Assembly: GCA_964549685.1 (NCBI GenBank)
Contig: CAZJVE010000016.1
Coordinates: 1-23,754 of the forward strand
Source: an uncultured archaeon
Lineage (GTDB): Archaea; Altiarchaeota; Altiarchaeia; IMC4; QMZM01
Length of the DNA: 23,754 nt
Direction of reading: 5' to 3'
The translations under genes were made by a program, and so were the position numbers. Below the pieces are notes generated by a model. That model ran no database searches and had not been told where the DNA came from. It saw only the letters and a program-made list of their open reading frames with translations. This document shows, piece by piece, positions 1 to 23,754 of the stretch. Numbering within the stretch: position 1 is the first letter of the stretch; every line of letters starts with the position of its first letter.

Positions 1-55
1 TTATCGCATCCTCCAGCTTCATGGAGTTCAGTGTCAGTTGAATCCGGGGTTTCAT
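1..55 (-). CDS. Partial CDS (5' end only); possibly OMP decarboxylase / 3-hexulose-6-phosphate synthase (HUMPS) family
   Basis: Hand translation from the ATG at 55 gives MKPRIQLTLNSMKLEDAI and runs off the window edge. It resembles the HPS N-terminus (MKPxLQxALDxxxLxxAI), but only 18 codons are visible and ALD reads TLN. Confidence 0.3.
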   Translation of the reverse strand, partial: MKPRIQLTLNSMKLEDAI

Positions 56-114
56 CGCTAATCTTTAGAAAATGATGTAATATAGTGAACATCTATCCAT
101 AAATTTCAAAAATT

Positions 115-1668
115 TTAAGTTATTGTAAATTCCACGGCCATGAATACCGGACCCTTTATCGATATTCCCCTCTGCCTGGAGCTTATGAAGCGCCTCGCCC
201 TGTCTCCAACCCCGATGTTGACATCTGATGGAGACTTGGCCATCTTTATCTGGAGAAAGCCGCTCTTCTTTCCCTCTCCTACTAACTCCTCAATCCCCGC
301 AGCAAAGTAGCTGGTTATTGCATCGAGAAAGGCGAATTCTGTTTTTACCCCTTTTTTCGTCACCCCAACAAGACTGGCAGAAAGCTTCTCCGGGTTCCGG
401 GGGATTCCGTAGATTCCTCCGTCGTGGATATAAATCTTGTTCAGGGCTGCGGGGCCCAGGAGCTTGGTATTGTCCTCCTTCTCGACCAGTTTTACTTCTA
501 TATTCTTGCCGAGAAATTCCCCTTCATAGACCGGGAATTCACAGGGGGAATCCTCATCAGCGTGCTTCTCGGCGGCCTTCTTTATCGACTCTGCCAGCTT
601 TTTTCCATCATCCGTTTCAGGAACTTTATTGATTCCGACATCCTTCGCAATCTCTTCATCCGACAAATCAAGGGCCTGGTAGAACTGCGGGTACATGATT
701 TTCCTGATGTCATCCGCCTTTGTCCTGATGAGCAGAATCCTCTCAAGCCCGAAGCCGATGTTGAAGACCGGATATTTTATGCCGTAGTTCGACAGCGCTA
801 TTGGAGAATACATGCCGCAGTCGGCAATCTCGACATTGCCCGAGAAGATTTCAAATTCTGTTTCGGGAGCATAGTAGTTAGAGGTCGCCTTCTTCTTGAC
901 GAACTTTATGTCCCTGAAGCCCATCTCCTTGAGGATTCCCTCCGAGACCTTCTTGCCTGCCTCGAGACTGACATCTGGGTCCATTATGATGCAGGAAGCC
1001 CCATAATGCGCCCTTAGATGATGAGCATCAACCTTCTGCTCCCTCCTGAACCTCAGCCCCACGGAGAAGAGTTTTGCCGGGAGCGTCGCCTTGCCCTGCA
1101 GCTCCCTCAGCGTCGGGAACCATGCCGCGGTCATGTGTGAGCGTAAGGTAGTTTTCTCAGCGACGGGACTAAGGGACCTGAACTCAGGAAACAGCCCGAT
1201 AATTCTTGCTGCCTCTTCAGCTTTAATTCCGAGAACGTTGACTATCTCCTCGAATAGATTATCTCCCTCAACGGAGCCCTCCCTGTAGTCGCGGAGAATC
1301 CCCTTGAACTTCTCTATATCGACCTTCGCAATCTTCTTAATCTCTGCAACCGTCTTGTCGCCCAGCCCGATGTCGGGCCTCGGAAGCCCCGCCAGATAAT
1401 AGCAGCGGTCAAGAATGACAGGAGCCTCTGGACCGTACTGCCAGTATACTTCCTCCTCGGGAACAAAGAGCGGGTTCTCGACCTCGTCGAAACCAAGTTC
1501 CAGAAAAATCTTCCTTATCTCCTGCGATACCTCCTGCACAGGATGAGCATTTCCCGCTCCTCCTGAATAGTCCTTTGCCCCGGACGGCAGAATCTTCGCA
1601 GTATCAACCCAGGCCTTTTCGAAGTCTTTCTTTGCCTTCTTCTTTATATCCTCCGTGTCAAATTCCAT
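115..1668 (-). CDS. sepS: O-phosphoseryl-tRNA(Cys) synthetase (SepRS)
   Basis: 517 aa PheRS-alpha-like class II synthetase with SepRS-typical segments: N-terminal AKKDFEKAW, HPV..IRKIFLELGFDEVENP, QYGPEAPVILDRCYYLAGLPRPDIGL, TLRSHMTAAWF, FRREQKVD..HL, YSPIALSNYGI.YPVFNIGFGLER, EKEDNTKLLGPAALN. Confidence 0.95.
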   Translation of the reverse strand: MEFDTEDIKKKAKKDFEKAWVDTAKILPSGAKDYSGGAGNAHPVQEVSQEIRKIFLELGFDEVENPLFVPEEEVYWQYGPEAPVILDRCYYLAGLPRPDIGLGDKTVAEIKKIAKVDIEKFKGILRDYREGSVEGDNLFEEIVNVLGIKAEEAARIIGLFPEFRSLSPVAEKTTLRSHMTAAWFPTLRELQGKATLPAKLFSVGLRFRREQKVDAHHLRAHYGASCIIMDPDVSLEAGKKVSEGILKEMGFRDIKFVKKKATSNYYAPETEFEIFSGNVEIADCGMYSPIALSNYGIKYPVFNIGFGLERILLIRTKADDIRKIMYPQFYQALDLSDEEIAKDVGINKVPETDDGKKLAESIKKAAEKHADEDSPCEFPVYEGEFLGKNIEVKLVEKEDNTKLLGPAALNKIYIHDGGIYGIPRNPEKLSASLVGVTKKGVKTEFAFLDAITSYFAAGIEELVGEGKKSGFLQIKMAKSPSDVNIGVGDRARRFISSRQRGISIKGPVFMAVEFTIT

Positions 1669-1706
1669 TATCTGATTTAATAATTAGAAGATTAGAATTA
1701 ATAGGT
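1669..1706. promoter_or_regulatory. Divergent promoter region between sepS and thiL
   Basis: 38-bp, very AT-rich gap between two divergent start codons (TTTAATAA; ATTAGAA twice). Leaderless transcripts are inferred, not shown. Confidence 0.4.
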
Positions 1707-2597
1707 ATGAAATTATCAGACATGGGCGAAAGGGAGATAATCGGGAAGCTGGGCAGATTCCTTGACATCGGAGATGATGCAGCCTGCGTCAGGGCGGGGA
1801 ACGAATTCCTGGTTCTTTCGACCGACACCATCCACGGCCCCACCCACATTCCCCCGGAGATGACCCCCCAACAGATTGGGAAATTCATAGTCACCGTAAA
1901 CCTGAGCGACCTTGCTGCCATGGGCGCGAAGCCCCTGGCATTCCTCCTCTCCTACGGCGGCCCCGACAGCGAATTCACCAGATTCAAAAAAATAATAAAG
2001 TCTGCGCAGAAGCAATGCAGGAAATTCAAAATCGATTTGGTTGGCGGAGATACAAAAGAGATGAAGGAATTAACCCTCACTGGCTGTGCTGTTGGAACAG
2101 CAAAGAGACCGGTCCTTCGCTCCGGGGCAAGGCCCGGCGACATAGTAGCAGTTACAGGAGAACTCGGTTCTGCAGGAAGATGCTTCGAACTCTTGGAAAA
2201 AAAACGCAGACCTAACAGGGCCTTGCTGAAGGCAGCCTTCGAGCCCGAGCCAAGAATAAAGGAGGGCCTTCTCATGGCAAAACATGCGAATTCAATGACG
2301 GACATCAGCGACAGCCTTGCCATAAGCCTCTACTCAATAGCGGAACAGAGCGGCGTGGGAATGAAAATCGACATCGATAAAATCCCGACATCCTCCATTG
2401 ACCACGCACTCTACAGCGGGGGCGACTACCAGCTGCTGTTCACAATGCCAGAGAAAAATTTCACCAGGTTAAGGGAGGCTACCAACTCCACCATGATTGG
2501 GACTGTAACAAGAGCCGGAGGAATAGGTGCGACAAGAAATGGCAGAGGATTCAGAATAAAGCGGAAGGGCTATGAGCATTTCAGCAGAAACAGGTAA
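1707..2597 (+). CDS. thiL: Thiamine-monophosphate kinase
   Basis: Start moved to ATG 1707 (MKLSDMGEREII). Motifs IGDDAA, STD, VNLSDLAAMGAKP, LVGGDT, RSGARPGD, TGELG, DISDSL, GGDYQLLFT, KGYEHF. Confidence 0.95.
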   Translation: MKLSDMGEREIIGKLGRFLDIGDDAACVRAGNEFLVLSTDTIHGPTHIPPEMTPQQIGKFIVTVNLSDLAAMGAKPLAFLLSYGGPDSEFTRFKKIIKSAQKQCRKFKIDLVGGDTKEMKELTLTGCAVGTAKRPVLRSGARPGDIVAVTGELGSAGRCFELLEKKRRPNRALLKAAFEPEPRIKEGLLMAKHANSMTDISDSLAISLYSIAEQSGVGMKIDIDKIPTSSIDHALYSGGDYQLLFTMPEKNFTRLREATNSTMIGTVTRAGGIGATRNGRGFRIKRKGYEHFSRNR

Positions 2598-2607
2598 AGC
2601 ATATTTA

Positions 2608-2615
2608 TTTATATA
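2608..2615 (+). promoter_or_regulatory. Putative archaeal TATA box for the KaiC-GTPase/roadblock operon
   Basis: TTTATATA lies 33-40 nt upstream of ATG 2648 in a 50-bp AT-rich gap. Confidence 0.45.
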
Positions 2616-2647
2616 TACTCTGAATATTAAACTATAACCACAACAAG

Positions 2648-3865
2648 ATGGAGCTCTATAAGACAAGTATACCCAAGCTGGATGAGTTCTTGGATGGTGG
2701 CATACGGCCGAAAACGATAACCGTATTCTGGGCCACCCCCGGGATTGAGAATACTCCCTTTGCCTATCAGCTTATGATGGAGAGCCTCGAGCGCGGGGAT
2801 TACTGTGTATATGTCACCCAGTCAAAAAAGAGCAGCACAGTCGAGAAGGAGATAGAGCACTACGGCTGGAACGCCACTCAGTACAGAAAAGTGGGGACGC
2901 TGAAATTTATAGATGCATACTCCGGTTTGATAAATGCTGATTCTGCGGATGAATTCTATGTCAAGGACGCAAGGAATCCCAAGGCAATCACCGAGATGCT
3001 TGAGAAAGCGCTTGGAGATATCAAGGACAAGAACAAGATAGTTGTATTCGATTCCATTTCGACCCTGATAGACCACTGCGGCGAAGAATCCCTGGAAGAG
3101 ATGTCGAACTGGAAGAAACTATTCGAGAAATATAACGCCATGGGGGTTTTTCTCTTTATAGAGTGGCCCTATGAAAAAGGGGTCATGAACAAGATTAAAC
3201 TAATGGCCGATGCAATTGTCCATCTGAAGGCCATAGAGGAGAAGGTAATCCTGAGGGAGTATTTCACCATATCCAAGGTGGCTTGGAACGGCAAGAACGA
3301 GGGGGTCGGAATCCCGTTCAAGATATCGGTTCCCGGCGGAGTCAAGGTCTATATACCCAAGCTACTTGTTACCGGGCCGTATAATGCCGGAAAAAGTTCA
3401 TTTGTTCATTCAGCATCTACTGGAGCGGTTTCCGTGGACAGGCTGGGCACCACAATAGCCCTCGATCACGGCCACGTAGACTATGCCGGATTCTCCGTTG
3501 ACCTCTTTGGAACGCCCGGTCAGGAACGCTTTGACCCAATACTCGGTTTGCTTGGAGGAGAAGCTCTGGGGGTTATAGTTGTCGTCGATTCCGCAGACCC
3601 GGACAGCTTTGCCAGGGCCAAGGAGATGATGGAGAGGTCAAAGAGCGTCGGACTCCCATGTGTTGTTGCCGCAAATAAGGCAAATCTCAAGGGGTCTCTG
3701 AGCCCTGAAGATATCAGGACGAAGATGAGATTGCCCAAGGACATACCTATAATTCCAGTAAGTGCTGACTCGGTGCCTTCAAAAGAAAAGGGCAAGGAAC
3801 CGGCCAAGTTGAATGAGGAGGATTTACATAACGTTTTTGATGTTTTGTTCAAGACATTAATGTGA
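2648..3865 (+). CDS. Fusion of an inactivated KaiC/RAD55-like RecA-fold domain (N-terminal) and an MglA/CvnD-like small GTPase (C-terminal)
   Basis: N-terminus has the KaiC pattern TSIPKLDEFLDGGI, a degenerate Walker A (ATPGIENT), FIDAYS, VVFDSISTL and ADAIVHL. C-terminus has G1 GPYNAGKS, G2 TTIALD, G3 GTPGQERF, VVVDS and G4 NKAN. Confidence 0.88.
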   Translation: MELYKTSIPKLDEFLDGGIRPKTITVFWATPGIENTPFAYQLMMESLERGDYCVYVTQSKKSSTVEKEIEHYGWNATQYRKVGTLKFIDAYSGLINADSADEFYVKDARNPKAITEMLEKALGDIKDKNKIVVFDSISTLIDHCGEESLEEMSNWKKLFEKYNAMGVFLFIEWPYEKGVMNKIKLMADAIVHLKAIEEKVILREYFTISKVAWNGKNEGVGIPFKISVPGGVKVYIPKLLVTGPYNAGKSSFVHSASTGAVSVDRLGTTIALDHGHVDYAGFSVDLFGTPGQERFDPILGLLGGEALGVIVVVDSADPDSFARAKEMMERSKSVGLPCVVAANKANLKGSLSPEDIRTKMRLPKDIPIIPVSADSVPSKEKGKEPAKLNEEDLHNVFDVLFKTLM

Positions 3866-3870
3866 GGTGA
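3864..3870 (+). promoter_or_regulatory. Shine-Dalgarno site for roadblock gene 1
   Basis: GAGGTGA overlaps the upstream stop codon and ends 4 nt before ATG 3875. Confidence 0.6.
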
Positions 3871-3874
3871 GTAA

Positions 3875-4246
3875 ATGCCAGAATCGAAAAAGGAGTCCCT
3901 TTTGAGGGTGCTCAAGGAGCTGACAAGCATAGGCGACATAGAAGGCTCTGCAATAGTAACCAGAGACGGCCTTCTGATAGCCTCGGACCTGTCAGGCGAC
4001 ATAGACGCGGAAACTCTTGCAGCAATGTCCGCTACCATGGTTGGAGCGGCAGAGACAGCAGTCTCCGAGCTCAAGAGAGGGACGGTGGAAAGAGTAATAG
4101 CGGAGGGAGAGCAGACAAAGCTGATAACGACTGGAGCTGGCCCCAATGCAGTCCTCGTCTCCATGGTCAACAAGAGCGCAAATCTTGGTCTAATCCTGGT
4201 TGAGATGAAGAGAACCGCCCATATGATAGAAAAGGAGATAGAGTAA
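3875..4246 (+). CDS. Roadblock/LC7 (MglB-like) protein, copy A1
   Basis: 123 aa with IEGSAIVTRDGLLIAS, LAAMSATMVGAAE and ANLGLIL.EMKR, the typical Roadblock/LC7 pattern. Lies directly downstream of the GTPase. Confidence 0.92.
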   Translation: MPESKKESLLRVLKELTSIGDIEGSAIVTRDGLLIASDLSGDIDAETLAAMSATMVGAAETAVSELKRGTVERVIAEGEQTKLITTGAGPNAVLVSMVNKSANLGLILVEMKRTAHMIEKEIE

Positions 4247-4248
4247 TT

Positions 4249-4617
4249 ATGGATTCCAAAAAGCAAAGACTTACAACATTGCTAGAAGGCCTGGAGCAGG
4301 AGGGTGATGTCGAATACGCTGCCCTGGTGACAAGGGACGGCCTCCTGATAGCATCCGGCTCTAAGGGAGACATCAATGAAGAAACCTTTGCAGCGATGTC
4401 CGCAACAATGCTCGGAGCAGCAGAGACAGCGGTCTCCGAGCTCAAGAGAGGGGTGGTCGAGAGAGTAATAGCCGAGGGAGAGCGGACAAAGCTAATAACG
4501 ACTGGAGCTGGCCCGAACGCAGTCCTGGTTTCCATGGTAAACAAGGACGCAAATCTCGGCCTAATCCTGGTCGAGATGAAGAGGACATCCCACATGATAG
4601 AGGAGGATATCTCATAA
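4249..4617 (+). CDS. Roadblock/LC7 (MglB-like) protein, paralog B
   Basis: 122 aa with VEYAALVTRDGLLIAS, FAAMSATMLGAAE and ANLGLILVEMKR. Starts 2 nt after the A1 stop. Confidence 0.92.
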   Translation: MDSKKQRLTTLLEGLEQEGDVEYAALVTRDGLLIASGSKGDINEETFAAMSATMLGAAETAVSELKRGVVERVIAEGERTKLITTGAGPNAVLVSMVNKDANLGLILVEMKRTSHMIEEDIS

Positions 4618-4618
4618 A

Positions 4619-4990
4619 ATGCCAGAATCGAAAAAGGAGTCCCTTTTGAGGGCGCTCAAGGAGCTGACAAGCATAGGCGACATAGAAGGCTCTGCAATAG
4701 TAACCAGAGACGGCCTTCTGATAGCCTCGGACCTGTCAGGCGACATAGACGCGGAAACTCTTGCAGCAATGTCCGCTACCATGGTTGGAGCGGCAGAGAC
4801 AGCAGTCTCCGAGCTCAAGAGAGGGACGGTGGAAAGAGTAATAGCGGAGGGAGAGCAGACAAAGCTGATAACGACTGGAGCTGGCCCCAATGCAGTCCTC
4901 GTCTCCATGGTCAACAAGAGCGCAAATCTTGGTCTAATCCTGGTTGAGATGAAGAGAACCGCCCATATGATAGAAAAGGAGATGGAATAA
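4619..4990 (+). CDS. Roadblock/LC7 (MglB-like) protein, copy A2
   Basis: 123 aa, identical to A1 except V12A and I122M. Starts 1 nt after the paralog B stop. Confidence 0.9.
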   Translation: MPESKKESLLRALKELTSIGDIEGSAIVTRDGLLIASDLSGDIDAETLAAMSATMVGAAETAVSELKRGTVERVIAEGEQTKLITTGAGPNAVLVSMVNKSANLGLILVEMKRTAHMIEKEME

Positions 4991-5010
4991 ATTCTCCCTT
5001 TTTCTTGCTT
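4991..5010 (+). terminator. Possible oligo-T terminator after the roadblock genes
   Basis: Pyrimidine tract TTCTCCCTTTTTCTTGCTT immediately after the stop codon. Confidence 0.3.
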
Positions 5011-5048
5011 AATAGTTGCGTATATTAATCCGAGGAATCTAATAGCTT

Positions 5049-5891
5049 ATGATGGTTGAGGAAACTACTGGAGCACCAGGGGCTGTAGGAACAACCCAGG
5101 AACCGGTAGCACCGAAGGCAGCGGAAAGCCCTGCGGGAGCACCACAATCAAGTCCAGATGCAACCGGGGGAACCCCCGAAACGCAGGGACAGGCAAAAGC
5201 CATACCCCTGAACATCGAGGGCATTGAAAACATTATCGGCGAGGGTTTTCCTATAGGTTCATGCGTTCTTCTGATAACGCCTCCAATGATTGAGGCAAAT
5301 CTCTTCTGCATGGAATTCGTCTACAGGGGCATTCTGAACAAGGAGCCTGGCATGATTGTCACAATGGACCACTCCCCCGAGGACATGAAGATAAAGGCGC
5401 TCAAGTACGGGTGGAATTTGTCCCGTGGTGAACAGGATAAGATTCTCAAATGGGTCGACGGCTATTCGATAAACGCCAACAAGGACGTGAAAAGCAGCGA
5501 CACGATAAAGAGAATCAGCGGCTCCATAGCCCTCTCGGACCTGACGATTGGCATGAGCCAAATTCAGCGCGAATACCACCAGGTCAGCGACCATTACCGC
5601 TTTATTTTCGACTCTCTTTCAACCCTTTTCATCTACAACGACGCCACGACCATATACCGCTTTCTGAGAGTAATAATCTCAAAGCTTAGAGCATCCGGCG
5701 GAGTTGGATTCTTCACGCTTGGGGAGAAAATGCACGACCAGCAGATTGAGATGACGCTCAGGCACATGATGGACGGCACCATAGAGCTGACCGATGATTT
5801 GACCCTCAGGGCCCAGAGCCTGCCACTCCCAACTCCGAGGAAGGAGGGCAAGCTCGAGCTGACAAACAGGGGCTTCAAGGTTGTTGGATAG
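5049..5891 (+). CDS. Inactivated KaiC/RAD55-like protein with a low-complexity N-terminal extension
   Basis: IPLNIEGIENIIGEGFPIGSCVLL, degenerate Walker A (TPPMIEAN), HSPED, WVDGYS, FIFDSLSTL, HMMDGTIEL, C-terminal LTNRGFKV. The first ~50 aa are rich in P/A/G/T/E/Q. Start may be 5049 or 5052. Confidence 0.85.
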   Translation: MMVEETTGAPGAVGTTQEPVAPKAAESPAGAPQSSPDATGGTPETQGQAKAIPLNIEGIENIIGEGFPIGSCVLLITPPMIEANLFCMEFVYRGILNKEPGMIVTMDHSPEDMKIKALKYGWNLSRGEQDKILKWVDGYSINANKDVKSSDTIKRISGSIALSDLTIGMSQIQREYHQVSDHYRFIFDSLSTLFIYNDATTIYRFLRVIISKLRASGGVGFFTLGEKMHDQQIEMTLRHMMDGTIELTDDLTLRAQSLPLPTPRKEGKLELTNRGFKVVG

Positions 5892-6453
5892 ACCACAACT
5901 CCTCAAAATAGCCCTCAAAGTATTCTGCCACATTCTCCGCATCAACAAGAATATTGGCCTCATGATTCTTCTCAAGGCCGTAATAGCTGAAATTCGTAGA
6001 ACCCAGGATTACAACCTTCCCGTCGATTATAATCAGCTTCGAGTGAGTCGTTACGTCCTCTGAGTCATACCTAATCTGAATTCCTTCTTCCCTCAAAAAC
6101 TCATACGCATTGTTCTCCTTGGAATACTGGTCCACTATAACCCTTACGTCCACCCCCCTCTCATGGGCATCAACCAGCGCCTTGACAATCTTGTTCTGGT
6201 TGCTGTCAAGATAATCCTCATAGTACTTCATCTCGAAGGCGACGATATGAATGGATTGCTGCGCCCTCTGCAGTTCCCTATGCACTGCGGGAAAATAGCC
6301 CCTATCCGCTATGGGAACGAGAGATGCCTTGCTGACGCACGTGACGGAGGAACATAGCTGCTCCTGAAAAACATTCACAACAAGGACCACAATAATCGCC
6401 CCGAGAAGAATTCCCAATGCAACGCCGAACAAAAACCTCTTGCGAATTTTCAC
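5875..6453 (-). CDS. Membrane-anchored phospholipase D / Nuc-family protein with a single HKD motif
   Basis: N-terminal hydrophobic helix, AHERGVDVRVIVD, HSKLIIIDGKVVILGSTN (HxKxxxxD..GSxN), NHEANI. GTG start. Confidence 0.88.
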   Translation of the reverse strand: MKIRKRFLFGVALGILLGAIIVVLVVNVFQEQLCSSVTCVSKASLVPIADRGYFPAVHRELQRAQQSIHIVAFEMKYYEDYLDSNQNKIVKALVDAHERGVDVRVIVDQYSKENNAYEFLREEGIQIRYDSEDVTTHSKLIIIDGKVVILGSTNFSYYGLEKNHEANILVDAENVAEYFEGYFEELWSIQQP

Positions 6454-6500
6454 CTTGCACTATTTAATTGATTATGCTGCCTAATATTATAAACTTCAGA

Positions 6501-7655
6501 ATGATAGCCAAGAGGGTTAAGGAAATCCCATTCTCGGGAATCAGGAAGTTTTTCGAACTCGTCCAGAAGAGTGAGGGCATCGTTAGCCTGGGGGTTGGAG
6601 AGCCGAACTTTCCCACTCCCGAAGCATTGAAGGATGATGCAATTCAGTCAATAAAGAACGACCATTCGTGCTACACCTCAAACTACGGAATGCCGGAGCT
6701 GAGGGAAAGGATTGCAAAGAAGCTGAAAGATGTTAACGGCATTGACAGGAGCCCGGAGGATGAGATTCTAATCACGGTCGGAGTAAGTGAGGCGCTTGAC
6801 CTTGCCATACGGGCAATCCTGGACCCGGGAGATGAAGTCATCATACCCGACCCCAGTTACGTATCCTACAAGCCGAACGTATGGTTCGCCTATGGGGAAC
6901 CGATTGCTGTTCCAACCACGGAGGAGAATGAGTTCAGGGTCCAGTCGGAGGACATCGAGAAGAGGATAACCGAGAAGACGAAGGCTATACTCATTCCCTC
7001 GCCAAATAACCCGACAGGCAGCGTCATGAGAAAGAAGGACCTGGAGGACGTTGCTGATATAGTGAAGGAACACAACCTTATCGCAATCTCGGATGAGATA
7101 TACGAGGAGCTTATCTACGACGGGGAGAAGCACTACAGTATAGGCTCATTCAACGGGATGGAGGACAGGACAATAACGCTCAACGGATTCTCGAAGGCAT
7201 ATGCATTTACCGGCTGGAGACTGGGCTATGCAGCCGGAAACTCGGAGATAATAGAGGCGATGATGAAGATTCACCAGTATACGATAATGTGCGCCCCCAC
7301 CGTTTCGCAATATGCTGCATTGAATGCATTCGAGCAGGAGGAGCCCGTAAGGGAAATGGTCAAGGAGTATGATGCCAGGAGAAAACTCCTGGTCAAGGGG
7401 CTTAATGAATTACCTGGCATATCGTGCATCATGCCAAAGGGCGCTTTCTATACGTTCCCGAACATAAAGGAGACGGGAATGGGTTCTGAGGACTTTGCAG
7501 AGCATCTCCTCAAGGAAGGAAAGGTGGCTGTAGTTCCCGGGAACACCTTTGGAGATGCTGGAGAGGGCCACGTAAGGTGTGCGTACTGTGTCTCAAGAGA
7601 GGCAATATCCGAGGCCCTTGAGCGGATGGACAGATTCATGCGAAGTCTGAAATGA
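6501..7655 (+). CDS. PLP-dependent class I/II aminotransferase (aspartate aminotransferase family)
   Basis: Start moved to ATG 6501 ([18 protein letters not shown]). Motifs [56 protein letters not shown]. Confidence 0.93.
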
Positions 7656-10420
7656 CATCGAAATTCAATTCGGGGGAGATAGAGGGCAAGTGGCTCAAGA
7701 AGTGGCAGGAAGCAGAATTATTCACAGTCAAGCCCGACAGCGAAAGAAAGAAATTCTACCTTACCGTTGCATATCCATACCCCTCTGGGGCTATGCATGT
7801 GGGCCATGCCCGCACCTATACGGTCCCTGACGTAATAGCCCGCTACAAAAGGATGCAGGACTTCAATGTCCTCTTTCCCATGGCCTGGCATGTCACCGGC
7901 AGCCCAGTCCTCGGAACCGCGGAGAGGATAAAACGAAAGGACGAGAAGACCCTGAAAATATACGGCGACCTGTACAAGGTCCCTAAGAAAACGCTTGACA
8001 CATTCACCGACCCCCTCAAGATAGTGGACTATTTCTCCAAGGACTACAAAAGGCTCATGAACCAGATGGGCTACACCATAGACTGGTCCCGTGAATTCAT
8101 CACAATAACGCCGCAATACAGCAAGTTTATCGAGTGGCAGTACACGACTCTGAAGGGGAAGAACCTGGTAAAAACAGGTGAACACCCGGTCCGCTACTGC
8201 CCATCCTGCGACAATCCCGTTGGAGACCACGACCTGATGGAGGGGGAGAGCGCAACCATAAACGAATTCACGGTCATCAAATTCACTTGCGATGGCATTG
8301 TTCTTCCTGCCGCCACCCTGCGGCCCGAGACAGTCTTCGGAGTCACGAACATGTGGCTCAACCCCGATGTTAACTACCTCAAGGTCAGAGTCGGGGAAGA
8401 AACCTGGCTTCTAAGCAGAGAGGCATTCGAGAAGCTGAAGTTCATAAAAGACGGGCTTAAGGAGGAGGGCGAGTTGATGGGCTCTGGGTTGATAGGAAAA
8501 ACATGTGTCAACCCCCTGGACAACAAGGAGGTCCCTATCCTTGAAGCGTCCTTTGTCAAGCCCGGATACGCTACAGGGGTTGTAATGTCAGTCCCGGCCC
8601 ACGCACCCTACGACTACATAGCCCTAAAAGACCTGGGCAGCGACATAGAATCCATCGTCATCATAGACGGCGACAAGTACAAGGGAACCCCTGCCAAGGA
8701 AGTCATCAAGGAGATGGGCATCGAGAGCCAGGAAGACCCGAAACTGGAGGAAGCCACCGAAATCCTCTACCGGGAGGAGCACAGCAAGGGCAGGATGGCC
8801 AAGGACATCAAGGGCTATGGCGGAATGCCTGTCAAGGAGGCAAGGGAAAAGGTAACGGAAGAGTTGGTGAATTCCGGTAGGGGCGACATCTTCTACGAAT
8901 TCTCGGAGCAGCCCGTAACCTGTAGATGTGGAAGCCAGTGCTTCGTCAAGATTCTGAAGGACCAATGGTTCCTCCGCTACAGCGACGAAAAGTGGAAGAA
9001 ATCCACCCACAAGTGCCTCAACGACATGGGCATATTCCCACAGGAGACGAGGGACAACTTCTCCTACTTCATCGACTGGCTCAATGACTGGGCATGCACC
9101 CGGAGGGTGGGCCTCGGCACGAAACTTCCCTGGGATGACAAGTGGATTATAGAGCCGCTCTCGGACTCCACCATATACATGGCATACTACACGATATCAA
9201 AGCACCTCCGGGAAATTCAACCCGAGAAACTAGGCCCGGAGGTCTTCGATTACATCTTCCTGGGGAAGGGCAAGGAGGAGGAAATCTCCGCCAATACGGG
9301 CATCGACAACCTGAAAAAAATCAGGAAGGAATTCCTCTACTGGTATCCCCCAGAATGGAGGCTCTCAGCCAAGGACCTGGTCGGCAATCATCTCACGTTC
9401 CATATCTTCCACCACACGGCCATATTCCCAGAGGAAACCTGGCCGAAGGGAATAGTCGTATTCGGCATGGGTCTTATGGAGGGAGAGAAGATGTCCTCCT
9501 CCAAGGGCAACGTAATTCTCCTTGAGGACGCAATAGACGAGTACGGCAGCGACACCATAAGGCTGTTCCTGATGAGCAATGCAGAACCGTGGCAGGACTT
9601 CGACTGGAGGGAGGACCTCCTGAAGAACACCGCGAGGAAACTGAAGCAGTTCTATGAGATGGTGGAGCATGCCAATGGACTGAAGGACGAGAGCCCGATG
9701 AGGGACATAGACCGCTGGGTTCTAAGCAGAGTGAACGAGGCGATTCTGAACACAAGAAAATACCTCGACGGCTTTCAGATGAGGAAGGCCCTCCAGACCG
9801 GCTTCTTTGGAATTCTCAACGACCTGACCTGGTACCTGAGAAGATGCGAGCCCAACAGCAATGTCATGAGGGAGATAGCGGACCTCTGGGTACGGCTTAT
9901 GACCCCTTTTACCCCATTCATCTGCGAGGAGCTCTGGGAGAGGATGGGCAACGACCTTTTCGTTTCAAAGGCACTATACCCCGATGTCAATGAAGAGTTA
10001 ATCAACGGTGAGGTCATTGTGAAGGAAGACATGGTCATAAAGCTGAGGGAGGACATCCAGAATATCCTTGGAGCAACGAAGACAAAGCCCAAGAAGATAT
10101 ACCTGTATCCTGCTCCCGACTGGAAGAGAAAGCTCTTCGTCGGGATAAAAGCCGGAAAGGAGATGAAAGAGCTCATGCAGAACCCCGAGCTAAAACCGCA
10201 CGGAAAGGAAATCTCATCCCTGATGAACAGGATAAGGCCCGATGACATTCCATCCCTGACCCTCACCATTGATGAAGAAACCAACTATCTCTCCCAGTCG
10301 TCCGATTTCCTGAAGAAGGAATTCAACTGTGATATTGAGATTCAGCCCAAGGCAGAGCACGATCCCCAAGGAAAAGCAAAGGTCGCACTGCCGATGAAAC
10401 CGGGAATCTATTTCGGCTGA
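7652..10420 (+). CDS. leuS: Leucine--tRNA ligase, archaeal type
   Basis: 922 aa with [13 protein letters not shown] (HIGH), CP1 editing motifs AATLRPET and [48 protein letters not shown] and C-terminal [13 protein letters not shown] overlap with the upstream gene. Confidence 0.97.
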
Positions 10421-10770
10421 TCCTCACTCTTCAGCCTTATCTGGCCCTCAGACGACTTTATCAGTATTATGAAGAGATAAAGGCCGTAGGAAAGAATTAT
10501 CGCGATTGCAATCCCTGTAAAGTCATACATCAGATCAAGAATATCATTGGGGTAGTAGTAGGAAAGCAGCCTGATTCCATCCTTGATAGCCCACAGTATT
10601 ATGGCAGATATCATTACCTTCAGGCTCTTGATAAACAGGGGCGCCCTTAGAAAAAAGAATGCCCTGACTCCCTCTTTCTTCTTACCGCCCAGTTCCCTGA
10701 CTATATCCCTCGCTATGATGAGACATATCAGCAGGACGCATATACTCAAAAAATCGAGCATGAGGTTCAT
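10408..10770 (-). CDS. Hypothetical membrane protein (about 3 TM helices)
   Basis: 120 aa with three hydrophobic stretches. Starts 3 nt after the rpl39e stop and overlaps the leuS 3' end by 13 nt. Confidence 0.7.
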
Positions 10771-10773
10771 CGT

Positions 10774-10929
10774 CTAAAATATTTTATCCCTTCTCCAATT
10801 CCTGTTTGATTTAGGACTGTCCCTGACCCTCCTGTTGGTCTTTGCGAATACCCAGATGGGCGCTCTCTTCCTGACCCTGTTCATCTTGGTCAGGATTCCC
10901 TTCAGCAGCGGTGTCTTCTTTCTTGCCAT
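10774..10929 (-). CDS. rpl39e: 50S ribosomal protein L39e
   Basis: Not in the ORF track. Hand translation gives MARKKTPLLKGILTKMNRVRKRAPIWVFAKTNRRVRDSPKSNRNWRRDKIF (51 aa), matching the L39e pattern PxWVxxKT....RxWRR. Confidence 0.93.
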   Translation of the reverse strand: MARKKTPLLKGILTKMNRVRKRAPIWVFAKTNRRVRDSPKSNRNWRRDKIF

Positions 10930-10967
10930 TGTCTAATTAAAGCATTTGGAGTTTATAAATAAATACA
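10930..10967. promoter_or_regulatory. Divergent promoter region between rpl39e and nmd3
   Basis: 38-bp gap. Palindromic TTTATAAA at 10952-10959 lies 23-30 nt upstream of the rpl39e ATG; TAATTAAA at 10934-10941 lies 27-34 nt upstream of the nmd3 ATG. Confidence 0.5.
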
Positions 10968-11591
10968 ATGCTATGTCCGAAATGCGGGAAGGAAACGAGA
11001 AAAGGCCTGTGCGAGGAGTGCTTCCTCGACAGGAATCCAATCAGGATGAAGGATATAGAGCTCATAATCTGCACTAGTTGCAATCAATTCAGGTACAAGG
11101 GCAAGTGGAACAAAAACCTTGACCGGTCCCTTGAACGAATCATCCTTGACAACCTCGTCCACCACCACGACATAAAAATAAGAGGAATCGAATTCAAATC
11201 AGAGGAGAAAAGGAATAAACTAGAACTCGATATTGATATAACAGCAGAATACCAGGGAGAGAAATTCAAAACCAAGCTGAAATCCTCCATAAAGCTCGAC
11301 AAGAGAAACTGCAAGGACTGCAGCCGGCGCTCCAGCGGATACTATGAGGCAATTCTCCAGTTCAGAATCAAGAAAACCCCCACCGACAAGGACGTCGACC
11401 CAAGATACGTAGCAAAGGTCGAGAAGGTCAGGGGCGGCTACGACTTCTACATCACCTCCATCCGATATGCCAGGCAGACAGCAGCCCACTACAGCGACAA
11501 GGGCTACAAGACCGGGCAATCCCCAAAGCAGGCGGGTGTCAGGGACGGAAAGAGCTTCTACAGGTTCTCTATTTCGATAAAGGAGGCGTAG
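10968..11591 (+). CDS. nmd3: NMD3-family ribosome biogenesis protein (short form)
   Basis: Four CxxC pairs (CPKC, CEEC, CTSC, CKDC) followed by SGYYEAILQFR and GGYDFY. At 207 aa it has no C-terminal OB domain. Confidence 0.85.
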   Translation: MLCPKCGKETRKGLCEECFLDRNPIRMKDIELIICTSCNQFRYKGKWNKNLDRSLERIILDNLVHHHDIKIRGIEFKSEEKRNKLELDIDITAEYQGEKFKTKLKSSIKLDKRNCKDCSRRSSGYYEAILQFRIKKTPTDKDVDPRYVAKVEKVRGGYDFYITSIRYARQTAAHYSDKGYKTGQSPKQAGVRDGKSFYRFSISIKEA

Positions 11592-11666
11592 ATGATGTGG
11601 TTAGTAAGATTGCATAAGAATAAGTTGGTAAAATGATGGAACCCGTTTTCATCACTTTATGCATCG

Positions 11667-12236
11667 TCAATTTTGACTTTTTCTTTTTTTACTCACCATT
11701 TCATCATATTTCTTTTTCCATTTCTTGTATTTTTTGTTACTGACCTTTACTGCGGTACTAACTAAAATAACAACCGGTAGTGCATAGAGGCAGAGTAATA
11801 TGGCTAAAATTAAGGAATTCTCTACTATTGGTTTCATATTAGTGAACACAAACCAACAAAAAAGGACAATAGAATTATAGATGTAGATGGGCATTCCTGT
11901 GGCGATGAGGTAGGCTAAATTCATCACTCTAACTTTCTCTTTGGAAGGACCCGCCCCACTTGTATCCTCCTTTTCAATTTTTTCTTTGATTTTCTCCACG
12001 ATGATTATCGTACCCATAATGAAGAAAATGGGGGCTATAAGAGGAACAGAAACAAAAAAGCCAATAGTAACCGATATTAGTATTTGTGATAAATCAAGTG
12101 GTTTGAAACCGATAAATGTACCGTGCAAAATATAGCCATTAACAAAGAAAATCATAAAGAATAGAAATACGAGCGAGGATTTCTCAATATCCTCCATTAC
12201 CTTTAAAATTTCAGAGATTAAACTCTTTTTCGTCAT
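11667..12236 (-). CDS. Hypothetical membrane protein (about 4 TM helices), AT-rich
   Basis: 189-aa open frame with four hydrophobic stretches and a Lys-rich tail; no recognisable family. Confidence 0.7.
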   Translation of the reverse strand: MTKKSLISEILKVMEDIEKSSLVFLFFMIFFVNGYILHGTFIGFKPLDLSQILISVTIGFFVSVPLIAPIFFIMGTIIIVEKIKEKIEKEDTSGAGPSKEKVRVMNLAYLIATGMPIYIYNSIVLFCWFVFTNMKPIVENSLILAILLCLYALPVVILVSTAVKVSNKKYKKWKKKYDEMVSKKRKSQN

Positions 12237-12320
12237 ATTAATTAATCAGAAAATAAAGCAGAAAAATCACTTTTTGTACAAATCCGAAAGGGTATATGGT
12301 GGATTAGATGATTTTATTTT

Positions 12321-12372
12321 CTAGGCCTCGCGTGCGACACCGCACGGTAGGTCTCGAAAACGCGACAAAACC
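12321..12372 (-). repeat. IS6-like terminal inverted repeat plus subterminal repeat, facing left
   Basis: Minus strand from 12372 reads GGTTTTGTCGCGTTTTCGAGACCTACCGTGCGGTGTCGCACGCGAGGC, homologous to the right-facing end at 12408. Confidence 0.55.
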
Positions 12373-12407
12373 TAGAAAATTGTTCACATTTTTGTAAACA
12401 ATATTTT

Positions 12408-12476
12408 GGTTCTGTCGCAAATTCGGGACTTCTACGAAAAACCTGTTTGCTTGTCGCACGCGGGACTTTTTCTACC
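12408..12476 (+). repeat. IS6-like terminal inverted repeat plus subterminal repeat, facing right
   Basis: GGTTCTGTCGCAAA (12408-12421) is one base from the IS257/IS1216-type IR GGTTCTGTTGCAAA as recalled. An internal second copy TGTCGCACGCGGGACTT starts at 12452. Confidence 0.65.
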
Positions 12477-12482
12477 GAATTT

Positions 12483-12504
12483 GGGATTTTCATTGCAAAA
12501 TCCC
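12483..12504. repeat. 8-bp hairpin upstream of the island genes
   Basis: GGGATTTT-cattgc-AAAATCCC; function unknown. Confidence 0.5.
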
Positions 12505-12549
12505 CACTCAGAAAAACCAGAAAATTTGGTGGGGGTGGATGTGATGTAA

Positions 12550-12786
12550 ATGGATAAAAATGTAGTGCCTAACTCCGATTTAAAGGATGAAAAACAAGGA
12601 TTAAATGATAAGAAAATGCCTGATTTAGTAGATTATATTGCTTATGCTGTATTTGGGGGCTTAATAGCCATTTTTCTTTTTCCCGCTATATCCCCCCACG
12701 TATCAAATTTTATTGTTCTTGGACAGAATGATTATTTTGTTGTAGGGGCGATTATTGGTATTCTTATTGGTTTACGTAGACGATGA
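12550..12786 (+). CDS. Small hypothetical membrane protein (2 TM helices)
   Basis: 78 aa with two hydrophobic stretches. G-rich SD-like sequence upstream and ATGA overlap with the next gene. Confidence 0.65.
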   Translation: MDKNVVPNSDLKDEKQGLNDKKMPDLVDYIAYAVFGGLIAIFLFPAISPHVSNFIVLGQNDYFVVGAIIGILIGLRRR

Positions 12787-13433
12787 TACTCCAAGATTTT
12801 TTTTATACTTTTCAATCAAGCATACTAGCCACTTGGCTTATTGCGGGTATTGTAATTTTATTAAAGAGAAGAGCAGGTAAAAAAGTTAGTAGTGATGATT
12901 ATGTGCGGATAATTCTAGATGCCTATCTAATTGTTTCTTGTATTTCAATTCTTTATTTTATACTTACTGACGGTAGTTTTATTTTTGGAAATCAAATAAG
13001 TGATTTATATATCCCATTGAGCGTTGCAGTAGTGATTTTGTTAAATTATTCTCTAGGAGAGTTGAAGGGTATGGGGGATTACCTCTCTAATACCCAAGAA
13101 AGTGCCGTTAGTGGGTCTAATCAATCTGAAGAAACAGAATCTAAAAAACCTAAAAGTCCAACCAATGGAAAAAAGTTGAAGAAATATTCTAAAACGGATT
13201 TCAACAATATTGAACTGAGCATTATGAATAGATTGAATAAATTATATGGGTATCGTCCATGTAGAATAGAGTTCTTACAAAATGAACTTTCACTAACGGC
13301 TATGGATATGAATAAGGCCATTTTCAATTTGAAGAAGGCTGAGGCAATAACTGCACAAGGCTCTGATGTTAAACATCCTACCATGAGTCTTAATGAAATT
13401 TTTAAAAAAGACCATGAAGAACTATTTGATTAA
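12783..13433 (+). CDS. Hypothetical protein: 3 N-terminal TM helices, polar linker, possible C-terminal winged helix
   Basis: 216 aa. C-terminal FNNIELSIMNRL..CRIEFLQNELSLTAMDMNKAIFNLKKAEAIT has wHTH-like spacing (judged by eye). Confidence 0.7.
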   Translation: MILQDFFYTFQSSILATWLIAGIVILLKRRAGKKVSSDDYVRIILDAYLIVSCISILYFILTDGSFIFGNQISDLYIPLSVAVVILLNYSLGELKGMGDYLSNTQESAVSGSNQSEETESKKPKSPTNGKKLKKYSKTDFNNIELSIMNRLNKLYGYRPCRIEFLQNELSLTAMDMNKAIFNLKKAEAITAQGSDVKHPTMSLNEIFKKDHEELFD

Positions 13434-13534
13434 CATTTAACACTCGCCATCATCAACCCCAACATCTTATTCTCTCCCAAATTCAGGTCTATCCCTGCGG
13501 CCTCGGCGGGTGTAGTGCCTAACTTTTTGATTGG
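13430..13534 (-). pseudogene. C-terminal remnant of an archaeal IS6-like DDE transposase/integrase
   Basis: Hand translation gives PIKKLGTTPAEAAGIDLNLGENKMLGLMMASVKC*. TPAEAAGI..L..GENK is the tail that follows YNxxRPH in these enzymes. No start codon or catalytic core is present. Confidence 0.65.
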
Positions 13535-13678
13535 TTACTTTGCTGAACTTGTAATAAATATCAGTTTATCGCATTTAGGGCAAACCCAGAAGTGTTGTTT
13601 CCTGTAGCCCCCCACATCCTCCTTCTTTTCATTCAATTCCTTTACTGTTATCTTCTCATCACATATTGGACATCTCAT
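13535..13678 (-). CDS. Small CPxC...CPxC zinc-finger/zinc-ribbon protein (47 aa)
   Basis: Not in the ORF track. MRCPICDEKITVKELNEKKEDVGGYRKQHFWVCPKCDKLIFITSSAK; starts 25 nt after the hisH stop on the same strand. Confidence 0.75.
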   Translation of the reverse strand: MRCPICDEKITVKELNEKKEDVGGYRKQHFWVCPKCDKLIFITSSAK

Positions 13679-13703
13679 TTTCCGTTTGAAATATAGTCCC
13701 CAT

Positions 13704-14291
13704 CTATATCTCCAGAAAATTCTTCAGCACCCTCAGCCCCGGTTCGCCGCTCTTCTCCGGGTGGAACTGCGTTGCGAAGACATTCCCTTTTTCTATAACG
13801 GAAGGGAATTCTACCTCATAATCCGTCGTCGCAACAACAACATCATCTTCTGGGACTGGATAGTATGAGTGCACGAAATAGAAGTAATCCTCCTTCCCTA
13901 TCCCGTCCAGCAGCCTGCTTTTCCCGACCTTTATCGAATTCCACCCCATATGTGGAATTTTCACAGATGATGGGAACCTCTTACAAGTTCCCTTAACAAT
14001 CCCAAGACCCTTCACACCGGGGGATTCCTCGCTGCCTTCGAGAATTACCTGTATGCCGAGGCACAGGCCGAGGAACGGCACGTCCTTTTCAATCTTTTCC
14101 AGCAGGACCTCTCTGAAGCCCTCGAGGCGCTGCATCGCGGGTCCGAAGTTGCCCACTCCCGGGAGGATTATCTTCTCCGCCTTCTCCAGCTGCTCTGCCT
14201 TTGTAACAAGCTCCACCTTCTCCCCGAGCTTCATACAGGCATTGCTTATACTTCTCAGGTTTCCTGCTCCATAATCAATCAATGCAATCAT
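13704..14291 (-). CDS. hisH: Imidazole glycerol phosphate synthase, glutaminase subunit
   Basis: IDYGAGNLRSI, ILPGVGNF, LGLCLGIQ, PHMGWN, YFYFVHSY, TQFHPEKSG. Confidence 0.96.
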   Translation of the reverse strand: MIALIDYGAGNLRSISNACMKLGEKVELVTKAEQLEKAEKIILPGVGNFGPAMQRLEGFREVLLEKIEKDVPFLGLCLGIQVILEGSEESPGVKGLGIVKGTCKRFPSSVKIPHMGWNSIKVGKSRLLDGIGKEDYFYFVHSYYPVPEDDVVVATTDYEVEFPSVIEKGNVFATQFHPEKSGEPGLRVLKNFLEI

Positions 14292-15310
14292 TTTATCTCG
14301 TATTCTTCACTTCCCATCCCGAGCTCCTCGGCAATCTTGAGCTGCAGCTCGCCGTCAACGTTCCAGGCCTCCTTCAGGACGTCCTTTCCTGCTGCCTCTT
14401 TTATCAGGTCGTAGGACGCCCTGTCCACGCTCACTATATCTGCAGAGGCAAGGATTCCAACGTCCGGGACCAATGCCTCCTCCTGCACACCGCAGTCGCA
14501 CATGGCAGTGACATCGGTAAGGAAATTGACAAAGCAGGCATTTTCTCCAAACTTCCTGACGACGGAGTTGGCTGCCTCGGCCAGGGCCCGGATATAGTCA
14601 TCGAACCATCCCTCCGGCTGCTGCATTGCTTTCGTTGGACAGACATCGACACAGCGGCAGCATCCCACGCACCTTTTGACGTCCATCTCCGGGAATTCAT
14701 TCATTCTTATTACCGAATAAGGACAGGAATTTACACAGGCGCCGCACTTCTCGCACTTTACCGTATCCACCTGCGGCATCGAGAATCGATGCACGGCTCT
14801 CTTACCGTTCTTTGTCATGCACCCCATGCCCAGGTTCTTTATCGCTCCTCCATATCCCACGCTTATGTGTCCCGTACAGTGCGTTAATGCAACAAGGTAG
14901 TCGGCCTCGTGGATTGCCTGGCCAATCTCAATCTCCTTCACAAGACTGCCCCCCGTCTCAACAACAACGCCGCTCTCTCCATCTGGAGCGTCGGCTATTA
15001 TGACTGGTGCGCCAATCGTTGAGGAGTCGAAACCGTTTTTCCTTGCAGTTTCCAGGTAGTCTACAGCAGTAAATCTACCCCTCGGATATAATGTAGTGGT
15101 ATCGGTAATGAATGGCTTCCCCCCCATCTTCTTAATCTCAGCCACAATCTCCTTGACAAAAGGAGGTTTGATAAATCCGTGGGTGAAGGTTTCCCCCATA
15201 TGTAGCTTCACCGCAACGAGAGAACCCTTCTCTATCCCGGAAACCTTCCGGAGCAGCTCCCTGACCTTGGAAATATCCCCCAGCTCCGTGAGCCTGTAGA
15301 CGTCAGACAT
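14288..15310 (-). CDS. DUF362 domain protein with a 2[4Fe-4S] ferredoxin domain
   Basis: VAVKLHMGE, GGKPFITDTTTLY..GR, LTHCTGH..VGYGGAIKNLGMG, CEKCGACVNSCP, CVGCCRCVDVCP, CDC, PDVGILAS.D.V.VDRAS. Confidence 0.88.
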   Translation of the reverse strand: MSDVYRLTELGDISKVRELLRKVSGIEKGSLVAVKLHMGETFTHGFIKPPFVKEIVAEIKKMGGKPFITDTTTLYPRGRFTAVDYLETARKNGFDSSTIGAPVIIADAPDGESGVVVETGGSLVKEIEIGQAIHEADYLVALTHCTGHISVGYGGAIKNLGMGCMTKNGKRAVHRFSMPQVDTVKCEKCGACVNSCPYSVIRMNEFPEMDVKRCVGCCRCVDVCPTKAMQQPEGWFDDYIRALAEAANSVVRKFGENACFVNFLTDVTAMCDCGVQEEALVPDVGILASADIVSVDRASYDLIKEAAGKDVLKEAWNVDGELQLKIAEELGMGSEEYEIK

Positions 15311-15343
15311 AATTAAGAATGGGATTTATGGACTTAAATTCTT

Positions 15344-16312
15344 TCAGAACCACTGGCTGATGTTCTTTTGGGAAAATTCCTTCATGGCATCGGAGAGATT
15401 CCCTGCAGCCTTCCTGACTCGGTCTTTGGAGAAGCTATGTTCCTCAGAGAGGAATTCCACCATCTCATCTGCCTTGGGGGAATTCCACTGCACCCTGTAA
15501 TCGTCGGTGACTTTAGGATTCAGGAACAACTCTCTTACTTCGTCTACATTACATCCAATATCGATTGAATTAAACCTGTTCTCCCTGACTATCTTGAGCG
15601 CCTTCTTTGGGCCTATTCCTTTAACTCCTGAATTGAAGTCAGTCCCCACCAGAATTGCAACATCTACAAGCTGCTCTCTCGTCAGTTTCAATTCCTCCAG
15701 CGCATTATTGAGATTTATCATCTCGAGCTCGAACCTCCCGCTCAGGGTCAGGCCCCTTACGAGCCTCTCAGCGCCAAGAAGCAGCGAATCAAAGTCCTGG
15801 CTCCCCACGGCCCAGGCATCCCCTTTATTGCAGATATGTACGCACTCCGCCTCTCCTTCGGAAGGGGCCTGCACGAAGGGAATTCCCATCAGCCCCAGCA
15901 GCTTCTTAGAATCCTCCCGCATCTCGCCAGTCATCCTTGAGGTCCTTACCGCAAATTTCTTCGCGTCCTCAAACCTCTTCTCGTCCATGGCCTTCTTCCA
16001 CTCGGCCTGGGCCTTTTTCTTTATCTCTGCCCTGCCCTGCAGCTCCCTCCTCTTAAGCTCCGGCGGCTTGCCATCAAAGACGTAGATGGGCTTTATCCCC
16101 ATCTCCATCAGCCTGCCGGTCCTGTAGAGAATTCCGGACAGGTGGGAAGTAACCCTTCCCTGAGAGTCCATCAGCGGCGTGCCGTCGTGCTGCCTTATAG
16201 AAGCGAGAAACTGGTATAGCGTATTGAGTGCATCTATCGCAATGACCTTCCCCTTGAGGTCCTCAAAGTAGATGGGTTCGTGAGGAATTATATCCTTGAG
16301 GTTTACCCCCAT
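15344..16312 (-). CDS. fen: Flap endonuclease 1
   Basis: MGVNL, AIDALNTLYQFLASIRQ.DGTPLMD, VFDGKPP, QAPSEGEA, SQDFDSLL, LVGTDFN, GIGPKKAL, C-terminal PIP box QKNISQWF. Confidence 0.96.
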   Translation of the reverse strand: MGVNLKDIIPHEPIYFEDLKGKVIAIDALNTLYQFLASIRQHDGTPLMDSQGRVTSHLSGILYRTGRLMEMGIKPIYVFDGKPPELKRRELQGRAEIKKKAQAEWKKAMDEKRFEDAKKFAVRTSRMTGEMREDSKKLLGLMGIPFVQAPSEGEAECVHICNKGDAWAVGSQDFDSLLLGAERLVRGLTLSGRFELEMINLNNALEELKLTREQLVDVAILVGTDFNSGVKGIGPKKALKIVRENRFNSIDIGCNVDEVRELFLNPKVTDDYRVQWNSPKADEMVEFLSEEHSFSKDRVRKAAGNLSDAMKEFSQKNISQWF

Positions 16313-16319
16313 TTTTCAG

Positions 16320-16877
16320 CTAAAGATTTTCGACTTGGCCGTAGTCCTTGGAGAACTTCCTTGTGTCCTTGAATTCGCAGTTGGAGCAGACCATCTTGTT
16401 CTTCTCATCCGACTTTTTCAGGGGATGCCTGCAGCGCCTGCAGTAGGCCTTCACAACTCCAAAATCGCCCTTGGTTGAGATGTCAATCATGCCCGGCTGA
16501 ATCTTGATTACCTTGGCCTTGACTATGTCCCCAAGACCGAACATGGACTCCGGCTTCTCCACGTACTCATCGGCTATATTAGATACATAAATTCCGGTCT
16601 TGATGTCGACCTCACCCTCAGCGCCCTGTATTCTCTTTACAATCACAGTAACAACGTTCTTGTTTAGCTTGAGAACATCTCCAAACACCGTCTGGCCCAC
16701 CTTGAGCTCTGCCGGCATTCTACCCTCGACTCTTACGGAATGGTTCTCCCTGTCAACAACTCCTTTGCCCATTATCGAGGCGTAAATCTTACCGTCTTCG
16801 GTATATGTGCCTTTGCCCGGCACGAATTCCTCTATCGTTCCGAGTAAATCTCCTATCTGCTTGATATCGTTAGTCAT
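16320..16877 (-). CDS. csl4: Exosome complex RNA-binding protein Csl4
   Basis: GDLLGTIEEFVPGKGTY, S1 domain (GDIVKAKVI), GVVKAYCRRC..CSNC..RK zinc ribbon. Confidence 0.93.
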   Translation of the reverse strand: MTNDIKQIGDLLGTIEEFVPGKGTYTEDGKIYASIMGKGVVDRENHSVRVEGRMPAELKVGQTVFGDVLKLNKNVVTVIVKRIQGAEGEVDIKTGIYVSNIADEYVEKPESMFGLGDIVKAKVIKIQPGMIDISTKGDFGVVKAYCRRCRHPLKKSDEKNKMVCSNCEFKDTRKFSKDYGQVENL

Positions 16878-17044
16878 TCTTAGGCCTCATTAATTCCCTA
16901 TACATTAGGATTCAACGAATAAAATGTGCAGGAATTCGTTTGGGCATTCCGTTGGGTGTAGGAATATATGCATTTACAAAGTTATCAACGCAAAAGGCGA
17001 ATATATCGTAATTTCTGGAGATTAGGGATATAATCGGAAATTAG

Positions 17045-18289
17045 CTACGTCCCTTCCTCCCACGTTTCAAGATATTTTTTCTGCTCGTCTGTCAGAGCAT
17101 CGATTTCTATGCCCATCGTCTTTAACTTCAACTTAGCAATCCCCTTGTCAATCTCCTGTGGGATTGGATGTACGCCGGGCTTCAGGTCGTTCTCAATCAA
17201 ATGCTTGACTGCCATTGCCTGGTTAGCGAAACTCATGTCCATAACCTCGGAGGGGTGTCCTTCTGCAGCGGCAAGATTCACCAGCCGCCCCTCGGCAAGG
17301 AGGTATATCGATTTATCTCCCAGTTCATACTTGACGACGTTGTCGCGAATTTCCTTCTTACTCTTTGACAGACTCTCAAGGTCGGGAATCGTAATCTCAT
17401 TGTTAAAGTGCCCTGAGTTAGCAACAACTGCTCCGTCCCTCATCTTCTCGAAGTGCTCCTTTCTCAGTATTTTTGTATCTCCTGTAGCAGTTATGAATAT
17501 CTCGCCAACCTCAGATGCCTTGTCCATTGACATTACCCTGAATCCGTCCATGGCGGCTTCAAGTGCCCTGACTGGGTCCACCTCGGTAACAATGACATTG
17601 CTCCCCATGCCGCCCGCCCTTGCGGCAATTCCCCTGCCGCAGAAGCCATAGCCGGAAACGACCACGTTCCTCCCGGCGAACAGTATGCTGGTAGCCCTTA
17701 GAATCCCGTCAATCGTAGACTGCCCGGTTCCATAGCGGTTGTCAAAGAAGTGCTTGGTCATCGCATTGTTGATATCCATCACGGGATACTTTAGTGCGTT
17801 GTCTTTTTCCATGGCCTTGAGCCTTATTATGCCGGTCGTGGTTTCCTCGCACCCACCCCTTATTTCCTTGAGGAGGTCCTGCCTCTCCTTATGCACGACA
17901 AAGACCAGGTCGCCGCCGTCATCTATCGTTACTTGTGGCTTGAAATCCAGGACCTTATTGATGTTCTTGTAGTACTCCTCCTTTGTCTCGCCTCTCCATG
18001 CATACACCTTGATTCCTTCGGAGGCAAGATATGCCGCAACGTCGTCCTGTGTAGATAAGGGATTGCAGCCCGTTATTGAAACATCTGCCCCCCCAGCAAT
18101 CAGCGTTTCCACAAGAACCGCGGTCTCCTTCGTTACGTGAAGAGCGAACCCCACTCTAATTCCTTCAAGGGGCTTCTCCTGTGAGAATTCCTTCTTAATC
18201 TCCATCAAAACCGGCATGTGGGCCCTGGCCCACTCGACCTTCAGCTTTCCTGAATCCGCCAGCTTTATGTCCTTAACGTCGTAATCCAT
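17045..18289 (-). CDS. ahcY: Adenosylhomocysteinase
   Basis: HMPVL, LHVTKETAVL, CNPLSTQDDVAA, IDDGGD, EETTTG, KHFFDNRYGTGQS, GYGFCGRG, NSGHFN, GRLVNLAAAEGHPSEVMDMSF. Confidence 0.97.
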   Translation of the reverse strand: MDYDVKDIKLADSGKLKVEWARAHMPVLMEIKKEFSQEKPLEGIRVGFALHVTKETAVLVETLIAGGADVSITGCNPLSTQDDVAAYLASEGIKVYAWRGETKEEYYKNINKVLDFKPQVTIDDGGDLVFVVHKERQDLLKEIRGGCEETTTGIIRLKAMEKDNALKYPVMDINNAMTKHFFDNRYGTGQSTIDGILRATSILFAGRNVVVSGYGFCGRGIAARAGGMGSNVIVTEVDPVRALEAAMDGFRVMSMDKASEVGEIFITATGDTKILRKEHFEKMRDGAVVANSGHFNNEITIPDLESLSKSKKEIRDNVVKYELGDKSIYLLAEGRLVNLAAAEGHPSEVMDMSFANQAMAVKHLIENDLKPGVHPIPQEIDKGIAKLKLKTMGIEIDALTDEQKKYLETWEEGT

Positions 18290-18310
18290 TTTCTATTTAT
18301 TGGATGCAAT

Positions 18311-19306
18311 CTATTTATTTGGTTTCAATATTACTTTCAGAGACACCTCCGCCTCAGCAACCAGCCTGAATCCCTCCGCGGCCTTATCGAGAGGGAGCAC
18401 GTGGGTTATCATATCACGCACGTTTATCCCGCCCTCCTTGATGAGTTCAAGCGCCCCCTCCAGGTCGTTAGGCGCGGCCCCGTATGATGTCCTTACCGTT
18501 ACCTCGTTACGCCAGAATTCGTTTATAGGCACCGTCAATTCAAAACCGGGCTCAGGAACAGCAAAGAAGAGAACCGTCCCGCCCCTGTCAACGCACTTTA
18601 GGGCCTGTCTTGCTGCTGCCTCGGCTCCCGTACAGACGATAACCACGTCGGCCTTCACCTCTATCTCCTCTTTGGCACCCATAACCTCATCAGCCCCGAA
18701 CCTCCGGGCCATATCACGCCGCGATTCATTTACATCCGTCGCAATGATTCTTTTCGCTCCCTTCAATTTCGCAAGCTGAACATGCAACAGCCCTGAAATC
18801 CCACTACCGAGGACAAGAACGGTCTGCCCCTTCCCAACCCCCGCGAGCCTCTGCCCCCTGACAACGCATGCCAGGGGCTCGATAAAGGTGCCGTCTTCAT
18901 AAGAAACATTCTCAGGCAGCCTGTAGACCCCGTTCTTTACGTTAATCTCAGGGACCCTGATGAATTCCGCAAATCCGCCGGGGTCGAAGTTCGTCTTGTG
19001 CAGTGTCTCGCAGGCGGTATGGTGCCCGGCCTTGCATTGCTCACAATCATTGCATGGCACATGATGCGAGACAAAGACACTCTCCCCTACCTTGTAGGGG
19101 ACACCTTCCCCGGTCTCGACTATCTCGCCAGTAACCTCATGACCCAGAACTCTTGGAGCGGTCTTCAGGCGGTACCATTCCATGACGTCGGAGCCGCAGA
19201 TTCCCGAGGCCATCATCTTCAGGAGAAATTCTCCATTGCCAATCTCCGGTTTTGGGAATTCCTCAACCCTCACGTCATTGTTGTTGTAGTAGACTGCTAC
19301 TTTCAT
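18311..19306 (-). CDS. Zn-dependent medium-chain dehydrogenase (sorbitol/iditol/threonine dehydrogenase-like)
   Basis: GICGSD, LGHE, structural Zn site CNDCEQC...C, IEPLAC, GSGISG Rossmann motif. Confidence 0.92.
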   Translation of the reverse strand: MKVAVYYNNNDVRVEEFPKPEIGNGEFLLKMMASGICGSDVMEWYRLKTAPRVLGHEVTGEIVETGEGVPYKVGESVFVSHHVPCNDCEQCKAGHHTACETLHKTNFDPGGFAEFIRVPEINVKNGVYRLPENVSYEDGTFIEPLACVVRGQRLAGVGKGQTVLVLGSGISGLLHVQLAKLKGAKRIIATDVNESRRDMARRFGADEVMGAKEEIEVKADVVIVCTGAEAAARQALKCVDRGGTVLFFAVPEPGFELTVPINEFWRNEVTVRTSYGAAPNDLEGALELIKEGGINVRDMITHVLPLDKAAEGFRLVAEAEVSLKVILKPNK

Positions 19307-19312
19307 TTTTAT

Positions 19313-20104
19313 CTAGACCTTCAACTTCTTGTTTAACCCGTCAATAGGTTTTGGATAATGGCCGACCCCCCTGAACTTCTTGGTGTAGATTGCCTTGCTG
19401 GGGCAGTGATTGTAACAAACCCAGCATCCATGACATTTCTCCATGTCAAAGACGGGCTTTGGGCTGAGCTTGATGGCATCGTAGGGACACAGTTTCTCAC
19501 AGGTGCCGCATTCGGTGCAGAGCGCTTCATCGACATACTTCTCACCCATGTCCTTCCTTGCCCTGGTTCGGGAGAACACTGGCAACAGCCTGTTCAACAG
19601 GCTGATATCCAGCCCCCTTTTGATTTCTCTGCCCTCCTTAATATCGCCCAGCAGACCGTCCAGGTCAGAGATAAAGCCATTGAACCTCTTCATCTCCTTT
19701 TCGTTGGGTGCCTGTTCATTGGCTCTACCTCTTGCTATCATGGGCGGATAGCTCTCAGGAGTGTGTAGGGAATGCCCTGCAATAACATCAAACCCTTTTG
19801 CAGCCGCCCATCCCTTGAAGACCTTGAGCGTTTTACCGCTTATGAAACCATAGGTGTTGAACACGAATGCAGGCTTGTTGTTCTGCCGGGGTAGTTTTTC
19901 CATAAAGGCCCGAACTATATATGACGGCCCGAAAAAATCCGTAAAGGCAGCGAACCCGACCGCGTCATATTGCTCCAAATCGGGAGCATCGGCCCTGACA
20001 ATGTCAAAAAGCTCGAACTCGACATTTTTGACATTCTTCGCGATATACTGGCAGGCCAATTCCGTATTCCCCGAACCCGAATAATAGCATATTATACCTT
20101 TCAT
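19313..20104 (-). CDS. EFR1-type flavodoxin-like plus 2[4Fe-4S] ferredoxin protein
   Basis: Start moved to ATG 20104 (MKGIICYYSGSGNT), which overlaps the upstream stop as ATGA. C-terminal CTECGTCEKLCP and CHGCWVCYNHCP. Confidence 0.88.
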   Translation of the reverse strand: MKGIICYYSGSGNTELACQYIAKNVKNVEFELFDIVRADAPDLEQYDAVGFAAFTDFFGPSYIVRAFMEKLPRQNNKPAFVFNTYGFISGKTLKVFKGWAAAKGFDVIAGHSLHTPESYPPMIARGRANEQAPNEKEMKRFNGFISDLDGLLGDIKEGREIKRGLDISLLNRLLPVFSRTRARKDMGEKYVDEALCTECGTCEKLCPYDAIKLSPKPVFDMEKCHGCWVCYNHCPSKAIYTKKFRGVGHYPKPIDGLNKKLKV

Positions 20105-20781
20105 TTTTTCTTCAGCCTTTTTTGAACCTTCTCGTCGGTCAATTCCCGAAGGGCATCCGAGGCAATCCACCTCGCGCTTTTGGAATCCATCTTCTGGATT
20201 TCTTTGGCGGCCTTGATGGCCTTCCTGTTCAGGGCAGGGTTCCTCTTCCCTATCTGTCTCAAAGCCCAGTTGACGGCCTTCTTGACGAAATTCCGCTCGT
20301 CATCAACCTCCCTTTTGATTATAGGGAAGAAGCTCTCAAATAAGCTGTCTGGGGCTTTTTTATCGTGCACCGAAAGGGTGGCCATCAGTACAAAGCCGGA
20401 CCTCTTTACGAATTCCTCCTCTCTGGAACTCCATTCAACGGCCTTGTCATAGGTAAAGGGGGTTTTGTCAAAGAGGTTGCTGCAGACCTGGTCACAAATA
20501 TCCCATGAGTCGATGTCCTTCACCCAGGACTCCATCTGCTTCTCAGTAACCTTGTCGGGCTCACCGACCATTCCTGCAAGAATTCTCGCCTCATGGATGT
20601 CAGACTTCCAGAGCTGCAGGGCCAGTTTGTGGTCCTTGCCTATCTCCTTTGCCATCGGCCTCAGCGTATACAGGGATATGCCCAGCGTGCCCTTCGGATT
20701 AATCCCGAACCTCGCCATGCCTGCAACATTCTCGGGGTTCGCCAGAGAATCCAGCCTCTTTAGAATCTCCTCATACTGCAT
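20101..20781 (-). CDS. AlkD-like DNA alkylation repair protein (HEAT-repeat family)
   Basis: LALQLWKSDIHEARILA, WVKDIDSWDICD, W....EEFVKRSGF, DDERNFVKKAVNWALRQIGKRN. Confidence 0.88.
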   Translation of the reverse strand: MQYEEILKRLDSLANPENVAGMARFGINPKGTLGISLYTLRPMAKEIGKDHKLALQLWKSDIHEARILAGMVGEPDKVTEKQMESWVKDIDSWDICDQVCSNLFDKTPFTYDKAVEWSSREEEFVKRSGFVLMATLSVHDKKAPDSLFESFFPIIKREVDDERNFVKKAVNWALRQIGKRNPALNRKAIKAAKEIQKMDSKSARWIASDALRELTDEKVQKRLKKK

Positions 20782-20801
20782 TTTTGCCTGAAGAAAAAAC
20801 C

Positions 20802-20915
20802 TTACTCCTCCTTCTCACACTCACACTCCTCTGGGGGCTTGCCACACTTCTCGCAGACGCCTTCCTCTACCTTGGCCCCGCACCCGCATGGAGTACAACC
20901 GCATTCATCACACAT
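20802..20915 (-). CDS. 37-aa cysteine-rich metallothionein-like peptide
   Basis: MCDECGCTPCGCGAKVEEGVCEKCGKPPEECECEKEE has 9 Cys. Strong SD GAGGTGA lies 5 nt upstream of the ATG, and the ORF fills the lsrF-alkD gap. Confidence 0.8.
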   Translation of the reverse strand: MCDECGCTPCGCGAKVEEGVCEKCGKPPEECECEKEE

Positions 20916-20928
20916 ATTTTTCACCTCG

Positions 20929-21765
20929 TTATTCCTTTCTATCTGAAAACTGCAGAGCCTTGTCCGGACTTGCGTTATCTTGCACTGCTCCTTCTCCCTC
21001 AAAAATCTGCATCCCCTCCTTCGGGGTTGCGTTATCATGGACAACCGCCCTGACAGCCTTAATCATTGCTACAGGATTGCTCGACTGGAAGATGTTCCTG
21101 CCCATGTCGACCCCGACTGCCCCTGCCTGGATTGCGCCGTGCGCCATTTCAAGAGCCTCCTTCTCGGGAAGCTTCTTCCCCCCGGCAATCACAACCGGAA
21201 CTGGGCACGTGTCAACAACCTTCTCGAAGTCCTCGCAGTAGTAGGTCTTGACGAAATGCACGCCAAGCTCGGCGGCCATCCTGCACGCCAGTGACATATA
21301 TCTTGCATCCCTTTTCATGTCCTTGCCAACTGCTGTTACTGCAAGGACGGGGATTCCATACTCCTGCCCGGCGTCGATGACCTCAGTCAGGCCAAGAAGC
21401 GTGTCTCTTTCATATTCCGAACCGACCATTATCGAGAACGCCATTCCTGCAACGTTGAGCCGTATGGCATCTTCTATGCCTACTGTAATCCCCTCCCTCA
21501 GCATTTCCTTGCTTAATACACTCGTGCCTCCGGAAACCCGAAGCACGATTGGAACGTCGGTATTCGGGTCGATGTAGTTCCTCAGCCCGCCCCTGGTAGG
21601 CATCAGGCAGTCTGCATACGGCAGCAATGGTTCTACTGCTTCTTTCAGATTCTCCAGCCCTGTTGTAGGGCCGAGAAAGTAGCCGTGGTCCACGGCAAGC
21701 ATCACGGTCCTTCCGTCCTTTGGTTTTATAATCCTTGAAAGCCTGTTTCTCATTCCCCAGTCCAT
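20929..21765 (-). CDS. lsrF: LsrF-type thiolase (class I DhnA aldolase fold)
   Basis: MDWGMRNRLSRII, MLAVDHGYFLGPTTGLE, VLRVSGG, VLAVTAVGKDMKRDARY, Schiff-base Lys in VKTYY, IAGGKKLPE, GVDMGRNIFQ; closely follows the LsrF subfamily. Confidence 0.88.
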   Translation of the reverse strand: MDWGMRNRLSRIIKPKDGRTVMLAVDHGYFLGPTTGLENLKEAVEPLLPYADCLMPTRGGLRNYIDPNTDVPIVLRVSGGTSVLSKEMLREGITVGIEDAIRLNVAGMAFSIMVGSEYERDTLLGLTEVIDAGQEYGIPVLAVTAVGKDMKRDARYMSLACRMAAELGVHFVKTYYCEDFEKVVDTCPVPVVIAGGKKLPEKEALEMAHGAIQAGAVGVDMGRNIFQSSNPVAMIKAVRAVVHDNATPKEGMQIFEGEGAVQDNASPDKALQFSDRKE

Positions 21766-21766
21766 T

Positions 21767-21973
21767 TTATCCCTCCGGCCTCACGATTAAATAGCCTTTA
21801 TCGATGAGCCAGTGATGAAACTGATATGTTGTGAACCTGCACGAGTCCTTGCAGGTTGCGCGGATTCTTTCATAATCTCCAGAACCCTCCTCCATGGAAT
21901 TCAGCTCAAGTTGCGTCGGGCACTCCACGTCCTTGCAGAACTCCCTTCGCTGGTAGTCTATATAGCCGTCCAT
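21767..21973 (-). CDS. Small hypothetical Cys/His protein (68 aa), possibly metal-binding
   Basis: FCKDVECP...TCKDSC..TYQFHHWL. First gene of the minus-strand run, ending 1 nt before the lsrF start. Confidence 0.75.
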   Translation of the reverse strand: MDGYIDYQRREFCKDVECPTQLELNSMEEGSGDYERIRATCKDSCRFTTYQFHHWLIDKGYLIVRPEG

Positions 21974-22007
21974 TGGTATAGTATAATATAAAAGGACTGC
22001 ATAAAAG
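21974..22007. promoter_or_regulatory. Divergent promoter region between the lsrF run and mtnA
   Basis: 34-bp gap containing TATAATATAAAA (21982-21993) and ATAAAA (22001-22006). Confidence 0.45.
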
Positions 22008-23048
22008 ATGAGGGTTAAGATAAACGGCAGGCAGCAGGACTATAGAACCGTGTGGGTGGAGGGCAACGAGGTCTGCATGATTGACCAGCCCAAGCTCCCG
22101 CACAGCTTTGAGATTTACAGGTCAAAGGACTACCGGGCTACGACCGATGCAATCAGGAACATGGTTGTCAGGGGGGCCCCGGCTATCGGCGCAACGGCAG
22201 CCTATGCCATGGCCCAGGCAGCCGGTGAATTCACTGGCGGCAGCGCAGAGGAATTCCCCAGTCATATGGAGGGAGCGGCCCAGGAGATAAAATCCGCAAG
22301 GCCCACGGCCTACGACCTGTTCCATGCCGTTGATGAGATTGAATCCGGGCTGAGGAAGACAAAGTCGGTCAGCGAAGCCTCGGAACTGGCGAAAAAGGCC
22401 GCACAGGCCTACGCCGATAAAAGCGCCGAGCGCTGCAAGAAGATAGGTGAGGTGGGAGAGAAGCTCATAAAAGAGAACTCCAGAATTCTCACTCATTGTA
22501 ATGCTGGAGCCCTCGCATGCGTGGACTACGGCACCGCCCTTTCCCCAATTCGATTTGCTAAATACAACGGCAAAGAGCCCTTCGTCTTCGTGGATGAGAC
22601 AAGGCCAAGGTGCCAGGGCTCACGGCTCACTGCCTGGGAGCTTCTCCAGGAGGAGATAGACCATGCAATCATTGTCGATAATGCCGCGGGACATTTCATG
22701 CAGAAGGGCGAGATAGATATCGTAATAGTCGGGGCCGACAGGATAGCAAAGAACGGCGACGTTGCCAACAAGATAGGAACCTATGAAAAAGCAGTCCTCG
22801 CAAAGGAGAACGGCATTCCGTTCTATGTTGCTGCCCCTGAAAGCACATTCGACAAGGGTTGTGCCACAGGGGCCGACATAGTCATAGAGGAGAGGGATGA
22901 AAACGAGGTCCTCTCAATGTTTGGGGAGAACTCCACCACAATCAGAATCTCGCCTCTCAACTCAAAGGCCAGGAACCCTGCATTCGACGTAACTCCTGCC
23001 AAATACATAACAGGAATCATAACAGAAAGCGGGATTGTAAAGAATTAA
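22008..23048 (+). CDS. mtnA: S-methyl-5-thioribose-1-phosphate / 5-deoxyribose-1-phosphate isomerase
   Basis: IDQPKLP, MVVRGAPAIG, ARPTA, LTHCNAGALA..YGTAL, DETRP..QGSRLTAWEL, VGADRI..NGDVANKIGTY, NPAFDVTP. Confidence 0.93.
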   Translation: MRVKINGRQQDYRTVWVEGNEVCMIDQPKLPHSFEIYRSKDYRATTDAIRNMVVRGAPAIGATAAYAMAQAAGEFTGGSAEEFPSHMEGAAQEIKSARPTAYDLFHAVDEIESGLRKTKSVSEASELAKKAAQAYADKSAERCKKIGEVGEKLIKENSRILTHCNAGALACVDYGTALSPIRFAKYNGKEPFVFVDETRPRCQGSRLTAWELLQEEIDHAIIVDNAAGHFMQKGEIDIVIVGADRIAKNGDVANKIGTYEKAVLAKENGIPFYVAAPESTFDKGCATGADIVIEERDENEVLSMFGENSTTIRISPLNSKARNPAFDVTPAKYITGIITESGIVKN

Positions 23049-23053
23049 TCGGC

Positions 23054-23728
23054 TTACTTCTCGCCCGTGGCTGCCGAGATATCTCTCAGCTTCATCATAG
23101 TCTTTCCTGCAAAAACATTAACATCGATCAGACCGCTGGCCTTGAGGTCGTTTGCCCAGGACTCAATGGCTTCCTTATCGGAACCGAGCTCATTCATAGC
23201 ATCCTCTAGGCTGACGGAGCCCCTCTTGAGCAGAAACGCGAATAGAAGCCTCGCATCCGAGGCCTCTTCGCCTGTTAAAATCTTCAGCTGCTTTATCTCC
23301 TTTGGAATCTCTTTTTCCTCTTTCTTAGCCCCTCTATGCTTCTCAATCACGCCGCTTACCTGCTTCTTCAGAATATTCTTCCTCTCCTCCTGAATTTTCC
23401 TCTCCTCCTCGGGGCTCTTTTCCTCAACAGAAACAGGCCCCTCCTTGACATCATCGGCCTTCTTCACCACGTCCTTTATCTGTCTCTGCATCCTTGCCCT
23501 TCTCTCCTTCAACTTCTCGCTTCCCAGCCGCCTCACCCTCTCAATCCTCATCTTGGCGTCATTGGTCTGCTTTTTAATAAGCTTTGGCTTGTATACTCTT
23601 GATACTCTGCTCTTCATACCCAGTTTTACTTCGATGTCTTCCTCCCTACTCTCTATATCGTTGACTCTTCCCCACATCTCCCTCTCCATTCGTTCCAGAT
23701 TCTCAATCCTGGTTTCAATCTTTCCCAT
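23054..23728 (-). CDS. Hypothetical charged coiled-coil protein with a C-terminal winged helix; may be 5'-truncated by the window edge
   Basis: E/K/R-rich helical N-terminal part and C-terminal LLKRGSVSLEDAMNELGSDKEAIESWANDLKASGLIDV. The frame stays open upstream to the window end (HAPEWEDH-M). Confidence 0.75.
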   Translation of the reverse strand: MGKIETRIENLERMEREMWGRVNDIESREEDIEVKLGMKSRVSRVYKPKLIKKQTNDAKMRIERVRRLGSEKLKERRARMQRQIKDVVKKADDVKEGPVSVEEKSPEEERKIQEERKNILKKQVSGVIEKHRGAKKEEKEIPKEIKQLKILTGEEASDARLLFAFLLKRGSVSLEDAMNELGSDKEAIESWANDLKASGLIDVNVFAGKTMMKLRDISAATGEK

Positions 23729-23754
23729 GTGGTCTTCCCACTCTGGCGCATGAT

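Follow-up and report, generated by a model that had tools for sequence, protein, structure and literature searches.

A conserved archaeal gene cluster combining a pseudo-KaiC/small-GTPase fusion, Roadblock proteins and a second KaiC-like protein as a probable nucleotide-switch module

Five co-oriented genes of an uncultured member of the Altiarchaeota probably constitute a conserved archaeal nucleotide-switch module, in which a Roadblock-regulated GTPase would sit on a heteromer of pseudo-KaiC proteins, a reading to which we assign a probability of about 0.6. The genes lie on the forward strand of contig CAZJVE010000016.1, in a stretch of 23,754 nucleotides that was analyzed as a whole and is referred to here as the window. 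In order, the open reading frames at 2648-3865, 3875-4246, 4249-4617, 4619-4990 and 5049-5891, with intergenic gaps of 9, 2, 1 and 58 nt, specify a fusion of a KaiC-like domain to a small GTPase (405 aa), three Roadblock/LC7 proteins of 123, 122 and 123 aa, and a second KaiC-like protein of 280 aa (KaiC2). This layout had been proposed in an earlier reading made from the letters and translations alone (the sequence-only reading); the ORF listing bears it out, and profile matches to Pfam KaiC, Arf/Ras/MMR_HSR1 and Robl_LC7 agree with the domain make-up claimed there. Upstream of the fusion gene, an AT-rich spacer (2600..2647, + strand) contains a TATA-like element, TTTATATATA, read from the sequence about 35-40 nt 5' of the start codon, and might possibly serve as the archaeal promoter of the cluster. 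Because the same uncharacterized set of genes recurs across many archaeal lineages, the module is probably a signalling switch.

The N-terminal half of the fusion (residues 1-236; 2648..3355, + strand) is a KaiC-like RecA-fold domain, matched by Pfam KaiC (PF06745) on residues 5-236 with an E-value of 3.1e-24, by the archaeal protein PH0284 (2dr3) in a PDB profile search (E 5.9e-27) and by the same structure in Foldseek (E 1.2e-18, TM 0.86-0.88). Its Walker A motif reads PGIEN (PGIENTPF) instead of PGxGKT, so that the GK[ST] signature is gone, and the Walker A lysine occurs in 0 of 47 aligned fusions from many phyla, in which P31 and F38 are invariant. The catalytic Glu-Glu site is replaced by QSKK, the 'ALEEHP' of PH0284 aligning with 'vsskkp' in the family. 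Judged by these motifs, the KaiC-fold domain of the fusion is probably no longer able to use ATP. Each of the two KaiC-related proteins of the cluster has a single KaiC-like domain and not the double CI-CII arrangement of the clock KaiC, and a KaiB-like family was absent among the window ORFs scanned. The genome also holds six to seven canonical KaiC copies, which score 170-207 bits as compared to 85 and 73 for the two members of the cluster. In the AF2 model of the fusion (pLDDT 90, pTM 0.84), a single unbroken strand, residues 231-242, joins the KaiC-like domain to the G domain.

The C-terminal half (residues 236-405; 3353..3865, + strand) is identified as a small Ras-superfamily GTPase domain by Pfam Arf, MMR_HSR1 and Ras on residues 238-364 (E 1.5e-8 to 1.6e-6), by NCBIfam small_GTP (E 1.5e-12) and by a predicted domain structure with a pLDDT of 88. 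The motifs GPYNAGKS, TTIALD and GTPGQERF, which had been singled out beforehand, are all present in the 405-aa translation, and G1 (GPYNAGKS), G2 (GTT) and G3 (DLFGTPGQ, within DLFGTPGQERF) are intact. Both threonines of G2 are invariant across the aligned family, as are G, P, G and Q of G3 in 41 domains, with T nearly so. According to Wuichet and Sogaard-Andersen (2015; PMC4316618), MglA groups 2-5 are marked by a GTPGQ G3 and by a threonine in place of the intrinsic arginine beside the G2 threonine, whereas group 1 MglA has TVPGQ and that arginine; the fusion, with GTPGQ and Thr-Thr, has both features of groups 2-5. Its G4 motif, however, is NKAN, with asparagine for aspartate, and differs from the [NT]KxD of these groups. 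Among 79 related fusions 60 have NKxD, 17 NKxN, one NKSS and one NKIE, and guanine specificity is therefore not assured. Structural alignment with VIA-align places the domain in one fold with Arf6 (Z 17.6), Sar1 (Z 16.5) and MglA (5ymx; Z 14.0, rmsd 3.1, 152 aligned), and by fold and profile it appears closer to Arf/Sar than to MglA. Free relatives of 167-172 aa with 53-59% identity are found on long contigs; in the fusion's own genome the fusion is the best Ras-like match, and the other two matches lie within frames of 622 and 583 aa.

The second KaiC-like protein (5049..5891, + strand) is of the DUF7504/DUF7090 type (Pfam KaiC E 2.9e-20, DUF7504 E 2.9e-15, also DUF7090), is matched by KaiC in the PDB profile search at E 3.8e-25 and begins with a tail of about 50 residues rich in Ala, Pro, Gly and Thr. 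Its Walker A motif is TPPMIEAN, with GK[ST] lost, and the Glu-Glu pair has become MDHS ('TFEESP' of KaiC aligning with 'ttdks' in the family), so that both KaiC-like parts here, which the sequence-only reading had called dead, are without the GK[ST] of Walker A and without the catalytic glutamates. The label pseudo-KaiC for this protein nevertheless holds for the window and not for its orthologs at large: in an alignment with 33 of them, the Walker A lysine is kept in Archaeoglobaceae (GPPLVGKS/T) and in Methanoperedens/ANME-2 (GK[ED]).

Modelling of a complex between fusion residues 1-236 and KaiC2 residues 52-280 gave scores of 0.79, 0.75 and 0.81, while the best of three controls scored 0.00; contact agreement was at least 93% and partner pLDDT at least 87. 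The pair reached the mark used, as did 116 of the 157 solved complexes and, among 215 mismatched pairs, two; this calibration is rough here, as own alignments were used. The predicted interface comprises the dead P-loop of the fusion (residues 29 and 31-34) together with W173 and Y175, and R204 and F205 of KaiC2, and corresponds to the RecA-type subunit interface. Alignment columns at the interface vary less than those elsewhere, with a mean entropy of 1.29 versus 1.99 (p 4e-5) and 1.53 versus 2.03 (p 1e-3), surface and core positions being pooled. In the model, the second KaiC-like protein and the KaiC-like domain of the fusion pair as a heterodimer, which supports their binding, although the score may stem from resemblance to solved KaiC/RecA-type oligomers. 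Of the proposal that the dead KaiC domains co-assemble into a ring, the pairing is supported as a predicted heterodimer (0.79 against 0.00 in the controls), and the model displays one of the two interfaces that a ring needs.

The linkage on which the sequence-only reading had staked its case recurs in other genomes. At an E-value of 1e-3 or lower, at least 1489 homologs of the fusion were found among 8000 candidates scored, and the best 120 of the 1489 are all fused forms of 341-426 aa. Related loci were found in 259 cases in species-representative genomes, and 80 loci were fetched for the linkage counts. A Roadblock gene is present in 75 of these 80 (four of the five loci without one end less than 700 nt past the fusion), and a co-oriented KaiC-like gene in 56, lying within 150 nt in 41; 54 loci have both. 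Within the phylum of the window, 18 of 61 genomes encode the fusion and 19 a Roadblock protein, which occurs in 18/18 fusion-bearing genomes versus 1/43 fusion-less ones, and orthologs of KaiC2 (E at most 7e-58) occur in 15 of 18 versus 2 of 43; as genomes of one phylum are kin, fewer independent events lie behind these counts than the figures suggest. Several loci of Altiarchaeota have no second KaiC-like gene in the 4-5 kb around the fusion, or have it on a different contig. Records of the module come from Altiarchaeota, DPANN, Archaeoglobaceae, ANME-2/Methanoperedens, Methanocellales and Thermoplasmatota.

The three Roadblock/LC7 genes form a 373-nt tandem array and are the only Robl_LC7 matches in their genome (gene 1, 3875..4246, E 5.8e-18; gene 2, 4249..4617, E 2.9e-15; gene 3, 4619..4990, E 1.5e-17; all + strand). 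In the PDB profile search gene 1 matches 9jue (3.5e-26), CvnB5 (3leq; 2.6e-9) and MglB (1.1e-4); across the Roadblocks, E-values range from 1e-4 to 7e-2 for MglB chains and from 1.5e-4 to 7.6e-4 for NCBIfam MglB. Gene 1 has a dN/dS of 0.03 against its relatives. Gene 3 is a near-copy of gene 1 with 3 nt differences within the coding sequence, and since the two are 99.2% identical at the nucleotide level within the window versus 90-92% to their orthologs in a related locus (L004), gene conversion between them is indicated. Gene 2, an older paralog with 76% amino acid and 74% nucleotide identity to gene 1, is 93% identical in nucleotides to its own L004 ortholog; its divergence lies mainly in the first ~45 residues (dN 0.38 in codons 1-45 versus 0.07 in the rest). 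A single Roadblock gene is found in 65 of the 80 loci and three in only one other. By this comparison of sequences, the triplication is a recent amplification in the genus of the window, and being recent and local to that genus it makes ancient, distinct heteromer subunits unlikely. Of the suggestion that Roadblock homo- or heterodimers regulate the GTPase, the three genes stand, while the usual single copy speaks against subunits of ancient origin.

That the Roadblocks regulate the GTPase we infer from genome linkage and from the precedents of MglA/MglB and the conservons. An alternative that we regard as rather improbable holds that the Roadblocks are adaptors coupling sensors (V4R, PAS, dCache-HAMP) or KaiC2 to the scaffold, with the G domain cycling alone or under the control of its KaiC-like partner. 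Such a role is suggested by DPANN-type loci, in which Roadblock genes adjoin dCache-HAMP and PAS genes, by several Altiarchaeota loci (L012, L017) with a second Roadblock immediately before the second KaiC-like gene, and by the description in PMC4316618 of MglB partners of MglA groups 2-5 as being without a conserved catalytic residue. Yet 62 of the 80 loci have their nearest Roadblock gene no more than 150 nt from the fusion gene, and GTPases of the GTPGQ type are described as having Roadblock dimers as established partners (MglA/MglB, conservons), both of which count against the adaptor reading.

The surroundings of the cluster raise the question of what it serves. The window context is of a housekeeping kind with even GC content, and no sensor or output gene was seen among the window ORFs scanned, in agreement with the sequence-only reading; clusters of relatives do carry extra genes for V4R, PAS, dCache-HAMP and TrmB proteins. 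We consider it decidedly unlikely that the module is an accessory of a specific machine (ribosome biogenesis/translation, or type IV pili or archaellum control) and not a general signalling switch. Genes for S19e, PDCD5-like dsDNA_bind, YhbY and eIF6 do adjoin the module in Methanoperedens/ANME-2 and Thermoplasmatota, SepRS, LeuRS and an NMD3 homolog surround it in the window, and archaeal type IV pili loci are described as often encoding KaiC-family ATPases and arCOG02603 Roadblock proteins (PMC4858521). Such neighbors, however, are not kept across lineages, no gene cluster besides KaiC-like and Roadblock genes occurring in more than 15 of the 80 loci, and a scan of one representative from each of 17 gene clusters turned up no pilus gene. 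A signalling switch is also to be preferred to a decaying remnant, for which one could cite the lost Walker A and catalytic glutamate in both KaiC-like parts, the NKAN at G4 and the lack of a HAMP match in the genome (85% completeness) as signs of dead ATPase sites, an altered G4 and lost sensors: all five reading frames are intact and under purifying selection (dN/dS 0.02-0.13 against two relatives, 0.10-0.13 for the second KaiC-like gene), and the loss of Walker A in the fusion is common to all 47 members of the alignment, which makes decay in this genome very unlikely. Least probable of all is that the cluster serves antiviral defence by means of KaiC-like NTPases, as suggested by a DrmC/NucT-type PLD-like gene convergent to the cluster and overlapping its end, since PADLOC at an E-value of 1e-3 or lower gave no match for the fusion, Roadblocks 1 and 2 or KaiC2, the surrounding genes are of a housekeeping kind and conservation of the module within a family is vertical.

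Several known systems share parts of this arrangement. MglA/MglB of Myxococcus xanthus and Thermus thermophilus likewise place a small Ras-like GTPase gene beside a gene for a Roadblock/LC7 dimer protein, but MglA is a free single-domain protein of ~160-200 aa, in contrast to the 405-aa KaiC-like fusion with its second KaiC-like partner, and a polarity or motility context was not seen for the cluster. Conservons (CvnA-D / Mfp), as described, also combine a GTPGQ-type GTPase (MglA group 2) and an MglB-type Roadblock in one operon and are proposed to be G-protein signalling units with a membrane sensor, to which the dCache-HAMP membrane protein in the clusters of DPANN relatives bears a likeness; the histidine-kinase-like CvnA and the DUF742 protein CvnC are, however, absent from the window ORFs scanned, and conservons are without KaiC-like proteins, of which the cluster has two. 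In eukaryotic Ragulator-Rag, Roadblock-domain dimers are described as a platform for small GTPases (PMC10933270), but each Rag GTPase has a Roadblock domain of its own at the C terminus and acts in a heterodimer on lysosomes; the G domain of the cluster is instead attached to a KaiC-like domain, and the Roadblock proteins beside it are paralogs of recent origin, not distinct ancient subunits. With the archaeal single-domain KaiC-like ATPases (PH0284, PH0186, SSO2452, ArlH) and cyanobacterial KaiC the cluster shares fold and family (PF06745), but its KaiC-like parts lack Walker A GK[ST] and the catalytic glutamate pair; KaiA is absent, as is KaiB, and a clock function is not implied. Similar in concept are the 'inactivated KaiC' (iKaiC) domains and the signalling hubs around KaiC that have been proposed for archaea, with divergent and probably inactive KaiC-like domains likewise joined with signalling domains, a term and concept credited to Makarova, Galperin and Koonin (2017, mBio), as cited in PMC5847659. 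Our literature searches found no experimental study of the fusion/Roadblock/KaiC-like layout. The 2017 work of Makarova, Galperin and Koonin may already list GTPase and Roadblock neighborhoods.

In the mechanism we propose, a small MglA-type GTPase would be covalently mounted on a KaiC-fold domain unable to use ATP, and this domain would pair with the separately encoded KaiC-like protein via the RecA-type subunit interface. Because the pairing runs through that interface, the old ATP site of the fusion would have become a protein contact, and a heteromeric scaffold would result, no smaller than a heterodimer and perhaps an alternating ring. One or more Roadblock/LC7 dimers, encoded just downstream, would attach to the G domain of the fusion and control which nucleotide state it is in, acting as GAP and/or exchange factor much as MglB does for MglA or CvnB for CvnD. 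Input would come in other lineages from cluster-encoded ligand- or signal-binding proteins (V4R, PAS, dCache-HAMP), whereas in this genome no input gene lies in cis and the Roadblock gene has been amplified to three copies. What we infer here is that the Roadblocks bind the G domain and act as GAP/GEF, that a ring forms, and that the module has a signalling role with an output. More tentatively, the two pseudo-KaiCs might form a hetero-oligomer whose ATP sites are now permanent subunit contacts, the nucleotide step having moved out of the ring to a covalently attached MglA-type G domain under the control of Roadblock dimers.

Signal transduction in archaea is little understood, and the KaiC-like proteins of archaea are abundant and mostly uncharacterized. 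To our knowledge, prokaryotic Ras-like GTPase/Roadblock pairs have been studied in a few bacteria only. The cluster unites both in one compact, conserved gene set and makes a pseudo-enzyme scaffold directly accessible to experiment, with natural variants at the very positions that matter (Walker A of the partner, which by lineage is intact, GK[ED] or lost; G4, which is NKxD or NKxN) and with tractable proteins within reach, as suggested by relatives in Archaeoglobaceae and Methanosarcinaceae records. If the more tentative reading is true, the change from NKxD to NKxN in the Altiarchaeota/DPANN branch would mean a switch that is no longer guanine-specific, and archaea would have in this module their own form of GTPase signalling scaffolded by Roadblocks, wired physically into the KaiC 'hub' network.

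The fusion gene (2648-3865), the three Roadblock genes (3875-4246, 4249-4617 and 4619-4990) and the second KaiC-like gene (5049-5891), whose product is referred to as the partner, are all plus-strand ORFs, and their coordinates bear out the five co-oriented genes spaced by 9, 2, 1 and 58 nt described in the sequence-only reading. In Pfam, residues 5-236 of the fusion match KaiC (PF06745, E 3.1e-24) and residues 238-364 match the Arf, Ras and MMR_HSR1 small-GTPase models; Robl_LC7 is matched by all three small proteins (E 2.9e-15 to 5.8e-18), and for the partner the matches are KaiC (E 2.9e-20), DUF7504 and DUF7090. Among NCBIfam models small_GTP matches the fusion (E 1.5e-12), with KaiC and MglB only sub-threshold for the cluster proteins. 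The GC content is even over the cluster and the genomic surroundings are housekeeping, with SepRS and ThiL upstream and a convergent PLD-like gene, an aminotransferase, LeuRS and an NMD3 homologue downstream. The PLD-like gene (NucT/DrmC-type; 5875-6453, minus strand) encodes an N-terminal hydrophobic helix and overlaps the 3' end of the partner gene by 17 nt. The 58-nt spacer ahead of the partner gene (4991-5048) contains a T-run (TTTTTCTT) and then TATATTAA about 25 nt before the ATG, and may thus contain a terminator and an internal promoter. Further along the window, positions 11600-13700 are low in GC (0.34-0.40 versus about 0.50 elsewhere), and two ORFs of this stretch (11667-12236, minus strand, and 12783-13433, plus strand) lack a Pfam match.

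The linkage of homologous fusions to Roadblock and KaiC-like genes, on which the sequence-only reading depended, holds elsewhere. Fusion homologues at E<=1e-3 numbered 1489 among 8000 candidates scored, the best 120 being without exception fused forms of 341-426 aa, and scanning species-representative genomes by pattern led to 259 confirmed fusion loci. Counts were made on the best 80 of these 259, with ORFs called mechanically and matched to the window's proteins by phmmer; the records come from Altiarchaeota, Woesearchaeota/Nanoarchaeota, Archaeoglobaceae, Methanoperedens, ANME-2, Methanocellales, Methanosarcinaceae, 'Halobacteria' MAGs and Thermoplasmatota. A Roadblock gene is present in 75 of the 80 loci (within 150 nt of the fusion in 62) and a co-oriented KaiC-like gene in 56 (within 150 nt in 41), with both found in 54; four of the five loci without a Roadblock stop less than 700 nt past the fusion. 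In euryarchaeal loci the partner comes first, then the fusion, then the Roadblock, and the stop of one gene often overlaps the start of the next. All-against-all clustering showed every other gene family to be confined to 15 or fewer of the 80 loci.

Of 61 genomes from the window's phylum, 18 have a match to a G domain profile (E<=1e-30), and each time the matching frame is some 395-463 aa long. Such a match occurs in 16 of 21 further genomes belonging to the window's family; 21 genomes from a different family yielded none. Roadblock proteins occur in 19 of the 61 genomes, namely all 18 with the fusion and one more, and an orthologous partner (E<=7e-58) in 17, of which 15 carry the fusion and two do not; the three fusion-bearing genomes without it are 60, 75 and 88% complete. 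Since the phylum genomes are kin, the independent co-occurrence events are few: presence in two families and joint absence from one genus. The assembly that contains the window is 85% complete; its only Robl_LC7 matches are the three Roadblocks of the cluster, and of its three Ras-like matches the fusion ranks first, the remaining two being in frames of 622 and 583 aa.

Both KaiC-like parts have lost the motifs of an ATP site. The profile built from 47 fusions could be aligned with PH0284, a hexameric protein of Pyrococcus (2dr3; E 5.9e-27), placing 'PGvendvF' of the fusion family (PGIENTPF in the window) opposite 'PGTGKTIF', and 'vsskkp' (QSKK in the window) opposite 'ALEEHP'. The partner-family profile aligns to KaiC (E 3.8e-25) with 'ttdks' opposite 'TFEESP'; in the window's partner Walker A reads TPPMIEAN and the Glu pair MDHS. 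Neither KaiC-like part of the cluster is thus predicted to be an ATPase. Canonical KaiC-like genes are present in the same genome, six to seven of them scoring 170-207 bits versus 85 and 73 for the two of the cluster. The AF2 model of the whole fusion (pLDDT 90, pTM 0.84) superposes with PH0284 in its N-terminal half (TM 0.86-0.88), and a single strand, residues 231-242, runs from the KaiC-like domain into the G domain. The fusion is not a CI-CII look-alike, since in Foldseek full-length KaiC aligns with both halves only at an rmsd of about 13 A.

Lineages differ at the partner's nucleotide site, which reads GPPLVGKS/T in Archaeoglobaceae loci, GPPMxGK[ED] in those of Methanoperedens, ANME-2 and Methanocellales, SPPLxGK[EK] in DPANN-type loci and TPPMIEAN in the window's clade; the ancestral partner may therefore have bound nucleotide, a capacity that by these motifs is lost in the window's clade. 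The N-terminus of the partner (5049-5200) is a tail of about 50 residues rich in Ala, Pro, Gly and Thr, retained in the close relatives L004 and L005 and missing in more distant orthologues. Complex prediction paired residues 1-236 of the fusion with residues 52-280 of the partner, using a separate alignment for each, and gave scores of 0.79, 0.75 and 0.81, with 0.00 for the best of three controls, at a contact agreement of at least 93% between runs and a partner pLDDT of at least 87; the score mark is one that 116 of 157 solved complexes attain, as do 2 of 215 mismatched pairs, counts that apply only approximately when own alignments are supplied. The predicted interface is a RecA-type subunit contact, formed by the dead P-loop (29, 31-34) and residues 58-61, 136-143, 171-175 and 197-202 of the fusion and by residues 157-170 and 196-217 of the partner, among which R204 and F205 are invariant. 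In both families conservation is higher at interface columns than elsewhere (p 4e-5 and 1e-3, buried and exposed residues pooled). Because KaiC and RecA-type oligomers have already been solved, the pass may partly be memory of such an interface; the models are of a heterodimer and support, short of proof, a heteromer of the two KaiC-like parts.

In the G domain the motifs G1 (GPYNAGKS), G2 (GTT) and G3 (DLFGTPGQ) are intact, and they are invariant or nearly so among 41 aligned domains. Its modelled fold appears to be generic for small GTPases, with Arf and Sar as the closest (Arf6 Z 17.6, Sar1 16.5, SR-beta 14.8, MglA 14.0, RagD 14.0), and the top Foldseek rows are all Arf/Arl. The guanine-specificity motif G4 (3671-3682) reads NKAN, not NKxD. 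Among 79 related fusions, one further locus without the anchor motif having been omitted, 60 have NKxD, 17 NKxN, one NKSS and one NKIE, and all 17 NKxN forms fall in the Altiarchaeota/DPANN-type branch; the Archaeoglobaceae form is NKQD. An Asp-to-Asn exchange at G4 in Ras or EF-Tu moves specificity from guanine to xanthine nucleotides, so that guanine specificity is not to be presumed in the window's clade. Fusions of the Altiarchaeota/DPANN-type branch also share an insertion of about 16 residues after G5. In their MglA survey, Wuichet and Sogaard-Andersen (PMC4316618) give GTPGQ together with a Thr replacing the intrinsic Arg as the common signature of groups 2-5, take in short single-domain proteins only and report no conserved neighbours for the archaeal group 4.

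A 373-nt tandem array comprises the three Roadblock genes. The coding sequences of copies 1 and 3 are the same but for 3 nt; copy 2 shares 74% of its nucleotides and 76% of its residues with copy 1, with the divergence lying mostly in the first 45 codons (dN 0.38 versus 0.07 in the remainder). All three genes recur in L004, a relative at 95% identity, and in genome G030, which supports the three-copy array in a stretch that contains a near-identical repeat of 372 nt; in L005, a relative at 86%, there is a single gene. Copies 1 and 3 are closer within a genome (99.2% and 93.8%) than orthologues across genomes (90-92%), which indicates gene conversion between them. As 65 of the 80 loci have one copy (nine have two, one three and five none) and the triple recurs in close relative L004, it is a genus-level amplification and not a defining trait. 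By far the nearest structure to the window's Roadblocks is PDB 9jue chain D ('Roadblock/LC7 domain protein', 131 aa; E 3.5e-26), and our literature search found no paper naming the entry. Seven DPANN-type loci (L026, L028, L030, L032, L034, L038 and L041) carry 113-124-aa ORFs between fusion and Roadblock; these (clusters c19 and c25) have no Pfam match and may be divergent Roadblock or longin-like proteins.

Accessory domains were scanned with one representative per cluster and counted among the 80 loci. V4R proteins (15 loci) lie directly 3' of the Roadblock in Archaeoglobaceae and between Roadblock and fusion in Thermoplasmatota, three-PAS proteins (15) and dCache-HAMP membrane proteins (7) are interleaved with extra Roadblock genes before the partner in DPANN-type loci, TrmB-type regulators (11) stand upstream of the fusion, and DUF2226 proteins (8) follow the Roadblock in Altiarchaeota. 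The DUF2226 protein was rejected as a disguised second KaiC-like protein (hhalign probability 0.1). None of these genes occurs in cis in the window, in agreement with the earlier remark that no sensor gene is visible there. Outside the window its genome has six V4R matches and, at 85% completeness, no HAMP match. A separate KaiC-centred cluster on contig C6 of this genome (about 29150-34240) has two to three canonical KaiC-like genes directly adjoining four V4R-domain matches, two of these in 418-422-aa frames. In Methanoperedens/ANME-2 and Thermoplasmatota records (L056, L060, L061, L065, L068-L071 and L073-L078) the module adjoins YhbY/CRS1, ribosomal S19e, PDCD5-like dsDNA_bind and eIF6 genes, in orientations that differ between the two groups.

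The families to which the components can be assigned (KaiC-like, MglA-type GTPase and MglB-type Roadblock) are known, as is the coupling of a GTPase with a Roadblock. Unlike in known pairs, the GTPase is here fused to an inactivated KaiC-like domain and accompanied by a second KaiC-like partner, the dead ATP site is predicted to serve as an interface, and G4 has the NKxN form. Within the reach of our literature search, which did not extend to the likeliest source, Makarova et al. 2017 (mBio), this layout is nowhere described or tested. We found no paper on the module in the literature on KaiC, Roadblock and GTPase, on V4R, Roadblock and GTPase or on inactivated KaiC domains, and, among the papers listed, none joining 'KaiC-like' with a small GTPase or Roadblock. 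One fragment is labelled 'COG2229, COG0467' at its source, so the two-domain make-up has at least been auto-annotated before.

We favour, with a probability of roughly 0.62, a pseudo-KaiC heteromer bearing a tethered MglA-type G domain, whose nucleotide state would be set by a Roadblock dimer and on which sensors, where present, would act via Roadblock or scaffold. It is unlikely that the Roadblock instead serves as an adaptor, and rather less likely still that the module is an accessory of the ribosome or of surface-filament machinery. Decay of the module is very improbable: in comparisons with L004 and L005, dN/dS lies at 0.10-0.11 in the fusion, at 0.02-0.07 in the Roadblocks and at 0.10-0.13 in the partner (0.02-0.13 overall), and such low ratios argue that these are working proteins, not decaying genes. 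A defence system is the least credible reading, with no PADLOC match for the fusion, Roadblocks 1 and 2 or the partner. The accessory genes found in relatives make the module resemble a signalling unit whose inputs can be exchanged.

Follow-up and report, generated by a model that had tools for sequence, protein, structure and literature searches.

The question raised by this locus is what an enzyme of the LsrF type, which in E. coli serves the terminal processing of AI-2, is doing close to mtnA in an archaeon. The window, i.e., the whole stretch of 23,754 nucleotides that was analysed, had been given a preliminary description in which mtnA, lsrF and a sorbitol-dehydrogenase-like gene were proposed to form an oxidative salvage route from 5'-deoxyadenosine to dihydroxyacetone phosphate (DHAP) and acetyl-CoA. 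We have confirmed the coordinates of these three genes and matched them to family models. The mtnA gene, for an S-methyl-5-thioribose-1-phosphate isomerase that presumably also accepts 5-deoxyribose-1-phosphate, is on the plus strand (22008–23048, 346 aa; TIGR00512 405.5 bits, cut-off 279; PF01008 288 bits), and beside it lies a minus-strand run. From the mtnA side, this run consists of a 68-aa ORF with four Cys and no Pfam or NCBIfam match (21767–21973), the LsrF-type class I (Schiff-base) enzyme of 278 aa (20929–21765; NF006081 403.1 bits, cut-off 297), an AlkD-like DNA alkylation repair protein (20101–20781; PF08713 140 bits), an EFR1-family ferredoxin with a flavodoxin-like domain and two 4Fe-4S motifs (19313–20170; NF038196 128.4 bits, cut-off 75), a Zn medium-chain dehydrogenase of the polyol/threonine dehydrogenase type (18311–19306, 331 aa; PF08240 and PF00107), and the S-adenosylhomocysteine hydrolase gene ahcY (17045–18289; TIGR00936 645 bits, cut-off 497.6).

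The 34-bp divergent gap reported for mtnA is real (21974–22007), and what it separates from mtnA is the 68-aa ORF heading the run, rather than lsrF itself. The stop of this ORF overlaps the lsrF start, and L003 and L011 carry the ORF in the same place, ahead of their own LsrF-like gene (96% and 55% identity, respectively). In the window, lsrF and the dehydrogenase gene are not neighbours, being separated by the AlkD-like and EFR1 genes. In the closest relative, L003 (LsrF 92% identical), the two directly adjoin and the AlkD-like gene is missing from between them; it is probably an intervening gene outside the pathway. Of the 80 loci, just one has an EFR1 ferredoxin match near its LsrF-like gene, and that match is short and partial.

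The LsrF-like protein shares about 56–60% identity with E. coli LsrF (b1517, 3-hydroxy-2,4-pentadione 5-phosphate thiolase; 56% by tblastn), falls under the same family model, and matches the E. coli LsrF structures 3GKF and 4P2V with 310 bits, although the first ~31 residues of the E. coli enzyme have no counterpart in it. Its residues D26, H27, K173, G195 and G196 correspond to E. coli D57, H58, K203, G226 and G227, and D220, M221, G222 and R223 to D251, M252, G253 and R254. The Schiff-base Lys, Asp57, Asp251 and the phosphate site are identical in both proteins, and all the nine aligned catalytic or phosphate-site residues are invariant in 72/72 relatives. The LsrF-specific Asp251 is retained, where the AroA' paralog of the same genome has Ser-Ile in place of Asp-Met, and the score against the ADH-synthase model (189.7 bits) is far under the cut-off of 299.45. 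We propose that the gene product is a predicted 3-hydroxy-5-phosphonooxypentane-2,4-dione thiolase, the substrate name being that used for LsrF by NCBIfam, and that it would give the same products as the E. coli enzyme, DHAP and acetyl-CoA. A quick tree, with an unresolved backbone, puts the E. coli enzyme on a long branch beside two dehydrogenase-linked bacterial members (SH-aLRT 94).

For the dehydrogenase, no NCBIfam model was matched at its cut-off, the top one being Tdh (167.5 bits versus 380), and the public names for its clade are generic ('zinc-dependent dehydrogenase', 'L-iditol 2-dehydrogenase'). Its closest solved relatives are sorbitol, xylitol, L-arabinitol 4- and L-threonine 3-dehydrogenases, which oxidise secondary alcohols; the best are sorbitol dehydrogenases (154 bits). 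In 60/60 orthologs, no substitution is seen at the ligands of the catalytic Zn (C37, H56, E57, E143) or of the structural Zn (C85, C88, C91, C99), nor at the NAD-type Asp191. Comparison with Tdh and GatD of E. coli marks H81, C147 and R150 as invariants specific to the clade. From these features, we propose a putative NAD+-dependent 5-deoxyribulose-1-phosphate 4-dehydrogenase.

Across genomes, the LsrF-like enzyme and this dehydrogenase are a dedicated two-gene partnership, widespread in bacteria and archaea. The 80 LsrF-like loci span many phyla of bacteria and archaea; the dehydrogenase is their only conserved neighbour (72/80), and none of the 80 has a hit for LsrK, LsrG, LsrB or LsrR. Likewise, in 201 Thermoplasmatota genomes, an ortholog of the dehydrogenase occurs in 52/59 with LsrF and in 1/142 without. 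The linkage of these two genes is thus conserved. Phylogenetic profiling also links LsrF to mtnA: an MtnA over cut-off is present in 57/59 LsrF-positive versus 78/142 LsrF-negative Thermoplasmatota (p=5.6e-10, Fisher, uncorrected for shared ancestry), in 45/45 versus 80/106 Omnitrophota, and in 74/80 genomes carrying the LsrF-like loci. Since MtnA is common even in LsrF-negative genomes (55% and 75%), this co-occurrence discriminates only moderately. Only rarely is the pair physically linked to mtnA (5/80 loci, plus the window and G080). The clusters include mtnA-lsrF-adh (L015), sugar ABC transporter-mtnA-mtnK-lsrF-adh (L059), and aldolase-II-like-mtnA-lsrF with overlapping stops and starts (G080); mtnA is also clustered with the pair in L067, L009, L003 and the window.

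In addition, the LsrF-like gene and a class II aldolase gene next to mtnA are complementary in distribution. Among Thermoplasmatota that have MtnA without LsrF, 28/78 carry a strong class II aldolase immediately next to mtnA, versus 0/57 of those having both LsrF and MtnA. Some class II aldolase is present anywhere in 17/50 LsrF-positive genomes, and a short class II aldolase-like ORF adjoins mtnA in 10/59 LsrF-positive Thermoplasmatota, and also in L067, L009 and L008. This short ORF could encode the real aldolase in those archaea; among four short copies aligned, two (L009 and L008) are missing metal-ligand residues.

The host genome is 85% complete, and the absences reported for it apply to that assembly. 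A ribose-1,5-bisphosphate isomerase (TIGR00511 334.8 bits) is encoded by its second gene of the IF-2B family (contig C1), so the gene at 22008–23048 is the sole MtnA of the genome. There are also an MTAP-like phosphorylase (TIGR01694 205 bits, under the family cut-off of 275) and 17 radical-SAM matches. Profile matches have borne out that lsrK, lsrG, lsrABCD, luxS and class II aldolase are absent from the window. The lsr operon was also searched for elsewhere in the assembly, with no matches to LuxS or an FGGY kinase (FGGY_N) and no tblastn hits for E. coli LsrK, LsrR, LsrB or LsrG; class II aldolase (PF00596) and DXP synthase likewise gave no match in this genome.

5'-Deoxyadenosine is a toxic by-product of S-adenosylmethionine (SAM), released by radical-SAM enzymes. 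The dehydrogenase and the LsrF-type enzyme may constitute a two-enzyme module downstream of MtnA that disposes of it, and possibly of methylthioadenosine too. The MTAP-like phosphorylase, whose gene is present, would yield 5-deoxyribose-1-phosphate, and MtnA, whose family membership is clear, would isomerise it to 5-deoxyribulose-1-phosphate, 5-deoxyribose-1-phosphate being a literature-known substrate of M. jannaschii MtnA. The dehydrogenase would then use NAD+ to oxidise the hydroxyl at C4, forming 3-hydroxy-5-phosphonooxypentane-2,4-dione. Finally, through a Schiff base at Lys173, the LsrF-type enzyme would move the acetyl group to CoA and release DHAP and acetyl-CoA, an activity predicted from its about 56–60% identity to E. 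coli LsrF, with which it shares the whole active site. By our own derivation from the structures, C4 oxidation of 5-deoxyribulose-1-phosphate gives the LsrF substrate, in agreement with the chemistry suggested earlier.

Overall, we consider that there is about an even chance (0.5) that the pair finishes the recycling of 5'-deoxyadenosine to DHAP and acetyl-CoA by this oxidative, CoA-dependent route. All the computational tests proposed with the preliminary description favour the route: the conserved pairing, the dependence on MtnA, the recurrent clusters and the lack of an lsr operon in this genome. The route is only partly supported, because the dehydrogenase activity and the step order are predictions, many genomes of the sampled phyla have MtnA anyway, the window has two genes standing between lsrF and the dehydrogenase gene, and a short class II aldolase-like gene stands beside mtnA in some related archaea. 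Two further counterpoints are that the proposed module does not account for the fate of the methylthio branch, and that the upstream phosphorylase was assigned below its family cut-off. Our literature search found no paper tying LsrF to 5-deoxyribulose or methylthioribose.

The proposed route would share with the known DHAP shunt, or 5-deoxyribose salvage (MtnP or MtnK/DrdK, MtnA/DrdI, Ald2/DrdA) the entry steps, 5-deoxyribulose-1-phosphate and the product DHAP, and the L059 cluster mirrors the published shunt layout of kinase, isomerase and aldolase, in some cases with transporter genes. In place of the metal-dependent class II aldolase, it would use the dehydrogenase and a Schiff-base thiolase, independently of AI-2 quorum sensing. 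Thus the two-carbon product, if the route is true, would be acetyl-CoA plus NADH instead of free acetaldehyde. In E. coli, LsrF sits in the lsr operon and its substrate comes from the action of LsrG on phospho-AI-2, whereas in the archaeon, which is without LsrK, LsrG, LsrACDB and LsrR, it would come from the action of the dehydrogenase on the MtnA product.

A reverse order of the two enzymes, which we regard as unlikely, though the best placed of the alternatives, would account equally well for the MtnA association, the gene clusters and the complementary distribution of class II aldolase. Here the LsrF-like enzyme, whose fold is that of a class I aldolase and which has the Schiff-base lysine, would first cleave 5-deoxyribulose-1-phosphate or methylthioribulose-1-phosphate into DHAP and acetaldehyde or 2-(methylthio)acetaldehyde, and the Zn dehydrogenase would reduce these aldehydes, giving ethanol or 2-(methylthio)ethanol; the DHAP shunt would then exist in a class I form. 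A passage of the Sekowska review (PMC6302742) has an R. rubrum alcohol dehydrogenase reducing 2-(methylthio)acetaldehyde after the aldolase; another published passage, weighed against this order, mentions no dedicated dehydrogenase, and the present one is coupled to LsrF (52/59 vs 1/142 genomes). Moreover, the LsrF-like protein keeps Asp251, is without the Tyr/Glu proton donor of related aldolases and is about 56–60% identical to a known CoA-dependent thiolase, and the nearest solved relatives of the dehydrogenase make ketones from secondary alcohols rather than reducing aldehydes.

Slightly less probable still is that the pair acts on another phosphorylated hydroxy-ketone unrelated to MtnA, such as 1-deoxy-D-xylulose-5-phosphate (DXP), a damaged sugar phosphate or phospho-AI-2 imported from neighbours, the MtnA association reflecting shared lineage or lifestyle. 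Most pairs are surrounded by housekeeping genes and have no mtn gene close by, MtnA is frequent without LsrF too (78/142 and 80/106), and C4 oxidation of DXP, again by our derivation, also gives the LsrF substrate. However, the host genome has no match for DXP synthase, and DXP was dropped as a precursor here for that reason; FGGY/LsrK kinase and LsrB are equally unmatched in it. LsrF-positive genomes without MtnA are rare (2/59, 0/45 and 6/80), independent clusters tie the pair to mtnA, once with mtnK, in at least five lineages, and the pair is anti-correlated with the mtnA-adjacent class II aldolase.

Biosynthetic roles, in which the LsrF-like enzyme would be a 6-deoxy-5-ketofructose-1-phosphate (DKFP) synthase supplying the AroA'/AroB' route of archaea to aromatic compounds while the dehydrogenase converts lactaldehyde and methylglyoxal into each other, or the pair would run in reverse from acetyl-CoA and DHAP to a deoxypentulose phosphate, are very improbable: the host does use the AroA' route (ADH synthase on contig C5, TIGR01949 363 bits), but the LsrF-like protein misses the ADH-synthase cut-off, the pair is widespread in bacteria, 38/59 LsrF-positive Thermoplasmatota have no second DhnA-family match and hence no AroA', and the thiolase reaction towards the diketone is energetically unfavourable. 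The precedent for the DKFP version is M. jannaschii, proposed to turn 5-deoxyribulose-1-phosphate into lactaldehyde and methylglyoxal, according to Rapp 2021. As passages of PMC8102628 and PMC6302742 describe it, the M. jannaschii route (MTIP, MtnA/MJ0454) combines, as proposed here, an archaeal promiscuous phosphorylase with an MtnA for which 5-deoxyribose-1-phosphate is a known substrate, and then uses a transketolase-like cleavage that gives lactaldehyde for DKFP, in contrast to the oxidation and thiolysis proposed here.

Returning to the oxidative route, a parallel in gene arrangement is E. coli Tdh-Kbl (L-threonine 3-dehydrogenase and 2-amino-3-ketobutyrate CoA ligase), where a Zn medium-chain dehydrogenase gene likewise adjoins a gene for CoA-dependent C–C cleavage giving acetyl-CoA. 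The oxidation catalysed by Tdh turns a CH3-CHOH- group into a beta-keto compound, and Kbl is PLP-dependent. The archaeal cleavage enzyme is instead a Schiff-base TIM-barrel, its proposed substrate is a sugar phosphate rather than an amino acid, and the archaeal dehydrogenase differs from Tdh in missing the Tdh cut-off and in its clade-specific H81, C147 and R150.

The ahcY gene lies 21 bp downstream of the dehydrogenase gene, and the same order of the two is seen in L003. AhcY shares with the proposed module the theme of SAM by-product disposal.

The whole window has been annotated, and the region of interest consists of mtnA on the plus strand (22008-23048; TIGR00512, 405.5 bits against a cut-off of 279) and a tightly packed minus-strand run that starts 34 bp upstream of it. 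In order of transcription, this run holds a 68-aa ORF with four Cys (21767-21973), the LsrF-type gene (20929-21765), genes for an AlkD-like protein (20101-20781; PF08713) and an EFR1-family ferredoxin (19313-20170; NF038196), a zinc medium-chain dehydrogenase gene (18311-19306; PF08240 and PF00107) and ahcY (17045-18289; TIGR00936), with profile matches to Csl4, FEN1, a DUF362 protein and HisH further downstream. PheRS, LeuRS, a KaiC/GTPase/Roadblock cluster and others make up the remaining genes; no other lsr gene, no luxS or aldolase gene and no tRNA was found in the window. The gene placement in the preliminary description has therefore been confirmed as a whole, with two refinements. The 34-bp divergent gap exists, but it borders the 68-aa ORF and not lsrF; and lsrF and the dehydrogenase gene do share one run, but two unrelated genes stand between them. 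In locus L003, from the nearest public relative of the source genome ('Candidatus Altiarchaeota archaeon'), the two are adjacent.

Several smaller features of this region can be recorded here. The 68-aa ORF, which has no family match in Pfam or NCBIfam, is translationally coupled to lsrF and is kept upstream of the LsrF-like genes in L003 (96%) and in a second related locus, L011 (55%). Another small Cys-rich ORF (20802-20915, minus strand) lies between lsrF and the AlkD-like gene, in a gap of 147 bp; it would encode ~37 aa from an internal Met of an 80-aa frame, carries many CxC and CxxC motifs, is 86% identical in one part in L003, and likewise has no match in Pfam or NCBIfam. In addition, one 6-kb stretch holds both AhcY, acting on S-adenosylhomocysteine, and MtnA, serving methylthioadenosine (MTA) and 5'-deoxyadenosine, that is, enzymes for two SAM by-products, and the order of dehydrogenase then AhcY is also found in L003.

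The LsrF-like protein is a real member of the LsrF family as judged from its sequence. It scores 403.1 bits against the equivalog model NF006081 (cut-off 297) and 310 bits over 255 residues against the E. coli LsrF structures (3GKF, 3GLC and 4P2V), and E. coli K-12 LsrF is 56% identical to it by tblastn. The alignment begins only with residue 32 of the E. coli protein, so that residues 1-31, at the end that is domain-swapped in the E. coli decamer, are without an equivalent in the window protein. In the E. coli enzyme, Lys203 is the Schiff-base lysine, Asp57 the general base, and His58, Gly226, Gly227, Gly253 and Arg254 form the phosphate site, while Asp251 is an LsrF-specific catalytic candidate that is replaced by Ser or Ala in related aldolases (Diaz 2009). 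The equivalents of Lys203, Asp57 and Asp251 are K173, D26 and D220, and those of the phosphate site are H27, G195, G196, G222 and R223; M221, next to D220, also matches E. coli LsrF. All nine residues are invariant in 72 of 72 aligned relatives. On the other hand, the protein fails the model for the ADH synthase AroA' (TIGR01949, 189.7 against 299.45 bits), while a paralog on contig C5 of the same genome is a true ADH synthase (363.3 bits) and has Ser-Ile at the Asp-Met position of LsrF, with Ser at Asp251. E. coli LsrF itself is described, in a citing paper and in the RefSeq product name, as a CoA-dependent thiolase yielding DHAP and acetyl-CoA.

With respect to AI-2, this gene is an orphan. 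The source genome has 1.17 Mb in 27 contigs and is estimated to be ~85% complete. In this 85% complete genome, E. coli LsrK, LsrR, LsrB and LsrG gave no tblastn match, and LuxS and FGGY_N kinases had no match either; the four Lsr queries also gave none in 80 related loci, covered up to 8 kb on each side. The earlier suggestion of an lsrF standing apart from any lsr operon or luxS agrees with this survey. DXP has been rejected as a precursor of the diketone in this organism, as DXP synthase had no match in the 85% complete genome.

The dehydrogenase belongs to a distinct clade. In 60 of 60 orthologs, C37, H56, E57 and E143, then C85, C88, C91 and C99, and finally G167, G169, G172 and D191 are invariant; from general knowledge of the family, we take these to be the catalytic zinc ligands, the structural zinc lobe, and the Rossmann GxGxxG motif with an NAD-type Asp, respectively. 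Three further invariant residues, H81, C147 and R150, lie in the motifs HHVPC and EPLxCxxR, set the clade apart from E. coli Tdh and GatD, and are retained even in archaeal homologs of only 31-38% identity. The protein fails the L-threonine 3-dehydrogenase cut-offs (TIGR00692, 167.5 against 380 bits; NF003808, 157.5 against 458 bits), no NCBIfam model reaches its cut-off for it, and the public names of the clade are generic. Among proteins of solved structure, the dehydrogenase comes closest to sorbitol, xylitol, L-arabinitol 4- and L-threonine 3-dehydrogenases, enzymes that act by oxidising secondary alcohols.

We have scanned one genome per species for relatives of the LsrF-like gene and kept the best 80 of at least 595 loci (59-92% identity). 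These 80 loci come from archaea (Thermoplasmatota, Nitrososphaerota, Altiarchaeota, Aenigmatarchaeota and Undinarchaeota) and from bacteria (Omnitrophota, Binatia, Nitrospirota, Thermodesulfobacteriota, Acidobacteriota, Planctomycetota, Spirochaetota, Chloroflexota and others). By tblastn, 72 of the 80 carry a homolog of the dehydrogenase, nearly always adjoining the LsrF-like gene on the same strand. Among these homologs, 59 are 47-91% identical to the window's protein and 13 are at 31-38%; the latter all lie immediately upstream, in loci assigned by title or tree label to Nitrososphaerota lineages or, for L054, to Conexivisphaerales. The neighbours, up to six ORFs on each side, were also clustered for the 72 loci usable with a crude ORF caller, which missed the lsrF ORF in L030, L041, L046, L054, L069, L071, L074 and L075; these eight loci were left out of the clustering, the residue alignments and the tree, but are included in the tblastn count. 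The dehydrogenase is the sole widely shared neighbour (60 of 72 loci); an EamA transporter comes next with 8 loci and MtnA with 5, and all else is housekeeping.

The same pairing is seen at the level of whole genomes. Of 201 evenly sampled Thermoplasmatota genomes with a completeness of 80% or more, 59 carry an LsrF-like gene, and NF006081 separates members cleanly (at least 355 bits) from paralogs (at most 188). A dehydrogenase ortholog, defined by at least 276 bits or, in genome G131, by two adjacent fragments of one gene, and by at least 50% identity, is present in 52 of the 59 LsrF-positive but only 1 of the 142 LsrF-negative genomes (Fisher p=3e-39, genomes treated as independent). In the single LsrF-negative exception the ortholog lies at a contig start, and 38 of the 52 orthologs are on the LsrF contig, within ~4 kb. 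Overall, phylogenetic profiling of the two genes, as proposed in the preliminary description, has linked them in both data sets, and the dehydrogenase is a dedicated partner of the LsrF-like enzyme.

As to what the pair may act on, the source genome has 17 radical-SAM matches, and its only PNP_UDP_1 protein, encoded on contig C10 beside a purine phosphoribosyltransferase, has the MTA phosphorylase model TIGR01694 as its best model, at 205.2 bits and below the cut-off of 274.85. The second gene of the IF-2B family, besides mtnA, is a ribose-1,5-bisphosphate isomerase, and an MtnK query from a related locus (L059) gave no tblastn match in the genome. With an MTAP-like phosphorylase and MtnA, the genome could therefore probably make 5-deoxyribulose-1-P and methylthioribulose-1-P. 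No known enzyme consuming either compound was found in the 85% complete genome, including class II aldolases (PF00596, no match).

We propose that the phosphorylase would act upstream of MtnA, that MtnA would supply 5-deoxyribulose-1-P, that the dehydrogenase would oxidise its C4 hydroxyl with NAD+, and that the LsrF-like enzyme would carry out thiolysis to DHAP and acetyl-CoA. As derived from the structures, C4 oxidation of P-OCH2-CO-CHOH-CHOH-CH3 gives P-OCH2-CO-CHOH-CO-CH3, and this is 3-hydroxy-5-phosphonooxypentane-2,4-dione, under which name NCBIfam lists the substrate of LsrF. The route is favoured because of this identity, because the dehydrogenase has relatives acting on secondary alcohols, and because the adjacent E. 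coli genes tdh and kbl offer a precedent for a dehydrogenase followed by CoA-dependent cleavage to acetyl-CoA. We give it a probability of about 0.5. The oxidative route put forward in the preliminary description now stands on much firmer ground than at first, though this support is partial: the data establish which genes these are, their conserved residues, their linkage and their co-occurrence, while the two catalytic steps and their substrate are predictions.

The pair could also work in the reverse order, with class I aldol cleavage by the LsrF-like enzyme and subsequent reduction of the aldehyde by the dehydrogenase. The genomic data fit this order equally well, but the LsrF-specific active site, the kind of dehydrogenase involved and the strictness with which both genes are coupled make it unlikely in our view.

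The proposed oxidation and thiolysis would depend on MtnA, whose distribution was examined in the same manner. MtnA is over the cut-off in 57 of 59 LsrF-positive and 78 of 142 LsrF-negative Thermoplasmatota (p=5.6e-10, genomes treated as independent), in 45 of 45 and 80 of 106, respectively, of 151 Omnitrophota genomes by hand count, and in 74 of the 80 genomes holding the loci (45/50 and 29/30). That is, in both phyla sampled, MtnA is more frequent where lsrF is present, in line with the profile anticipated earlier. The linkage of all three genes, which had been suggested as well, does recur as mtnA clusters with the pair in separate lineages, but it is seen in only 5 of the 80 loci. This frequency, counted within 8 kb, is by a rough estimate ~10 times that of a random gene in genomes of 1-5 Mb. 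In L015 (Aenigmatarchaeota), mtnA, lsrF and the dehydrogenase gene are co-directional. In L059 (Anaerolineaceae), genes for a sugar-type ABC transporter (binding protein, ATPase and permease), mtnA, mtnK (TIGR01767, 508 bits), lsrF and the dehydrogenase lie on one strand, a layout like that described for published 5-deoxyribose clusters with the aldolase replaced. In G080 (Thermoplasmatota), the stops and starts of a short aldolase-II-like ORF, mtnA and lsrF overlap, and the dehydrogenase is on a different contig; mtnA is also near the pair in L067, L009, L003 and the window. A substrate of the pair unrelated to MtnA appears improbable to us, and ranks behind the reversed order.

The occurrence of class II aldolases, the last enzymes of the described DHAP shunt, is complementary to that of lsrF. 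Among MtnA-positive Thermoplasmatota, mtnA is directly flanked by a class II aldolase gene with a strong match (at least 157 bits) in 28 of 78 LsrF-negative genomes but in none of 57 LsrF-positive ones (p=2.8e-8, genomes treated as independent though related), and any PF00596 match is present in 73 of 78 and 18 of 57, respectively (p=9e-15, genomes again treated as independent). Of the first 50 LsrF-positive genomes, drawn from mixed phyla, 17 have some class II aldolase match and 33 have none. The counts of 72/80, 45/50 and 17/50, the residue alignments and the tree all contain one unpublished genome (G037, locus L039); without it, the counts become 71/79, 44/49 and 16/49, and no claim depends on it.

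Certain LsrF-positive genomes carry a short class II aldolase-like ORF (142-194 aa) beside mtnA, which might be a real aldolase where present. It occurs in 10 of 59 LsrF-positive and 7 of 142 LsrF-negative Thermoplasmatota, as well as beside mtnA in L067 and L009 and beside lsrF in L008, and its carriers are Thermoplasmatota and another archaeon. The copies at L086 4682-5200, L009 4998-5456, L008 801-1226 and L067 9874-10458 match only the first half of PF00596. Of four short copies that were aligned, two (L009 and L008) have lost the Glu and His metal/catalytic residues, while a canonical mtnA-adjacent aldolase keeps them, and the 85% complete source genome has no copy; the reading of these ORFs as aldolases is weakened by both observations.

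Biosynthetic readings of the pair are very improbable: 38 of the 59 LsrF-positive Thermoplasmatota lack a second DhnA-family match, and with it an AroA' paralog. DKFP synthase, as a candidate function of the LsrF-like gene, has been rejected on the same count.

Two other arrangements involving MtnA or the DhnA family have been observed. Several large bacterial genomes with the LsrF pair (G026, G032, G033, G037, G040, G044, G046, G049 and G050) have a second, divergent MtnA-like gene (~190-217 bits) in an open frame of 510-560 aa, with a class II aldolase match directly after it (e.g., G044:C4:29620-31631); isomerase and aldolase may be fused or tightly coupled there. In four LsrF-negative Thermoplasmatota, a non-LsrF DhnA-family paralog (~146 bits, NF006081) lies 2-3 kb from an mtnA-class II aldolase pair (G181:C1:608762-612212, G173:C2:138375-143115, G189:C2:136364-141099 and G157:C5:74454-79194).

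The wider question is what becomes of 5-deoxyribulose-1-P and methylthioribulose-1-P in organisms where MtnP or MtnK occurs together with MtnA, but neither an aldolase nor the later methionine-salvage genes are present; cyanobacteria with only mtnP and mtnA, for example, "must employ another pathway" (Rapp 2021, PMC8102628). Tentatively, and at slightly less than even odds, we suggest that the dehydrogenase clade with HHVPC and EPLxCxxR and the LsrF thiolase form the missing downstream half of 5'-deoxyadenosine (perhaps also methylthioadenosine) salvage in many archaea and bacteria with only a phosphorylase or kinase and MtnA, including ammonia-oxidising Nitrososphaerota, Thermoplasmatota, Altiarchaeota, Omnitrophota and Binatia. 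Through this module, 5-deoxyribulose-1-P would be turned into DHAP, acetyl-CoA and NADH with no release of acetaldehyde, and the AI-2-quenching LsrF of enterobacteria would be a late recruit from an older housekeeping enzyme. A quick ML tree places E. coli LsrF on a long branch beside two dehydrogenase-linked bacterial members (SH-aLRT 94, with an unresolved backbone), which is compatible with, though not proof of, a derivation of the AI-2 enzyme from the dehydrogenase-linked family.

If true, a defined enzyme pair would fill this gap, and a function would be assigned to thousands of proteins now called 'L-iditol 2-dehydrogenase', 'zinc-dependent dehydrogenase' or 'LsrF aldolase', those of globally abundant ammonia-oxidising archaea among them. 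It would also mean a carbon- and energy-conserving detoxification of a universal radical-SAM by-product, and SAM by-product salvage would be the source from which the quorum-quenching LsrF branched off. In open-access PMC and bioRxiv, we have found no work tying LsrF to 5-deoxyribulose, methylthioribose or methylthioribulose, or to deoxyribose with radical SAM, and nothing relevant that combines deoxyribulose, acetyl-CoA and a thiolase. LsrF is also unmentioned in the papers listed there on the DHAP shunt and 5'-deoxynucleosides. The proposed route would thus seem to be a previously undescribed form of the DHAP shunt.

Elsewhere in the window, GC falls to 0.34-0.43 between 11000 and 14000, against ~0.50 in the rest, and this stretch has two ORFs without a Pfam match (11667-12236 on the minus strand and 12783-13433 on the plus strand). 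A cluster of five plus-strand genes at 2648-5891 looks like an archaeal small-GTPase system of the MglA/MglB type: one gene encodes a fusion (405 aa) of a KaiC-like ATPase with a small Ras/Arf-like GTPase, three in a row encode Roadblock/LC7 proteins of 122-123 aa, and another encodes a further KaiC-like protein.
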